Below are positions 1-64,000 of a stretch of 64,000 bases of DNA, in pieces. The DNA comes from SAR202 cluster bacterium bin16 (GTDB lineage: Bacteria > Chloroflexota > Dehalococcoidia > Lucifugimonadales > Australimonadaceae): the NCBI GenBank assembly GCA_002238425.1, contig MPMJ01000010.1:4491-68490 (forward strand). Reading direction: 5' to 3'. Made by a program: the position numbers and the translations under genes. Position 1 is the stretch's first letter, and each line of letters opens with the position of its first letter. Below the pieces are notes generated by a model that was not told the origin of the DNA, ran no database searches, and saw only the letters and a list, made by a program, of their open reading frames with translations.

Positions 1-297
1 CTGGAAGACCGGGATGGTGCGCGACACTTCATTCCAGTAGAGAACGCGTATCAGGAACTGCGCGCTGAGGCCGAACACCACGCCCGAGACGAGCGCCCAG
101 AGTACGGGTTCCCACTCCGCTCCGTCCGGCACGCGGACGGCGGCCAGCACGACGACCCCGACGAACGTCTGCGCGATGCCGATGAGCAGCGGCAGCGTGT
201 GGGGCGTGGTGGCATAGCGGTAGATGACGGTCTTGTCGAAGATGCTGACGATCCCGGAGATCGCCGCACCCGCAAGCGCGATGACTACCCAGGACAA
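1..297 (-). CDS. DMT/EamA-like membrane protein, N-terminal part (gene runs off left edge)
   Basis: The frame is open to the window edge, so it is absent from the ORF track. My translation from TTG 295-297 reads LSWVVIALAGAAISGIVSIFDKTVIYRYATTPHTLPLLIGIAQTFVGVVVLAAV... It has hydrophobic helices and GC-rich third positions. It begins 3 nt after the upstream gene's stop. Confidence 0.5.
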   Translation of the reverse strand, partial: MSWVVIALAGAAISGIVSIFDKTVIYRYATTPHTLPLLIGIAQTFVGVVVLAAVRVPDGAEWEPVLWALVSGVVFGLSAQFLIRVLYWNEVSRTIPVFQ

Positions 298-300
298 AAT

Positions 301-2019
301 CTAGCCCGCCGCTCCGTTCCCGTTCTTCGCCTCGTACCGCGAGTTGCGGACTACGTGGCCGGGAAGCGCGCCGGTGTGCACGCCGTCCTCAAGCAGCACC
401 TGCCCGTTGACGATGGTGTACGGGATACCGTGCGCCACCTGCTTCAGCCGCATGGAGCCGCCGGGCAGGTCGTAGGCCTCTTCGGAGGGGTCGAGCCCGA
501 GGTTCTCGTAGTCCATCACGAGCACGTCGGCTTTGCTGCCGGGGGTGAGCCTGCCGCGTCCCGGCGTGCCGAAGATGTCCGCAGGGAACGAAGTGAGGCG
601 CCGCACGCCCTCCTCTACCGGCATGATGCCCTTGTCGCGCACCCAGTGGCTGAGGAAGTGAACGCCGTAGCCGTAGCCACCCTCCCGCACGACGTGCGCG
701 CCGGAGTCCGACAGGCCGATGAGGGTGTGCTCGTCGTTGAGGATGGCGGCCATCGCATCGTCGTCGTTGTTCTGCTGGTTGCGCGCGCACCACGTCTTCA
801 TCTCCTCTTCGACGGCGAGGTCGAGGAATGCGTCCATGGCACTGATGCCGCGCTGCGCGCCGAGTTCGGCGGCGGTCATACCCGCGAGGCCCTTGTTCTT
901 CTCCAGAGCGGGCTTGACGATGACGACGTGGTCCCACCGCCCGGAGAAGCCGAGCGCGGTGGTGTCGCTGCGCTCCGCAACCTCCTTCGCGAGCTGCGGG
1001 CGGAGCGAGGCGTCGGCGAACGCTGCGACGCGCTCCTCAGTGCTGCTGTTCATGATGCGCTTCCAAGTGGGCATGAAGTTGAAGAACTCCGCGCTGTCCA
1101 TCTGGAAGAAGCGCAGGCCGGGGCGCGGGTTGATCTGCGGGTATATGCGGGCTGCGCTGCGTGCAGCGACATCCGCGAGGTGGGCGAGGTGCTCCCGCCA
1201 CTTGTCCGGACGGAGCACACTCTGCGTGATGGAGAGGTAGGTCACGGGACGACCGCTGATCTCCGACATCTTCGTGCAGATGCCTTCGGTCAGCTCGAGG
1301 TCCGTCGGGTCGCCGACCTGGATGACGCCGGTGTCGAGGTCGCGCAGCGCGCCAGCGACGGCGTACAACTCGTCGATGGAGGCGATGTTCGCAGGGAGGA
1401 GCTTGCCGTCCATGCCAGCGTGCCGAGGATTGCGGTCGAACGATATGCCGAGGGCGCCTGCCTCGACGCTGTCGCGCACCGCGGCCTGGATCGCCTCGAT
1501 CTCGTCGCCGGTGGCCTCGCGCTCCTGGGAGTCGGCGCCCATGACCCAGCGGCGGACCGCGGAGTGGCCGACCATCACGCCATAGTTGATGCCCAGGTTG
1601 TTGTCGAGCGAGCCAAGGTAGTCGCCGAACGTGCGCCAGCCCCACGGCACGCCGTTCATCAGCACGTCGTAGGGGATGGCCTCGACCTTCGCCAGCATGC
1701 CGGCGAGCGCGGCTTCGTCGCCCTCGCGCACGGGCGCTAGCGTCAGGGAGCAGTTGCCGCTGACGACGGTCGTGACGCCGTTGTAGCAGGAGAATGTGCA
1801 GAGGGGGTCGAACGTCACCTGGCCGTCGTAGTGGGTGTGGTGGTCGATGAAGCCGGGGGTGACGACGCAGCCGCTGGCGTCGATCTCGCGTGACGCGGGG
1901 CCGTCCAACTGCCCAACGGCAGCGACGCGGCCGCCCGCGATGCCGACGTCGGCAACCTGCGGGGCATCGCCCGTGCCGTCCACAACGAGGCCGCCCTTGA
2001 TGAGCAGGTCGAACGCCAT
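301..2019 (-). CDS. D-aminoacylase / N-acyl-D-amino-acid deacylase family amidohydrolase
   Basis: 572-aa ORF. N-terminus is MAFDLLIKGGLVVDGTG...GRVAAVG, followed by the metal-ligand motif PGFIDHHTHYDGQ typical of this amidohydrolase family. Confidence 0.85.
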   Translation of the reverse strand: MAFDLLIKGGLVVDGTGDAPQVADVGIAGGRVAAVGQLDGPASREIDASGCVVTPGFIDHHTHYDGQVTFDPLCTFSCYNGVTTVVSGNCSLTLAPVREGDEAALAGMLAKVEAIPYDVLMNGVPWGWRTFGDYLGSLDNNLGINYGVMVGHSAVRRWVMGADSQEREATGDEIEAIQAAVRDSVEAGALGISFDRNPRHAGMDGKLLPANIASIDELYAVAGALRDLDTGVIQVGDPTDLELTEGICTKMSEISGRPVTYLSITQSVLRPDKWREHLAHLADVAARSAARIYPQINPRPGLRFFQMDSAEFFNFMPTWKRIMNSSTEERVAAFADASLRPQLAKEVAERSDTTALGFSGRWDHVVIVKPALEKNKGLAGMTAAELGAQRGISAMDAFLDLAVEEEMKTWCARNQQNNDDDAMAAILNDEHTLIGLSDSGAHVVREGGYGYGVHFLSHWVRDKGIMPVEEGVRRLTSFPADIFGTPGRGRLTPGSKADVLVMDYENLGLDPSEEAYDLPGGSMRLKQVAHGIPYTIVNGQVLLEDGVHTGALPGHVVRNSRYEAKNGNGAAG

Positions 2020-2093
2020 CGCACACCTCCGCTGGAGCGTTGGGGGTATGTTACACCCTGTGGGAGCAGGTACGACGCGCAGTACGCAGTGGC

Positions 2094-3779
2094 TCAGTCC
2101 GCGAGCGCCTCGGCGACCTCCGCCTCGGTGAGGCCGTAGACCTCCATCGCCTTCTGCGGGGTGACAAGGCCGTCCTGGATGTCGCCCTTGACCAGTTCGC
2201 GATCGCGCTCGGCGGGGGGCAGGACGCCGCCGCCACCGCCCGTCTCGATGCTGAAGACCTCGCCGGGCTGCATGCCGAGGTTGGAGGCGATGCCGGGGTA
2301 GCGCTCCTCGCGGTCGGTGCCGGGGTGCACGACGACGTAGGCGTTCGAGCCGTTGCCTCCGCCCTCCATGCCCGCGGCCTCGCGCTTGGCTGCGCCGCCG
2401 GAGAGACGGCCGCCGGAGCGGACCTTGTACTCGCGCACGTAGCCGGGGCCGCCGCGCGACTTGCCGTCGCCGCCGGTGTCGGGGAGCACTTCGAAGCGCG
2501 TCATGTCGACCGGGAACTCGGACTCGATGATCTCGACGCTCGTGAAGCGTCCACCGCTAGCTCGCGCGCCGACGCCGGAGAAGCCGTCGCCGCCGTCGAA
2601 TGCGCGGGCGCCGGCGTACATCAACTCGTACTGCACGTACTGGCGGTCGCCGTCGCCCTGGTAGCCGATGACGATGGAACTCTGCGTGGAGCCGTGGGCG
2701 AGCGTGGGCTGTCCGGCGGCCTTCGCGACGGCGGTCATGATGACGCTCTCGGCGATGGCCATGGTCTTGGAGTAGAAGCCGACGGGACCGGGGAACTCCG
2801 GCGAGATGATGCTGCCCGGCCGGAAACGGCATTCGATGGCATTGGCGAGTCCGTGGTTGATGGGGAGGTAGGGGTCGGTCATGCAGATGACGCCGTTGTA
2901 GACGAGGCCACGGATGAATGGTTCGCGCACGTTGATGGGGGCTGCGGCCTGGTCGCCGGTGGCAGTGAAGTCGACGATGAGCCGGTCGCCCTCCTTGATG
3001 GCGGCCGCGTGGAGGCGGATGGGTTTGCCGGGGTTGGAGGGGTCGTCCACCCAAGTCTCGGACTCGCTGACGCCGTCCTTCCAGCGGGAGATGTACTCGC
3101 GGGCCTGCTGCTCGGTCCGCTCGCCGAGGTCCTCGAACATCTGGAGGAGGGTTTCCTTGCCGTAGGTGCGGAGGGCGTCCTTCACGCGCTCCTCGCCGAT
3201 GGTGAAGCAGACGCCGGCCTTTGCCGAGAGGTCGCCGATCATCATCTCGGGCACGCGGCTGTTGGCGCGCACGAACGACGCGGTGTCCTGCACGAGTTCG
3301 TAGTTGCGCATGTAGCGCACGGGCATGATCTGCAGGCCCTCGCCGAAGATGTCGCGGGAAGTGGCGTTGCGGCTGCCCGCGGACACCCCACCGATGTCCG
3401 GCGTGTGGCCCATGCTCGCGGCGAAGCCAATGACCTCTTTCTCGTGGAAGATGGGGGTCATGATGACCATGTCGTTGGCGTGGGGGCATCCACTGTAGTA
3501 GGGGTGGTTCGCGAGGAAGGCGTCGCCCTCGGCCATGTCGTCGAGGCTGTAGAACTGCAGCAGCCCCTTGATCGACTCGGGGTAGGCGGCCATGTGCCCA
3601 GGGTGGAACGACTGGCCGACGAGCCGCCCCTGCCTGTCGAGCACGCCGCAGCTGAAGTCGTGCGACTCGCGGACGATGGTCGAGTAGCCGGTGCGGAAGA
3701 CCGCCTTCTCCATCTCGCGGACGATGCCGTCCAGCCGTGCCCTGAGGACCTCGTAGGTGATGGGGTCTACGCGTGCCAT
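2094..3779 (-). CDS. hyuB: hydantoinase B / oxoprolinase family protein
   Basis: 561-aa ORF starting MARVDPITYEVLRARLDGIVREME...GYSTIVRESHDFSCGVLD, characteristic of the HyuB/OplaH B subunit. It lies 12 nt downstream of hyuA. Confidence 0.9.
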   Translation of the reverse strand: MARVDPITYEVLRARLDGIVREMEKAVFRTGYSTIVRESHDFSCGVLDRQGRLVGQSFHPGHMAAYPESIKGLLQFYSLDDMAEGDAFLANHPYYSGCPHANDMVIMTPIFHEKEVIGFAASMGHTPDIGGVSAGSRNATSRDIFGEGLQIMPVRYMRNYELVQDTASFVRANSRVPEMMIGDLSAKAGVCFTIGEERVKDALRTYGKETLLQMFEDLGERTEQQAREYISRWKDGVSESETWVDDPSNPGKPIRLHAAAIKEGDRLIVDFTATGDQAAAPINVREPFIRGLVYNGVICMTDPYLPINHGLANAIECRFRPGSIISPEFPGPVGFYSKTMAIAESVIMTAVAKAAGQPTLAHGSTQSSIVIGYQGDGDRQYVQYELMYAGARAFDGGDGFSGVGARASGGRFTSVEIIESEFPVDMTRFEVLPDTGGDGKSRGGPGYVREYKVRSGGRLSGGAAKREAAGMEGGGNGSNAYVVVHPGTDREERYPGIASNLGMQPGEVFSIETGGGGGVLPPAERDRELVKGDIQDGLVTPQKAMEVYGLTEAEVAEALAD

Positions 3780-3790
3780 GGCGGAACCTC

Positions 3791-5845
3791 CTAGGTCACG
3801 TCGATGATGATGTTGAGGTAATCGTCCACGAGGGCGCGCTGGCCGGGGTAGACGACGGTCGTCGAGTCCAACTGGTCAACGATAGCGGGGCCGTCGAATC
3901 GGTGGCTCGGTGCAAGGAGGGCGCGGTCGTAGACAGGGCAAGGGACCATGCCCTGCGCGCTGTCGAAGCAGACGTCTCGCTCACCCACGCGCGCAACGCG
4001 GGAGTCCGTGTCGGCGTGGGCCTGCCGCTTGAGCGTCGCCTTGGGGACGACGGCGGAGGCGCGCAGCCGGTAGTTGACGGCTTCGGCTTCCTCGTCCGCC
4101 GCAGCGTGGCCGAACATCTGCTCGTGCATCGCATCGAAGCGCGTTCGCGCGGTGGCTACGTCCTGCTGCGAGACTTCGCTCTCCGATCCCAGCGGTATCG
4201 TGAGCTCGTAGCCCTGGCCTAGGTAGCGGACGTCTATGCCGAATTCCAGCACCAGCTGGTCCAGCGCATAGCCCTCGGACGTGAACTCGACTTCAGCCTG
4301 CGCACGGAGGTCCTGCATGGTGGCGGTCAGTTCGGTTGCGTCCAGTTCCGACATGAGGCGAAGGCGGGAGCGGACGTAGTCGTGGCGGGGGTCGGCCATG
4401 AGCAGGCCGAGCGCCGAGGTGACGCCGGGTGCGGGCGGGACGATGACCTTCGACATCTTGAGGTCGGCGGCGAGCCTGCCGGACGGCACCGGCCCTGCTC
4501 CGCCGAAGGCCACGAGCACGAAATCGCGGAGGTCGTAGCCTTGCTCGGTGGAGACGGCACGGATGCCCTCCTCCATCTTGGCGTTGATGATGCGGATGAT
4601 GCCCTCTGCCGTCTCCAGCGTGCCGAGTCCAAGCCGTCCGGCCATCTCCGCGATGGCGCGCTCGGCACCGTCGCGGTCGAGGCTGACGCGTCCGGCAAGT
4701 TTCGACTCAGGGTTCAGGAAACCAAGCACGAGGTTCGCGTCGGTGACGGTCGGCTGCACGCCGCCCTTGCCGTAGGCAACAGGGCCGGGGTCGGCGCCGG
4801 CGCTCTCCGGCCCAACGCGCAGGCCGCCGCCGGACTCGACCGTCGCGATGGTGCCGCCACCCGCGCCGATGGTGTTGATCATGAGCATGGGGACCGCGAG
4901 CTCCCAATCGCCGATGCGTCCGCTCGTCGTCTCGAGGACGCGTCCCTGCTGGCCAAGGGCGATGTCCGTGCTCGTCCCTCCCATGTCCAGCGAGACGACG
5001 TTATCGAAGCCCGCCGTGGATGCGACGGCCATCGCCGCCATCGCTCCGGCGCAGGGGCCGGAGAGGACGGTCGTTACCGGCGTGACGCTGCCGATGCGGG
5101 CGACGCCGCCGTTGCTCTGCATCACGTAAAGGGCGTCGCTCGTCACCTGTTCGGCGCGGATGCGCTCCTCCAGCGTGGCGAGGTACGTGCCCATCTTCGG
5201 CGATATGTAGGCGTTCGCGACCGTCGTGCTGAGGCGCGGGAACTCGCGCATCTGGGGGAGCACCTTCGAGGAGATCGAGACGGTCGTTCCCGGGAGTTCG
5301 CGCTCGATGATCTCGGCGATGCGCTCCTCGTGGGCCGGGTTGAGAAACGAGAAGAGGAGCACGACGGCGATGGACTCCACTCCCCGCCGTCCGAGAGAGC
5401 GCACGGCTTCCACGGCAGCGTCCTCGTCCAACGGAACGACGGCCTCGCCCTTGTAGTTCACGCGTTCCTTCGCCTCGCGGCGGTAGCGCGGAAGCACGGG
5501 CGGCTTCTTCTCCACGTAGACGCTCGTGGCGCGCGAGGAGTCTTCGCTGGGCGCGAGGTGCCAGACGTCGTTGATCGCGCCGAATCCCTCGGTAACGAAC
5601 AGGCCCACGTGCGCGCCCGCGCCGGTGAGCAAAGCATTTGTGCCGACTGTGGTGCCGTGGGAGAGGGAGAGCACGTCGGCAGGGGCGACGCCATTGACGA
5701 ACGTCTCGCGTATGCCGTCGATGATGGCCCTGCCGGGCTCGTCGGGCGTGGATGGGAGTTTCAGCACGGAGAGGGCACCGGTGTCCTGGTCCAGGACGAC
5801 CATATCCGTGAAAGTGCCGCCGGTATCTACTGCGATAGCCTTCAT
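3791..5845 (-). CDS. hyuA: hydantoinase A / oxoprolinase family protein
   Basis: 684-aa ORF starting MKAIAVDTGGTFTDMVVLD (ASKHA-fold ATP motif), with a later DMGGTSTD motif. Confidence 0.9.
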   Translation of the reverse strand: MKAIAVDTGGTFTDMVVLDQDTGALSVLKLPSTPDEPGRAIIDGIRETFVNGVAPADVLSLSHGTTVGTNALLTGAGAHVGLFVTEGFGAINDVWHLAPSEDSSRATSVYVEKKPPVLPRYRREAKERVNYKGEAVVPLDEDAAVEAVRSLGRRGVESIAVVLLFSFLNPAHEERIAEIIERELPGTTVSISSKVLPQMREFPRLSTTVANAYISPKMGTYLATLEERIRAEQVTSDALYVMQSNGGVARIGSVTPVTTVLSGPCAGAMAAMAVASTAGFDNVVSLDMGGTSTDIALGQQGRVLETTSGRIGDWELAVPMLMINTIGAGGGTIATVESGGGLRVGPESAGADPGPVAYGKGGVQPTVTDANLVLGFLNPESKLAGRVSLDRDGAERAIAEMAGRLGLGTLETAEGIIRIINAKMEEGIRAVSTEQGYDLRDFVLVAFGGAGPVPSGRLAADLKMSKVIVPPAPGVTSALGLLMADPRHDYVRSRLRLMSELDATELTATMQDLRAQAEVEFTSEGYALDQLVLEFGIDVRYLGQGYELTIPLGSESEVSQQDVATARTRFDAMHEQMFGHAAADEEAEAVNYRLRASAVVPKATLKRQAHADTDSRVARVGERDVCFDSAQGMVPCPVYDRALLAPSHRFDGPAIVDQLDSTTVVYPGQRALVDDYLNIIIDVT

Positions 5846-5951
5846 CTCGGTCCTGTGTCAGTAGGGATTAGCGGTCGGAGACTACCACAGGCCGCACGCG
5901 ACGGGCAGTGCGCTCCTCCGCAGCGCCGCCAAGAAGCGCCTGAGCGTGCGC

Positions 5952-5957
5952 TAGACT
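5952..5957 (+). promoter_or_regulatory. -10 box TAGACT, 6 nt before the plsY ATG (leaderless-type)
   Basis: TAGACT sits at 5952-5957 and the ATG at 5964. There is no Shine-Dalgarno sequence between them. Confidence 0.3.
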
Positions 5958-5963
5958 ACGCCC

Positions 5964-6524
5964 ATGCCGGTCTATGCTGCGGTTGCGGTCTCCATCGCCG
6001 CCGGTTATCTGCTCGGTTCCCTCCCGTGGGCGTACCTTGCTGCACGACGGAAGGGCATCGCCATCGGTGACGTGGATACGCGGATAGCGGGGACGGCTAA
6101 CGTATTCCGGCAGGTCGGGCGCCGGTGGGGAGTGCTGGTGTTCGTGGGGGACGCAGGCAAGGGGGCGGCGGCCGTTGCTCTGGCGAACGCCATCGGCGCG
6201 GAGGAGGCGCTCGCCCTGCCAGCGCTCGCCGCGGCTATGGCGGGACACAACTGGCCGCTGCTGGGGTTGTCGCGGCTGCCGGGCGGCGTGGGGCTCGCGA
6301 CACTCGCAGGCGGATGTTTCGGCGCCGCGTGGCTGATCGCGCTACCGTCGACGGCGGTCGGAGTCGCGATGATATTCATCCTGCGGAACACGGGTGTAGG
6401 AGCGGGGTTTGGACTCGCGCTCTACGCCGTGCTGGGAATCGTCACCGGTCTGGACCCGTGGCTGCTGGGCGGACTCGCAGCGCTGGGCGTGCTGGTGGTA
6501 GCGTGGGCGAAAGTGCGACGGTAG
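5964..6524 (+). CDS. plsY: glycerol-3-phosphate acyltransferase PlsY
   Basis: 186-aa multi-TM ORF. The segment AGYLLGSLPWAYL...GTANVFRQVG matches the PlsY signature. Confidence 0.9.
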   Translation: MPVYAAVAVSIAAGYLLGSLPWAYLAARRKGIAIGDVDTRIAGTANVFRQVGRRWGVLVFVGDAGKGAAAVALANAIGAEEALALPALAAAMAGHNWPLLGLSRLPGGVGLATLAGGCFGAAWLIALPSTAVGVAMIFILRNTGVGAGFGLALYAVLGIVTGLDPWLLGGLAALGVLVVAWAKVRR

Positions 6525-6538
6525 GACCGGAAGGAGCC

Positions 6539-6670
6539 CCAGAACGCCGACTCCTCCGCATGAGCTTGGTCAGGCGTTGCGTAGCTGATCCCAACGTCAT
6601 CGTACGCAGACGCCCCGAGCAGGCCGGTGAAATCGTTCGATCTCATGCGGGCCGCGCGCTTCGGGAAGAG
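6539..6670 (-). pseudogene. remnant copy of the 3' end of the adjacent MpaB-like gene
   Basis: The translation NDFTGLLGASAYDDVGISYATPDQAHAEESAFW aligns 19/33 with the C-terminus of the upstream gene (KDFSTLLVASAYDDAGLTYRLPDHAHDEQSGRW). It lies immediately downstream of that gene's stop, and its own stop codon is lost. Confidence 0.4.
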
Positions 6671-6677
6671 CTTGCCC

Positions 6678-7841
6678 TTACCACCTGCCGGACTGTTCAT
6701 CGTGCGCGTGGTCAGGCAACCGGTATGTCAGACCGGCGTCGTCGTAGGCAGACGCGACCAGAAGCGTCGAGAAGTCCTTAGCAGCTTCCTTGCGCAACCG
6801 TGTTCTCAGCTTCTGAATGCGCTGGTCCAGCCGGTACCAGAACAGCGCGAAAGGTAGTCCGCTCACAGGAAATTGCAGTTGGGCAGCGAGATTGCTCCCT
6901 ATGAGGCCGCGGGAAACGGGGTAGATGACCTTCTCCACCAGACTCTTCCGCGCCGCTGGGTCCGTGATGCCCGCGACCAGCGGGGCGGAGTTGATCAGCG
7001 CATTCGTCATGAGAATCGCCTCCTGCGTAGGGGGAGGCTCACAGATAGAGCCGATACGGTATATGTGCAGGGCGTGGCGCTCGTCGGTGAAGAGGATGGT
7101 TTCGGGGATGCCCATGAGGTACCCGGCATAGCGCCAGACATCGTGGAAACTGGCCCGCTCCTCTCTGCTGTAACTTGCTCCCAACGACTCCGAGTGCTTG
7201 ACGGCGCGCGCAGCGAAACAGGCAACCGAATAGCCCAAGTGCGCGGCGCTGATCGGCACTCCCCAGGCGTCGTGTTCCCATTCTTCGGTCTGCCCCAGCA
7301 GTCGGCGGACCTGGGCGTGCACGAACCGGATGCGGACAGAGAGTTTCCATCCGTCGCCATGCCGCTCCAGTCCACCAGGCCAGAAAATCTCCATCTGGTG
7401 CCGGTTGTTCTGCTTGAGCCGCCAGACCCCGTTGTCGAATATGCGCCCGGTTTGCACGAACGACTTGCTTATCAGCGTCGAAAAGCCGTCTATGAGCACG
7501 CCGGTGACGAAACCCGCAAGAATCGGGACTGCATTCCTTTGGAAGGAGCGGATGCCTGGGCCGAAGGCATTGTGATCGAGCCAGTCTGGGTCAGGCGGTG
7601 GCGCGTCGATGAAGAAGTCCCGCAGTAACTGAGGCGCGTTCCGCAAGCGGTCACGGTCCTCCTCCATACCGGCCCGGATGAACCGGTGGACCTGCTCCTG
7701 AGGCAGCGACGCCAACTCTTCCACGACCGCGTCCATGACCGGGTCGCCGATATTGGTGTGAGCGATGTAGTTGTCCGCAGCTTCTTTGTCGACAAGACGG
7801 GCCTTCTCGTAGCCTGCCTTGTAGTCGGATGGGATTTCCAT
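6678..7841 (-). CDS. DUF2236 / MpaB-type oxygenase family protein
   Basis: I trimmed the track ORF 6678..8303 to the ATG at 7839-7841, which is preceded by GAGG. The protein starts MEIPSDYKAGYEKARLVDKEAADNYIAH. The upstream part of the ORF is Arg/Gly-rich junk. The family call is from memory. Confidence 0.7.
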   Translation of the reverse strand: MEIPSDYKAGYEKARLVDKEAADNYIAHTNIGDPVMDAVVEELASLPQEQVHRFIRAGMEEDRDRLRNAPQLLRDFFIDAPPPDPDWLDHNAFGPGIRSFQRNAVPILAGFVTGVLIDGFSTLISKSFVQTGRIFDNGVWRLKQNNRHQMEIFWPGGLERHGDGWKLSVRIRFVHAQVRRLLGQTEEWEHDAWGVPISAAHLGYSVACFAARAVKHSESLGASYSREERASFHDVWRYAGYLMGIPETILFTDERHALHIYRIGSICEPPPTQEAILMTNALINSAPLVAGITDPAARKSLVEKVIYPVSRGLIGSNLAAQLQFPVSGLPFALFWYRLDQRIQKLRTRLRKEAAKDFSTLLVASAYDDAGLTYRLPDHAHDEQSGRW

Positions 7842-8015
7842 CAGCCCGCCTCGCTGCGTCTCATGGGGAGAAGGTACCGCTCTCGAAGGGTGGTTGTCTC
7901 CTTGGCTTGTTCCAATAATCCCCCTGACACGTCCGCTCCGGGCAGGATACAGCATAACTCTACTGCCGTCTGTCAACCAGCATGGGAGTCCACAGCTGTC
8001 GGCCGTCAATAGCGG

Positions 8016-8360
8016 ATGGTCGCGCCACCCGACGCGACCGCGGTGTCGCCGCTCACGAAGGACACCGCATCGCTGCACAGCCATGGCCCGCCCAACCTGC
8101 CGCTGGGGTACGTCGACGAGTTCCTCAGCCGCTGGTTCCTGGACTGCATCGAGCGCAACGACAGCGACGCGATGAAGAAGCTCTTCATTGTCGACTCGGA
8201 AACGGTGCGTGCGGGAAGCGGGGAGCTCCGGGCGTGAATTACTGTGGCCGACGCGATGGGCCGTCCCGCCAGCCTCCTGGACTACATAGCCCACGGGCGC
8301 CAAGTGTGCGGTCGGCTACGCCTACTGACCACCCGGTTGATGCCCGTCGAGCGGAGCTCC
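8016..8360 (+). pseudogene. NTF2/SnoaL-like gene remnant with an in-frame TGA at 8235-8237
   Basis: Strong GC3 coding signal. The segment ...LGYVDEFLSRWFLDCIERNDSDAMKKLFIVDSETVRAGSGELRA-TGA-ITVADAMGRPASLLDYIAHGRQV resembles the N-terminal half of SnoaL-like proteins. The coding signal decays before the opposite-strand tRNA. Confidence 0.3.
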
Positions 8361-8412
8361 CGATATGGCCGTGCTATCGGAGGAGGCCGCACTTCCGATG
8401 CGTGCTGGATAT

Positions 8413-8499
8413 TGGTGCCGAGGGTGGGACTCGAACCCACACGCCCTTTATGGACAGCAGATTTTAAGTCCGCGGCGTCTGCCATTCCGCCACCTCGGC
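8413..8499 (-). tRNA. tRNA-Leu (anticodon UAA), type II with long variable arm, CCA encoded
   Basis: Minus-strand sequence: GCCGAGGTGGCGGAATGGCAGACGCCGCGGACTTAAAATCTGCTGTCCATAAAGGGCGTGTGGGTTCGAGTCCCACCCTCGGCACCA. It has a 7-bp acceptor stem, anticodon loop CTTAAAA, the GGTTCGAGTCC T-arm and discriminator A. Confidence 0.9.
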
Positions 8500-8577
8500 A
8501 CGCTCGTACGATTATAAGGGATGAACGCTCGAAGACATCGGGCCGTGCGATTCCTTGCCGCACTCTCGCGTCATCCC

Positions 8578-8583
8578 TAACAT
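8578..8583 (+). promoter_or_regulatory. -10-like TAACAT, 6 nt before the selA ATG
   Basis: Judged on position only. There is no SD upstream of the ATG at 8590. Confidence 0.25.
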
Positions 8584-8589
8584 GAGCAC

Positions 8590-9975
8590 ATGGCCGACAA
8601 CGCGTTCCGAAACCTGCCAGCAGTGAGCGACGTGCTCGCGCAGCCTGCCGTCGCGACGTTGCTTGCCGAGGGGTACCGCCAGGACATCATCACTACTTCC
8701 GTGCGTGAGCACATCGCAAAGGCACGCGCCGCCGTGGCGGATGGCACGGCCCCGCCGACCGCAGCAGAGGTAGCGCACGACGTCGCGAAGGCGACCCAGC
8801 AGAGCGAGGCGGACTGGCCCGTGCATGTGCTCAACGCTACGGGCGTCATCCTGCACACGAACCTCGGACGCGCTCCGCTCTCGCAGGAGAGCATCCGTGC
8901 TGCCGCCGCCGCTTCGGAAGGCTACTCGACGCTCGAACTGGACCTGGAGGACGGCAAGCGCGGCAGCAGGTACGAGGCTATCGCGCGTCTATTGCGGCAG
9001 TTGACCGGCGCGGAAGACGCGATAGCCGTCAATAACAACGCAGGAGCGATGCTGCTCGGTCTTGCGGCGGTCGCCGCGGGACGTGAAGTCATCGTCTCGC
9101 GCGGAGAGGCGAGCGAGATAGGTGGCGGCTTCCGGATACCGGACGTGCTCGCCCAGAGCGGCGCGCGGCTGGTGGAAGTGGGGACGGTCAACCGCACCTA
9201 CGCGACAGACTACGAGCGCGCCATCACGGAGCGGACCGCCGCGCTGCTGGTGGTGCACCGCTCCAACTTCCGCGTGACCGGCTTCACGCACGAGCCGTCG
9301 CTGGCAGACGTCGCAGCAGTGGGTGCAGCGCACGGCGTGCCCCTGTTGCACGATCTCGGTTCCGGCGCACTACTGGACACCGCGCAGTTCGGCATCGGGC
9401 ACGAGACGATGCCGCAAGAGAGCCTCGCGGCGGGCGCTGACCTGGTGTTCTTCTCCGGCGACAAGCTGCTCGGCGGGCCGCAGGCGGGGCTTGCAGCCGG
9501 AGGCGCAGACCTCGTGGCAGCGCTGCGCGCGCACCCGCTCGCACGGGCGTTGCGCGCCGACAAGCTGACGCTCGCGGCGCTGCACCGCACGCTGCTCCAC
9601 TATATACGTGGCGACGCGATGCAGCAGATACCGGTCTGGCGCATGATCGCGGCATCGCAGGAAGAGTTGGGCGAGCGAGCGCGGGCAGTAGCGGAGCAGA
9701 TCGGAGAACTGGCGTCGGTCGTGGATGGCTCGTCGAGGCTCGGCGGGGGCAGCCTGCCGACTGACGAACTGCCGTCGCGGCTCGTGAGCGTCGACGCCTC
9801 GCCTGTGGGCGGCCCCGATGAACTCGCGCGGCGGCTCCGGGCCGGGTCGCCCCCTGTGGTTGCACGTATCGAGGACGAGCGGCTGCTGCTCGACCTGCGC
9901 ACCGTACCCCCGGAGCGTGACACGGAACTGGCGAGGGCTGTCTCGATGGCGTTCGCTACAGCCGCAGACGCCTGA
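8590..9975 (+). CDS. selA: L-seryl-tRNA(Sec) selenium transferase
   Basis: 461 aa. The motifs LNATGVILHTNLGRAPL, VNNNAGAMLL, SRGEASEIGGGFRIPDV and FSGDKLLGGPQAG (PLP lysine) align along the whole length with E. coli SelA as I recall it. Confidence 0.95.
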   Translation: MADNAFRNLPAVSDVLAQPAVATLLAEGYRQDIITTSVREHIAKARAAVADGTAPPTAAEVAHDVAKATQQSEADWPVHVLNATGVILHTNLGRAPLSQESIRAAAAASEGYSTLELDLEDGKRGSRYEAIARLLRQLTGAEDAIAVNNNAGAMLLGLAAVAAGREVIVSRGEASEIGGGFRIPDVLAQSGARLVEVGTVNRTYATDYERAITERTAALLVVHRSNFRVTGFTHEPSLADVAAVGAAHGVPLLHDLGSGALLDTAQFGIGHETMPQESLAAGADLVFFSGDKLLGGPQAGLAAGGADLVAALRAHPLARALRADKLTLAALHRTLLHYIRGDAMQQIPVWRMIAASQEELGERARAVAEQIGELASVVDGSSRLGGGSLPTDELPSRLVSVDASPVGGPDELARRLRAGSPPVVARIEDERLLLDLRTVPPERDTELARAVSMAFATAADA

Positions 9976-11230
9976 ACGACGGTGCGACAGCGGTAACGAG
10001 AACGACCAGCACCAATCCCACCGAGCCTCCCAGCAACCAGGCCGTGGACACACCGTAGTCCTCGGCGATTATCCCAGCGATGACGCCTCCGAGCGGCTGC
10101 ATCCCCACGTCCAGCATGTAGATGCCCATCACGCGCCCGCGCATGTAGTCCGGCGTCACGGACTGCAGGATGGTGTTATTGGTGGTCATCACCATGATGA
10201 AGAAGAGCTGCTGCACGACGAGGATGGCCCAGGCATGCCACCAGATATCCACTTGTGAGAGCGCCAACACGGCCAGCGCGGCTCCCGCGACGCCGAAGAG
10301 CGAGAGCCGTCCCTTGTGTTCGACGGTGTGGAACCGCGCGACGAACACCGCCCCAACGAAACCGCCCACGCCCATGCCGACGTACATGAAGCCGAGCAGC
10401 GCGCCTTCCGAGTCGCCCAGGTCCTCGGCGACGAATACGGGCATCTGGGTCTGGATGAACGCCATGAGCGTGAGCGTCGGTATCAGACTGAGGATGATGG
10501 CGTAGCGGGGCACGGGTTCCCGCGCAACGTAAGCCAATCCTTCTCTCAGGTCGGCGAGCGGCGACTGCTGCTTGCGCCCTTCCCGTCCCTCAGCGAACTC
10601 AGCGCGGAACGGGAGAACGAGCAGAACGACCGCGCCGTACATCACCGCCTGCAGGATGAAGTTCACTTCCGAGCCCAGCAGCGCAATCATGCCGCCCGCG
10701 ATGCCGGGCCCGATCATCCGCATGGAGTTGAACGCCATCGAGTTCAGGGCAATGGCGTTCATGAGCCGCTCGCGCGGCACAGAGTTGCCCACGAGCGTCT
10801 GCCGCAGGGGGTTGTTCAGCGCCCAACCGGCGCCAGTGAGGAACGAGAAGGCGTGCAGGTGCCATAGTTCCACGAATCCCAACTGGAGGATGACGGCGAA
10901 TATGACAGCAAGGAGGGCCAGGTAGAACTGGTCCAGCAGGAGGACGACGCGGCGGTCAAACTTGTCAGCGATGACGCCGGCGATGGGCGCCCCAAGCATC
11001 GGAAGAGCGCGCAGGCCGAGGACGATGGATACCTGCACCGGCGACCCGGTCATCTCGTACGCCAGCCAGCCGAGCGTCACCTGCTGTATCCAGGTACCGG
11101 CGCTCATGAAGAGCGTGCCGAACCAGAGGAGCCGGTAGTTGCGGTAGCGGAGCGCGGAGAACGTCCCGCCCCGGACCCTCGCCTGCCTCGGACGTTCGGA
11201 CGGCTCGGTGGATCGATGAGGCGCGTGCAT
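9956..11230 (-). CDS. MFS transporter (MFS_3 / EntS-like)
   Basis: 424 aa with about 12 hydrophobic helices. N-terminal segment is FSALRYRNYRLLWFGTLFMSAGTWIQQVTLGWLAYEMTGSP. Paralog of 57183..58433. Confidence 0.85.
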   Translation of the reverse strand: MHAPHRSTEPSERPRQARVRGGTFSALRYRNYRLLWFGTLFMSAGTWIQQVTLGWLAYEMTGSPVQVSIVLGLRALPMLGAPIAGVIADKFDRRVVLLLDQFYLALLAVIFAVILQLGFVELWHLHAFSFLTGAGWALNNPLRQTLVGNSVPRERLMNAIALNSMAFNSMRMIGPGIAGGMIALLGSEVNFILQAVMYGAVVLLVLPFRAEFAEGREGRKQQSPLADLREGLAYVAREPVPRYAIILSLIPTLTLMAFIQTQMPVFVAEDLGDSEGALLGFMYVGMGVGGFVGAVFVARFHTVEHKGRLSLFGVAGAALAVLALSQVDIWWHAWAILVVQQLFFIMVMTTNNTILQSVTPDYMRGRVMGIYMLDVGMQPLGGVIAGIIAEDYGVSTAWLLGGSVGLVLVVLVTAVAPSFRRLRL

Positions 11231-11359
11231 GGAGTGGCGTCAAGGTTACCAGCCTCTCGCGTACCGCGCGTTCAGCCCAGTGGATAGCCCCGTACAACCG
11301 GAGCCGCTCAATATGGATGAGAGACGCCTGCTCCGATGGAAAGGTAACCTGTCCGGGCG

Positions 11360-12229
11360 ATGGTGTTCCTATGGGTCGGAGTGGGGGTGGTGAGTGTTTC
11401 GCTCGCCTCCATCTTCATCAGGCTGGCAGACGCGCCCCCGCTCACGGTGGCGGCGTACCGCATGTGCATCGCCACCGTCATCGTCGGCGTAACTGCCGCC
11501 ATTGCAGGGAGGAAGGACTTCGCCGCCGTACGCCGCTCCGACCTTCCGCTCCTCGCGGGGTCCGGGTTCTTCCTCGCGGCGCACTTCGCGCTGTGGATAA
11601 CGTCCCTCTCGCACACGTCGGTGGCGAGTTCGGTGCTGCTCGTCACGACGACGCCCGTATTCGTGGCGATCGGGGCGCACTTCGCCTCGCCGGACAAGGT
11701 GGGGCGGCTCACGGCGCTTGCCGTGGCGGTGAGCATAGCGGGAGGCTTCATCATCGCGGCCGGGGACTGGGCGGAAGGCGAGCGGCACCTGCTGGGCGAC
11801 GCACTCGCGCTCGGGGGAGCGGTGGCAGTCGCGGGCTACCTGCTGGTGGGACGCCGCGTGCGCAGACGCATCCCCACCCTGCCCTACATCACGATCGTGT
11901 ACGCCGTCACAGCGGTCGTGCTGCTGGCGGCGGCGGTGGGAAGCGGGGCGCCGATGTTCGGCCTTCCGGCGGAGTCGTACTTCTGGATGGCGATGGCGGC
12001 GCTGCTCCCGCAGGCGGTGGGGCACTCGCTGCTGAACTGGGCGCTGGGCTACATGCCCGCGGTGAACGTGACGCTCGCGGTACGCGCCGAGCCGGTGCTT
12101 GCGACGCTGATGGCGATCCCGGTGCTGGGCGAGATACCGCCGTGGACGGTGCTGCCCGGCGGAGCTCTGCTGCTGCTGGGCGTCTACATCGCGGTCCGGA
12201 GCGGAGAGACGCGGCGGGCCAACGTATAA
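11360..12229 (+). CDS. EamA/DMT family transporter
   Basis: 289 aa, about 10 TM helices and a two-fold internal repeat typical of EamA domains. Confidence 0.8.
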   Translation: MVFLWVGVGVVSVSLASIFIRLADAPPLTVAAYRMCIATVIVGVTAAIAGRKDFAAVRRSDLPLLAGSGFFLAAHFALWITSLSHTSVASSVLLVTTTPVFVAIGAHFASPDKVGRLTALAVAVSIAGGFIIAAGDWAEGERHLLGDALALGGAVAVAGYLLVGRRVRRRIPTLPYITIVYAVTAVVLLAAAVGSGAPMFGLPAESYFWMAMAALLPQAVGHSLLNWALGYMPAVNVTLAVRAEPVLATLMAIPVLGEIPPWTVLPGGALLLLGVYIAVRSGETRRANV

Positions 12230-12230
12230 T
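12225..12230 (+). promoter_or_regulatory. perfect -10 TATAAT, 9 nt before the recN ATG
   Basis: The TATAAT overlaps the stop codon of the EamA gene. The recN ATG is at 12240 and has no SD. Confidence 0.35.
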
Positions 12231-12239
12231 CGGCGGGCG

Positions 12240-13955
12240 ATGCTGGCAGAACTCACCGTCCGCAATCTTGCCGTCATAGAGGAGACGCGCCTCGTGTTCG
12301 GGCCGGGGTTGAACGTCATCACCGGCGAGACGGGAGCGGGCAAGTCGCTGCTGGTGGACGCGCTCGCGTTCGTGCTTGGCGGCACGGCGGACCGGGGGGT
12401 GATGCGGCGCGGTGCAGACTCCATGAGTGTCGAGACGGTCTTTGCGTTAGATGAGCCACGCACACGGGAAGCGCTCGCTGAATTTGGAGTGGAGGTGGAC
12501 GACGAGGATGGGGTCGCCGTCCTGTACCGCGAGGTGCACCAGGAAGGGCGCACGGTCTCCCGTCTGAACGGTCGCGCCGTGCCGGTGAGCACGCTGCGTG
12601 CGGTCGGCGGGGCGCTGGTGGACATCCACGGGCAGGGTTCGCACCTCTCGCTGCTCGATCCGCGCTTCCAGATGCGGGTGCTGGACGATTTCGGCGGTCT
12701 CGGCGAGCACCGCGACAGCGTCGAATGCGCAGTTGCAGAGGTGCGCCGCGTGCAGGGCGAACTCGGCGAATCGGAAGCGGCGATACGAGAGGCGGAGCAG
12801 CGGCGCGATCTGCTGGCATTCCAGGTGGACGAGATCGAGGCTGCCGCTCCGGTGGACGGGGAGGAGGAGGCGCTGCTGCGCGAGCGCAACGTGCTGGAGC
12901 ATGCCGAGAGCGTGCGCGACGCCTGCGTTGCCGCGTACGAGGCGCTGAGCGAGGGCGACCGCAACGCGGCAGACCTCGCGGCGGAGGCGCTGGACCACCT
13001 GCGGCGCGCTCCGGGCGCCGCTGACGCGCTGGGCGCGCAGATCGAGGCGCTCGAGTCCGCGCTCGTGCAGCTTGGCGACACGGCACGGGAGGTACGACGC
13101 CTCGCGGAGAGCGTCGAGTCGGACCCGGCGCGGCTGGCCGAGATAGAGGAGCGCGTCGAGCTGCTGCGGCGCCTCAAGCGCAAGTACGGAGGCTCCGAAT
13201 CAGCGGTGCTCGCGTTCGGGGAGGATGCCCGTACGCAGCTGGAGCGCATCGAGACGGCTGACGTACGCCGGGGAGAATTGGAGCGCGCGCTGGATGAAGC
13301 GTCTCGGAGCGCGGGAGCGCTTGCGTGGGGGTTGTCCGAAGCGCGGAGGAGTGCGGCGGCTGCGTTGGGCAAGGCGGTCGCGGAGGAACTGCGGGAGGTG
13401 GGGCTGGAGCGTGCGTCGTTCGACATCGCGGTCGAGCAGAACGAGGCGGGCGACGGCCTGCCCGCTCCGGACGGGCGGCGCTACGCCCTCGCCGGGAGCG
13501 GGATAGACAGGGTCACGTTCTCGGCGCGGACGAACCCGGGAGAGGAGTCGCGCCCGCTGGCGAAGGTAGCGTCGGGCGGAGAGACGTCGCGGATGATGCT
13601 GGCCCTCAACAGCGCGCTGCAAACAGTGTCCGGCGCGCCGTCGCTGGTGTTCGACGAGATAGACGCGGGCATCGGAAGCCGCGCCGGGGAGGTGGTGGGG
13701 AGGAAGCTGTGGACGGTCGGCAGGCGGGCGCAGGTGCTGTGCGTGACGCATCTGCCGCAGATAGCCGCGTGGGCGGACACGCACTTCCGGGTGGGGAAGG
13801 CGGTGGAGGACGGGCGGACGTACTCGGGGGCGGAGTCGCTGAGCGAGGAGGAGCGCGTCGGGGAGGTCGCGGGGATGCTGGGGAGCGGGGCGGCGGTGGG
13901 GCAGGTCGCGCGGGAGATGTTGGAGCGCGCGGCGCAGGGGAAGGCGCTCGGGTAG
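12240..13955 (+). CDS. recN: DNA repair protein RecN
   Basis: 571 aa. It starts MLAELTVRNLAVIEETRLVFGPGLNVITGETGAGKSLLVDAL (Walker A), has a long coiled-coil middle and a C-terminal SGGE signature. Confidence 0.95.
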   Translation: MLAELTVRNLAVIEETRLVFGPGLNVITGETGAGKSLLVDALAFVLGGTADRGVMRRGADSMSVETVFALDEPRTREALAEFGVEVDDEDGVAVLYREVHQEGRTVSRLNGRAVPVSTLRAVGGALVDIHGQGSHLSLLDPRFQMRVLDDFGGLGEHRDSVECAVAEVRRVQGELGESEAAIREAEQRRDLLAFQVDEIEAAAPVDGEEEALLRERNVLEHAESVRDACVAAYEALSEGDRNAADLAAEALDHLRRAPGAADALGAQIEALESALVQLGDTAREVRRLAESVESDPARLAEIEERVELLRRLKRKYGGSESAVLAFGEDARTQLERIETADVRRGELERALDEASRSAGALAWGLSEARRSAAAALGKAVAEELREVGLERASFDIAVEQNEAGDGLPAPDGRRYALAGSGIDRVTFSARTNPGEESRPLAKVASGGETSRMMLALNSALQTVSGAPSLVFDEIDAGIGSRAGEVVGRKLWTVGRRAQVLCVTHLPQIAAWADTHFRVGKAVEDGRTYSGAESLSEEERVGEVAGMLGSGAAVGQVAREMLERAAQGKALG

Positions 13956-13959
13956 GAGG

Positions 13960-14874
13960 CTACGCGTTCGCGGCTGCGGTCTCGGCCTGCGCGTCGCCCT
14001 CGACGGCGGCGTTCATGGCGGCGATAGCGACCTCGATCTGGCCGTCGTCAGGGGGGCGGGTGGTCATCGACTGGAGGGCGAGGCTGGGGAGGGTGCCGGC
14101 GCGCACGAGGGCGTTGCCGGCGTGCGCGGCGTTCATGCGTATCACCTCGTAGGAGACGCCCGCTATGACGGGGATGAGGATGATGCGGGAGGCGATGCGG
14201 ATGGGCAGGTCCGGCGTGCCGAGAAACGCGAACACGATGATGGAGACGATCATGACGGTGAGCAGGAACGCGGTCCCGCAGCGCGGGTGCGCGGCGGGGA
14301 AGAGCCGCACGTTCTCGCTCTCCAGCGGGAGTTTGGCCTCCTGGGCGTGGACGGTCATGTGCTCGGCCGCGTGGTAGCCGAAGACGCGCTTGATGCTCGG
14401 CATGAGGCCGATGACCGTCAGGTAGGCGAAGAATACGGCGAGGCGCAGGACGCCCTCCGCCGTGTTGCTGATGATGGAGTTGTCGGTGAAGCGGTCGACG
14501 TAGCCGTGGGTGATGAGCAGCGGGAGGATGAAGAAGAGGCCGATGCCGAGAACGAGGGAGGTCGCGAGCGTGAGGGCCATCGCCAGGGGCGGGATGGGCT
14601 GCTCGTCTTCCTCGGTCTCCCCTGAGGAGACCTGGGCAGACCAGGTGAGCGCTCGCATGCCGACGATAAGCGATTCAGAGAGGACGAGCGTACCGCGGAC
14701 GAAGGGGATGCGGCGGAAGCGGTTGACGCTCCAGGTGGGGACGGGGCGGGTGATGGTCTTGATGATGCCGGTGGGGTGCCGCGCGGCCACGGAGTAGACG
14801 TGCCGCCCGCGGATCATCACGCCCTCGATGACCGCCTGGCCTCCGTAGACCGAATGCTGCTGCGCCTGAGCCAT
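13960..14874 (-). CDS. DUF1385 domain-containing membrane protein
   Basis: 304 aa. The motif YGGQAVIEGVMIRG and the position downstream of rpmE match the usual synteny of this family. Confidence 0.85.
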   Translation of the reverse strand: MAQAQQHSVYGGQAVIEGVMIRGRHVYSVAARHPTGIIKTITRPVPTWSVNRFRRIPFVRGTLVLSESLIVGMRALTWSAQVSSGETEEDEQPIPPLAMALTLATSLVLGIGLFFILPLLITHGYVDRFTDNSIISNTAEGVLRLAVFFAYLTVIGLMPSIKRVFGYHAAEHMTVHAQEAKLPLESENVRLFPAAHPRCGTAFLLTVMIVSIIVFAFLGTPDLPIRIASRIILIPVIAGVSYEVIRMNAAHAGNALVRAGTLPSLALQSMTTRPPDDGQIEVAIAAMNAAVEGDAQAETAAANA

Positions 14875-14911
14875 TACCCGGCCTTCACTCTCATTCTCAC
14901 CCTCGCCCTAG

Positions 14912-14934
14912 CCCTCCCCCATCAAGGGAGAGGG
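14912..14934. repeat. REP-like hairpin (CCCTCCCCC-atcaa-GGGAGAGGG)
   Basis: Imperfect 9-bp inverted repeat between rpmE and the DUF1385 gene. It belongs to the GGGAGAGGG hairpin family seen elsewhere in the window. Confidence 0.5.
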
Positions 14935-14968
14935 AATAGTACTGAGGAGAGATGAACACGGTGGGGTC

Positions 14969-15172
14969 CTACTGGAGGTTGAAGCGCCTCTTCAGGCGCT
15001 CCACGCGGCCTTCCGTGTCGACGATACGCTGCTCACCGGTGAAGAAGGGGTGGCAGGAGCTGCATATCTCGACCTTGATCTGCGGCTTCGTGGCGCCGAT
15101 GGTGAAGGTGTTCCCGCAGGAGCAGTTCACCACGGCGTCGGGGTAGTAGTCGGGGTGTATCTCTGTCTTCAT
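14969..15172 (-). CDS. rpmE: 50S ribosomal protein L31
   Basis: [10 protein letters not shown]...CSCGNTF...[10 protein letters not shown], a Zn-binding-type L31. Confidence 0.95.
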
Positions 15173-15188
15173 CGCTCGCGTGCTCCTG

Positions 15189-15443
15189 CTATGCCGGCGA
15201 CACGTTGGCGCGCTTGCGCAGCTTGTTGGCGTGGTCGAACATCACCTGGCCGTCCACGAGGGCGTAGAGGGTGAAGTCCCGGCCCATGCCGACGTTGACG
15301 CCGGGGTGGATCTTCGTGCCGCGCTGGCGCGCGATGATGGTCCCGGCGCGGACGCTCTCGCCCGCGAACCGCTTGACGCCGAGCCGCTGGCCGTGGCTGT
15401 CCCGCCCGTTCCGGCTGCTTCCGCCCGCTTTCTTGTGCGCCAC
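15189..15443 (-). CDS. rpmA: 50S ribosomal protein L27
   Basis: [29 protein letters not shown]... Confidence 0.95.
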
Positions 15444-15454
15444 GAGTGAGCCTC

Positions 15455-15772
15455 CTATCCGGCGACGATCTGCTTGATGGAGAGTTTGGTAACCGGCTGG
15501 CGATGTCCGCTCTTGACGTGGTAGCGGGTCTTGGGCTTGTACTTGAGGATGACGAGCTTGTCCGCCTTGCCCTGGCGCGCTACCTCCGCGACGACCTTCG
15601 CGCCGTCCACGCGGGGTTGGCCGACGGTTACCTTCGCGTCCTTCGAGACGAGCAGTACGTTGTCGAGTTCGACGGTGCCGCCCTCTTCGCCGGGGAGTTT
15701 CTCCACGGTGATGGAGTCGCCCTCCTGGACACGGTACTGCTTCCCACCTGTTTCTATGATTGCGTAGTTCAT
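15455..15772 (-). CDS. rplU: 50S ribosomal protein L21
   Basis: [19 protein letters not shown]... I trimmed the track ORF from the TTG at 15781 to the ATG at 15770-15772. Confidence 0.95.
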
Positions 15773-15933
15773 GGCAACCAAGAGATTCTAAGCGATAGGA
15801 GTGCCGGAGGGCAAGGGGACGCGTGGCGCCCCCTGCCCTCTCCCGCCCAGCGGGTGAGGGGGGCAGGTCGGATACGGAGCGCTACATCCGTCACTCCCGC
15901 ACCCCTACCCGCCATCCCCACCCCCTTCCGTCG

Positions 15934-16000
15934 TTCCTGCCTTCGCAGGAACCTCGCCCCCTACCTCTCCCTCGGGGAGAGGTAGACGCGCCTGCGCGTC
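15934..16000. repeat. cluster of three consecutive perfect hairpins (REP/BIME-like)
   Basis: The three hairpins are TTCCTGC-cttc-GCAGGAA (15934-15951), CTACCTCTCCC-tcg-GGGAGAGGTAG (15961-15985) and GACGCG-cctg-CGCGTC (15985-16000). Confidence 0.55.
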
Positions 16001-16388
16001 GGGTGAGGGCCCCTGCAGGTCCGACGTCCCGGCGATCAACCGGTCGTTTCAATTGTCGACACTCAGGAGTGCATGCAGGGCGAATTCTCCTCATTGAACA
16101 GTTGAACGACAAGGCCGTGGCCTGCTTCCGCGTTCTTCTGGTCAATGAGCGCATGAGAAAGGGGTGTGCACACTGCAGCCCATTGAACGCACCTGTGGCT
16201 GGGCCGTGAGCCATACCGGGGTCTATTGGGCGCTGCCGGAATGACGGTCATGCGAACAGCGTACGCGGGTGGGGGGTGGCGGCGGAAGGGGCGGGTGTCA
16301 CTCATCCGGTCCACACATCGCTCGCAGTCGAGTTGCCCTCCTCTCCTGCTGAGCGGGAGAGGGAACGCCCTTCGGCGCACAGTGAGGG

Positions 16389-16416
16389 TTGGCCGGGAGC
16401 AGGGCGCTGGTATACT
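16389..16416 (+). promoter_or_regulatory. sigma70-like promoter TTGGCC-16-TATACT
   Basis: The -10 box is preceded by TG and lies 35 nt upstream of the ATG at 16451. Confidence 0.35.
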
Positions 16417-16450
16417 CGCCGGGATCCGTGAGAGAGGGGCTGGAACTAGG

Positions 16451-17526
16451 ATGAGCGTGGTGCAGATTGCAGGGGCGCGGCCGGGAGCGGGCGCGACGAC
16501 GGTCGCTTGCGGGCTGGCGTCGGTGCTGCGGTCGGAGGGGAAGCGGGTGACACTCGTGAAGCCGCTGTCGGCTGTTGGCGGCGCTGACCCGGCGTTCCTG
16601 GCGGCGGTGGGGGGGTGGCGTCGGTGCTGCGGTGGGAGGGGAAGCGGGTGACACTCGTGAAGCCGCTGTCGGCTGTTGGCGACGCTGACCCGGCGTTCCT
16701 GGCGTCGTTGGGGGGATCGGCAGAGACGGTGGCGGTCGAGGGGGCGGCGTCGGCGGAGCAGATGGCGGAGGCGGCGAAGATCGTGCAGGGCGCGGCGGCG
16801 GGCGTGGACGTGGTCGTGGTGGAGGGGCCGCCGCTTGCTGACGGGGCAGCGGAGCTGGCGCGGAGCACGGGCGCGGCGGTGGTGGGGGTGCTGGAGTACG
16901 AGCGGACGCTGGGGGCCGGAGCATCCGGGGCGTGGCGCGAAGCGTTCGGCGACGCGCTCGCGGGGTGCGTCGTGAACAAGCGCACGCGGTATGCCGAGCA
17001 CGACGCCTCGGCACGGCTGGCGGTCGAGCTGGAGGACGCGGGGATGCCGGTGCTCGGGGTGCTGCCGGAGGAGCGGCTGCTGCTCGCGCCGACGGTGCAG
17101 CAGGCGGCGGAGCACCTGGGCGGCACGTACTTCACGGGCGAGGAAGGCGGCAGCGAACTGATCGAGCACTTCCTCATCGGCGGGCTCATCACCGAGTGGG
17201 GCGGCAACTACTTCGGGCGTCTACCGAACCAGGCGGTCGTCGTGCGCGGCGGGCGGATCGACATCCAGATGAGCGCACTGAACTTCCCGCTGAACGCACT
17301 GTTCCTGACGGGGTGCGAGACGCCGTCGCAGTACGTGTACCAGCGCGCGGACGACCTGGACGTGCCGCTCATCGCGGTGGGGTCGAACACGCACGACACC
17401 GCAGCGGCGCTGGAGTCGCTGAGCGGCGCGGTGAGCGTGCACCACGCGGCGAAGGCGGAGCGCGCGGGCGCGATGGCGCGGGAGTGCGTCGACGCTTCGG
17501 CGCTGAGCGCGGCACTCGGGGGCTGA
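16451..17526 (+). pseudogene. Pta N-terminal-like protein (degenerate P-loop DTBS-like domain + DRTGG domain), frame broken by a 101-bp tandem duplication
   Basis: ATG 16451 gives MSVVQIAGARPGAGATTVACGLASVLRSEGKRVTLVKPL..., which shifts frame and stops at 16651. ORF 16615..17526 restarts at MASVLRWEGKRVTLVKPL... and carries the DRTGG-type C-terminus. Removing one repeat copy restores a single frame. Confidence 0.7.
16511..16712. repeat. tandem direct duplication, 2 x 101 bp, 96/101 identical
   Basis: I aligned copy 1 (16511-16611) against copy 2 (16612-16712) by hand and found 5 mismatches. The period is not a multiple of 3. Confidence 0.9.
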
Positions 17527-17529
17527 CGC

Positions 17530-18219
17530 GTGGCGCTCATCGGGGTAACGACGTCCAACGGGAGCAGCGCGGGCAGGTACGTCGCGTCGCTGGAGTCGCG
17601 CGGGGCGCAGGCCCGGGTGCTGACTCCCGAGCACTTCACCTCGATCGAGGAGGCGATGGACGGCGTGTCCGGTCTGCTGCTGACCGGCGGCGGAGACGTC
17701 GACCCTGCGCTGTACGGCGAAGCGCTCGACGGGTCGATGGGCATCGAGCCGGAGCGCGACGAGATGGAGATGGCGCTGTTCCGCTACGCGATAGAGGAGA
17801 ACATGCCCACACTGGGAATATGCCGGGGCATGCAGCTCATCAATGTGGCGATGGGCGGCAGGCTCATCCAGGACCTGCCGGGGCACACGCTGCCGGAATT
17901 CCAGTCGGCGGTGCACCAGGTGTATGTGTCGCCGGGGAGCCGGTTCGGGGCCATCATCGGCGCGGGAGCGATCTACCGCACGAACAGCCGTCATCACCAG
18001 GGGCTGAAGGAAGCGCAGCGCGCGCCGTCGCTGATGGCGTCGGCGTACCACCCGGAGGACGGCATCGTGGAGGCGCTGGAGAGTCCGGAGCATCCGTGGC
18101 TCGTGGGGGTGCAGTGCCATCCCGAGCGCGAGGACGAGGTGCCGAAGAGTTTCGCCAGGCTGTTCGAGTGGCTCGCGGGGTGGGCGGAGCGATACGAAGC
18201 AGGAGACATGCCGAGATGA
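17530..18219 (+). CDS. class I glutamine amidotransferase, peptidase C26 / PuuD-like
   Basis: 229 aa with a GTG start 3 nt after the upstream stop. It has GICRGMQLINVAMGG (nucleophile Cys) and VQCHPE (His/Glu). Confidence 0.85.
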   Translation: MALIGVTTSNGSSAGRYVASLESRGAQARVLTPEHFTSIEEAMDGVSGLLLTGGGDVDPALYGEALDGSMGIEPERDEMEMALFRYAIEENMPTLGICRGMQLINVAMGGRLIQDLPGHTLPEFQSAVHQVYVSPGSRFGAIIGAGAIYRTNSRHHQGLKEAQRAPSLMASAYHPEDGIVEALESPEHPWLVGVQCHPEREDEVPKSFARLFEWLAGWAERYEAGDMPR

Positions 18220-18743
18220 GACGGCGAAACGTTCAGCCGCAGCAGCAGGTGGACGCGTCCGGCGAGTGCCGGCACCTGTACCTGACGGGCGAGGCGAAGT
18301 GCGTTCACTGCGGGATGCAGTTCCGGCTCGCGTGGGCGTCGGAGCGGCGCGACCTGGTCAAGCCGACGACGCGCAACTTCATCTTCGCGATCATCGCGGT
18401 CATCCTGCTCGTGCCGGCGCAGGCGTTCCCGATAGGGGGGGCGTCGATACTGGCGTCGGTCTTCCTCGTGATCGCGGTGCTCTTCTTCACGCGGACGCTG
18501 CTGGGCGGGTTTGAGTTGTACGCTCGTCACGGGTTCGTTCCGGGCAAGCTGGGGCCCATCGCGAAGCGGCATCCGATGAACCCGCTGCCGCCGAAGCCGT
18601 ACGTAACGGCGCTGGGGCGCGTTCGCTTTCCGATCGACCTGTCGACGTACCGGCTGTTCGAGGAAGGCGACACGCTGCTGATCGAGCATCTGCGGTGGTC
18701 GCGGTTGCCGGTGGCGATCTACAAGGGTCATCCGGGTGGATAG
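18216..18743 (+). CDS. hypothetical membrane protein with N-terminal Cys cluster and 2 TM helices
   Basis: The ATG at 18216 overlaps the upstream TGA (ATGA). The protein starts MRRRNVQPQQQVDASGECRHLYLTGEAKCVHCG, then has two hydrophobic helices. GC3 is high. I recognise no family. Confidence 0.6.
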   Translation: MRRRNVQPQQQVDASGECRHLYLTGEAKCVHCGMQFRLAWASERRDLVKPTTRNFIFAIIAVILLVPAQAFPIGGASILASVFLVIAVLFFTRTLLGGFELYARHGFVPGKLGPIAKRHPMNPLPPKPYVTALGRVRFPIDLSTYRLFEEGDTLLIEHLRWSRLPVAIYKGHPGG

Positions 18744-18791
18744 GTGTGTCTGGTTGGCTGGTGCGCAGGGCGCATGTCCAACCCCCGCAGT

Positions 18792-18840
18792 CCCCTCACC
18801 GCGCGCTAAAGCGCGTTGCCCTCTTCCCCTTGTAGAGACC
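18792..18840. repeat. intergenic repeat family A copy (CCCTCACCGCGCGCTRAAGCGCG...CTTGYAGRGA)
   Basis: Near-identical to 22102-22158 over the first ~35 nt. It contains the palindrome CGCGCT-RA-AGCGCG. Confidence 0.6.
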
Positions 18841-18982
18841 TTTGCGTAATTGCCTTCAGCGCAGCGCAGCTCTTCCCACCCACCCGCCCCTACGCCCTTC
18901 GGCAGGCTCAGGACAGGCTTGGGGGACACCCCCACACCGCGGCCTACGCCCGTGGCAGAGGGGATTCCCTCTCTGCACTCCC
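18841..18982. repeat. intergenic repeat family B copy (~140 bp)
   Basis: The 96-bp core at 18872-18967 differs at 4 positions from 32905-33000. The flanks are more diverged. Confidence 0.8.
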
Positions 18983-19080
18983 CCCGTCATCCGGCAGTCT
19001 GTGCCGTGGTTCGACAAGCTCACCATGAGCGGTCTATCTCCGAGAGATGCTCAACCTTGAGCGGGATGAGAGTTATGCAA

Positions 19081-19113
19081 GGGTCCCTCGTAGGGAGAGG
19101 GGATGAGGCGGGG
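19081..19113. repeat. inverted family-A-like repeat fragment
   Basis: The reverse complement, CCTCATCCCCTCTCCCTACGAGGGA, resembles the element at 24489-24531. Confidence 0.4.
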
Positions 19114-19136
19114 TTGAAGCGGGTGTCGCGGGGTTG

Positions 19137-19165
19137 TTGGGTGTTGCGCGCGCACCTGCTATAAT
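19137..19165 (+). promoter_or_regulatory. candidate gyrA promoter TTGGGT-17-TATAAT
   Basis: Perfect -10 at 19160-19165, about 100 nt upstream of the gyrA ATG. Confidence 0.3.
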
Positions 19166-19267
19166 GCTAGGGACTATTTCGGCACATCTGGGAGACGGCA
19201 GTCCCCCCGCCCACCACATGTTGTGGTAGTTCGGCGGCCACTCCCCCCATAGCGCGAAAGGAGCCGC

Positions 19268-22087
<2,820 letters not shown>

Positions 22088-22101
22088 GGCTACGCACGGG
22101 T

Positions 22102-22158
22102 ACCCTCACCGCGCGCTGAAGCGCGTAGCCCTCTCCACTTGCAGGGAGAAGGAACCCG
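22102..22158. repeat. intergenic repeat family A copy
   Basis: Sequence is ACCCTCACCGCGCGCTGAAGCGCGTAGCCCTCTCCACTTGCAGGGAGAAGGAACCCGG. It lies between convergent gyrA and the PTE-family gene. Confidence 0.6.
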
Positions 22159-22165
22159 GAAGGGC

Positions 22166-23236
22166 CTATGCGAAGGCGAGAACCGTGGCGGGGTTTTCGA
22201 CGGTTATCTCTCGGATGAGGTCTTCCGAGAACCCCTTGCGCAGCATCTTGGGGACGATGTTCTCGAGGATGTGGCCGTAGCCGTGTCCGCCGTACCGCAC
22301 GAGCCGGTGCTTCGTGCAGATGTCGTGGCCGACAACGATCTTGTGGGAGTAGCCGGCGTCGGCGATTCGCTTGATGAAGCCCAGCCGCTGAGCGTCGCTG
22401 GGCATATCGAGCTCGGCGAGGGGGTAGTACGACCCCTCGTTGCCGAACAGGTCCCATTCAAGGTAGCAGCCTGACGCGGCGAGACTCAGAAGCGCATCGA
22501 AATCGAACACGGTGCGGTCCAGATGTCCCATGATCACCCGGGACAGGTCCGCTCCGCTGTTCGCCAGTGTCTCCAGGATCTCCGAAGGCGCATCCGGGTT
22601 CCGTCCCGGGTGGATCGATATCGGCGCGCCCGTTTCACGTTGGGCGAGCGCCGCAGCGGTGAGCGACTTGCGCTCGTTCGGGGCCAACGGCCACGTGCAG
22701 CCGATCTCCCCGATGATGCCCGCCCTTATGCCGCTGTCGTCGACGCCTTCAACGACGTCGACGATGATCTCCCGCGCCAGGTCATCCTCGGTGCGATCGT
22801 CCATGTCTTCCGGATGGACGGCAGCCACGTAATGGCCGGAGCCCATGACGACGTGCACACCAGCCCCTCGAGATATCTGCGCCAGCGCGTGCGGGTTGCG
22901 CCCGATCCCCCTCGAGGTAGCGTCCACCATCGCACCGCCGCCAACGTCACTGAACCTGGTGACCTCTCCTATTGTCTCGTCGAGGTCCATCAAGTGCAGA
23001 TTGAAGCGGTTGCTGTAGTAGTTGCGGCGAATCCACCCGAGGTTCTCCAGCGCGATGCACGCGTCTGCGAGTTCCGGGCGCGGCGAGTCCTGAGCCGGGC
23101 GAAACATGAAGGAGAAGTCGATGTAGAGGTGTTCATGGGTCGTGGTGGCGCCCAGTTCCGATGGAGGCACCGGACCCAGCACAGTCTGGACCAAGCCTTG
23201 ATTCTGCCCTGATGGCATCGCCGTGCTCCCTGCCAT
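22166..23236 (-). CDS. phosphotriesterase-related (PTE/Php family) metal hydrolase
   Basis: 356 aa. It has LGATTTHEHLYIDFS (HxH metal motif) and TIM-barrel amidohydrolase-like spacing. Confidence 0.85.
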   Translation of the reverse strand: MAGSTAMPSGQNQGLVQTVLGPVPPSELGATTTHEHLYIDFSFMFRPAQDSPRPELADACIALENLGWIRRNYYSNRFNLHLMDLDETIGEVTRFSDVGGGAMVDATSRGIGRNPHALAQISRGAGVHVVMGSGHYVAAVHPEDMDDRTEDDLAREIIVDVVEGVDDSGIRAGIIGEIGCTWPLAPNERKSLTAAALAQRETGAPISIHPGRNPDAPSEILETLANSGADLSRVIMGHLDRTVFDFDALLSLAASGCYLEWDLFGNEGSYYPLAELDMPSDAQRLGFIKRIADAGYSHKIVVGHDICTKHRLVRYGGHGYGHILENIVPKMLRKGFSEDLIREITVENPATVLAFA

Positions 23237-23291
23237 ATGCTGATGCGCGAGTGTAGCAGTACGCGTTCAGGGGCGTAAGGAGACACGCGAG

Positions 23292-24425
23292 ATGAAGTTC
23301 GCAGCGTTCACCACCGTGGCAGGGTCTGCCGGGGAAGCCACCAACTCCGAGGAGATGGTCGACAACCTCAGGCAGCAGACCATCCTGGCCGAGGAACTCG
23401 GCTTCGAGGCGATATGGCTCGGAGAGCACCACTTCGGCCCCTATGGCGTAGGCGATCTGCCCAACCCGGTCCTGCTCGGGGCAGACCTCGCAGCGCGAAC
23501 GTCCAGGATCCGGATCGGGCAGATGGCGAACATCGCCCCGCACTGGCATCCCATCCGGCTCGCCGAAGACCTCGCGATACTGGACAACATGTCCGGGGGG
23601 CGCCTGGAAGTTGGCTTCGGCAGAGGCATATGGCCATACGAGGGCCCGCAGTTCCATCCCAACGCGGACCCTCGGAAGGACAGCGAGAACAGGGAGCTGT
23701 TCCAGGAGACGGTGGAGATAGTGCGGGAGATATGGGCCAATGAGTACTTCGAATACCACGGGACCAACTACAGTTTCCCTGCCGAGGGCACAGAGTTCTC
23801 CCATCCGAAGTATCCGTCGAACCCCGCCTGGCAGGACGGAGACAAGGTAACGAAGCTCCGGGTGACGCCGAAGCCCCTCCAGAAACCGCACCCCCCGCTG
23901 TGGATGACCGTCTCCACCGACCGCTCCGTAACAACCGCTGCCGAACTCGGACTGAAGGCATGTTACTGGCAGCCTCCTCCGCTCAGGATCAAGCAGCGGA
24001 TGGAACTCTACGCGCAGGTCCGGACCGAACGTGATGGGCGACCATTCAGCCTGGGGGAAGACCAGGCTGTCATGCGTTCCACGTACGTTGCATCGTCGAT
24101 GGAGGAGGCACGCCGCGACGCCGAAGAGGGCATCATGTCCTCCTTCATCTTCAACGATCCCTTCCGCGGGAGGCAGGTCTTCACGAACCCGGACGAGGAA
24201 CTGGACCCCAGCGTGAACCTGGACTGGGACTTCCTGGAGCCGCGCACCCTGCTCGTCGGCTCTCCCGAGCACGTGGTGGAGAGGCTCCAGGAGCTGCAGG
24301 AGGTATGCCACCTGGACTACCTCCTCGTCGAGTTCACGCACAGGGGGATCCCATTGGGGAAGACGCTGAAGAACCTGGAGACGTTTGCGACGAAGGTGAT
24401 GCCACGATTCGTCAGCGGCGGTTGA
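23292..24425 (+). CDS. LLM-class (luciferase-like) flavin-dependent oxidoreductase
   Basis: 377 aa. It has EELGFEAIWLGEHHFGPYG, and an AAGGAG SD lies upstream. Confidence 0.85.
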   Translation: MKFAAFTTVAGSAGEATNSEEMVDNLRQQTILAEELGFEAIWLGEHHFGPYGVGDLPNPVLLGADLAARTSRIRIGQMANIAPHWHPIRLAEDLAILDNMSGGRLEVGFGRGIWPYEGPQFHPNADPRKDSENRELFQETVEIVREIWANEYFEYHGTNYSFPAEGTEFSHPKYPSNPAWQDGDKVTKLRVTPKPLQKPHPPLWMTVSTDRSVTTAAELGLKACYWQPPPLRIKQRMELYAQVRTERDGRPFSLGEDQAVMRSTYVASSMEEARRDAEEGIMSSFIFNDPFRGRQVFTNPDEELDPSVNLDWDFLEPRTLLVGSPEHVVERLQELQEVCHLDYLLVEFTHRGIPLGKTLKNLETFATKVMPRFVSGG

Positions 24426-24488
24426 GTCTGCGGCGTGGCCGAGGACGCGGACACAGGCGATGGCGCCATCGTAGCCCTACCCTGGGTT

Positions 24489-24531
24489 CCCTCATCCTTC
24501 CTCTCTGCCCTTGTAGGGAGAGGGGAACCGG
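24489..24531. repeat. intergenic repeat family A-related copy
   Basis: CCCTCATCCTTCCTCTCTGCCCTTGTAGGGAGAGGGGAACCGG shares both ends with the copy at 22102-22158. Confidence 0.5.
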
Positions 24532-24564
24532 ACTCCCACTCACCGTGAACGCCGGGGGATAGCC

Positions 24565-24572
24565 TGTATAAT
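24565..24572 (+). promoter_or_regulatory. extended -10 TGTATAAT upstream of thrB
   Basis: Perfect TATAAT with an upstream TG, 34 nt before the ATG at 24606. Confidence 0.3.
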
Positions 24573-24605
24573 CGCTGGGCAGCCGGAAACGGCGCGCTGC
24601 CTTCC

Positions 24606-25535
24606 ATGTCAGACGTACTCACCATCCGCGTTCCCGCGACCACAGCGAACCTCGGGCCAGGCTTCGATTGCCTCGGCATGGCGCTGTCGCTGTGGAACAC
24701 GATGCGCGTGGGGTGGGCCGACAAGCCCACGATAACCCTGCACGGACTGGGCGCGGAGCACCTGCGGCGCGACCCCGGCAACCTCATGTACCGCTCCGCG
24801 GAACGCGTGCTGGTGGAGACCGGCAACGCCGGGAGCAGCCTTTCGATAGAGGCGTGGCAGGAGATACCGCTCAGCAGGGGGCTCGGCAGCAGTTCGGCGG
24901 CCATCGTGGGCGGCCTCTACGCCGCGAACGCGCTGCTCGGCTACCCGCTGTCGCCGCACCGGCTGCTCGAACTGGCGACGGAGATAGAGGGGCACCCGGA
25001 CAACGTGGCGCCCGCGCTCATGGGCGGCATGAGCATCGTCGTCGCGGACGGCGCGACGGTGCATGCGGCGCCGGTGCCGGTCCCGAAGGACCTGCAGTGC
25101 GTCGTCTACATCCCGGACATGCCGATGGCGACGCACGAGGCGCGGGGAGTACTCGGCTCCGAGGTGCCGCGCGCGGACGCCGTGTTCAACGCTGGGCGCA
25201 CTGCCCTGCTCGTGGCGAGCCTCACGCTGGACCGGCCGGAGTACCTCCGGCTCGCGACGCAGGACAGGCTGCACCAGCCGCAGCGCCAGGGGGTGTACCG
25301 GCAGATGAAGGTGATCTTCGACCACGCGCTTGCCGCGGGCGCTCGGGGGGTGTTCCTCTCCGGCGCGGGTTCGTCAGTGGTCGCGTTCACCAAACAGGGC
25401 GAGAACCGGGCGTTCACTATCGGCTACGAGATGGCGGACGCGGGCGACAAGTCCGGCCTCATCGGCACCTTCCAGGTGCTGAAGCCTGCATGGGGCGGCG
25501 CGGAAGTGATACCGCACCCGAAGGGGCTGGAGTAG
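24606..25535 (+). CDS. thrB: homoserine kinase
   Basis: MSDVLTIRVPATTANLGPGFDCLGMAL plus the GHMP kinase motif GLGSSSAA. Confidence 0.9.
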   Translation: MSDVLTIRVPATTANLGPGFDCLGMALSLWNTMRVGWADKPTITLHGLGAEHLRRDPGNLMYRSAERVLVETGNAGSSLSIEAWQEIPLSRGLGSSSAAIVGGLYAANALLGYPLSPHRLLELATEIEGHPDNVAPALMGGMSIVVADGATVHAAPVPVPKDLQCVVYIPDMPMATHEARGVLGSEVPRADAVFNAGRTALLVASLTLDRPEYLRLATQDRLHQPQRQGVYRQMKVIFDHALAAGARGVFLSGAGSSVVAFTKQGENRAFTIGYEMADAGDKSGLIGTFQVLKPAWGGAEVIPHPKGLE

Positions 25536-26777
25536 ATGGCAGTCCTCGTCCAGAAATACGGCGGCACGTCCGTCGGCGACGCGGAGAAGATACGCCACGT
25601 CGCAGGACGCATTGCGGCGGCGCGGCGCGCCGGCAACAGCATCGCGGTCGTGGTCTCGGCGATGGGGGACACGACCGACCGGCTCATCGAACTCGCAGAG
25701 TCCGTCAGCGGCGCGCCCGACCCGCGCGAGCTGGACGTGCTGCTCTCCACCGGGGAGCTGGTCTCCTGCACGCTCGTCACGATGGCGCTCCGGGAGATCG
25801 GCGAAGAGGCCGTCAGCATGAGCGGGGCGCAGGCGGGCATACGCACGGACACGGCGCACGGGAGCGCCTCCATCGTCGAGTTCGACGCGGAGCGCGTGCA
25901 GCAGGCGCTGGACGCGGGGCGCATCGTGATCGTCGCCGGGTTCCAGGGCGTCACACACGAGATGGACGTGACGACGCTGGGTCGCGGCGGGTCGGACACG
26001 ACCGCGGTCGCGCTGGCAGCCGCGCTGGGGGCCGAGCGTTGCGAGGTGTACACGGACGTGGACGGCATCTACACCGCCGATCCGCGCATCGTGCCGGACG
26101 CCCGCAAGCTGTCGGAGATCGGCTACGAGGAGATGCTGGAACTGGCGAGCTACGGGGCGAAGATGCACCCTCGCTCGATAGAACTTGCGGCCTGGTACAA
26201 CACGCCGGTGCTGGTGGCATCGAGCGCGCGGGACGTGCCGGGCACGCTGATCCATGAGGTTGCGCCAACAGAGGCTGGCGTGGAGGGAGAAGGGATGGAA
26301 GTCGCAAATAAAGTGCGGGGAGTCACCTACGAGCGCGGTGTCGCGCGCATCACGCTGCGCGCCGTGCCGGACCGCCCCGGCATCGCCGCCGCGGTGTTCG
26401 AGCCGCTGGCGGAGTCCAACATCAGCGTGGACACCATCGTCCAGAATGCGAGCGCCGAGCGGCTGACCGACCTCTCCTTCACGGTGGACCGAACCGACCT
26501 TCGCGCGGCGCTCGAGGTGACGGAGGGCGTCGCTGGGGCCATCGGCGCGGGCGAGTGCGTCTCGCACGACAACCTGGGACAGGTGAGCATCGTCGGCACG
26601 GGCATGCAGAACGCGCCGGGCGTCGCCGCGGTCATGTTCTCCGCGCTCGCAGAGGCGGGCGTGAACATCGAGATGATCACGACATCGCAGATACGCATCA
26701 CGTGCGTCGTGGACGAGGGACAGGTGAATGACGCCGTGCGGACACTGCACGACGCGTTCGAGCTGGGTGAGGGGTAG
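25536..26777 (+). CDS. lysC: aspartate kinase
   Basis: MAVLVQKYGGTSVGD... with C-terminal ACT-type repeats. The ATG immediately follows the thrB TAG. Confidence 0.9.
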   Translation: MAVLVQKYGGTSVGDAEKIRHVAGRIAAARRAGNSIAVVVSAMGDTTDRLIELAESVSGAPDPRELDVLLSTGELVSCTLVTMALREIGEEAVSMSGAQAGIRTDTAHGSASIVEFDAERVQQALDAGRIVIVAGFQGVTHEMDVTTLGRGGSDTTAVALAAALGAERCEVYTDVDGIYTADPRIVPDARKLSEIGYEEMLELASYGAKMHPRSIELAAWYNTPVLVASSARDVPGTLIHEVAPTEAGVEGEGMEVANKVRGVTYERGVARITLRAVPDRPGIAAAVFEPLAESNISVDTIVQNASAERLTDLSFTVDRTDLRAALEVTEGVAGAIGAGECVSHDNLGQVSIVGTGMQNAPGVAAVMFSALAEAGVNIEMITTSQIRITCVVDEGQVNDAVRTLHDAFELGEG

Positions 26778-26789
26778 AAGGCGGAGGAG

Positions 26790-26984
26790 CTAGGCGGAAA
26801 TCATCCGCTTGTTCTGGACGGTGCGGAGGCAGCGGGTGCAAACCTTCATCCGCTTCGTCTTGCCGCTGATGGTGAGCATCGCGCGCTGGATGTTCGGGAA
26901 GAACCAGCGGTTCGTGTGCCGGTTCGAGTGGCTGACGTTCTTGCCCGCGCGGCGGCGGGCTCCGCATAGTTCACAGCTGGCCAT
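26790..26984 (-). CDS. rpmB: 50S ribosomal protein L28
   Basis: MASCELCGARRRAGKNVSHSNRHTNRWFFPNIQ... I trimmed the track ORF to the internal ATG at 26982-26984. Confidence 0.9.
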   Translation of the reverse strand: MASCELCGARRRAGKNVSHSNRHTNRWFFPNIQRAMLTISGKTKRMKVCTRCLRTVQNKRMISA

Positions 26985-27086
26985 GACGCTCTCTGTCGCC
27001 GGACTGCCCGGCGGGGTTAGAATACGCGCACTCTCAACGAGGCGCAGACGCATAGTTTAGCAAACTCTCGCGCCGCTGGCGAACCC

Positions 27087-28742
27087 ATGAACGAACAGAC
27101 ATCTTCCGCGTTCGACGCGCAGGGCTTCCGTCAACTCGTCCTCGCGGGCGCAGGCTGCTTAGAAGCCAACGCCGACGCCATCAACGCACTCAACGTCTTC
27201 CCGGTGCCGGACGGCGACACCGGCATCAACATGCTGCTGACGCTGCGCGCGGCGACATCCGCCGAATCTCCGGACGCCGCGTCAGCGACCGTGGGCTCGA
27301 TGAGCAGCGCGATCGCGCGCGGGGCGCTGCTCGGCGCTCGCGGCAACAGCGGCGTCATCTTCTCCCAGTTTATGAAGGGACTGGCGGGCGGGCTGGCAGA
27401 CTGCGAACGCGCGGACGGCGCAGCGTTCGCAACGGCGCTGCAGGCAGCGGCGGACGCGGGCTACCAGGCGGTCGGCAACCCGGTCGAGGGCACGATGCTG
27501 AGCGTGATGCGCGCGGCGGCGGAGGCCGTCCACCCGCCGGATGGAACGTCGGATGCGCCGGACGTGCTGCGCACGGCGTACGAGGCGGCGGAGCGCGCGC
27601 TCGCGTACACGCCGGAGCAGCTGCCGGTGCTCAAGCAGGCGGGTGTCGTGGACGCGGGCGGCCAGGGCGTCGTTGCGTTCCTCGCGGGGATGGTGAACTT
27701 CGTGAGCGAGGAACAGATCGTCCTGCGCATCACCGCGCCGGAGGGCGGACTGGAGAGCGCCGCGGCGAACGTGAGCCACGAGTTCCTCGAACACACGGAA
27801 GAGGAGATGTACGGCTACTGCACGCAGTTCGTCGTACAGGGCGAAGGGCTCGACCCGGACGCGGTGCGCGAGCGCGTGATGGTGATGGCGACATCGACGG
27901 TCGTGGTCGGCGACGACCGCGTCGTGCGCATCCACGCACATGCGGAGGACCCGGGTCCGCTGCTGAGCATGGGCGCGGAGCTGGGCGCGCTCGACCAGAT
28001 CAACATCCAGAACATGGACCTGCAGCACCAGGAGTTCATGTCGCTTCACGGCTACGGTGAGGACGAGCCGGAGCAGGCGGAGGCTGTGCCGCTGGCCGTC
28101 ATCCCGGTCGCGCCGGGCGACGGCATCGCGCGGGTCTTCCGCAGCCTCGGTGCGGCGACGACGGTCCCCGGCGGGCAGACGATGAACCCGAGCGCGGCTG
28201 ACATCATCGCCGCAGTGCAGAAGACGAACGCGGCGTTCACCATCGTGCTGCCGAACAACAAGAACATCGTGCTCGCGGCGGAGCAGGCCGCGGAACTCTC
28301 CGACACGCCAATCGCGGTCGTAGCGTCGCGCAACGTCGCGCAGGGTATGGCGGCGATGCTGGCATTCAATCCCGACCTGGACGGCGAGGAGAACGCGGAG
28401 GCGATGCGGGGCGCGCTGAACAGCGTGCGGTCGGGCGAGATCACGACGGCGGTACGCTCGACCACGATAGACGGCGTGGACGTCGAGGAGGGGCAGGCGA
28501 TAGCGATACTCGATGGCAGCCTCGCCGCAGCGGCAGCGAGTCCGAACGACGCGCTCGCCGCGATGCTGGACGCCGCCGAACTCGACGACGGGTCGCTGGT
28601 GACGCTCTTCTACGGCGCGGGGTTGGCCGAGGAGACGGCGGAAGAAGCGGCAGCCGCCATCGGCGCGCGCCCCGGCGGCATCGAGGTAGAAGTACACGAA
28701 GGCGGGCAGCCGCACTATCATTACCTCGTCTCCATCGAATAA
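27087..28742 (+). CDS. DAK2 domain fusion protein (YloV family)
   Basis: 551 aa. It has VFPVPDGDTGINM, and it is divergent from rpmB, the usual synteny. Confidence 0.85.
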   Translation: MNEQTSSAFDAQGFRQLVLAGAGCLEANADAINALNVFPVPDGDTGINMLLTLRAATSAESPDAASATVGSMSSAIARGALLGARGNSGVIFSQFMKGLAGGLADCERADGAAFATALQAAADAGYQAVGNPVEGTMLSVMRAAAEAVHPPDGTSDAPDVLRTAYEAAERALAYTPEQLPVLKQAGVVDAGGQGVVAFLAGMVNFVSEEQIVLRITAPEGGLESAAANVSHEFLEHTEEEMYGYCTQFVVQGEGLDPDAVRERVMVMATSTVVVGDDRVVRIHAHAEDPGPLLSMGAELGALDQINIQNMDLQHQEFMSLHGYGEDEPEQAEAVPLAVIPVAPGDGIARVFRSLGAATTVPGGQTMNPSAADIIAAVQKTNAAFTIVLPNNKNIVLAAEQAAELSDTPIAVVASRNVAQGMAAMLAFNPDLDGEENAEAMRGALNSVRSGEITTAVRSTTIDGVDVEEGQAIAILDGSLAAAAASPNDALAAMLDAAELDDGSLVTLFYGAGLAEETAEEAAAAIGARPGGIEVEVHEGGQPHYHYLVSIE

Positions 28743-28792
28743 CCGGGAGACAGCGTCTCCTGCGAACGGCGGGAACGGCGAAGGAGGACAGC

Positions 28793-29626
28793 ATGGCAGT
28801 CAAGGTCGTAACCGACAGCGCTTCGGACATCCCAACAGAACTCGCCGAGGGGCTCGGTATCTCTGTCGTGCCCTGCACGGTCTTCTTCGGGGCTGAGGCG
28901 TTCAAGGACGGGGTGGAGATCACCAAGGAGGAGTTCTTCAACCGGCTGACCACGGGCAACATCATGCCCACGACGACGCAGCCTTCAGTGGGGGACTTCT
29001 TGGACGTCTACAGGCCGCTTGCCGAGGCAGGCCACGACATCGTGTCGGTGCACGTTTCGGGCAAGCTGAGCGGGACGGTCAACTCGGCGCGCCTCGCAGC
29101 CGAGGAGTTGCCGAACACCACGGTGGAGATAGTGGATACGGAACTGGCGTCGATGGGGGTTGCGCTCGCGGCGAAGGCTGCCGCAGACGCCGCCACCGGG
29201 GGCGCGAACGCGGCCGAGGCTGCGGAGGCCGCCCGCAGCTCGGCGGCCAACACCGAAGTCTTCGTCGTGCCCGACACGCTGGAGTACCTGAAGCGCGGGG
29301 GCCGCATCGGTGGGGCACAGGCGCTGCTGGGCTCCCTGCTCTCCATGAAGCCCATCCTGAAGCTCATGGACGGCGAAGTGCACCCGCACGAGAAGGTCCG
29401 CACCAAGGGCAAGGCGGTGCAGCGTATGCGGGATATCGCCGCGTCCGGAGGTTCGTACCGCGAGGCAGCGGTGATGCATTGGGTCACCGACGAGGAAGCC
29501 AACGCCATGGTTGAGCATCTCGCTGGGTTCACGGCGAACCCTGTCGTCAGCGGTGCGATCGGGGCGTCGATCGGCGCGCATGCGGGTCCCGGCGTCATCG
29601 GCTTCGCGGTGGTGAAAGAGAGCTAG
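28793..29626 (+). CDS. DegV family fatty-acid-binding protein
   Basis: MAVKVVTDSASDIPTELAEGLGISVVP..., 277 aa, downstream of yloV as usual. Confidence 0.9.
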   Translation: MAVKVVTDSASDIPTELAEGLGISVVPCTVFFGAEAFKDGVEITKEEFFNRLTTGNIMPTTTQPSVGDFLDVYRPLAEAGHDIVSVHVSGKLSGTVNSARLAAEELPNTTVEIVDTELASMGVALAAKAAADAATGGANAAEAAEAARSSAANTEVFVVPDTLEYLKRGGRIGGAQALLGSLLSMKPILKLMDGEVHPHEKVRTKGKAVQRMRDIAASGGSYREAAVMHWVTDEEANAMVEHLAGFTANPVVSGAIGASIGAHAGPGVIGFAVVKES

Positions 29627-29644
29627 CCCCGGCGCAGGACAACT

Positions 29645-30019
29645 CTACCCGTCAGGAGCCTCGACCGCGGACTCGATATGCGCGATGTGGGCAGGGCCGT
29701 CGGGTTGGAGCGTGATGGCGACGAGGTCTACTCGCCACGAGGCTCCGGCGAGCCCGCGCTCTGCAAGGTATTGCTCCGCAGCCTTCACGAGCCGCGCCTG
29801 CTTGCGCAGCGTCAGCGACTCCTCCGGCGTGCCGTAGGTCGTGCTGCGTTTCGTGCGTACCTCGACGAACACCGTCTCCTCGCCGTCGCGTGCGACGAGA
29901 TCTACCTCGCCGAAGCGGGTGCGGTAGTTCCGCGTCTCGATGACGAGTCCGAGCGATCCCAGGTGCGCGGCTGCGATGCGCTCACCCTGCGCCCCGAGTT
30001 TCGAGCGTGGGCTAGGCAT
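29645..30019 (-). CDS. yraN: YraN family (UPF0102) endonuclease-like protein
   Basis: I trimmed the ORF to the ATG at 30017-30019. The protein starts MPSPRSKLGAQGERIAAAHLGSLGLVIETRNYRTRFGEVDLVARDGEETVFVEVRT. It overlaps the rnhB end by 8 nt. Confidence 0.8.
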   Translation of the reverse strand: MPSPRSKLGAQGERIAAAHLGSLGLVIETRNYRTRFGEVDLVARDGEETVFVEVRTKRSTTYGTPEESLTLRKQARLVKAAEQYLAERGLAGASWRVDLVAITLQPDGPAHIAHIESAVEAPDG

Positions 30020-30611
30020 CGGTGAACAGCGTCGGCTTGAACGGCGAGAAGGTGAGCCGGTGTACCGGCGACGGGCCCTTCTCCGCGACCGCGGCGAGGT
30101 GCCGGGCCGAGGCGTAACCCTTGTGCGCGCTGAGGCCGTAGCCGGGGTAGCGCCTGTCCAGCCGCCGCATAAGCCTGTCGCGGTAGACCTTCGCCACGAT
30201 GGAAGCGGCGGAGATGGCAGTGCAGAGGGCATCGCCCTTCACGATGGCGGTACACGGCTTGCGACGCCAATCGAGCGGGAAGGCGTCCACGAGCACGTGG
30301 TCGGGAGGCTCCGAGAGGCATTCAAGGGCCCGGCGCATCGCGATGCGGGAGGCGGGGGCGATGCCCTCGCTGTCGATCTCCTCGTTGCTCGCCTCGCCGA
30401 TGCCGATGGCGAGGGCGATGCCACGCACGAGGCGGTCGGCGCGGCGCAGTTCGGCGGGCTTGAGCGTCTTGCTGTCGCGCAGGAGCGGCAGGTCGTCGTG
30501 CTCGAACCCGGTCAGGTCGGGGAGGACGACGGCGCCGGCGACGACCGGCCCGGCGATGGGGCCGCGCCCGACCTCATCCACGCCCGCGACGCGCGCATAG
30601 CCCTCCAGCAG
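30012..30611 (-). CDS. rnhB: ribonuclease HII (start codon uncertain; CTG at 30609-30611 proposed)
   Basis: It has the catalytic AGVDEVGRGP motif and ...DSKTL...HKGY. The first ATG/GTG/TTG (GTG 30581) falls inside the catalytic motif. GAGGAG lies 9 nt upstream of an in-frame CTG. Confidence 0.8.
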   Translation of the reverse strand: MLEGYARVAGVDEVGRGPIAGPVVAGAVVLPDLTGFEHDDLPLLRDSKTLKPAELRRADRLVRGIALAIGIGEASNEEIDSEGIAPASRIAMRRALECLSEPPDHVLVDAFPLDWRRKPCTAIVKGDALCTAISAASIVAKVYRDRLMRRLDRRYPGYGLSAHKGYASARHLAAVAEKGPSPVHRLTFSPFKPTLFTDA

Positions 30612-30665
30612 GAGGCGGTGCTCCTCGCTCTGCGTTGGGATGGGGTGTCCGTTCGTCGTCCGGCC

Positions 30666-31850
30666 TCAGACGGCAGCCGGTACTCCGGCCGGGCCGTTGT
30701 TCTCAGCGATAGAAGGCAGCCAGGCTTCCGCTGGACCCTCAATAAAACCGCCGCCGAGCACGCGATCGCCGTCGTAGAAGACGGCGGCCTGGCCCGGCGT
30801 GATGGCCCGCTGCGGCTCGTCGAACCATAGCACCGCGCCGTCGCCGTCGTGGTGAAGGACGGCCGAGGCGGGGCGTCCGTTGTAGCGTATGCGGATCGCG
30901 ACGCGGCACGGGTCAGCGGGGCGCGCGCCCGCGACGTAGCGGACGTTCCCCACACGAACGCCGTGCCGGAGCAGGTCGCGGCTTGCGCCGACGGTGATGC
31001 GCCGCGTCGCAGGATCGACCGCCGTCACGAAGAGCTTCTCACCCTCGGGCAGGCCCAGGGCCGATGGCGCGACGCCGATGCCGCGCCGCTGGCCGACGGT
31101 GAAGAACTCGATGCCCGGATGCTCGCCGACCACGCGGCCTGCCGCGTCCACGACCTCGCCCGGTTCCGGCGCGGACTCCTTCCGCATGAACCGCCGGTAG
31201 TCGCCGCTGGGGATGAAGCAGATCTCCTGGCTGTCCGCCTTGTCCGCGAGGTGGAACCCGGCCTCTCTGGCCAGCGCGCGGATCTCCTCCTTGGCGTAGG
31301 CGCCCACCGGCAGCAGCACGTGGCCGAGCTGCTCCTGGCCGAGGCCGAAGAGCACGTAGGACTGGTCCTTGCCCGCGTCCACGCCCTGGCGGAGCGTCCA
31401 CGTGCCTTCGACGCTGTCGCGTTCGATGCGGGCGTAGTGGCCGGTGGCGACGTAGTCGGCATCCATCATCGCGGCGCGCTGCATGAGGAAGTCGAACTTG
31501 ATGCGGTCGTTGCAGGCGATGCAGGGGTGCGGCGTGCGCCCACGCTCATACTCGCTCACGAAGTAGGCGACGACGTGCTCGCGGAACTCGCGACGGGCGT
31601 CGACGACATAGTGCGGGACGCCCAGCACCTGGCAGACGCGGCGGGCGTCCTCGATGTCCTGGATAGAGCAGCAGCCCTGGTGGTCCGGCGATACGTCGTC
31701 CTCGTCCGCCGACCAGAGGCGCATCGTGACGCCGATGACGTCGTGGCCCTGCCGGTGCAGAAGGTACGCGGCTACCGACGAGTCGACACCGCCCGACATC
31801 GCGACGATGACCCGCTTCCCATGCCTTGTTGTGCTGTCCTTCGTTCCCAT
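30666..31850 (-). CDS. mnmA: tRNA 2-thiouridine(34) synthase MnmA
   Basis: I trimmed the ORF to the ATG at 31848-31850. The protein has KRVIVAMSGGVDSSVAAYLL (PP-loop) and ends ...GQAAVFYDGDRVLGGGFI. Confidence 0.9.
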   Translation of the reverse strand: MGTKDSTTRHGKRVIVAMSGGVDSSVAAYLLHRQGHDVIGVTMRLWSADEDDVSPDHQGCCSIQDIEDARRVCQVLGVPHYVVDARREFREHVVAYFVSEYERGRTPHPCIACNDRIKFDFLMQRAAMMDADYVATGHYARIERDSVEGTWTLRQGVDAGKDQSYVLFGLGQEQLGHVLLPVGAYAKEEIRALAREAGFHLADKADSQEICFIPSGDYRRFMRKESAPEPGEVVDAAGRVVGEHPGIEFFTVGQRRGIGVAPSALGLPEGEKLFVTAVDPATRRITVGASRDLLRHGVRVGNVRYVAGARPADPCRVAIRIRYNGRPASAVLHHDGDGAVLWFDEPQRAITPGQAAVFYDGDRVLGGGFIEGPAEAWLPSIAENNGPAGVPAAV

Positions 31851-31901
31851 TCGCTGCGGCGGCCTCTCGTCCACCGGTGTCCATGATAGCAGCGCGCCGC
31901 C

Positions 31902-31907
31902 TATAAT
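31902..31907 (+). promoter_or_regulatory. perfect -10 TATAAT, 8 nt before the rsfS ATG
   Basis: No SD is present, so the geometry is leaderless-type. Confidence 0.35.
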
Positions 31908-31915
31908 CTCCCCGC

Positions 31916-32284
31916 ATGGCAACGCAGCAGAGCACATCCCCGGACGCGGGCGCGGCGGCGCGCACGGCTGTCGACGCGGCGTCGGACAAACAGGGTTCCA
32001 ACATCGTGCTGCTGGACGTGCGAGAGGTGTCGGCGTTCGCCGACTACATGGTGGTGCTGACGGCAGGGAGCGTACGCCAGTTGAACGCGCTCTCGGATGA
32101 CCTGATCGAAGCGGTGGAGAAGGCGGGGCCGGCGCTGCATCACCGGGAAGGCTCAGCGGAGTCCGGCTGGGTGCTGCTCGACTTCGGCGACGTGGTGGTG
32201 CACGTCTTCAGCGAGGAGCAGCGGGACTTCTACCGGCTGGAGCAGGTGTGGCGGGCGGGCAGAGAGCTCGTCAGGATTCAGTGA
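31916..32284 (+). CDS. rsfS: ribosome silencing factor RsfS
   Basis: 122 aa with DKQGSNIVLLDVREVSAFADYMVVLTAGSVRQLNAL. Confidence 0.9.
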   Translation: MATQQSTSPDAGAAARTAVDAASDKQGSNIVLLDVREVSAFADYMVVLTAGSVRQLNALSDDLIEAVEKAGPALHHREGSAESGWVLLDFGDVVVHVFSEEQRDFYRLEQVWRAGRELVRIQ

Positions 32285-32726
32285 CCCAGGGCTCGATCTC
32301 GCGGGCGTAGTCCAGCAGTTCCGCATCCTCGAAGAAGATGGCGAGTTCCCGCTCCGCGGACTCCGGCGAGTCGGAACCGTGGATGAGGTTCCGCCCGATG
32401 TCCACCGCCAAGTCGCCCCGTATGGTGCCGGGCTCGGCGTTCTGGGGGTTCGTAGATCCCATCGTCTTGCGCACGACCTCGACCGCGCTCTTGCCTTCCA
32501 CCGCCATCGCGACGATCGGACGGGACATCATGAACGAGGAGAGCCCCGCGAAGAACGGCTTCTCCACGTGCTCGGCGTAGTGGCGCTGCGCGGCGGCCAT
32601 GTCCATCCGCATGAGCTTCATGCCGACGATCTTCAGGCCACGGTCTTCCAATCGAGAGATGATCCTGCCCGCGAGGCCGCGCTGCAGCGCGTCCGGTTTG
32701 AGCAGAACGAGAGTACGCTCGGACAA
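32271..32726 (-). CDS. ndk: nucleoside-diphosphate kinase
   Basis: MSERTLVLLKPDALQRGL...NLIHGSD. It overlaps the 3' end of rsfS by 14 nt (convergent). Confidence 0.95.
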   Translation of the reverse strand: MSERTLVLLKPDALQRGLAGRIISRLEDRGLKIVGMKLMRMDMAAAQRHYAEHVEKPFFAGLSSFMMSRPIVAMAVEGKSAVEVVRKTMGSTNPQNAEPGTIRGDLAVDIGRNLIHGSDSPESAERELAIFFEDAELLDYAREIEPWVTES

Positions 32727-32873
32727 GGCTGGTTACTCCTTCGTGCCGCCGGCCAGGAGCACGGCAGGCCTGAATGGCGATTCGCCAGTATCAATACGGC
32801 GGAATCCGTAGGCTATCACACTGACGGGATCGAGGGTGGGCTGGGCGTGTCCTCCCGCGTTCCCCCCGCTTCC

Positions 32874-33014
32874 TTTGCGCAACTCTGTTCGGCGGAGCGT
32901 AGTTCTTCCCACCCACCCGCCGGTACGCCCTTCGGCAGGCTCAGGACAGGCTTGGGGGACACCCCCACGCCGCGGCCTGCGCCCGTGGCAGAGGGGATTC
33001 TCCCTCTGCACTCC
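32874..33014. repeat. intergenic repeat family B copy (~140 bp)
   Basis: The core at 32905-33000 matches 18872-18967 at 92/96 positions. Confidence 0.8.
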
Positions 33015-33131
33015 CTTCATCAGACACTCCCAACCCCACCCGGTTCTCAGCATGACACCCTCTTTCTACCCCCTAGGCTATGAGGTTGCGCACTGAAGCG
33101 CGGGCCTGCGCAGGAACGACGGGGAAAGCCG

Positions 33132-33833
33132 CTAGCCGCCTGAGACGGGTTTCGGGGCGTTCGGTGGCGTGATGCGCGGTGAGCGGAGGTAGCGCGGAGC
33201 GATAGCCGTCGCGCTGCCCGCCTCGCCTGAGGCTAGGAGCGCGGCGCCGAGCTCCGCCGCGCCCGACAGGCGCGCGAGCGGCGCGGACTCGGTGACGGAC
33301 CGCGCATCCGCGCCCATGTGCTCGCGCAATGCGTCTTCCACGTCGACGACAGACTCGCCGCAGAAGAGCGTCGGGCCGGACTGCGCGGCAGTGAACTCGG
33401 GGATGGGGGAGACCTGCTCCTCGGTCAGCGCATTCCATGACCTGTCAGTCGTGCCGTAGACGGCCCAGGCGACCACTCCCCGGCCCGCAGGGAGCACCGC
33501 ACAGACGCGATTCGCCGTGAACCGGTAGGGGTACGCCGATGCTTCGAGCGTGCTCACGCCGGCAACCGGAAGCGACCACGCCACCGCCAGCCCCTTCGCG
33601 ACACCGATGCCGGTGCGCAGCGCGCTGAACCCGCCGGGGCCCACGCTCACCACGAGGCCGTCCAGCGCATCCGGCGCGATGCCTTCCGCCTCCGTGAGCG
33701 AGCGAACAGCGGGCATGAGTTCGGCCGTGTGGTTGTTGCGGGAACGCCACGAGACGGAGCGCGCCAGCCCGTCGCGCCAGACCGCCGCCGCACCGTAGCG
33801 CGTGGAGGTGTCTATGATGAGGTAGGCCGTCAT
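33132..33833 (-). CDS. tsaB: tRNA t6A37 biosynthesis protein TsaB
   Basis: I trimmed the ORF to the ATG at 33831-33833 (ATGA overlap with the tsaE stop). The protein has MTAYLIIDTSTRYGAAAV...VSVGPGGFSALRTGIGVAKGLA. Confidence 0.85.
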   Translation of the reverse strand: MTAYLIIDTSTRYGAAAVWRDGLARSVSWRSRNNHTAELMPAVRSLTEAEGIAPDALDGLVVSVGPGGFSALRTGIGVAKGLAVAWSLPVAGVSTLEASAYPYRFTANRVCAVLPAGRGVVAWAVYGTTDRSWNALTEEQVSPIPEFTAAQSGPTLFCGESVVDVEDALREHMGADARSVTESAPLARLSGAAELGAALLASGEAGSATAIAPRYLRSPRITPPNAPKPVSGG

Positions 33834-34318
33834 CGCGCCTCCATCTGCAACGCGTCGAGCAGCCGGACGTAGCGCTCGCCGTGCGGCTCCAGCGTCAGCA
33901 CCCGGGCATCCGGCGCGTCGCCGAAAGCGATGCCGACCGCGAGGTGCTCGTCCGGAAAGACGGTCTGCGCCTGCTCGGGCCACTCGACGACGCACGCTCC
34001 CTCCTCCAGCATCTCGCCGAACGCGAGGTCGTCTATCTCGAGGTCGCCGCCATCCATGCGGAAGAGGTCCACGTGGTAGACGGGGATGCGGCCCTCGTAC
34101 TCGTGCACGAGCACGAACGTCGGGCTGTGCGCGTAGCCGGTCACGCCCGCTCCCCAGGCGAGGCCCTGCGTCAGCGTCGTCTTGCCTGCGCCGAGGTTCC
34201 CACGCAGCAGGTAGAGGTCGCCGGGTTCCGCGAGCGCGCCGAGCCTGCGCCCGAGTGCCTGCGTCTCCTCGGCGCTGTAGGTTTCGAACCGTGTATCCGT
34301 CACCGCAAATGCTCCCAT
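33830..34318 (-). CDS. tsaE: tRNA t6A37 biosynthesis ATPase TsaE
   Basis: 162 aa with LRGNLGAGKTTLTQGL (Walker A) and SPTFVLVHEY. Confidence 0.9.
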   Translation of the reverse strand: MGAFAVTDTRFETYSAEETQALGRRLGALAEPGDLYLLRGNLGAGKTTLTQGLAWGAGVTGYAHSPTFVLVHEYEGRIPVYHVDLFRMDGGDLEIDDLAFGEMLEEGACVVEWPEQAQTVFPDEHLAVGIAFGDAPDARVLTLEPHGERYVRLLDALQMEAR

Positions 34319-35292
34319 CCTTCAACATCGATAGTGACAGGCTCGCCGCGCCCGGCAACGAACGAGATCCTGCCTGCGGGCCCTTCTATGATCTCGCCGA
34401 TAACCACGCTGCCGGGGACCTCGGAGACGACGTCCTGCACGAGGTCGGACGGGCCGGTGAACAACAGTTCGTAGTCCTCGCCGCCGCCCAGCGCCAGCCG
34501 CAGCGCATCCGGGCGGAACTCGCTCCGGAGCGCATCCGCCGCTGGCACGTGGTCGACCTCGACACGCGCCGAGACGCGGGACGCTTTCGCGAGCTTGGGG
34601 AGATCGGCGGCGAGCCCGTCCGACAGGTCCATCGCACAGCGCACACCGACACGACGGAGCACGGCGCTTGCGTCCGTCCGCGCCGCGGGCCTGCGATGCG
34701 CCAGCGCGAGCGCCTGCCGGGCGGGGGTGTCCAGCTCGGCGCCGCTCTCCAGCAGCAGCAGTCCGCCGCGAGAGCCGCCGAGCGGGCCGGTTACGGCGAG
34801 CACGTCGCCGGGGCGGGCCGCCGACCGGGACAGCGGGGTGGCGCTGCACACGCCGGTCATGGCGACAGTAACGAACGGAACGGGCGAGCCGACGATGTCT
34901 CCGCCCATCAGTTCGGTCCCGTAGGCGGCGCACGCTTCCAGCATGCCGTCGTACAGCGCGTCGACGTCGTTCACGTCGAGGTCAGCGGGCAGGCCGAGCG
35001 TCACCAGGCCTGCGAAGGGCGAGCCTCCCATGGCGGCTATGTCGCTCACGTTGGAGACCCACGCCTTCCAGCCCACGTCCGCCCACGACATGGTGGACGT
35101 GCGGAAGTGGACGCCCTCGACCATCGTATCGGTCGTGGCGGCCTGCACGCCGGCAACGCGCCACGCCGCGGCGTCGTCGCCGATGGCGGCGATGACGCGT
35201 CCCCCCATCGTCTGCAGCGGGCTGGCGCGTCGCACGCGCTCGACGATGCGCTCGATGAGCGCCGTCTCCCCCAGTTCTCCGACCGTTGTCAT
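34300..35292 (-). CDS. thiL: thiamine-monophosphate kinase
   Basis: I trimmed the ORF to the ATG at 35290-35292. The protein starts MTTVGELGETALIERI...IGDDAAAW...DTMVEGVHF. Confidence 0.9.
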   Translation of the reverse strand: MTTVGELGETALIERIVERVRRASPLQTMGGRVIAAIGDDAAAWRVAGVQAATTDTMVEGVHFRTSTMSWADVGWKAWVSNVSDIAAMGGSPFAGLVTLGLPADLDVNDVDALYDGMLEACAAYGTELMGGDIVGSPVPFVTVAMTGVCSATPLSRSAARPGDVLAVTGPLGGSRGGLLLLESGAELDTPARQALALAHRRPAARTDASAVLRRVGVRCAMDLSDGLAADLPKLAKASRVSARVEVDHVPAADALRSEFRPDALRLALGGGEDYELLFTGPSDLVQDVVSEVPGSVVIGEIIEGPAGRISFVAGRGEPVTIDVEGWEHLR

Positions 35293-35331
35293 AGGGCCAT
35301 TATCGCAAAACCGAGCGGCTATGGCGGGGCG

Positions 35332-35337
35332 TATACT
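35332..35337 (+). promoter_or_regulatory. -10 box TATACT, 14 nt before the ATG at 35352
   Basis: Judged on position only. No convincing -35 is present. Confidence 0.25.
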
Positions 35338-35351
35338 GGTTGCAGGGCAAC

Positions 35352-36854
35352 ATGTCACGACTATCCCTCACCACCCTGGTCGCCGCCGCCTTCCTCGTTG
35401 CGGGGTGCACGTCCACGGCCTACACCCCCGAGCCGCCCACGCCGACCCCGACGCACACGCCAACCCCTGGGCCGACGGCCACTCCCACTCCTACGAACAC
35501 CCCTGTCTCCCCCTCCACTACAGACGCCTCCTACGACCCGAACAACACGATGTGGCGCATCTTCAGCACCACCGAACAGACGTTTGAGGCCCTGCAGCTT
35601 GCCCTCGACGACGCGGTTGCGGCGAACGACGTCTCCCAGGTGCCGATCATAGTGGAGATCATGCGTTTCAGCGGCGCCCCGGCGGTGATGGACGCGTACC
35701 GGGAGGCACTCGTGAGCCTCACCGGCCAGGACTTCTGGCTCGATCCGCCTGCGTGGAACGCGGCGATGGAGTGGCTCGGCCCCCGACGGGACGAGTTCCC
35801 TCCGCCGGACGACTACCTGGACTGGAAGGTGAACATCCTCGGGCTCATCGACCCGCGCATGGCGGCATTCTTCACCTCTGCGCCCGGTTCGGAGCGCATC
35901 GATCTCACGGAGGCCGTCTGGGGCGGCGTGCGCACCGACGGCATCCCCGACCTGCAGTTCGCGCCCACGCTCACGCCGGACGAGGCGGACTACCTCAACC
36001 CGCGTGACCGCGTATTCGGCGTCTCCATCAACGGCGAGCACCGCGCCTACCCGCTGCGCATCATGAACCCGCACGAGATGGCGAACGACCGGTTAGGAGG
36101 CGAGCCGATAGCGCTCGCCTACTGAACGCTCTGCTTCAGCGGGATCGTGTATTCCGCAAAGATAGACGGGGAACCCACCACGTTCGGCACGTCCGGCATG
36201 CTCTACCAGAGCAACAAGCTGATGTACGACCGCACGACGAACTCGATATGGAACCAGTTCACCGGCGAGCCCGTCGTCGGCCCGCTGGCGGACAGCGGTA
36301 TCAAGCTCGACTTCTTCGCGTCCGTGCTGACGACGTGGGAGGAGTGGCTGGCAGAACACCCGGACACCACGGTCCTGAACGTCGATACCGGCGTCTACTC
36401 ACCGACCGTCTATGCCCACGAATGGGAGCCGCAGGCCATCTACTTCGACTACTTCTCGTCACCCAGGACGATGTTCCCGGTCTTCAACCGGGACGAGGCG
36501 CTGCTCCCCAAGGAGACGGTCATCGGCGTGGGCATCAACGACGACTACAAGGCGTACCCCGTCTCCGCCTTCGCCGACGAGCCCGTCATCAACGACGTGG
36601 TGGGCGGGCAGGAGATCGTCATCGCAGGGTCGAGCACCTGGGGCACGGGCAGGGTCTACGAGCGGGGTGGACGAACGTTCGCCAAGGAAGGCGACGGCCT
36701 GCGGGACCAGGATGGGAACTCGTGGACCATCGGCGAGGATGCGCTGAACCGGGCGGACGGCGCCGAGACGCTGGCGCGCATACCGACGATAACGTCGTTC
36801 TGGCACGGATGGTTCTCGTTCCACCCGGACACCGCCCGCTACGAGAGCAGCTAG
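35352..36854 (+). CDS. DUF3179 domain lipoprotein, candidate selenoprotein (in-frame TGA 36123-36125 read as Sec, U-T-L-C motif)
   Basis: Track ORFs 35340..36125 and 36147..36854 share one frame, and only this TGA lies between them. The DUF3179-like sequence runs across the join: RAYPLRIMNPHEMANDRLGGEPIALAY-U-TLCFSGIVYSAKIDGEPTTFGTSGMLYQSNKLMYDRTTNSIWNQ. The N-terminus MSRLSLTTLVAAAFLVAGC is a lipobox signal peptide. A hairpin follows the TGA. selA is in the window. Confidence 0.7.
36134..36161 (+). promoter_or_regulatory. candidate bacterial SECIS hairpin
   Basis: The upper stem is GCGGGAU (36139-45) / AUUCCGC (36151-57), 7 bp including one G-U pair. The loop is CGUGU. The lower stem is CUU/AAG with a small internal loop. 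The stem starts 13 nt after the UGA. Confidence 0.45.
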
Positions 36855-36877
36855 CCCTCCCCGCTTAAAAGGAAGAA

Positions 36878-36893
36878 GGCGGGTCTCCCCGCC
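36878..36893. terminator. GC hairpin GGCGGG-tctc-CCCGCC between convergent genes
   Basis: It lies 24 nt after the DUF3179 stop and is flanked by an A-rich left side and a T-containing right side. Confidence 0.45.
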
Positions 36894-37051
36894 ATTCATT
36901 CCTCTGCCAGCGTTCCCGGCACACCTCTTGTCCGTCGCTCCTCTGCGTATCTAGGGCGGAGCCACCCATGTCCGTGTCGGTGTTCGCTTCAACTCTCATA
37001 CTACCGACAGAGTGTTGCGTCCCCGTTACATGAACGTTAAGGGAGTGTTAC

Positions 37052-37075
37052 GGCTCGCGAAGCGTCCCGCGAGCC
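37052..37075 (-). terminator. hairpin GGCTCGCG-8nt-CGCGAGCC downstream of the Rieske oxygenase gene
   Basis: Perfect 8-bp stem, 36 nt past the stop at 37111 on the minus strand. The U-tract is weak. Confidence 0.3.
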
Positions 37076-37110
37076 GCGTACAGGTCAGTTTCCCGAGGTA
37101 TCCCATGCGC

Positions 37111-38382
37111 TCAGGCTGCGCCCACGTACATCTTCTGCATGAGGGCGTCCTGCCAGCGGACGCTGTCGGGTAGCACCTCTTCGATGGCGCGGATGTGGTA
37201 GTAGGCGTCGTTCGCGCCGCGGGGCGTCCCGCCGTCCTCGACGGTGCGTACCGCCTCCAGCAGCATCTTGCGCGCGATGATGACGGCACGGTCGGTTTGG
37301 CCGAGGTGTTCCTGGCTGCGGTCGACGATGGGCTTCATCGCCTCCTGCACGGCCCGGTCCTGCGCGTTGATGCCCTTGATGCCGGTGAACGTGTCCGAGC
37401 GCTGCAGGTCACGGTCGATCATCCAGTTGTTGCGCGGGTTGCGCAGGCTGCGCCACGTCCTCTGGTCGACGTCGTCGGGGCCGTTGCCCGTGGCGAGTTC
37501 GTCGCGCTCGGGTTGGGTGAGCGGTTCGTCCAGCGTGTAGAACCAGTTCCAGACCATGGTGGTCTCGTCGTCCATGGGCACCCAGTGGTGGCCGGCGATC
37601 TTGAACTTGAACCAGGAGCCGTCGTTGTTCAGCTGCGCCGCGCGGATCTGAACGTGGGGCATCACGAAGTGGTAGGTGCGGACGTAGTTGGCGTCCTCGC
37701 CGGGGAGAGCGCGTATCGAGCCGTAGCGGTAGCCGTAGTCCGTCGGCTCTACTTCGAGCTTCGAGGCGATGCCCTTCGCTCGCAGGCCGTCCAGCCCTAT
37801 CGCGCCGCCGGTGCCGAACTTCCGGTGGAGGAATGACGAGTGCACCGAGTCGATGCCGCCCTCCAGCGCCTGGAGCCAGTTGCACTCCTCGATGACCTTG
37901 GAGGCGTGGCGGTGGGTCTGGGGCTGGCGCGTGAACTCGAACGAGGGTACCGGGGGCGTCTGTTCCTTCGGTCCCATGTAGGTCCAGATGACGCCGCCGA
38001 TCTCCACCGTGGGGTACGCCGTGACGTGCACCTTGCGGCTGAATTCGTACTGCTCGGGCTCGTTGGGCATGTCGACGCACGTGCCATTCACGTCAAACTT
38101 CCAGCCGTGGTAGACGCAGCGGATGCCGTTCTCTTCGTTCCTGCCCAGCCAGAGCGACGTGAGGCGGTGGGGACACCACTCGCTCATGAGGCCGACGCGG
38201 CCGGACGTGTCGCGGAACGCGATGAGGTCCTCGCCGAGGATGCGGAGTCGCAGCGGGTCGCAGTCGGGGTGCGGCAACTCGTTGGAGATGAGGACCGGCT
38301 GCCAGTAGCGGCGCATCACCTCGCCCATCGGCGTACCGGGCCCCACACGGGTGAGTCGTTCGTTGTCCCTGGTCGAAAGCAT
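37111..38382 (-). CDS. Rieske [2Fe-2S] oxygenase, phthalate-family (single-subunit alpha type)
   Basis: I trimmed the ORF to the ATG at 38380-38382. The protein starts MLSTRDNERLTRVGPGTPMGEVMRRYWQP. The Rieske motif is CPHRLTSL...CVYHGWKF. Confidence 0.85.
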   Translation of the reverse strand: MLSTRDNERLTRVGPGTPMGEVMRRYWQPVLISNELPHPDCDPLRLRILGEDLIAFRDTSGRVGLMSEWCPHRLTSLWLGRNEENGIRCVYHGWKFDVNGTCVDMPNEPEQYEFSRKVHVTAYPTVEIGGVIWTYMGPKEQTPPVPSFEFTRQPQTHRHASKVIEECNWLQALEGGIDSVHSSFLHRKFGTGGAIGLDGLRAKGIASKLEVEPTDYGYRYGSIRALPGEDANYVRTYHFVMPHVQIRAAQLNNDGSWFKFKIAGHHWVPMDDETTMVWNWFYTLDEPLTQPERDELATGNGPDDVDQRTWRSLRNPRNNWMIDRDLQRSDTFTGIKGINAQDRAVQEAMKPIVDRSQEHLGQTDRAVIIARKMLLEAVRTVEDGGTPRGANDAYYHIRAIEEVLPDSVRWQDALMQKMYVGAA

Positions 38383-38456
38383 CGTGGGCTTCCTCGCATG
38401 ATCCCTGAGTTTGGATGGTTGTACGCCCCGCAGGGTGAGCCTGTCAACGAGTCGGC

Positions 38457-39866
38457 TTACCCTCCTCGCAGCAGACGGAGAAACGCAGTGACGTCCGGCA
38501 CCTCGTCGAGGCGCTCTGTCATGTCGATGACCTCGTCGATCGTTGCGTCGCTCACGGGCGTTCCGGCGTGGACGGCGCAGGCACGGAACTTCTGGTGCCG
38601 CTGCTCGTCCGTGAGCGGGTTGTCGCGATGGCCCGGGGCGGCGTCGACGCGCTCCGAAAGCGTTTCGCCGCCGGCGAGCGTCACCTCGACGATGCCGGAC
38701 TTGCCGAGCGATTCGTCCACCTCGTACTCGGTCACGTTGGCGATGCGCAAGCACGTCTCCTCGAACAGCCCCTGCGGCGTCGGTTGGAGGTCGGCGAGGG
38801 TCACGCTGCCGGTGGTGAGCGCTCGCGCCGTGGCGAAGATGATTGAGTCCTCTGCCTCGACGGGCGCCAGCGGGTTGCGCCGCGTCTGCAGGGGCTCGCA
38901 GAACGTTTGTATGTGAGGCTCCCCCCGCAGCAGCACGCGCCTCACGGCCGACGGATCGGACAAGCGGGACGCACGCAGCCTCGAAGCGGCCTCGATGAAG
39001 ACGTGCGCGACGCCGGTGGTGGGCCACGGCTTGATGCCCACGTTCAGCAGACGCCATTGCTCGCCGAGGCCGTCGCTCATCGCAGGACGGTCGAACACCC
39101 CACCGTAGTAGGTGGGGAAGAAGCCTGCCGCGCCCTCGAACGCATCGCAGTCGCCCAGCAAGCCCTCGCGCGCCAGCAGCACGCTCTGCATCCCGGCCTG
39201 GCAGGAGAACGCGGCGTAGATGGCCTTCGCGGGGCGTCCTTCCAGCACCGGTTGCCGTCCGCCGGACGCCTGCATGAACGCGAGGCCGAGCGCGCTGTGC
39301 GTCTCATGCGCCGAGAATCCGAGCATCCGCGACCCGCTTAGCGCCGCGGCGAAGCAACCCGGCATCTGCGTCGGCTGCGGCCTCGATTCGGTGAACGCGC
39401 CCTGTGTCGCGGTGATGGCGATGCCGATGCGCGACATCAATTCCATCCCTGCCGCCATCGAGGTCATGAACTCCCTGCCGGAGGCGCCGCCCTGCAGCTC
39501 GGCAGCCACCATCGCGGTCGGCAGCGTCACCGGCCCCAGATGGCCTGAGCCCACGGCGGTGGTGTCGTCGAAGTTCAGCGCGTGCGCCATGCCGCCGTTC
39601 AGCATCGCGGCCACGGCAGCGGGGAGCCTGTCCGGCAGGCCGATAAGCGACGCCTCCTCCACTCCGCCTGCCTTGCGCGCCCACGCGAGCAGTTCCGGTA
39701 TGCCGATGCCGAGCGTATTGGCCGCGATGGAAGTCGCGAGCGTGTCCAGCGTGATCGAGCGGACCGTGCGGCGCACGCTGTCCGGCAGATCGTCGTACGT
39801 CAGCTCCGCGCCGAACCGGGCCCACACCGAAGTCAGCTCTTCCACGCCTGCGTCTCGTGTCGTCAT
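38457..39866 (-). CDS. MmgE/PrpD family protein
   Basis: I trimmed the ORF to the ATG at 39864-39866, 6 nt after AAGGAG. The protein starts MTTRDAGVEELTSVWARFGAELTYDDLPDSVRRTVRSITLDTLA, a typical PrpD-family N-terminus. Confidence 0.85.
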   Translation of the reverse strand: MTTRDAGVEELTSVWARFGAELTYDDLPDSVRRTVRSITLDTLATSIAANTLGIGIPELLAWARKAGGVEEASLIGLPDRLPAAVAAMLNGGMAHALNFDDTTAVGSGHLGPVTLPTAMVAAELQGGASGREFMTSMAAGMELMSRIGIAITATQGAFTESRPQPTQMPGCFAAALSGSRMLGFSAHETHSALGLAFMQASGGRQPVLEGRPAKAIYAAFSCQAGMQSVLLAREGLLGDCDAFEGAAGFFPTYYGGVFDRPAMSDGLGEQWRLLNVGIKPWPTTGVAHVFIEAASRLRASRLSDPSAVRRVLLRGEPHIQTFCEPLQTRRNPLAPVEAEDSIIFATARALTTGSVTLADLQPTPQGLFEETCLRIANVTEYEVDESLGKSGIVEVTLAGGETLSERVDAAPGHRDNPLTDEQRHQKFRACAVHAGTPVSDATIDEVIDMTERLDEVPDVTAFLRLLRGG

Positions 39867-40001
39867 TCCACGCTCCTTCCGGCTCACCGGCGGTGTGCAT
39901 TATGACGGCTTACGGTGCAGGGCTGCACCCCCAGGCGAGCCGCTCGATCACGAGCGTCGCGTAGCCAGGAGGGACAGGGACCCCCTCGCGTCCGCGGGTA
40001 G

Positions 40002-40007
40002 TAGCAT
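40002..40007 (+). promoter_or_regulatory. -10-like TAGCAT, 6 nt before the ATG at 40014
   Basis: Judged on position only; no SD is present. Confidence 0.25.
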
Positions 40008-40013
40008 GGCCTC

Positions 40014-40739
40014 ATGCGAACGCTCATCGTCAGCGACGTGCACAGCAACCTCACCGCGCTCGACGCCGTGCTCGCGGCGGCCGAGGCGGAGGGCCCCCTG
40101 GACGCCGTGTGGTGCCTGGGCGACATCGTTGGGTACGGGCCGTGGCCGCTCGAGACTGTCCGGCGCATCCGCTCATTCGATGCGGTCTGCATCCAGGGCA
40201 ACCACGACGCCGGAGCGATCGGGCGCATCAGCCTGGATACGTTCAACCACGCCGCGGGGGAGGCGTGCCGGTGGAACGGGGCGCAGCTGGACGAGGACGC
40301 GCGGTCGTTCCTGCAGGGTCTTCCCGACACCGTGGCCGTCGCCGGTTTCACGCTCGTTCACGGCACGCCGAGGGACCCGCTCTGGGAGTATTTAACCGGC
40401 CATGCCGACGCCGTTGCAGCGCTGGCAAGCATCGACACCCGCGACGTGCTCGTCGGCCACACGCACCACCAGTTCGCGTTCGAGGACGGGCGCGGCGCGG
40501 CATTGCCGGGGCCGGGCGGGCTCACCGTGACGCGGGACGGCGGGCGTCTCGTCGTGAATCCGGGGAGCGTGGGGCAGCCCCGCGACCACGACCCGCGCGC
40601 CGCCTTTGCCGTCTACGACAGCGAGGTGGATGCGCTATCGCTGCGCCGGGCTGCGTACGACTTCGCCGCGACGCAGCGCGCGATGGAGCAGGTCGGTCTG
40701 CCGGAGCCGCTCATCTCACGTCTGAGCGCGGGGCGTTGA
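40014..40739 (+). CDS. metallophosphoesterase family protein
   Basis: It starts MRTLIVSDVHSN and has GDIVGYGP, GNHD and GHTH motifs. Confidence 0.8.
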   Translation: MRTLIVSDVHSNLTALDAVLAAAEAEGPLDAVWCLGDIVGYGPWPLETVRRIRSFDAVCIQGNHDAGAIGRISLDTFNHAAGEACRWNGAQLDEDARSFLQGLPDTVAVAGFTLVHGTPRDPLWEYLTGHADAVAALASIDTRDVLVGHTHHQFAFEDGRGAALPGPGGLTVTRDGGRLVVNPGSVGQPRDHDPRAAFAVYDSEVDALSLRRAAYDFAATQRAMEQVGLPEPLISRLSAGR

Positions 40740-40821
40740 CCTGCACCCCTTCCGTAGCCCTTGACTCGGTGATAGACTCTGTAGGCTTATACCGTCCAAT
40801 CATTGGAGGCGACAACTTCTC

Positions 40822-41073
40822 ATGCTCCGAATCCGACTGCGCCGAGTAGGCAAGAAGAAGCAGCCGAGCTACCGCATCGTGGTGGCTGACGTGCGGTCGC
40901 CTCGCGACGGCAGGTTCGTCGACCAGGTTGGACACTACAACCCGCTGACCGACCCGCCCACGGTCGTGGTCAACGAGGAGAAGGCCCGGCACTGGCTCGG
41001 GGTCGGCGCGAAGCCCACGGACACCGTTCAGCGCATCCTCCAGACGCAAGGAGTCGTCGAGAAAGCGGGGTAA
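40822..41073 (+). CDS. rpsP: 30S ribosomal protein S16
   Basis: MLRIRLRRVGKKKQPSYRIVVAD... Confidence 0.95.
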   Translation: MLRIRLRRVGKKKQPSYRIVVADVRSPRDGRFVDQVGHYNPLTDPPTVVVNEEKARHWLGVGAKPTDTVQRILQTQGVVEKAG

Positions 41074-41076
41074 TCC

Positions 41077-41304
41077 ATGAAGGAACTGGTGGAATACATC
41101 GCCAGGGCCATCGCCACTCATCCCGACGACGTGAAAGTCACCGAGGAGGAAGAGGACGGCCAGCTCATCCTCAAGCTGGAAGTCCATCCTGACGACAAGG
41201 GGAAGGTGATCGGGAGACAGGGCCGCGTGGCGCAGGCGATGCGCGTGCTGCTCCGCGTCGCTGCCATCAAGGAAGGCACCCGCACCAGCCTGGAGATCGT
41301 CTGA
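41077..41304 (+). CDS. KH domain RNA-binding protein (YlqC/UPF0109)
   Basis: 75 aa with VIGRQGRVAQAMRVLL (GxxG KH motif), located between rpsP and rimM. Confidence 0.85.
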   Translation: MKELVEYIARAIATHPDDVKVTEEEEDGQLILKLEVHPDDKGKVIGRQGRVAQAMRVLLRVAAIKEGTRTSLEIV

Positions 41305-41313
41305 TCCCGCCTC

Positions 41314-41925
41314 GTGCCGACAACCTCCGGCAACACGTTCCAGAACCAGCCTGACAACCTCGTCGCCGTCGGCGTCGTCCTCCGCGCGCACGGCAGCGAT
41401 GGCCGTGTCCGCGTTCAACCGGAGACCGACAACCCGCAACGCTTCCGCAAGGGGGCCCGTCTCCTCGCGGGCGAGCGGGAACTCCACGTCGAACGCGTAC
41501 AGCTGATGCCCGGCGGCTCCCTGCTCCTGCGCTTCGCGGGCATCGCCGCACGTGATGACGCTGCGGCCCTGCAGGGAGAGACGCTCTACGTGCCGGCGGA
41601 TGAGGCGCCGGATGCCCCGCCCGGCACGTACTACCACTACCAGCTCGTCGGCATGAGCGTCGAGGACGAGACCGGCGAGCGCCTGGGCACGCTCACCGAG
41701 ATCATCGCCACGGGAGCGAACGACGTGTACGTCGTCACCGGGGAGAGCGCGGAACTGCTCCTCCCTGCGGTGGCGGACGTGGTCGTGAGCGTTGACGTCG
41801 GTACCAACACCATGACCGCCGCCGTGCCGGAGGGGCTGGCCTGGCGCGCCCTGAACCCGCCGCGCGAGAAGAAGAAGCCGCGTCGACGCGCGGCGCGCAG
41901 GCCGAAACCCACGCCTGGCGGGTAG
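41314..41925 (+). CDS. rimM: 16S rRNA processing protein RimM
   Basis: GTG start. It has VAVGVVLRAHGSDGRVRVQPETDNPQRF and a PRC-barrel C-terminus, plus a basic tail. Confidence 0.85.
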   Translation: MPTTSGNTFQNQPDNLVAVGVVLRAHGSDGRVRVQPETDNPQRFRKGARLLAGERELHVERVQLMPGGSLLLRFAGIAARDDAAALQGETLYVPADEAPDAPPGTYYHYQLVGMSVEDETGERLGTLTEIIATGANDVYVVTGESAELLLPAVADVVVSVDVGTNTMTAAVPEGLAWRALNPPREKKKPRRRAARRPKPTPGG

Positions 41926-41987
41926 AACGCAGGCGCGGTTTTGTCCTATCCTGATTCCGTCCAACCCATGTGAGAGGAGTCCCAAGT

Positions 41988-42749
41988 ATGTCCGGTCACT
42001 CCAAGTGGTCCACCATCAAGCACAAGAAAGCCGCGCTGGACGCGAAGAAAGGCGCGCTCTTCACCAAGCTCGCCCGTGACATCGCCGTCGCCGCGCGTGA
42101 AGGCGGCAGCGGCGACCCCAACATGAACTTCCGGCTGCGCCTGATGATGGACAAGGCCCGCGCCGCCAACATGCCCGCCGACAACGTCGACCGCGCCGTC
42201 AAGAAGGGACTCGGCATCGGGGGCGACGGCATCTCGTTCGAGGAGATCGTCTACGAGGGCTACGCCCCCGGCGGGGCCGCCATCATGGTCAAGGCCCTCA
42301 CCGACAACCGCAACCGCACCGCCTCCAACATGCGCGCCGTCTTCTCGCGCGGCGGCGGCAACCTCGGCGAGGCTGGCTCCGTCGCCTGGATGTTTGAGAG
42401 CAAGTCCGTCGTCACCGTCGAGGAAGTATCCGAGGAGCAGGCGGAGGAGATCGCGCTCGCCGCCATTGACGCCGGCGCGGAGGACTTCAAGGTGGAGGAC
42501 GGCGTCCTGGAGATCACCGGCGCCCCCAACGGGCTGGAGCCCATAGCCGCCGCCGTCAAGGAGGCCGGCGTCGAGCCCGCCCAGGCCACCGTCACCATGG
42601 TCCCCTCCAACACCGTCGAACTGGACAGTGGGCACGCCGGACAGACCCTGCGACTGCTCGACAACATCGAGGACCTGGAGGACATCCAACAGGTCTTCAC
42701 CAACGCCAACTTCACGGACGAGGCGCTCGAGAAGTACAGCAGCGCCTAG
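41988..42749 (+). CDS. yebC: YebC/PmpR family transcriptional regulator
   Basis: I trimmed the ORF to the ATG at 41988, 8 nt after GAGAGGAG. The protein starts MSGHSKWSTIKHKKAALDAKKG. Confidence 0.9.
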   Translation: MSGHSKWSTIKHKKAALDAKKGALFTKLARDIAVAAREGGSGDPNMNFRLRLMMDKARAANMPADNVDRAVKKGLGIGGDGISFEEIVYEGYAPGGAAIMVKALTDNRNRTASNMRAVFSRGGGNLGEAGSVAWMFESKSVVTVEEVSEEQAEEIALAAIDAGAEDFKVEDGVLEITGAPNGLEPIAAAVKEAGVEPAQATVTMVPSNTVELDSGHAGQTLRLLDNIEDLEDIQQVFTNANFTDEALEKYSSA

Positions 42750-42905
42750 CCCACCCCGCAGCCTCCGCTCAGCATAGAAGAGAGGTTACCGAGACCGTCG
42801 GCCCCGGTCCCAAGCCGATGCAGCAGCGCTCCGCTGCGTAGCAACACCCTGCCCGGTGAGTTCGCCCTATCCCAGCCTGCCCATGGGTGCAAGCGACCCT
42901 ATGGG

Positions 42906-42934
42906 TTGATTAGGTACTCTAGAACTAGTATGTT
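42906..42934 (+). promoter_or_regulatory. sigma70-like promoter TTGATT-17-TATGTT
   Basis: It lies in an AT-rich patch about 50 nt upstream of the RCC1-like gene start. Confidence 0.4.
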
Positions 42935-42985
42935 CATCAATGCTATCCTACCTATCGGGAGCATTGCCCCGTACTTGTATGTGCT

Positions 42986-45499
42986 TTGGCACCAGTCCGT
43001 TCAGCATCATTTCTACTGTTATGCATCAGCCTAGTTGTACTGATATGCGGGTGCGGTGACGTCTCGGCCTCATCCGTGAAGGGAATTCCCGAGGCTCCGC
43101 CAACGCCTACTTCGCTTCCTACGCCGACTCCAACGCTTACGCCCACGCCTACCAGTACGCCTGTACCAACCACTAAGCCTCTTCCTACGCCTACTCCCAC
43201 GCCGACCGTCACGCCTACTCCAACCCCGGCTACACCTCCTACCCCTACACCCACTCGCGTCCCAACTCCTACGCCTACCATCATGCCGACGCCCACCCCA
43301 ACCCCTATGCCTACGGCAACGCCTCGGCCCCCGTTCGATGCAACTCCACCTGGGCCACCGCCGACTCCCAGCCACGGGCGAAGGTCGAATCCGACCTCCA
43401 CGCCCACTCCCACGGCGACCCCGACCCCAACGTCCACGCCTACGCCCACACCTACTCCTACGTCAACCCCCACACCTACGCCTACCGCTACTCCCACACC
43501 TACCGCTACTCCGACGCCCACGCCTACGCCGACCCCCACGCCGACACCAATCCCGATGCCGATCGTAGAAGGGTCGAAGCATGGTGTTGGAGCGGGCGGG
43601 CTCCACTCCTGCGCGCTGGAGGCTGACGGCACGCCGGTCTGTTGGGGTGACGACGGAGCCGGTCAAGCATCGCCTCCTGCAGGCACGACACTGGCTACCC
43701 TGAGCGCCGGTTCAAGCCATAGCTGCGGGCTCAAGGCGGACGGCTCACCCGTCTGCTGGGGAGAGGACGACAGCGGACAGGCCTCCCCTCCCTCCGACAA
43801 GACGTTTGTCACTATCAGCGCCGGGTTCATCCATACCTGTGCACTGGAGAGCGATGGCACACCGGTCTGCTGGGGTGACGACGAGAAAGGGCAGTCGTCG
43901 CCTCCCGCAGGGTCGGCATTCACCGCGATCAGCGCAGGGGAGACTCACACCTGCGCCCTTACTGCTACTGGTACCGCTGTCTGTTGGGGCGGCGTGGACA
44001 ACGACCATGGCCAGGTATCGCCACCGGGGGACACCACCTTCATTGCGATAAACGCAGGCTACCTCCATACCTGTGGCATCAAGTCGGACGGTCCCATCGC
44101 CTGCTGGGGGTTGGATAACAAGAATCAGGTGTCCGGTGTTCCTACGGGCCAGACGTTCGCGTCGCTCTCGGGCGGGCGGCGCCATAGCTGCGCCCTGATT
44201 TCCGACGGGACGCCAGTCTGCTGGGGCGAGGACGATGATGGCCAGTCCACTCCTCCGGCCGGTTCGAAGTTCGTTGAGATAAGCGCAGGAGAGAAGCACA
44301 CCTGCGCACTGCAGGAGGACGGCACGCCGGCTTGCTGGGGCAACGACGACTCGGGGCAATCATCGCCGTCCAGTTTGGACCCTACTCCTACCCCTACCCC
44401 TACTCCTACGCCTACGCCTACGCCTACGCCTACTCCTACACCAACGCCTACTCCTACACCAACGCCTACTCCTACACCAACGCCTACTCCTACACCAACG
44501 CCTACTCCTACACCAACGCCTACTCCTACACCAACGCCTACTCCCACACCAACGCCCAATCCTGCGCCCACACCGACTCCTACCCCTACGCCTACGCCTA
44601 CGCCCACGCCTACACCTACTCCCACGCCGACACCGACTCCAACTCCCACACCTACGCCTACCCCCACGCCTACGCCTGCGTCGACTCCGTCCTACGCCGC
44701 TATCGCAACGGGCGGTGTCCATTCGTGTGCGCTCAAATCAGACGGCTCGCCGGTCTGCTGGGGCAGCGATGGGGCGGGACAGATTACACCGCCGTCCGAT
44801 AAGACGTTCACGGCCATAACTGCGAGGGGGGCGTACACATGCGCACTCGAGCACGACGGCACGCCGGCCTGCTGGGGAGACGACGACTACGAACAATCGT
44901 CGCCGCCGTCAGACAAGACGTTCACGGCCATCAGCGCTGGGTACATCCACGCATGCGCGCTGGAGAGCAACGGCACGCCCGTCTGTTGGGGAAGCGATGA
45001 GGACAAAAGGGCATCCCCGCCGGCGAACACGACGTTCACGGCGATCAGCGGGGGTGAAACACATACGTGCGGACTGAAAGCGGACGGGAAGGTCGAGTGC
45101 TGGGGGAACGGCGACCACGATAAGTTGACACCGCCGGAGAGCGAGACGTTCAAGGCAGTGAGCGCGGGCTACCTGCACACCTGCGGCATCAAAACGGACG
45201 GCTCCATAGCCTGCTGGGGGTACTCCAGTAAATGGAACCTGTTGTCCGCGCCAGCAGGCAACACATTCGTTTCGATATCGTGCGCGAGCCGACACAGCTG
45301 CGCACTCAAGGATGACGGCACTCCAGTCTGCTGGGGCGACAATACGCATGGGCGGGCGTTGCCGCCGGAAGACTCGACGTTCATGGCGGTCGCCGCGAGC
45401 AACACGCACACCTGCGCGCTGCAAGAGGACGGCGCTCCAATCTGCTGGGGCGACGACAGCGAAGATCAGTCGTCGCCGCCGGAGGATGAGGAGTGGTGA
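42986..45499 (+). CDS. secreted/lipid-anchored protein with two 7-bladed compact RCC1-like beta-propellers separated by Pro-Thr linkers
   Basis: 837 aa, TTG start (the first in-frame start). Signal peptide is [23 protein letters not shown]. It carries 14 repeats of about 38 aa with the pattern H[ST]C[AG]L..DG.P.CWG.D..GQ..PP. Confidence 0.8.
43094..43561 (+). repeat. Pro-Thr-rich low-complexity coding tract (linker 1, about 156 aa)
   Basis: Degenerate CCN-ACN hexamer repeats inside the RCC1-like CDS. Confidence 0.9.
44381..44690 (+). repeat. Pro-Thr coding tract (linker 2, about 103 aa) containing a 7 x 18-bp tandem repeat at 44429-44554
   Basis: The unit CCTACTCCTACACCAACG is repeated 6 times perfectly. 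A seventh copy has one mismatch. Confidence 0.9.
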
Positions 45500-45708
45500 C
45501 GCTGCGAAGAGTAACCTTGACGCCTCCGAGGGCGGCTCCTAGCATCCCCCAGGCTCAGCCCCGCGAACGTGCGCACCGCGCGGTTCCCGCCGCCCGCCGG
45601 CGCCGGCCTCACGGCCCTCGGAGATACTACCCAACGGGAGGGACCCCGATGTCCGGCACTCAGGAACGATAGTGTCTCTTCCACTGCCACGAAAGCGAGT
45701 ACCTCGCC

Positions 45709-46620
45709 ATGCGTACTGTCATACTCGATACCGACCCAGGCACCGACGACGCCCTCGCGCTCATGATGGCGTTGAACTCCCCTGACCTGCGGGTAGAGGG
45801 CGTCACCACGGTCGGCGGGAATGCCAGCCTGACGGATACGACCGACAACGCGATCAGGCTGGTCGAATACCTCGACGAGGAGCGGGGCGCCATACCCGTG
45901 GCAGTCGGCGCCGACCGGCCGGTGCACGGCTCGTTCACCCATGCGTACCACGTTCACGGGGCAGGCGGGCTCGGTGTTCGGTTACCTGCCCCCACGCTGA
46001 AGCCGCACGCGATGAGCGCGGTCGAGTTCATATGCGACCGCGCCCTTCAGGCCGTGCAGCCGCTGACCGTCATCGCGCTCGGGCCGCTGACCAACGTTGC
46101 CGCTGCGCTGGGCAGTCGCCCGGACCTCGTGGATGCGCTCGCAGAGGTAGTCGTCATGGGCGGAGCGTTCGAGGCGCCGGGCAACATCACTCCGCACGCC
46201 GAGTTCAACATCCACGAGGACCCTGAAGCCGCCAACGCCGTCTTTGCTTCGGGTGTGCTAGTGACCGTCGTCGGCCTCGATGTCACTCGGCAGACGTCCA
46301 TGCATCGGCGAGACGGTCCCCGGTGGTTCGAAGGCGAGTCCAGGTCAGCCGAACTGGGCAACCGCATCCTGGCGGATCGGTTCCAGGAACGGGCCGACCT
46401 GCAGGAGTTCTACCTGCACGACCCGCTGGCCGTGGCGGCGACGATCGACCCGGACATCCTGACGTCCCGCCCGGCACAGGTTTCTGTCGTGACGGAGGGA
46501 GACGAACGAGGGCGGACCGTCGCAAGATACGGAGGCGGGACAGTGAAGGTGGCGGTCGATGTCGATGTCGAACGAGCCGTGGGAATCGTTAGGAGTCTCA
46601 TCTCCGATAGCCAAACATAG
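45709..46620 (+). CDS. nucleoside hydrolase (IUNH family)
   Basis: MRTVILDTDPGTDDALALMMAL (DxDxxxDD motif), 303 aa. Confidence 0.9.
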   Translation: MRTVILDTDPGTDDALALMMALNSPDLRVEGVTTVGGNASLTDTTDNAIRLVEYLDEERGAIPVAVGADRPVHGSFTHAYHVHGAGGLGVRLPAPTLKPHAMSAVEFICDRALQAVQPLTVIALGPLTNVAAALGSRPDLVDALAEVVVMGGAFEAPGNITPHAEFNIHEDPEAANAVFASGVLVTVVGLDVTRQTSMHRRDGPRWFEGESRSAELGNRILADRFQERADLQEFYLHDPLAVAATIDPDILTSRPAQVSVVTEGDERGRTVARYGGGTVKVAVDVDVERAVGIVRSLISDSQT

Positions 46621-46694
46621 GGAAAGCGCGACGCTACGACGGCTCGTCTACAATGGCGCCGTTCCGTCCATTGGCTCAAGCGAGAGGGGGAGTA

Positions 46695-47597
46695 ATGGCA
46701 ACCATCGCAGGCAGGTTTGGTATGTCGCATGGCCCTCAGCTCTACGTGCCGCCCGAGCTGTGGCCCAACATCCTCCGCCGAGACGACATGGGCGCCGAGA
46801 AACCGGGGATGCGTGAGCAGACCTCGGAGGCCATGATGCAGCGTCGATACGACGCGTGCATGAAAGCGATGGACACCATCCGCGCCAGGGTCGACGAGGT
46901 CGCGCCCGACACGATCGTGCTGATCGGGGACGACCAGCGAGAGAACCTGCTCGCGGACAACACGCCTCCATTCCTCGTGTACATCGGGGATGAGGCGGAC
47001 GCGAGCACCCGGGTTTCGCACTACCGCCTCGGCGACGAGTTCACCGACACGATCACGAGGTACCAGGTCGATGTCCCGCTTGCCAGGTGGACCATCGACT
47101 CGCTGCTCGATTCCGGGTTCGACCCCGCGTGGTCGACCGCCACCCGGCATGAGCAGGGACTCGGCCACGCGTTCGGCCGTCCGCTTCACACCACGAATGA
47201 CGACGCCCGCTATCGCATCGTCCCGGTCATGGTCAACACGTACTACCCGCCCACGAGTTCGCCGCGGCGGTGCGTGGACTTCGGGCGCGCGCTTGCGAAG
47301 GCCATCGAGTCGTTCGACGAGTCGCGGCGCGTCGTGGTCATCGCGTCTGGCGGGCTCTCACACATGATGATCGACGAGCAGATCGACCGTGAGTACCTCG
47401 AAGCGGTGGAAGCCCATGACATCGCCTACATGGCGGCGATGGACCCCGACGTGCTGGTCGGTGGAACGTCCGAGATTAGGAACTGGATCATCGCCGCAGC
47501 CACGAGCGACAACGCCGGGCGGGTCATCGACTACCAACCCTGTTACCGGAACCTGGCCGGCGTCGGCTGCGCGATGGCCTTCGCCGAGTGGGAGTGA
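46695..47597 (+). CDS. class III extradiol ring-cleavage dioxygenase (LigB family)
   Basis: I trimmed the ORF to the ATG at 46695 after GAGAGGGGGAG. It has MSHGPQL, GDDQRENL and ASGGLSH motifs. Confidence 0.8.
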   Translation: MATIAGRFGMSHGPQLYVPPELWPNILRRDDMGAEKPGMREQTSEAMMQRRYDACMKAMDTIRARVDEVAPDTIVLIGDDQRENLLADNTPPFLVYIGDEADASTRVSHYRLGDEFTDTITRYQVDVPLARWTIDSLLDSGFDPAWSTATRHEQGLGHAFGRPLHTTNDDARYRIVPVMVNTYYPPTSSPRRCVDFGRALAKAIESFDESRRVVVIASGGLSHMMIDEQIDREYLEAVEAHDIAYMAAMDPDVLVGGTSEIRNWIIAAATSDNAGRVIDYQPCYRNLAGVGCAMAFAEWE

Positions 47598-47652
47598 CCG
47601 AAGTGGGCCACCCAGGCCCAGCTTGCACCTGATCGCTCCTCCAACCGCTCAT

Positions 47653-47681
47653 TTGACAGCCGGGAGTCCCGGTGGTTTAGT
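47653..47681 (+). promoter_or_regulatory. candidate promoter TTGACA-17-TTTAGT
   Basis: Perfect -35 and weak -10, 78 nt upstream of the Rieske alpha ATG. Confidence 0.3.
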
Positions 47682-47758
47682 GCCTCCTATCAGGCAGATC
47701 TGCGGCAAACCTCCCGGACACCCTTCCGCCCACGCATAAGTAGAGAGGAAGAAGCGCC

Positions 47759-49159
47759 ATGGCGAATCTCATCACGGCACGCGGGGACCGGTCTCTTCGA
47801 TCGCTCATCGACACCGAAGGCGGGACGGTGAGCCGGGAGTTGTACGTCAACGAGGACATCTTCGAGCAGGAACAAGAGCAGATATTCGGCCGGTGCTGGC
47901 TGTTCCTGGGCCATGAGAGCCAGGTGCCGAATCCAGGCGACTTCATGGTGACGCGTATGGGCACAGAGGAAGTGCTGGTGGTGCGTGGCCGCAAGGACAA
48001 CCAGATTCGCGCCTTCCTCAACTCGTGCGCGCACCGGGGCATGAAGGTCTGCCGCTACGACCAGGGCAACGCTCTCGTGTTCACCTGCCCGTTCCACGCT
48101 TGGACCTACGACTGCAACGGCGCCCTGGTGGGAGCAGCCTACCAGTACGCTCCCTACGCTTACGACGGTGGCATCGACAGGGAGCAGTGGGGGCTGACGC
48201 CGGTGGCGCAGTTCAAGAACTACTACGGCTCACTGTGGGCAACCTGGGACCCGAAGGCCCCCTCGTTCGAGGACTACGTCGGGCCTTTCGCCGAGGGGAT
48301 CCGGTACGACTGCGAGGCGAGCGACGGAGAAGAGGCCGGCATCGAGGTCTTCAGGCCATTTCAGAAGTGGCGCCTGCCAACGAACTGGAAGGTGCCTGCG
48401 TTCTCCTCATCGACCGACCTGACGCACGCAGCGATGACCCATCGCTCGGTGAATGCAGCGGCCATAGGACCCGACCGCGGGACCATGTCCGGGGGCGAAC
48501 GCCACAAGAGGCGCGCTCCCTTCCCTGCAGACCGGTTTGCTGCCGGCGACCACAATCTCGGCCACGGCGGCAACTGGACCGTGTATCAGCAGCCCGGCGT
48601 GCCTGAGTACGTGGACACCTGGTTCGAGGCCGGTGTCGACGACTACTTCCGCGAGGCTCGCGACCGCAAGGCAGCGAAGTACGCCGACCGGATACTCCCT
48701 CCCCACGGCCACGAGGGCGGGCACTTCTGCGTGTTCCCCAACTTCATCATGGACAGCTGGCGCTGGCGCTGGTGGCACCCACACACCGTTGGAGTCGTCG
48801 AGCGGTGGAGCCTGTTCGGTGTCGACAAGAACGCGCCCAAACACGTGAAGGACGCCGTTCGCCACTACGTGATGCGGTACAACGGGCCGACCGGGGCCAC
48901 CGAGTCGGACGACATGGAGAACTGGAACTACGTCTACGCCGCCAGCCAGGGGGCCAGGGCTCGCAAGCGCAACTACTTCTTCGCCAATGGCCTGGGGCGC
49001 GGGATCGAGAGCGACCAGCACCCCGGTGTCGTGTTCAACGGTTCGCACACCGAGGAGGCGCACCGCGCGCGCTTCAGCAGATGGCTCGCCTTCATGGAGG
49101 CCTCCAGCTGGGACGACCTCTACCCGATAAACCGAGCGAAGTCGCACCGGATCTGGTAG
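47759..49159 (+). CDS. aromatic ring-hydroxylating oxygenase, alpha subunit (Rieske)
   Basis: 466 aa with CAHRGMKV...CPFHAWTY. Confidence 0.9.
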   Translation: MANLITARGDRSLRSLIDTEGGTVSRELYVNEDIFEQEQEQIFGRCWLFLGHESQVPNPGDFMVTRMGTEEVLVVRGRKDNQIRAFLNSCAHRGMKVCRYDQGNALVFTCPFHAWTYDCNGALVGAAYQYAPYAYDGGIDREQWGLTPVAQFKNYYGSLWATWDPKAPSFEDYVGPFAEGIRYDCEASDGEEAGIEVFRPFQKWRLPTNWKVPAFSSSTDLTHAAMTHRSVNAAAIGPDRGTMSGGERHKRRAPFPADRFAAGDHNLGHGGNWTVYQQPGVPEYVDTWFEAGVDDYFREARDRKAAKYADRILPPHGHEGGHFCVFPNFIMDSWRWRWWHPHTVGVVERWSLFGVDKNAPKHVKDAVRHYVMRYNGPTGATESDDMENWNYVYAASQGARARKRNYFFANGLGRGIESDQHPGVVFNGSHTEEAHRARFSRWLAFMEASSWDDLYPINRAKSHRIW

Positions 49160-49207
49160 GAGCGCAACCGGGGGAACCGGGGCAGGCAGCACGAAGGGAG
49201 TCATGGG

Positions 49208-49753
49208 ATGACGGAACGCGCCAACGCGGCTCTGGAGGGGATGGACCGGGTCGTCCTGCTGAAAGACATCGAACAGTTCCTCTACTGGGAAGCACTTCTC
49301 CTGGATGAGCGCAGGCTCAACGAATGGCTCGACCTACTGGCAGAGGACATCCATTACTGGATGCCCATCCGCAGGAACATCAAGTTCGGCGACTGGGACC
49401 TGGAGTACAGCGACCCGGAATCGGAGATCTCCTACTTCGACGAGGGGAAGGACATCCTGACCGGCCGCGTCCGGCAGATCAACTCAGGTGTGCACTGGGC
49501 GGAAGAGCCAGTCTCCCGGTTCTCGCACCTTATCTCCAATATCCTGCTGCTTGAAGTGAACGGTGATGAGGTCAGGGTGAGCAGTAAGTTCTTCTGCTAC
49601 CAGAACCGCCTGCAGGACGAGGTGAACCTGTTCGTTGGCAGGCGGTACGACACGCTCCGGCGGGACCCTGACACGGTGTTCAAGATCGTCAAGCGCGATG
49701 TCATCCTGGACCAGAACGTGCTCCTCCCGAAGGTGGTCAACACCTTCTTCTAG
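49208..49753 (+). CDS. aromatic ring-hydroxylating oxygenase, beta subunit (NTF2-like)
   Basis: 181 aa with IEQFLYWEALLLDERRLNEWLDLLAEDIHYWMP. A GAAGGGAG SD lies upstream. Confidence 0.85.
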   Translation: MTERANAALEGMDRVVLLKDIEQFLYWEALLLDERRLNEWLDLLAEDIHYWMPIRRNIKFGDWDLEYSDPESEISYFDEGKDILTGRVRQINSGVHWAEEPVSRFSHLISNILLLEVNGDEVRVSSKFFCYQNRLQDEVNLFVGRRYDTLRRDPDTVFKIVKRDVILDQNVLLPKVVNTFF

Positions 49754-49766
49754 GAGGAGCGTGCCG

Positions 49767-50090
49767 ATGCGCATCGAGTGGCGATACCGTAGCGACGAAG
49801 ACGCCCTCCTCACCGTCGACGAGGAGGGCACTACTGCGCTGCAAGTCTGGGAACTCGACAGGGCGCTGCTGTCCGATTTCCTCAACCTCATGACCAGCCT
49901 CGACGCCCACAGCAAGCGGAGCATCGTCGACGACGCCCAACGCGACCCCCAGGAGTGGGGCCAACTCGTGATCGCGCGATCCGATGATGGCGACGTGCTG
50001 AGGGTCGATCCCGAGCTCTACTGGGACCGCGTCGCGCACTGGTTCCGCTCGGAGGGCGGCGACCCCAATCCGTGGCGGTGGAGAACGTAG
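49767..50090 (+). CDS. hypothetical acidic protein, 107 aa, no Cys
   Basis: The ATG lies 8 nt after AGGAGGAG and 14 nt after the beta-subunit stop. GC3 is high. I recognise no family. Confidence 0.55.
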   Translation: MRIEWRYRSDEDALLTVDEEGTTALQVWELDRALLSDFLNLMTSLDAHSKRSIVDDAQRDPQEWGQLVIARSDDGDVLRVDPELYWDRVAHWFRSEGGDPNPWRWRT

Positions 50091-50176
50091 GCCTGCCGTT
50101 CGTTGACAGGCGGTTGGTGCAGTGGTTAAGTGCCGTTACAGTGCTGCAGGGCGTAGAGCGCGAGGGGAGGACCGCC

Positions 50177-51235
50177 ATGACCACCACGATTGCGAGTGCA
50201 GGTACGGAAGGGGCCGTCGACGAGCTGTTGATCTCCGCCGACTCCCACGTCATGGAGCCGGGCGACCTCTGGACAACGCGCGTGCCCAGGGCCATGCGCG
50301 ACCAGGCGCCTACATTCACAGACGCGGTATCCGACCAGTCCAAACCCGGTGGCTGGGACCCGACCGAGCGGCTGAAGGAGATGGCCGTCGACGGCGTCAG
50401 CCTCGAGGTGCTCTACGCCACGCGCGGGATGACGCTCTTCCGCCTGGAGGACGTGCCGCTGCAGGAGGCGTGCGTCCGCGCTTTCAACGACTGGCTGATC
50501 GAATACTGCGCAGTGAGCCCTGAGCGCCTGTTCGGCGTCGGCCTCATCTCGCTGTACGACATCGACAACGCGGTCGCCGAGCTGGAGCGCTGCCGGAACG
50601 CTGGGCTGCGAGGAGCGATGGTCTGGCAGAACCCGCCTGAGGACATGCCGTTCTCGTCGGACCGGTACGACCGCTTCTGGGCTGCGGCACAGGACCTCGG
50701 GATGCCCGTGAGCCTCCATATCCTCACCGGGCACGGCTACATGAAGAAGGCCCACCTCCGTCACGGCACGGAGCACTACCGCTCCAGCGTGAACCTGAAG
50801 ATCGCGGAAGTGATGGACAGCCTCTTCGACCTGATCTTCTACAAGGCGCTGGACCGGTTCCCCAACCTCAAGATCGTGATCGTGGAGAACGAGATAGGCT
50901 GGATACCGTTCGCGCTGCAGCAGTGGGGCTACTACCTGGGCCGGCACAGGGACCGGGAACCAGGCCCCGCGCCGGACAAGATGCCGAGCGACTACCTCGC
51001 CGACCAGATATACGCGACGTTCTTCAACGACGCCATCGGCACGCGATACCTGTCGAGCTGGGGCGCAGACGCCTGCATGTGGTCCAACGACTACCCGCAC
51101 GCGAACTCCACCTGGCCGAACTCGCGAAGAGTGATCGCGGAGCACCTGGGGCACCTGGATGCGGAAACACGCACGAAGGTCCTCAGCACCAACGTCTGCC
51201 GTCTGTACGACATAGCGATACCGGAAGCTCTCTAG
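50177..51235 (+). CDS. amidohydrolase_2 family protein (ACMSD-like hydrolase/decarboxylase)
   Basis: I trimmed the ORF to the ATG at 50177 after GAGGGGAGG. It has LLISADSHVMEPGDLW and ...WSNDYPH. Confidence 0.8.
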   Translation: MTTTIASAGTEGAVDELLISADSHVMEPGDLWTTRVPRAMRDQAPTFTDAVSDQSKPGGWDPTERLKEMAVDGVSLEVLYATRGMTLFRLEDVPLQEACVRAFNDWLIEYCAVSPERLFGVGLISLYDIDNAVAELERCRNAGLRGAMVWQNPPEDMPFSSDRYDRFWAAAQDLGMPVSLHILTGHGYMKKAHLRHGTEHYRSSVNLKIAEVMDSLFDLIFYKALDRFPNLKIVIVENEIGWIPFALQQWGYYLGRHRDREPGPAPDKMPSDYLADQIYATFFNDAIGTRYLSSWGADACMWSNDYPHANSTWPNSRRVIAEHLGHLDAETRTKVLSTNVCRLYDIAIPEAL

Positions 51236-51241
51236 GGGAGG

Positions 51242-52894
51242 ATGACGATGACTTACGACCTGTTGCTCAAGAACGGGCGGGTGGTGGACGGCTCTGGAGG
51301 GCCTTCCTACGAGGGTGACGTTGCCGTCGTAGACGGACGCATCGTGGAGACCGGCAGGCTCGGCTCGTCCGCGAAGCGGGTTATCGACGTGCAGGGGCAG
51401 GTCATCGCTCCCGGCTTCATCGACAACCACTGCCACTACGACGCGCAGGTGCTCTGGGACCCGCTGTGCACGTTCGCCTGCTACCACGGCGCAACGACCG
51501 TCATCAACGGGAACTGTTCGCTGGGACTCGCCCCGGCCCGGCCCGAGGAGCGCGCCGACCTCGTCTCCATGCTGTCCCGGGTCGAGGCCATACCTGTCGA
51601 GTCGCTGCAGGCCGGTGTCGAGTGGTCGTGGGAGTCGGTGCCGCAGTACCTGGAGACCATCGACCGCGAGCTCGGCGTGAACGTCGGCTCGCTCATCGGA
51701 TTCTCGGCCGTGAGGCGGCATGTGATGGGCGAGGCGGCCTACTCGGCAGTCGCGACTCCCGAGCAGATCGAACAGATGAAGGAGATTGTACGCGAGGGCA
51801 TCCGCGCGGGAGCGCTCGGGTTGTCCTCGGAGCGGAACCTGCGCCACATGGACCTCGAGAACCGCCTGCTGCCGGCGAATGCCGCGCCGCCCGACGAGTT
51901 CCTCGCCGTGGCAGAAGCGCTTGCGGAGGTCGGCGCCGGTTCCATCCAGTTCGGGGATTCAGAACGTATCGAGATGTCGGAGGGCCTGCTCTCGCGAACG
52001 GCGCGGGCGACGGGACGCCCCGTGATCTCCAGCCTTGCGGGACGCGCAGGCACAACCCGGAACGACGCCCGGATGTACGCGATGGTGTCGCCTTTCATGG
52101 AGAACACTGCGCGTTGGACGCTGCTCACCGTGGGCAGTTTCGACGGCTTCGCGCACTGGCTCCCCGTGATGAGCAGCTCGCCCGAGGAGAAGCGCGTGGC
52201 CTTCCAGGACCCCGCGGTGCGCGCCGGACTCAGGGCGGACGCCGATGCGCCGGACAAGCGGAACCCCGGCTCTCCCCAGGTGCGCTGGGACCTGTTGCAC
52301 GTGGCCAGGGTCGCCATGGACGAGCACCGGCCATTCGTGGAGCGGAGCGTGAACGACATCGCGCAAGAGCTCGAAAAGGACCCACTCGACACGTTTCTCG
52401 ACCTTGCGCTTGAGGAGGACCTCAAGACGCTCTTCTACTTCCGCTCCGACGTGAGCATATCGGCGATGGCGGAGGTGCTCTCTGACCCGTTCGTGCTGCC
52501 CGGACTCTCCGACGGCGGGGCGCACGTCACCCGCCGCTGCGACAGCCACTTCTCCACCTTCCTGCTGTCGTTCTGGGTGCGGGGACAGCAGGCGCTCTCC
52601 CTGGAAGAGGCCGTGCGGAAGCTCACCTTCATGGGCGCGAGCGCCTTCGGGTTGCACGACCGTGGCCTCATCAGGCCGGGGTTGGCCGGAGACCTGACGG
52701 TGTTCGACCCGGACACCATCGGTGCAGGCGAGCTGGAAGAGGTCGCGGACTACCCCGGAGACGCCGTGCGGATGCGCCGCCCCAGTGAAGGCGTCGCCTG
52801 CACCATCGTCAACGGCGAGGTGCTGATAGAGGCTGGCGAGCACACCGGGGCCCTGCCCGGCCGGCTCCTGCGCAGCAGCGCCTACGGTCGCTAG
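51242..52894 (+). CDS. D-aminoacylase family amidohydrolase (paralog of 301..2019)
   Basis: MTMTYDLLLKNGRVVDGSG...PGFIDNHCHYDAQ. The ATG at 51248 is an alternative start. Confidence 0.85.
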   Translation: MTMTYDLLLKNGRVVDGSGGPSYEGDVAVVDGRIVETGRLGSSAKRVIDVQGQVIAPGFIDNHCHYDAQVLWDPLCTFACYHGATTVINGNCSLGLAPARPEERADLVSMLSRVEAIPVESLQAGVEWSWESVPQYLETIDRELGVNVGSLIGFSAVRRHVMGEAAYSAVATPEQIEQMKEIVREGIRAGALGLSSERNLRHMDLENRLLPANAAPPDEFLAVAEALAEVGAGSIQFGDSERIEMSEGLLSRTARATGRPVISSLAGRAGTTRNDARMYAMVSPFMENTARWTLLTVGSFDGFAHWLPVMSSSPEEKRVAFQDPAVRAGLRADADAPDKRNPGSPQVRWDLLHVARVAMDEHRPFVERSVNDIAQELEKDPLDTFLDLALEEDLKTLFYFRSDVSISAMAEVLSDPFVLPGLSDGGAHVTRRCDSHFSTFLLSFWVRGQQALSLEEAVRKLTFMGASAFGLHDRGLIRPGLAGDLTVFDPDTIGAGELEEVADYPGDAVRMRRPSEGVACTIVNGEVLIEAGEHTGALPGRLLRSSAYGR

Positions 52895-52899
52895 GCGTA

Positions 52900-54171
52900 T
52901 CAGCCGCCCGTTGCCGTCTTGTCCGGCTTCCTGAGGGTCTCCTCCAGGAAGAACACCACGACGATGGCGGCAGCAAACGCGGTCGACGCAAGCAGCACAA
53001 ACGCCGCGCCGAAGCCGAACGCGCCCGACAGCAGGCCGAAGCTCATCGGACTGGCCGTCGAGCCTCCCTGCGCGACGAGTCGCGACATACCGAAGAAGAG
53101 TCCGCGCGCCTGCGGCGGCGCAACGTCCGTGCCGAGCGTCTGCATGTTGCCGGAGATGATGCTGATGGCAAGGTGCACAAACACGAAGCTCGCGATGAAC
53201 CAGGCCAGCGACAACCCCGCGAACGCAGTGACCGACACAGAAGCCATCGAAAGGCTCGTCAGTATCAGCCCCGGCACGATGGTGTACTTCCTTCCGAAGC
53301 GGTCCATCACGAATCCGGTCGAGAACAGGATGGGGACGGTCCCCACCGCCATCACGCTGCGCAGCACGCCCAGCTCCGCGGGATCCAGGCCATAGGCGTA
53401 GGACGGGTAGAGCAGGATCACGCCGCCCTCGAAGACAGCCCCTCGGGTGACGTTCGTCAGGAACTGGATCGAGAAGACGGTGGGAATGGGGTTCTTGAGC
53501 AGCAGCCCCCAACGTGGTCCTTTCATGGCCGCGTCGGCCGCACGCTTCGCCGCCGTAGCCGTCTCCTTAATCACGAAGTAGGTCGGGATGATGGAGAGGA
53601 GCGTGAGCACGGCGTGGATGAGGAAGGGCGACCACAGTCCCCAGGTAACCGCTGCGAACCCGCCGACGAGCGGGCCCGCAAGCGCGCCGACCTGCTGCAC
53701 GCCGAACATCTGCGTGACCTGCTTGCCTCGCTGCTGTACGGCCCCGGTATCGGCGATGACCGTGATGCGGCTCTGCATCCACATCTGCGTGCCGACCCCG
53801 GCGATGAACCGGTACACGAGCAACTCGTTGAACGAGCCTGAGTACGCGGCCTTGGCGATGAGGAGGGAAGACACCGCAACTATCAGCGGCCCCGCGAGCA
53901 GGATCCAGCGGCGGCCGATACGGTCGATGAGCATGCCCGTAGGGAGCGAGGCGACCAGCGTGCCGAGGAGATAGGAGACGAACACCCATGAGGCCTCGAC
54001 GATGCTGACCCCGTAGAGCTTGGTCAGCTCCGGCAGCACGGGCAGTCCGATGCCGTTCCCGAGTCCCAGCGCGATCGCCGGAACGTGGAGCCCCAGGATC
54101 AGGCGGAGTTGCGGATGAAGCTCCCTCCGGGCCGGCGTCTCGCTCTGGCTCCCCTCACCGTTCTGCCGCAT
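52900..54171 (-). CDS. MFS transporter
   Basis: 423 aa, 12 predicted helices, with the GMLIDRIGRR loop motif. Confidence 0.85.
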   Translation of the reverse strand: MRQNGEGSQSETPARRELHPQLRLILGLHVPAIALGLGNGIGLPVLPELTKLYGVSIVEASWVFVSYLLGTLVASLPTGMLIDRIGRRWILLAGPLIVAVSSLLIAKAAYSGSFNELLVYRFIAGVGTQMWMQSRITVIADTGAVQQRGKQVTQMFGVQQVGALAGPLVGGFAAVTWGLWSPFLIHAVLTLLSIIPTYFVIKETATAAKRAADAAMKGPRWGLLLKNPIPTVFSIQFLTNVTRGAVFEGGVILLYPSYAYGLDPAELGVLRSVMAVGTVPILFSTGFVMDRFGRKYTIVPGLILTSLSMASVSVTAFAGLSLAWFIASFVFVHLAISIISGNMQTLGTDVAPPQARGLFFGMSRLVAQGGSTASPMSFGLLSGAFGFGAAFVLLASTAFAAAIVVVFFLEETLRKPDKTATGG

Positions 54172-54274
54172 GGTGGGGATTGTACGCTGCCGTCGGCCTC
54201 TCGGTTTTCGCCGTCGACGAACGCCCCGGACTCGTCTAATCTCTGCTTGGCGCTATCCCAAGCCGAGGAAGAGC

Positions 54275-56314
54275 ATGAACACCAGGGTGCGACTGAGCAT
54301 CGACCGACAGGTGAGTTTCGCTGAGGGGTTTCCCTTCGGAGATACGGGGCCCTACGAACGCCTGACCGGGTCGGCGTTCTTCGAACTGGACCCCGACGAC
54401 CCCGCCAACGCGAACGTCGTCGACCTGGCGCTGGCGCCCCGCAACGCGAACGGCGCCGTCGAGTTCCGAGCAGACCTCGACATCCTGAAGCCCGTCGACC
54501 TTGCACGGGGCAACGGATGCCTGCTGTACGGCGTGAACAACCGGGGGAACAAGACGGTTGTGCGGGTATTTAACGACGCCCCGCCGGACAACGATCCCCT
54601 CACGCTCGCTGCCGCCGGCAACGGCTTTCTGATGCGGCAGGGCTACACTATCGTCTGGTCCGGCTGGCAGGGCGACCTCCTGGCGGGCGACGGCCTCCTC
54701 ACCATCGATCTGCCGGAGGCCCTGGAGAACGGTGCGCCGGTACGGGGGAAGGTGCGGCAGGAGTTCATCGCCGAACAGGAAGGCGTGCTCTGGATGCCGT
54801 TGAGCGGCGCGCCAACCATCCGTTCCTACCCCACGCTCGACCTCGATACGTCCCACGCAACGATGACCCTGCGCGAACATGAGCGCGACCCGCGTGTTCC
54901 TCTCCCGCCGGACGCCTGGGCCTTCGCTGAGGCGGAGATGGTCGACGGCGCATTGCAGGTGCGCCCGTCGTCGACGGCCTGCTACATGAAGGATGGTTTC
55001 AAACCCGGCTGGATCTACGAGCTGGTCTACGAAACGGAGGGCTCCCGCGTAATGGGGCTCGGCATCGTGAGCATCCGCGACCTCGTGTCGATGCTGCTCC
55101 ATGACGCCGTCGACGCAGATGGCGCGCCGAACCCGCTCGCGGGACACGAACGGGCGTACATGTATGGAGCGTCGCTGAGCGCGCGCGTCATCCGCCAGTT
55201 CATCTATGACGGGTACAACATGGACCCTGAGGGCCGGAGGGTCTTCGCCGCCGCCTACCCGCACGTCTCCGGCGCGGGCCGCCTGTTCACGAACGCCCGG
55301 TTCGCCCAGGTCGGGCGCTACCCGCGCCAGCACGAGGAGCACCAGTGGCCGTCGGAGCGTTACCCATTCGCTTACTCCGTCGCGCCGGACGCCTTCTCGG
55401 ACTCACTGGACTGCGTCATGAAACGCTCCGAGTCGGACCCCTTGGTCGTACACACGCACACGAACACCGAGTACTGGAACCGTCACGCGTCGCTCGGGCA
55501 CACGAACCCGAGGACAGGCGACGACATCGAATTCCCCGAAACGGTGCGTGTCTACTTCCTGGCGAGCGCGCAGCACATGGGCGCGAACCCACCGCCGGAG
55601 GACGTGTCGCAGCAGCGCCCCAACGTGATGAACAATGGCCCCCTGATGCGGGCAGTCCTCACGAGGATGCACCGCTGGGTGACCGAAGGCACACCGCCAC
55701 CGCCCAGCATCGTGCCCCGGCAGGCAGACGGTACGCTGGTCAGTCCCGAAGAAGCGCTTGCAGCGTTCCCGAAGGTGCCCGGCTTCCCCACTCCAGCGAG
55801 CCCCAGCCGTCTGCCGCTGTACGACTACGGGCCCGATTTCGACCGGGGGTTGGTCACCGAGCACCCGCCGCAGCCGGTGCCGGGCAAGAAATACACGGTG
55901 CAGATGCCGCTGGTGGACGAGGACGGCAATGACCTCGGCGGGCTGCGTTCGCCGGAGGTCATGGTCCCCGTCGGCACGCACACGGGCTGGAACCTGCGCA
56001 GGGCGGGCTTCGCCGAGGGCGACCTCGCCTCGCTGGCTGGCAGCTTCGTGCCCTTCGCCCGAACGCGCGCTGAGCGGGAGGCGAGCGGCGACCCTCGCCA
56101 CTCCATCGAAGAACGGTACGCGTCCCACGAGGACTACGTACGTCAGGTGGCCGAGGCTGCCAGGCAGTTGCAGGCTGCGAGGTTCCTGCTGGAAGAGGAC
56201 GCGGATCGCTACGTAGAAGCAGCGAAGAGCCGTGACCCGTTGAACGATGCGGTCCCGCTCGCCCCACTGGCGCTCGGCAAGGCAATGCCATCGCCGTCGG
56301 CAAGCGTTCGCTGA
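54275..56314 (+). CDS. uncharacterized large alpha/beta-hydrolase-domain-like protein
   Basis: I trimmed the ORF to the ATG at 54275 after GAGGAAGAG; 679 aa. The C-terminal GSFVPFARTRAEREASGDPRHSIEERY resembles a family I recall annotated as alpha/beta hydrolase domain. Function is unknown. Confidence 0.55.
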   Translation: MNTRVRLSIDRQVSFAEGFPFGDTGPYERLTGSAFFELDPDDPANANVVDLALAPRNANGAVEFRADLDILKPVDLARGNGCLLYGVNNRGNKTVVRVFNDAPPDNDPLTLAAAGNGFLMRQGYTIVWSGWQGDLLAGDGLLTIDLPEALENGAPVRGKVRQEFIAEQEGVLWMPLSGAPTIRSYPTLDLDTSHATMTLREHERDPRVPLPPDAWAFAEAEMVDGALQVRPSSTACYMKDGFKPGWIYELVYETEGSRVMGLGIVSIRDLVSMLLHDAVDADGAPNPLAGHERAYMYGASLSARVIRQFIYDGYNMDPEGRRVFAAAYPHVSGAGRLFTNARFAQVGRYPRQHEEHQWPSERYPFAYSVAPDAFSDSLDCVMKRSESDPLVVHTHTNTEYWNRHASLGHTNPRTGDDIEFPETVRVYFLASAQHMGANPPPEDVSQQRPNVMNNGPLMRAVLTRMHRWVTEGTPPPPSIVPRQADGTLVSPEEALAAFPKVPGFPTPASPSRLPLYDYGPDFDRGLVTEHPPQPVPGKKYTVQMPLVDEDGNDLGGLRSPEVMVPVGTHTGWNLRRAGFAEGDLASLAGSFVPFARTRAEREASGDPRHSIEERYASHEDYVRQVAEAARQLQAARFLLEEDADRYVEAAKSRDPLNDAVPLAPLALGKAMPSPSASVR

Positions 56315-56377
56315 GCGAGCATCGCGTCTACAACGGCCGCTCAGGGGCCTAGGGAGACCCGTTCCAGGTCGCAGCGG

Positions 56378-56406
56378 TTGTCGCCGCAGGTGACCCGCCC
56401 TATGAT
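56378..56406 (+). promoter_or_regulatory. sigma70-like promoter TTGTCG-17-TATGAT
   Basis: It lies 22 nt upstream of the ATG at 56428, with an AGGAGG SD between. Confidence 0.4.
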
Positions 56407-56427
56407 GCAGGCCGCAGGAGGTGTGGC

Positions 56428-57186
56428 ATGGCGCATCGCATCCTCTCGATCCACGCGGGATACGACGGCCCCAACGGGTTCGTGGACGGCTACGTCGGCA
56501 GACCGGCAGACAGGGGTCCGCACCCGGGACTTGTCGTTATCTCGGGCATGGGCGGGCTCAACTGGTTCCAGCGCGAGATCACGCGGACATTCGCCCGCGC
56601 CGGATTCGTCGCTCTCTCCCCTGACCTGTTCGATGGCGCGCTGCCAGAGGGCCGCGCCACGCAGTTGCACTACAAGAACTCGCTGGACGTGGAACGGACG
56701 GTTGAGAACCTGAGCGCCGGGGCCGACTTCCTGCGCTCATTGCCGTGGACACCGGACGACGCGCCGGTGGGCGTCGTGGGCTTCTGCCTCGGCGGCGGGC
56801 TCGTTCTGCTGGCGCTGGCGCGCACGAACACCTTCGGAGCGGGCGTGGTCTACTACCACAGCCTATTCCCCGATTCGGCGGAACTGGAGAACATCCGCGT
56901 GCCGATGATGTGCCACTACGGCACGAACGATCACACGACGCCCATCGCGGAGATCGAGGCTTTCCGCGCGGCCCTCGACCACTACGAGAAGCAGTACGAG
57001 CTGTTCATGTACGAGGGCTTGGGGCACTCGTTCCTGAACCCGAACCAGGACTCCTCGGCGCGGCGGGAGGCGGGCGCGGCGGAATCGCTGGAGCGGACGT
57101 TCGCCTTCTTCAGGAACCACCTGGGTGTTGCACCACCGGAGACAGCAGTAGCGGCCGAAGACGACGAGACACCGGAGAAGCCGTGA
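56428..57186 (+). CDS. dienelactone hydrolase family protein
   Basis: 252 aa with GFCLGGG (nucleophile elbow with Cys), and the fold order is typical of DLH. Confidence 0.85.
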   Translation: MAHRILSIHAGYDGPNGFVDGYVGRPADRGPHPGLVVISGMGGLNWFQREITRTFARAGFVALSPDLFDGALPEGRATQLHYKNSLDVERTVENLSAGADFLRSLPWTPDDAPVGVVGFCLGGGLVLLALARTNTFGAGVVYYHSLFPDSAELENIRVPMMCHYGTNDHTTPIAEIEAFRAALDHYEKQYELFMYEGLGHSFLNPNQDSSARREAGAAESLERTFAFFRNHLGVAPPETAVAAEDDETPEKP

Positions 57187-58433
57187 GGCTGTTCGGCGGC
57201 TTCGCCGAGTTCTTCACTGCGCTGCGCTACCGGGACTTCCGGCTCTTCTGGTTCGGGCTGGTCGCACAGGTCACCGGCCAGCAGATGACCATCGTCACCC
57301 TCGGGTGGCTGGCGTATGACCTGACGCAGTCGGCGCTGGCTCTTGGGCTCATCAACCTCGTGAGCGCCGCGCCTCGCCTCGTCGTGAACCTTGCGGGCGG
57401 CGTGCTCGCCGACCGGTTCGACCCGCGGACACTCGTCGTTGCGGCACAGACGACCGCCGTCGCCGTGCTGATGGCCCTCGCCGTGCTCGCGATCACCGAC
57501 CAAGCGGTGGTGTGGCACCTGGCAGCAGCGGCAGTGATGATCGGACTGGTGCAGTCGTTCGACGAACCGGCGCGGGCGTCGTTCTTCCCACGCCTGTTGC
57601 CGAACCGGTCGCTCATACCGATAGCGGTGCCGCTCACGTCGGTGGCGTGGTCGTCCACGCGCATCGTGGCGCCGTCCGTCGCCGGGTTCGTCATCGCGGC
57701 AGCCGGAGCGGGGCCGAGCTTCTTCGTTGCAGCCGCCGGGGCAGCCGCGATGGCCGCGGTGATGCGGATGGTCCATCCTCAGCAGGCAGCCGTCGGGCGG
57801 CACGGAACGATGCTGGGCGACCTGAAGGCAGGGGCCTCCTACGTGTGGAGCCACCCGGTCTTCCGCCCGCTGCTGCTGCTGGCGCTGGCCTGCTCGGCGT
57901 TCGGGCAGGGATACATGCTCACCTTCCCGGTGTTCCAGGTCGAGGTGTATGACGTCAGCCCGCGGGAGCTGGGGTTCATGTACTCGTCGGCGGGGGTCGG
58001 AGCGATGGTGGGGCTGTTCGTGTACTCGCGCTATCTCAGGCAGCGGGGCGCGGGGCGCGTGCTGCTCGGTTCGGCCGGCTTGTTCGGGGCCATGCTGGTC
58101 GCGTTCGCGCTCACGCCGTGGTTCGAGGCGGCGCTCGTCCTGCTGTTCCTCGCTGGGGCTGTTGGCGTGATGCAGATCACGACGGGGCAGGTGATCCTGC
58201 AGACGCTGGTGGAGGACAGCCTGCGCGGGCGCGTTATGGCGCTGTACGGCGTCCACTGGGCGCTGCTGCCGGTGGGCGGCGCGATGATGAACAGCATCGC
58301 CGAGCGCACCGGCGCGCCGAGCGCCGTAGCCGGAGCAGGGGTGGCCCTGGTCGCTGTCGCCCTGGCTATCGCCCTGCTCGGGGCGGCGCTGCGCAATGTA
58401 GCGCTGCCGCAGGCCGAGCCTGCGCGAACCTAG
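57183..58433 (+). CDS. MFS transporter (MFS_3 / EntS-like, paralog of 9956..11230)
   Basis: GTG start overlapping the upstream TGA (GTGA). It has FTALRYRDFRLFWFGLVAQVTGQQMTIVTLGWLAYDLTQS. Confidence 0.8.
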   Translation: MRLFGGFAEFFTALRYRDFRLFWFGLVAQVTGQQMTIVTLGWLAYDLTQSALALGLINLVSAAPRLVVNLAGGVLADRFDPRTLVVAAQTTAVAVLMALAVLAITDQAVVWHLAAAAVMIGLVQSFDEPARASFFPRLLPNRSLIPIAVPLTSVAWSSTRIVAPSVAGFVIAAAGAGPSFFVAAAGAAAMAAVMRMVHPQQAAVGRHGTMLGDLKAGASYVWSHPVFRPLLLLALACSAFGQGYMLTFPVFQVEVYDVSPRELGFMYSSAGVGAMVGLFVYSRYLRQRGAGRVLLGSAGLFGAMLVAFALTPWFEAALVLLFLAGAVGVMQITTGQVILQTLVEDSLRGRVMALYGVHWALLPVGGAMMNSIAERTGAPSAVAGAGVALVAVALAIALLGAALRNVALPQAEPART

Positions 58434-58458
58434 GCCGCGCACCGCGAGGGTCAGGCCC

Positions 58459-58818
58459 TTATATCCGTTCGAGGTCTGCGACGGTACGCTCGTTCACTAC
58501 GTTTCCCGTATTCAGAGTTGATCTCGGCTCCACTATGAGGACGTGAGTTTCGGATTCAGCGACGGGCTGGTGCTCAATTCCCTTCTCAACAATAACCATC
58601 TGTCCTTCCTCCAAGTGGACGTCCCGGTCTCGGAATCGAATGGTTAAGCGCCCTTTCAGCACAAGGAAGAGTTCGTCCTCCTGCTCGTGGCTGTGCCAGA
58701 CGAAGTCTCCGTTGAGTTTGGCCAGCTTCACAAGGGACTCGTTGACTTCCCCGATGATTCGGGGACTCCAGTACTCATCAAACTGTGACAGCTTGTCAGC
58801 CAGGTCAATCAAGTTCAT
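58459..58818 (-). CDS. cupin domain protein
   Basis: I trimmed the ORF to the ATG at 58816-58818 after GGGAGG. It has FVWHSHEQEDELFLVLKGRL...VEKGIEHQP. Confidence 0.75.
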   Translation of the reverse strand: MNLIDLADKLSQFDEYWSPRIIGEVNESLVKLAKLNGDFVWHSHEQEDELFLVLKGRLTIRFRDRDVHLEEGQMVIVEKGIEHQPVAESETHVLIVEPRSTLNTGNVVNERTVADLERI

Positions 58819-58835
58819 CTGTCCTCCCAAGAACC

Positions 58836-59267
58836 TCAGACCTCTTCCCTTCCCATGCTGCCGAACCAGACGCCGTTGCGGTAGTTCTCAACGCCTTGCC
58901 GAGCGTACGGTACCGTGTTGCCCGGCAGGTTGGCGATATCAAACCAACGCAGGTCGTCGCACTTGTCCGGCTCCATGTTCGTCACTTCGCCGGACCACTC
59001 CGAGGCCTTCAGGAAGAAGTTGACATACTCCCTGTCGCTCATCGAGTGGATAACCCCAACCACCTCCAAGTCCGTCGGCGAGAGGTCGATACCCGCCTCC
59101 TCCCTCGCCTCGCGTATCATGGCGGTCTTGAGGTTCTCGCCTGCCTCGACATGGCCCGCAATCATGCTGTAGGAGCCGTCCGCGAACCCCGTGTTGCACC
59201 GACGCAGCATCAGGATGCTGTCACCTCTGACCAGCAGCAGGTAGACCGCAATCGGCGCCAGCAGCAT
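58836..59267 (-). CDS. NUDIX hydrolase
   Basis: Nudix box GHVEAGENLKTAMIREAREEAGI. Confidence 0.85.
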   Translation of the reverse strand: MLLAPIAVYLLLVRGDSILMLRRCNTGFADGSYSMIAGHVEAGENLKTAMIREAREEAGIDLSPTDLEVVGVIHSMSDREYVNFFLKASEWSGEVTNMEPDKCDDLRWFDIANLPGNTVPYARQGVENYRNGVWFGSMGREEV

Positions 59268-59288
59268 CGTTCCTCGGACGAGTTCCTT

Positions 59289-60458
59289 CTACAGACCGCG
59301 GCCTGCGGAGGCGTCGAGGACGGCACCCTGTTCCTCGGAGGCGTCGTACTCCCACTTGTAGTGGGGGTCCGTGTAGACCTCTTCCGGCATCAGGCTCTCC
59401 AGACCGCGCTTCCCTAGCTCTTCCTCGAACATCTCACGGACCCAGGACTCCTCGCTCGGGTATTCCACCTGGTCGAGCAGCGGGTTCATGCGGTTGGCGA
59501 GGCCGCGCATCTGGCGGATCGGGGAGAGCGCGAGGTAGCGCGCAGGCTCCACGCTGACGTTGAAGTGCTGGTGGAACCAGCGGTTCGGCGGCACGAACAT
59601 GCTGGCCTCGTGCCACGGCACGATGACCTTCTCCTCGCCCTCCGGCCACATGATGGAGTAGCCCTCGCCCGCGGGGATGATGATGACGACGCCCGGCCCG
59701 TGGCGGTGCGCCTTCTTGTAGGTGCCCGGCGGGAAGACGGACATGTGCCCGCCCATCTCCGAGTGCGGGAACTGGATGTCCACGACGTGTCCGCCGCCCC
59801 CGCGCTGGCGGTGCGGGACGAGGCCGTTCCACGCCGCAAGGTCGGTGAAGAAGTTGCCGAACCAGCTCGCGCCCCGCCCGCCCGGCGAGCGCTTGGCGAC
59901 CGAGTACAGCTCGTCCTCGGAGGTCTCCAGCAGTGTGGGGTCCTCGTAGGTGCTGTTGAAGAAGTAGGTGGGGTCGGGAACGAGCGACATGCCAACCGGC
60001 AGGTACGTGTTGGTGATGAGCCGTGCAGGACGGTCGCCACGCGCGTTCGCGAACTGGCGGACCGCGCCGCGGGGGATGACGAACAGGCTGCGCGGGCTGA
60101 ACTCGAACGTCCTGCGCTCGACGCCCTCAGCCCAGACCGTGGCGAGCCCCTGCCCTTCCGCGACATAGACGACCTCGTCCAGAGCGAAGCGAGTGGGGTT
60201 GGTCGAGCCGCCTGGCGGGATCTCGGTGATGCGGGCGTCGGCGACGCCTTCCATGCCGGCGAGCTGGATGAACGCGGCATTGCAGCCCATCTCCGGCCAC
60301 GGGGCGACTTCCAGGTTGCGGACGTCCTCCACGTAGTAGCCCTTGTGGACGGGTAGGTCGAGCGTTTCGACCCACTGATCGTAGGGGTGCAGGGGCGCCC
60401 GAGCGTCCGTGTCTATGCTGACCTTCCCGATCGTTGCTACGTCTGTCTGCTGCGCCAT
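59289..60458 (-). CDS. bicupin protein (gentisate 1,2-dioxygenase-like fold)
   Basis: 389 aa with two cupin-like halves. The second carries KKAHRHGPGVVIIIPAGEG. The exact family was not determined. Confidence 0.65.
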   Translation of the reverse strand: MAQQTDVATIGKVSIDTDARAPLHPYDQWVETLDLPVHKGYYVEDVRNLEVAPWPEMGCNAAFIQLAGMEGVADARITEIPPGGSTNPTRFALDEVVYVAEGQGLATVWAEGVERRTFEFSPRSLFVIPRGAVRQFANARGDRPARLITNTYLPVGMSLVPDPTYFFNSTYEDPTLLETSEDELYSVAKRSPGGRGASWFGNFFTDLAAWNGLVPHRQRGGGGHVVDIQFPHSEMGGHMSVFPPGTYKKAHRHGPGVVIIIPAGEGYSIMWPEGEEKVIVPWHEASMFVPPNRWFHQHFNVSVEPARYLALSPIRQMRGLANRMNPLLDQVEYPSEESWVREMFEEELGKRGLESLMPEEVYTDPHYKWEYDASEEQGAVLDASAGRGL

Positions 60459-60494
60459 AGTTCTCCTCCGAGCCTGTCAGGCTTGTCTGTGTGG

Positions 60495-60523
60495 ACTCTC
60501 GCTCGCGGCGCGCGATTCGTCAA
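60495..60523 (-). promoter_or_regulatory. candidate promoter TTGACG-17-GAGAGT for the bicupin operon
   Basis: Minus-strand reading: good -35, weak -10, about 40-nt leader with a GGAGGAG SD. Confidence 0.25.
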
Positions 60524-60548
60524 GCGCGGCAGGTGTCTGGGCAGCACG

Positions 60549-60716
60549 CTGCAACACGGATGCGAACAGAATGCGACGGGTACCCGGACACCCTGCAACA
60601 CGGATGCAGCGCAGTCGCGACACTATGCAACAGTCCATTCACTCCTGAAGAGGAGGGCATCAGGAGTGTGGTGGAGGGGCGTTCCCCGAGATTCTGTTGC
60701 ATTGTGTTGCATCCGG
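60549..60716. promoter_or_regulatory. array of phased TGCRAC(A) motifs, putative regulator operator array
   Basis: Identical 15-mers CTGCAACACGGATGC occur at 60549 and 60593. Cores lie at 60550, 60561, 60572, 60594, 60605 and 60626. An inverted tandem pair TGTTGCA sits at 60695 and 60705. Confidence 0.45.
60640..60668. other. perfect 9-bp hairpin CACTCCTGA-11nt-TCAGGAGTG
   Basis: Seen directly. It lies between the direct and inverted motif copies. Confidence 0.5.
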
Positions 60717-60833
60717 TAGGCGGTCTCGCAGGTCTAGCCTCAGCCTGTCACCAATGTACCGCTCGGGCGGGTGGGCGCGTAAGGGGCAGATGTCACAAGA
60801 GTGGCGGACCGGGATGCGGAGATTAGCGGCCTT

Positions 60834-60858
60834 ATTCACCGCAAATTCTGCGGTGAAT
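60834..60858 (-). terminator. perfect 10-bp hairpin ATTCACCGCA-aattc-TGCGGTGAAT downstream of the DUF2848 gene
   Basis: It lies 54 nt past the stop at 60912 on the minus strand. There is no U-tract, so the terminator role is tentative. Confidence 0.3.
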
Positions 60859-60911
60859 ACCTGCCGCAGCGCGGACGGCAGTTCGCCAGCGCCTGAATCG
60901 GACGCGGCCCC

Positions 60912-61634
60912 TCACCGTTCGTCGGGTTGCACCTGCTGTTGCAGCACCACGACGTCGTAGCCGAGCGATGCGAGCGGGATCCCGTCCGTGTCGAAGAGCT
61001 CCGCCTCGAAGCGGGGGGCCGGGCGAACGTTGCCGCCGAGCACGGGCAGCGTGCCGGAGAAGACGGCGGTGCCCGCGCCGGGGTCCGGGCCGATGAGTTC
61101 GAGCAGCCGCTCGGGGCGCATTAGCTGGGAGAGCGTTCCGTCCTGGTAGTCCTCCAGTTCACCGCCTTCGCTTACGCGGCTGCGGAGGCGCAGGTCGTCC
61201 CAGCGGGGCAGGAGGTCGTCGAGACGCCAGATCTGCCTGCTGAGTATCTTGGGGTAGATCTGCTTGGACTTCTCGATGGAGAGGCTCTCGAGGCCACGGT
61301 CGGTGTGGTCGCTGCCGATGCAGACGAAGATGTCGTCCCTGCCGATGAGCAGCACGTACTCGGCCTCGCCGGACGACGTGCCGTCGTACGCGTAGACCGT
61401 CCCGTCCACCTGCAGCACCTGCGGGTTCGCTACGAATATCCACGGCACGTGCGCCGGGCGCGGCACGCCCAGGAGCGCAAGCTCGGCGATGTGCTCCTCC
61501 ACCGCCGCAGGGTCGCGGCCCGTGTAGCCACCGGCGAGCAGCCTGCGAGCGAGGAAGCGCATCGGCGACCCCGCGTGGTCGAACGTGAGCATCCGGCTGG
61601 GTCTCTTCGTTACTTCTGTCCCGTTAGCGTTCAT
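60912..61634 (-). CDS. DUF2848 domain protein
   Basis: I trimmed the ORF to the ATG at 61632-61634. It has LLAGGYTGRD...HIAELALLGVPRP...GEAEYVLL. The family call is from memory. Confidence 0.65.
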   Translation of the reverse strand: MNANGTEVTKRPSRMLTFDHAGSPMRFLARRLLAGGYTGRDPAAVEEHIAELALLGVPRPAHVPWIFVANPQVLQVDGTVYAYDGTSSGEAEYVLLIGRDDIFVCIGSDHTDRGLESLSIEKSKQIYPKILSRQIWRLDDLLPRWDDLRLRSRVSEGGELEDYQDGTLSQLMRPERLLELIGPDPGAGTAVFSGTLPVLGGNVRPAPRFEAELFDTDGIPLASLGYDVVVLQQQVQPDER

Positions 61635-61974
61635 AGTGCCGCACCTCAAACGTCCGGCATCCGTCGGGCGATATCCAGGGACCATGAGGCATGCCGGGCG
61701 GGCGGCAGGCGTACATGCCGGCAGTGAACGTCTCGTTCAGCGGGATGTCGTGGATGCTGCCCTCGATGATCCAGACCTCCTCCCAGAAGTCGTGCACCTG
61801 CGGGCCCATCGCTGAGGTGTCGGTGCCCGGCTCGAACCGCAGCAGGCGCGTGTAGTCGCCGCTCACGTCGTCGCGCGAGAGTATCTGCTGACTGAGGCCT
61901 TCCACCGGCGGGATGGGCTCGCTCGGGATGCCCGAGGGATCGAAGAACTCCAACTCAGGTTTCGCCACGTTCAC
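61624..61974 (-). CDS. cupin domain protein (ChrR-like cupin)
   Basis: 116 aa with YTRLLRFEPGTDT...HDFWEEVWIIEGS. It overlaps the next gene by 11 nt. Confidence 0.7.
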   Translation of the reverse strand: MNVAKPELEFFDPSGIPSEPIPPVEGLSQQILSRDDVSGDYTRLLRFEPGTDTSAMGPQVHDFWEEVWIIEGSIHDIPLNETFTAGMYACRPPGMPHGPWISPDGCRTFEVRHYER

Positions 61975-61990
61975 TCCTCTCTTACAGCTC

Positions 61991-62914
61991 TTAAGACGTC
62001 CATAGCGCGGCGAACCGGGTCGCCACGACCTGCCGGTACGGGACAGGGCCGTCGAGCAGTCCCATCTGCCGGGCGAACCCGTTCATCTGCTCGACCGTCT
62101 CCTCCGTTATCGACGGGTCATAGTACGGCAGGTCGCGCTCGATAAGCTCTGCGATGAGCGACGCCTCCTGCGCGGGGAAGCGCTTCTCACCAACCGCAGT
62201 TGCCCGTGACGGATCCGCCTTCAGCATACGCTGCGCGGACACGATGGCGCGCACTGCGGCTGCGACCTCGTCCGGTTGTTCGGCAACCCGGCGCTTAGAG
62301 GTGACAAGTGCAGGGAACGTGTAGCCACGGGCCGCAGGCGGGCCGTCGCCGCGCCGCACGTCGAGCACGACGCTGCCCGCGCCGGAGCGCACGGCGACCT
62401 CCGTGCCCATGCCGTTCGCCCAGAAGCCGTCTATCGCGCCGTCGGCAAGCGCCCCCGCGGCCTGCACACCGAACGACACGCCGGAGCCGGTGGCGCCGGG
62501 CACGGGGCCGATGCTCACGCCGTCGCGCTCCGGGTCGATGCCTGCCTCGCGGAGCATCTGCTCCAGGCCGTCACGGGGGCCGGGCGCCGCGCCGATGCGG
62601 AGGCCCTTCACCGCTTCGATGTCGCCACGCTGGGCGTCGAGGTCGCTCCTGAGCACGAGGAACCAGTACATGTGCTGCGCGAGCGCGGCAAGCAGCGATG
62701 CGCCTTCCCACCGGGGGAACGCAGTCAGCACCGCGTGCGCTGAGCCCGCCACGTAGTCGAGCTCGCCGTCGCGCAGCATCTCCATCGCCCGTGTGACGGG
62801 GAAGACGAGCTCGATATCGGCGTCGAGGCCCTCAGCCGCGAACGCACCGAGGTCGACGGCGGCGATTGCAGGGAAGTAGGAGTTCGAGACGAGGTCGGGC
62901 ACGCCGATGCGCAA
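61991..62914 (-). CDS. NMT1/THI5-like (SsuA/TauA-type periplasmic-binding fold) protein without signal peptide
   Basis: TTG start 5 nt after GGAGGA. The protein starts MRIGVPDLVSNSYFPAIAAVDLGAFAAEGLD. No hydrophobic N-terminus is present. Confidence 0.7.
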   Translation of the reverse strand: MRIGVPDLVSNSYFPAIAAVDLGAFAAEGLDADIELVFPVTRAMEMLRDGELDYVAGSAHAVLTAFPRWEGASLLAALAQHMYWFLVLRSDLDAQRGDIEAVKGLRIGAAPGPRDGLEQMLREAGIDPERDGVSIGPVPGATGSGVSFGVQAAGALADGAIDGFWANGMGTEVAVRSGAGSVVLDVRRGDGPPAARGYTFPALVTSKRRVAEQPDEVAAAVRAIVSAQRMLKADPSRATAVGEKRFPAQEASLIAELIERDLPYYDPSITEETVEQMNGFARQMGLLDGPVPYRQVVATRFAALWTS

Positions 62915-63065
62915 GGGGTTCCTCCATGGCCGTGCATCCGGCCAGCCGCGAGTGTGCCAATCGCCGGGCGCCAGGTCAACCGGAGGAGGCGCAGCGCCAC
63001 CTCTTCCGACGATATTCGATAAAGCTCCTTAACGAACCTTCAACAGCGTGTCAATGGCGCCCGGG

Positions 63066-63071
63066 TATAAT
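63066..63071 (+). promoter_or_regulatory. perfect -10 TATAAT, 7 nt before the ATG at 63079
   Basis: No SD is present, so the geometry is leaderless-type. Confidence 0.35.
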
Positions 63072-63078
63072 CCAGGGC

Positions 63079-64000
63079 ATGCAGGCCCCCGTCGAGGACA
63101 CTCCCCAGGCATCCTGGCACAGTTCGTCCGTGGAGGACGCCCTCGAAGGCCTCGCGTCGTCAGCCTCGGGGCTGTCCTCCCGCGAGGCGGCAACGCGCCT
63201 CGCCACGTACGGGCCGAACCAGCTGACCGGCGCTCCTCCTGTCTCCGCGCTCAAACTGCTGCTGGACGAGTTCCGCAGTCCGCTCGTGCTCGTGCTCATC
63301 GGCGCGGCGGCAGTGCTGTTGGGCGTTGCGCTCATCGCAGAGGAGTCCGACCACTACATAGACGCCGGACTCATCGCGCTCATCGTGGTGCTTAATGCGT
63401 GCCTCGGATTCACGCAGAACTACCGCGCGAGCCGGGGCATCGAGTCGCTGAACCGCCTCGCCGCCCCTTCCGCAACGGTGCTGCGCGACGGCGTGGCGGA
63501 GCAGGTGGACGCCAAGGTGCTCGTTCCCGGCGATGTAGTGCTGCTGGAGGAAGGCTCGCGCATCCCTGCCGACGGGCGGGTCATCCGCAGCATCGACCTG
63601 AGCGTCGACGAAGCGGCGCTCACCGGCGAGAGCCTGCCCGTCCGCAAGAGCACGCAACCCGTCTCCGCCGACGCGTCGCTCGCCGAGCGGTTCAACATGG
63701 CGTACAGCGGCACAGTCGTGATGCGCGGCCGGGGGCGGATGCTGGTGGCGAGCACCGGCATGCAGACGGAGGTCGGCGGCATCGCTGCCGAGGTACAGAC
63801 GACGGAGAGCGAGCCGACCGTCTTCCAGCGTGAGATCGCGCGTCTGGCGACGCGTATCGGCTGGGCCGTCGCGGTGCTCATCGGTATCGTCGTCGTGCTG
63901 CAACTGGTGACCGGCGACCTGAGCCTGCTGGAAACGTTCATCACTGCCGTTGCCTTAGCCGTCGCGGCGGTACCGGAGGGACTGCCGGTCGTCCTCACGC
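63079..64000 (+). CDS. cation-transporting P-type ATPase (type II-like), N-terminal part, runs off right edge
   Basis: Not in the ORF track because the frame is open. My translation reads MQAPVEDTPQASWHSSSVEDALEGLASSASGLSSREAATRLATYGPNQL...VPGDVVLLEEGSRIPADGR...VDEAALTGESLPV...AVAAVPEGLPVVLT. Confidence 0.9.
   Translation, partial: MQAPVEDTPQASWHSSSVEDALEGLASSASGLSSREAATRLATYGPNQLTGAPPVSALKLLLDEFRSPLVLVLIGAAAVLLGVALIAEESDHYIDAGLIALIVVLNACLGFTQNYRASRGIESLNRLAAPSATVLRDGVAEQVDAKVLVPGDVVLLEEGSRIPADGRVIRSIDLSVDEAALTGESLPVRKSTQPVSADASLAERFNMAYSGTVVMRGRGRMLVASTGMQTEVGGIAAEVQTTESEPTVFQREIARLATRIGWAVAVLIGIVVVLQLVTGDLSLLETFITAVALAVAAVPEGLPVVLT

Follow-up and report, generated by a model that had tools for sequence, protein, structure and literature searches.

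Two adjacent DUF3179 genes in a SAR202 bacterium are almost certainly one gene with an internal selenocysteine codon

Two published catalogues (PMC9312934, 2022; PMC13188914, 2026) include the family DUF3179 (PF11376) among the selenoproteins, with the motif UxxC/T, and both credit it to Zhang and Gladyshev (NAR 2007, PMC1976440). The 2007 report concerned a few genes, from the delta-1 symbiont of Olavius algarvensis, a deltaproteobacterial worm symbiont, and the order of its table suggests that DUF3179 corresponds to the entry called 'OS_HP1'. The exemplars given in the literature are MBW1804167.1 and MDJ0986319.1, and the selenoprotein status of the family in these works is computational. 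In BSepDB (PMC13326102), metagenome-assembled genomes (MAGs) of Dehalococcoidia rank with the bacteria that are richest in selenoproteins.

We analysed a stretch of 64,000 nucleotides (the window) from the MAG of SAR202 cluster bacterium bin16, a member of the Dehalococcoidia (assembly GCA_002238425.1, contig MPMJ01000010.1). A first-pass annotation of the window had proposed that a DUF3179 lipoprotein with a stalk is interrupted by a selenocysteine (Sec) UGA at the first cysteine of a CxxC motif, followed by a SECIS hairpin. The proposal withstood every test that we ran. The accompanying premise that DUF3179 had not been described as a selenoprotein family was wrong, given the two catalogues. 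The two adjacent "DUF3179" genes are almost certainly a single gene in which the internal UGA encodes selenocysteine. The gene is a new and well-supported member of an already catalogued selenoprotein family, and since the family is already listed it opens no new category.

Reading frame and the UGA codon

Positions 35352 to 36854 of the forward strand form a single frame of 500 codons followed by a TAG (36852-36854), whose sole internal stop is the TGA at 36123-36125. The public annotation of this region consists of two proteins (257 aa and 235 aa). Gene callers split it likewise, and the relatives of the gene in GenBank are also entered as two proteins. The open reading frames at 35340..36125 and 36147..36854 do share a frame with no other stop between them, as first annotated, and the junction reads ...GGEPIALAY-[TGA]-TLCFSGIVYSAK... 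when it is read through. The genetic code is not reassigned, because TGA terminates 16 of the 51 ordinary genes on the contig. The read-through coding sequence (35352..36854, +) would have selenocysteine as residue 258. We aligned its product to the PF11376 profile, which matched residues 196-494 (35937..36833, +) as one domain straight across the TGA (E = 8e-75, 252.4 bits for a gathering cutoff of 27, profile positions 2-292 of 292). The two open reading frames thus encode one continuous DUF3179 domain, as had been claimed. We regard it as very likely that 35352..36854 is a true Sec-decoding gene.

The proposed Sec codon (36123..36125, +) occupies the first position of a U-T-L-C motif (residues 258-261), in which Cys261 (36132..36134, +), the second residue of the UxxC pair, is the likely resolving cysteine. 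The motif fits the catalogued UxxC/T pattern, the match being at motif level. Of the 120 best full-length homologs, 117 have Cys in the column of the TGA (motif LAY-C-TL-C). This puts the UGA on the first conserved Cys of the CxxC, where the first-pass annotation had placed it. We then considered 84 non-redundant genes of the clade, namely that of the window and 80 loci found in 79 species genomes of Dehalococcoidia/Chloroflexota. The homologous codon is TGA in all 84, and also in 15 more divergent relatives from metagenomes, while 47 metagenome Cys forms carry TGC or TGT at this position. In one relative (L001/P0101) the codon is TGG (Trp), the hairpin is intact and the N-terminus is probably frameshifted. 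Two closed chromosomes (OZ242348.1 and OZ242210.1) carry orthologs that are 95-96% identical. Some genomes encode several DUF3179 paralogs, and tandem Cys/Sec pairs exist.

The hairpin and the selenocysteine machinery

Folding identified a SECIS-type hairpin downstream of the UGA (36139..36157, +), made of a 5' arm GCGGGAU (36139-36145), an apical loop CGUGU (36146-36150) and a 3' arm AUUCCGC (36151-36157). RNAalifold recovered the same helix independently. The stem begins 13 nt past the UGA and the loop 20 nt past it. The published bSECIS model (PMC13188914) specifies an apical loop of 3-9 nt, an upper stem of 4-16 bp, a G in the first two loop positions, a UGA-to-loop distance of 16-37 nt and a minimum free energy (MFE) of at most -7.5 kcal/mol. 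The hairpin has a 5-nt loop, a 7-bp stem, a G at loop position 2 followed by a U, and a distance of 20 nt, all four within the published ranges; the hairpin and spacing that the first-pass annotation had described fit a bacterial SECIS. The MFE is -9.2 kcal/mol for 40 nt, -13.9 kcal/mol for 45 nt and -7.3 kcal/mol for the bare 19-nt hairpin. However, taken by itself the hairpin has a folding energy that is unexceptional for a sequence of 67% GC (z = -0.67), and the Cys forms are on average more stable than the TGA forms (-14.6 vs -10.3 kcal/mol). We therefore rejected MFE as a discriminator; what makes the hairpin significant is the comparative evidence rather than the energy.

Across the clade, synonymous variation is nearly nil in codons +5 to +10 (GTG in 83/84, TAT in 84/84 and TCC in 83/84 orthologs), whereas the median normalised entropy of the background codons is 0.68. 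The core of the hairpin has six pairs, each paired in at least 99% of the orthologs, and compensatory changes occur in four of the seven stem pairs. The covariation score is 0.185, compared with 0.097 in shuffles, and none of 500 shuffles attained it; controls in which the register was slid scored at most 0.054. No hairpin is conserved in position among the 47 Cys-form genes. When the window and the segment 36050-36260 were scanned against Rfam (E ≤ 10), no SECIS family matched, and the hairpin corresponds to no Rfam family.

The gene at 8590..9975 (+) encodes L-seryl-tRNA(Sec) selenium transferase, SelA, as first annotated (TIGR00474 equivalog, 522 bits for a cutoff of 267.9). It is the only gene of the Sec machinery that we found in the window. 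The tRNA that adjoins it is a tRNA-Leu(UAA). We know of no role for selA besides making Sec-tRNA(Sec). No selB, selC (tRNA-Sec) or selD turned up in the window, across positions 244-71939 of the contig or among about 1.3 Mb of related flanking sequence; as the MAG is fragmented, this is absence of evidence only. ARAGORN found no tRNA-Sec in the window and 60 loci. The PurM-like gene upstream was considered as selD and rejected: it is thiL (TIGR01379, 264 bits) and scores 82 bits with the selD model, for a cutoff of 125. Searches with tblastn of all fetched DNA, using approximate E. coli SelB and SelD queries, matched only thiL. Four other same-frame TGA junctions of the window passed our scan; one of them, at 17524, was rejected as a selenoprotein candidate because it is the ordinary boundary of two adjacent called genes. 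A related genome carries a second TGA-interrupted redox gene with a similar element. For the open reading frame at 60912-61685 (-), the look-up found no exact product on record.

Independently of a SECIS and without selenocysteine, the UGA might be decoded by a tRNA for Trp, Cys or Arg, near-cognate or suppressor, or the hairpin might stimulate a programmed read-through. This would agree with the failure to find selB, selC and selD in the scanned sequence, and the TGG of L001 is one base away from TGA. Insertion of Cys at Sec codons is also known under selenium limitation. Yet the UGA aligns with the catalytic-type Cys of a CxxC, producing the classic Sec/Cys pair, the hairpin fits the published bSECIS geometry down to the G-U of its loop, and the genome encodes selA. 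The class is moreover known to be rich in selenoproteins, and the second interrupted redox gene of the related genome comes with its own element. We thus find this explanation improbable, and favour decoding of the UGA as selenocysteine.

Translation past the UGA

Purifying selection is equal on the two sides of the UGA, with a median dN/dS of 0.29 upstream and 0.28 downstream. The three codons that follow it (+1 to +3) specify Thr, Leu and Cys in 100% of the 84 orthologs and vary synonymously: Thr is encoded by ACG in 55, ACC in 22, ACT in 5 and ACA in 2, and Cys261 by TGC in 79 and TGT in 5. Such variation implies that these codons are translated and that the ribosome reads straight through. 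Judging from these alignments, coding conservation persists in frame beyond the UGA, and both halves are translated.

This bears on the possibility that the locus encodes two separate functional polypeptides, an exported piece of 257 aa and a piece of 235 aa starting at the GTG at 36147, which is how gene callers and GenBank present the locus and its relatives. That GTG lies only eight codons past the TGA, but the seven codons in between are kept as protein with synonymous variation and include the second Cys of the motif, and the GTG itself is a Val codon within the conserved hairpin rather than a start served by a ribosome-binding site of its own. No signal peptide would remain for the C-terminal piece. 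Furthermore, PF11376 and an AlphaFold2 model of a Cys homolog (below) give one domain, which would be broken in the middle of a beta hairpin, and the full-length Cys forms are continuous. A split gene is thus very improbable.

A nonsense mutation in a decaying gene, or a sequencing or assembly artefact, usually shows itself in a MAG as a lone in-frame stop, and L001 could be taken as an example of decay, but such an origin is hardly conceivable here: the TGA is the same in six other assemblies built from separate read sets, never TGC or TGT, it is kept in all 84 clade genes and the 15 metagenome genes, dN/dS is equally low on both sides, and the frame is open in 84/84 orthologs with no further stops or frameshifts. 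The frame is strictly maintained in the related genomes, where about 250 or more open codons flank the TGA on either side (except in L013, which is ended by a contig edge).

Protein architecture, proposed function and comparison with known systems

The protein is a predicted bacterial lipoprotein. Its putative signal peptide (35352..35408, +; MSRLSLTTLVAAAFLVAGC) ends with the lipobox L-V-A-G-C (residues 15-19, 35394-35408, +), identified by matching the pattern [LVI][ASTVI][GAS]C, and Cys19 would be lipidated and begin the mature protein. The N-terminus reads MSRLSLTTLVAAAFLVAG up to this Cys and continues with a Pro/Thr-rich linker or 'stalk' (residues 20-58, 35409..35525, +). Both the lipobox signal peptide and the Pro-Thr stalk that had been noted at first are thus present in the sequence, the former as a prediction from a pattern match. 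With a naive choice of start codons, 64 of the 84 orthologs have a lipobox-like motif near the N-terminus.

The structure that we modelled is that of a natural Cys homolog, P0088 (AlphaFold2, pLDDT 93), and not of the window protein. By this model, the linker would be followed by an all-helical domain (residues about 59-195, 35526..35936, +) that matches no Pfam family and corresponds to helices H2-H122 of P0088 (pLDDT > 90). Compared with PDB profiles, the helical domain gave weak and non-significant matches to armadillo repeats (E about 0.1). The DUF3179 domain is a pair of homologous beta modules, each about 120 aa long (36006-36377 and 36510-36842, +), which align as an internal repeat (BLASTP, 29% identity, E = 3e-11). 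In the model, the turn that joins strands E193-200 and E205-210 contains the CTLC of P0088 (residues 200-203). Besides the CxxC, there are conserved His and Asp residues. Foldseek found no significant structural homolog of the model in the PDB (best E = 0.2). The gene neighbourhood showed no conserved operon partner across 80 genome loci or 62 metagenome loci. A single operon associates a FocA-like channel, a DgaE-like PLP enzyme and DUF3179.

We propose the following mechanism. At codon 258, the hairpin located 13 nt 3' of the UGA (7-bp stem, loop CGUGU) would recruit SelB-GTP-Sec-tRNA(Sec). Selenocysteine would be inserted at 258 and translation would run on to the TAG at 36852-36854. The lipobox signal peptide would direct export and lipidation at Cys19, and the Pro/Thr linker would then keep both the helical domain and the DUF3179 beta domain, with its two modules, at the outer side of the cytoplasmic membrane. 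Sec258 and Cys261, in the tight beta-hairpin turn of module 1, may form the functional centre, most likely as a selenenylsulfide/selenol-thiol redox couple, with a soft-metal or metalloid site as the alternative. Taken by itself, the proposition that the chemistry of the UxxC centre is thiol/selenol redox rather than metal binding has about even chances.

A broader reading can be offered tentatively, and we regard it as rather doubtful. In a large radiation of Dehalococcoidia, the Sec form of DUF3179 might be dominant and maintained vertically rather than sporadic, and its surface-anchored, non-thioredoxin UxxC 'knuckle' might represent a new kind of extracytoplasmic selenoenzyme or of selenium- or metalloid-handling protein. 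If so, the operon with the FocA-like channel and the DgaE-like PLP enzyme would point to the substrate. Going by the names of the isolates, many Dehalococcoidia of the clade are apparently associated with sponges. Independently of this reading, a predicted membrane-anchored Sec-Cys pair on the hairpin turn of a duplicated module narrows the hypotheses for DUF3179 to redox or soft-metal chemistry outside the cytoplasm and shows which residues to mutate. Both GenBank and the protein catalogues of metagenomes systematically present the genes of the clade as pairs of "DUF3179 domain-containing proteins", and the C-terminal fragments amount to at least about 120 clusters (90% identity). Hence, counts of the Dehalococcoidia selenoproteome and domain statistics are distorted. 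Together, the 99 TGA and 47 Cys forms, with their frozen sites and compensatory changes, make an unusually clean comparative dataset of a bacterial SECIS, which could yield a covariance model.

The element resembles the SECIS of the E. coli fdhF type and the consensus bSECIS (Zhang and Gladyshev 2005, as given in PMC13188914) in being an intragenic hairpin immediately downstream of the UGA, whose small apical loop carries a G then a U near its 5' side, and in its distance of 20 nt, within the 16-37 nt range. It differs in the loop of the clade (CGUGU/CGGGU), in the short conserved stem (6-8 bp) and in that we saw no conserved bulged U.

At the protein level, the thioredoxin-fold CxxC/UxxC oxidoreductases related to DsbA, DsbE and TlpA are likewise exported (as predicted here), anchored to the membrane and endowed with a U/CxxC motif for which a selenenylsulfide couple is plausible. 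Yet the CxxC of the P0088 model lies in a beta-hairpin turn and not at the N-terminus of a helix, and Foldseek gave no match to a thioredoxin fold in the PDB. The 'knuckles' of Rieske and rubredoxin type share with the model a CxxC that is carried on a beta-hairpin turn of a beta-sandwich-like module. The only Foldseek matches with appreciable probability (0.63-0.66) were the Rieske ferredoxins 3gce and 2qpz, over about 90-110 aligned residues of one subdomain (TM to target 0.49-0.56), at a non-significant E of about 0.65. The protein differs from Rieske proteins in having a single CxxC in place of the CxH...CxxH ligand set.

Among the closest known systems are also the catalogued DUF3179 selenoproteins, which share with our gene the Pfam domain, the U-x-x-C motif, a Cys in the non-Sec homologs and a SECIS-like stem-loop directly 3' of the UGA, the evidence being computational in both cases. 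Compared with the 2007 report, the host is here a Dehalococcoidia MAG, and the Sec form extends over a large clade, sampled in 79 species genomes. It comes with a lipobox, a Pro-Thr stalk and an additional helical domain, and its SECIS is nearly invariant.

The DUF3179 reading frame across an in-frame UGA

The read-through coding sequence occupies positions 35352..36854 of the forward strand (500 codons in a single frame, ATG 35352 to TAG 36852-36854), and its only internal in-frame stop is the TGA at 36123-36125. When Cys was placed at the TGA, the Pfam profile of DUF3179 (PF11376) matched residues 196-494 without a break, over profile positions 2-292 of 292, and scored 252 bits (cutoff 27); neither half contains a complete domain alone. 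At the junction, GGEPIALAY-[UGA]-TLCFSGIVYSAK, 117 of the 120 best full-length homologs have C..C at the matching positions (LAY-C-TL-C), the exceptions being W..C, D..T, and S..V. The first-pass annotation was therefore right in proposing one frame, one continuous domain and a UGA at the first conserved Cys.

Public databases systematically carry this gene as two (e.g., MYK33849.1 and MYK33850.1). A search with the C-terminal half returned almost exclusively fragments of 235-255 aa, from 96% down to 54% identity, the pattern expected of many genes that are all split at one point. Scanning the contigs of one genome per species, we obtained 80 loci in 79 genomes, nearly all labelled Dehalococcoidia or Chloroflexota. 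With the second paralogs found on three loci and the window's own gene, this makes 84 non-redundant genes, all with a TGA at exactly this codon and conserved protein on either side. The frame is open for around 250 codons each way, except at locus L013, where the upstream part ends at the contig end.

Could translation restart at the GTG eight codons past the TGA? The codons +1 to +3 encode invariant Thr, Leu, and Cys in the 84 orthologs and vary synonymously (Thr +1: ACG 55, ACC 22, ACT 5, ACA 2; Cys +3: TGC 79, TGT 5). Hence, the ribosome continues in frame straight after the UGA, which rules out re-initiation there. A pseudogene mutation is discarded by the TGA in 84/84 genes, the open frames and the similar median dN/dS before (0.29, 190 codons) and after the TGA (0.28). 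A sequencing error is out, since the TGA lies at the identical base in six further assemblies, made from separate read sets (ERZ27241794, ERZ27241795, ERZ27241796, SRR8092756, SRR8093131, SRR8092710), with 0 mismatches in the 150 nt compared. The comparison with related orthologs was a check that the annotation had called for. TGA is also the stop codon of 16 of the 51 ordinary genes on the window's contig, and many DUF3179 orthologs end with it too. Given this routine use as a stop, there is no reassignment of the genetic code, and a local signal must recode the in-frame UGA. Translation of UGA 258 is well supported by these comparisons.

Some genomes encode two Sec DUF3179 paralogs (L043, at 8130 and 14346; L048, at 8160 and 14517; L061, at 8130 and 12608); for L058 and L073, the two paralogs are both on OZ240229.1. 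Some pairs lie within around 6 kb, and TGA and hairpin are kept in both copies. At L036 (JAPOVR010000002.1), which is labelled 'Actinomycetes bacterium', the gene is typical of the clade, at 58% identity and with TGA and hairpin both preserved; the sequence may have been misbinned or misclassified, or the gene may have been transferred.

A conserved hairpin downstream of the UGA

The hairpin predicted 13 nt past the UGA (GCGGGAU/AUUCCGC, loop CGUGU) was found at 36139-36157 (+), with the loop starting 20 nt past the UGA. It fits the bSECIS description in PMC13188914: a loop of 3-9 nt, a stem of 4-16 bp, a distance to the UGA of 16-37 nt, an MFE of at most -7.5 kcal/mol, and a G at loop position 1 or 2, with G or U as the usual next base. 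Its energy is unremarkable alone (z = -0.67 in 67% GC DNA), and it matched no Rfam family.

The case for the hairpin as a recoding signal comes from comparative data and is strong. In the 84 orthologs the codons under it are almost fixed (ACC 55/55, only GGA/GGG, ATC 78 and ATA 6, GTG 83/84, TAT 84/84, TCC 83/84), whereas comparably conserved residues outside vary freely, e.g., the Tyr at -1 (TAC 43, TAT 38). Normalised codon entropy has a background median of 0.68, and values ≤0.15 occur in only 4.5% of conserved codons. RNAalifold independently returned the same 6-bp helix, with core pairs at least 99% paired. Metagenomes searched with Cys forms as seeds provided 47 genes with TGC/TGT and added 15 TGA genes of greater divergence. 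In all TGA genes the hairpin keeps its offset and its loop is CGUGU or CGGGU, whereas the 47 Cys forms lack a positionally conserved hairpin. Compensatory changes occur in the divergent TGA genes, with A-U or U-A in place of the closing C-G, C-G in place of an internal G-C, and G-C in place of A-U or G-U. In the combined alignment of 40 TGA forms, four of the seven pairs changed on both sides, and the covariation score (0.185) exceeded that of shuffles (0.097; 0 of 500 reached 0.185) and of slid-register controls (at most 0.054). It is thus well supported that a hairpin of SECIS geometry goes with all TGA forms and with none of the Cys forms.

One clade member (P0101; L001 10001-11329, ENA ERZ25766727 contig ctg350188_2x_l) carries TGG (Trp) in place of the Sec codon, but its hairpin sequence is unchanged. 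Its N-terminus seems to be frameshifted, and the case reflects either an assembly error at low coverage or a recent loss of Sec.

Selenocysteine machinery and neighbouring loci

That the organism encodes SelA is well supported: selA, already reported at 8590..9975 (+), matches TIGR00474 with 522 bits against 268. It stands alone in its region (8413..9975), with a tRNA-Leu(UAA) gene on one side and an MFS transporter gene on the other, and is not clustered with selB or selC. We rejected the long-armed tRNA beside it as tRNA-Sec (anticodon UAA), and the PurM-like gene upstream of DUF3179 as selD (it is thiL). No selB, selC or selD was found in the window, in positions 244-71939 of the contig containing it (DAOUHK010000067.1, MAG GCA_034428675.1), or in sequence flanking related loci. 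Indirect support for Sec machinery comes from two sources. The top ten organisms of BSepDB include Dehalococcoidia MAGs with 46-49 selenoprotein genes (PMC13326102). A related 3.0-Mb chromosome (L177, ENA ERZ19489113 s808.ptg000975c) has an AhpC/TSA peroxiredoxin-like gene (2301-2843) with an in-frame TGA at 2433 (FTDN-U-TSQ) and a hairpin beginning 25 nt past the UGA (loop AGUAUAA, G-U at positions 2-3), probably another mis-annotated selenoprotein. Insertion of Sec at UGA 258 would be SelB-dependent.

Elsewhere in the window, an 837-aa ORF (42986..45499, +) left almost empty by gene callers looks like a real gene: it has a lipobox (LICGC), (Pro-Thr)n linkers of great length and two RCC1-like repeat blocks (HxCAL..DG.P.CWG..). 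Gene calling probably failed on the low-complexity PT repeats. A candidate whalefall-1 sRNA, with an Rfam match barely over the gathering score (40.5 bits against 37), lies at 15961..16010 (+) in the intergenic region between the divergent genes for ribosomal protein L21 and a CbiA/DRTGG-domain protein.

Architecture, chemistry and relation to known selenoproteins

The N-terminus has the lipobox signal peptide pattern described initially, MSRLSLTTLVAAAFLVAG|C, followed by the expected Pro/Thr-rich linker of around 40 residues. Lipobox-like N-termini recur among orthologs, and the protein would be exported and lipidated, facing the outer side of the membrane. An AlphaFold2 model of a natural Cys homolog (P0088, 52% identical; pLDDT 93, pTM 0.91) has an all-helical N-terminal domain followed by the beta-rich DUF3179 domain. 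In the latter, a beta module of around 120 residues is duplicated in tandem (window 36006-36377 and 36510-36842; residues 219-342 and 387-497, 29% identity, E = 3e-11). The U/CxxC occurs only in module 1, opposite a "GSST" in module 2. Neither sequence nor fold searches gave a related solved structure (best Foldseek E = 0.2), and a conserved operon partner was absent from both the Sec clade and the wider family. In L177, an operon-like run (8000-13257, gaps of 13 and 10 nt) encodes a DgaE-like PLP enzyme (with a SelA-related fold, scoring below cutoffs), a FocA-like channel of the formate/nitrite family and a Cys-form DUF3179, with a Sec-form paralog in tandem (TGA at 12493). This run, in one genome only, is a possible lead to the substrate.

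Sec258 and Cys261 would form the functional centre. We favour redox chemistry, with a selenenylsulfide couple, by analogy with the redox proteins in which Sec/Cys pairs of UxxC motifs are typical. A soft-metal or metalloid site is a serious alternative. In the P0088 model the CxxC is a tight turn between two strands, a "knuckle", unlike the helix-capping CxxC of thioredoxin folds, and this geometry would suit a metal. The only Foldseek matches of appreciable probability, Rieske ferredoxins over one subdomain, are not significant and point weakly the same way. Yet, UxxT variants of DUF3179 also appear in selenoprotein family tables (PMC9312934, PMC13188914), and their single nucleophile suits catalysis better than chelation.

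The annotation knew of no description of DUF3179 as a selenoprotein family, which proved incorrect. Two reviews list PF11376 with the motif UxxC/T and the exemplars MBW1804167.1 and MDJ0986319.1, and attribute the family to Zhang and Gladyshev 2007 (PMC9312934, PMC13188914); the literature holds no experimental characterisation of it. The comparative evidence supports well that 35352..36854 is a real selenoprotein gene, ordinary as a kind. To the known family we add a new member from a Dehalococcoidia MAG, the extent and uniformity of the Sec clade within Dehalococcoidia, its systematic mis-annotation as two genes in public databases, a covariation-backed SECIS, and an architecture of duplicated modules in which a beta-hairpin turn carries the motif.
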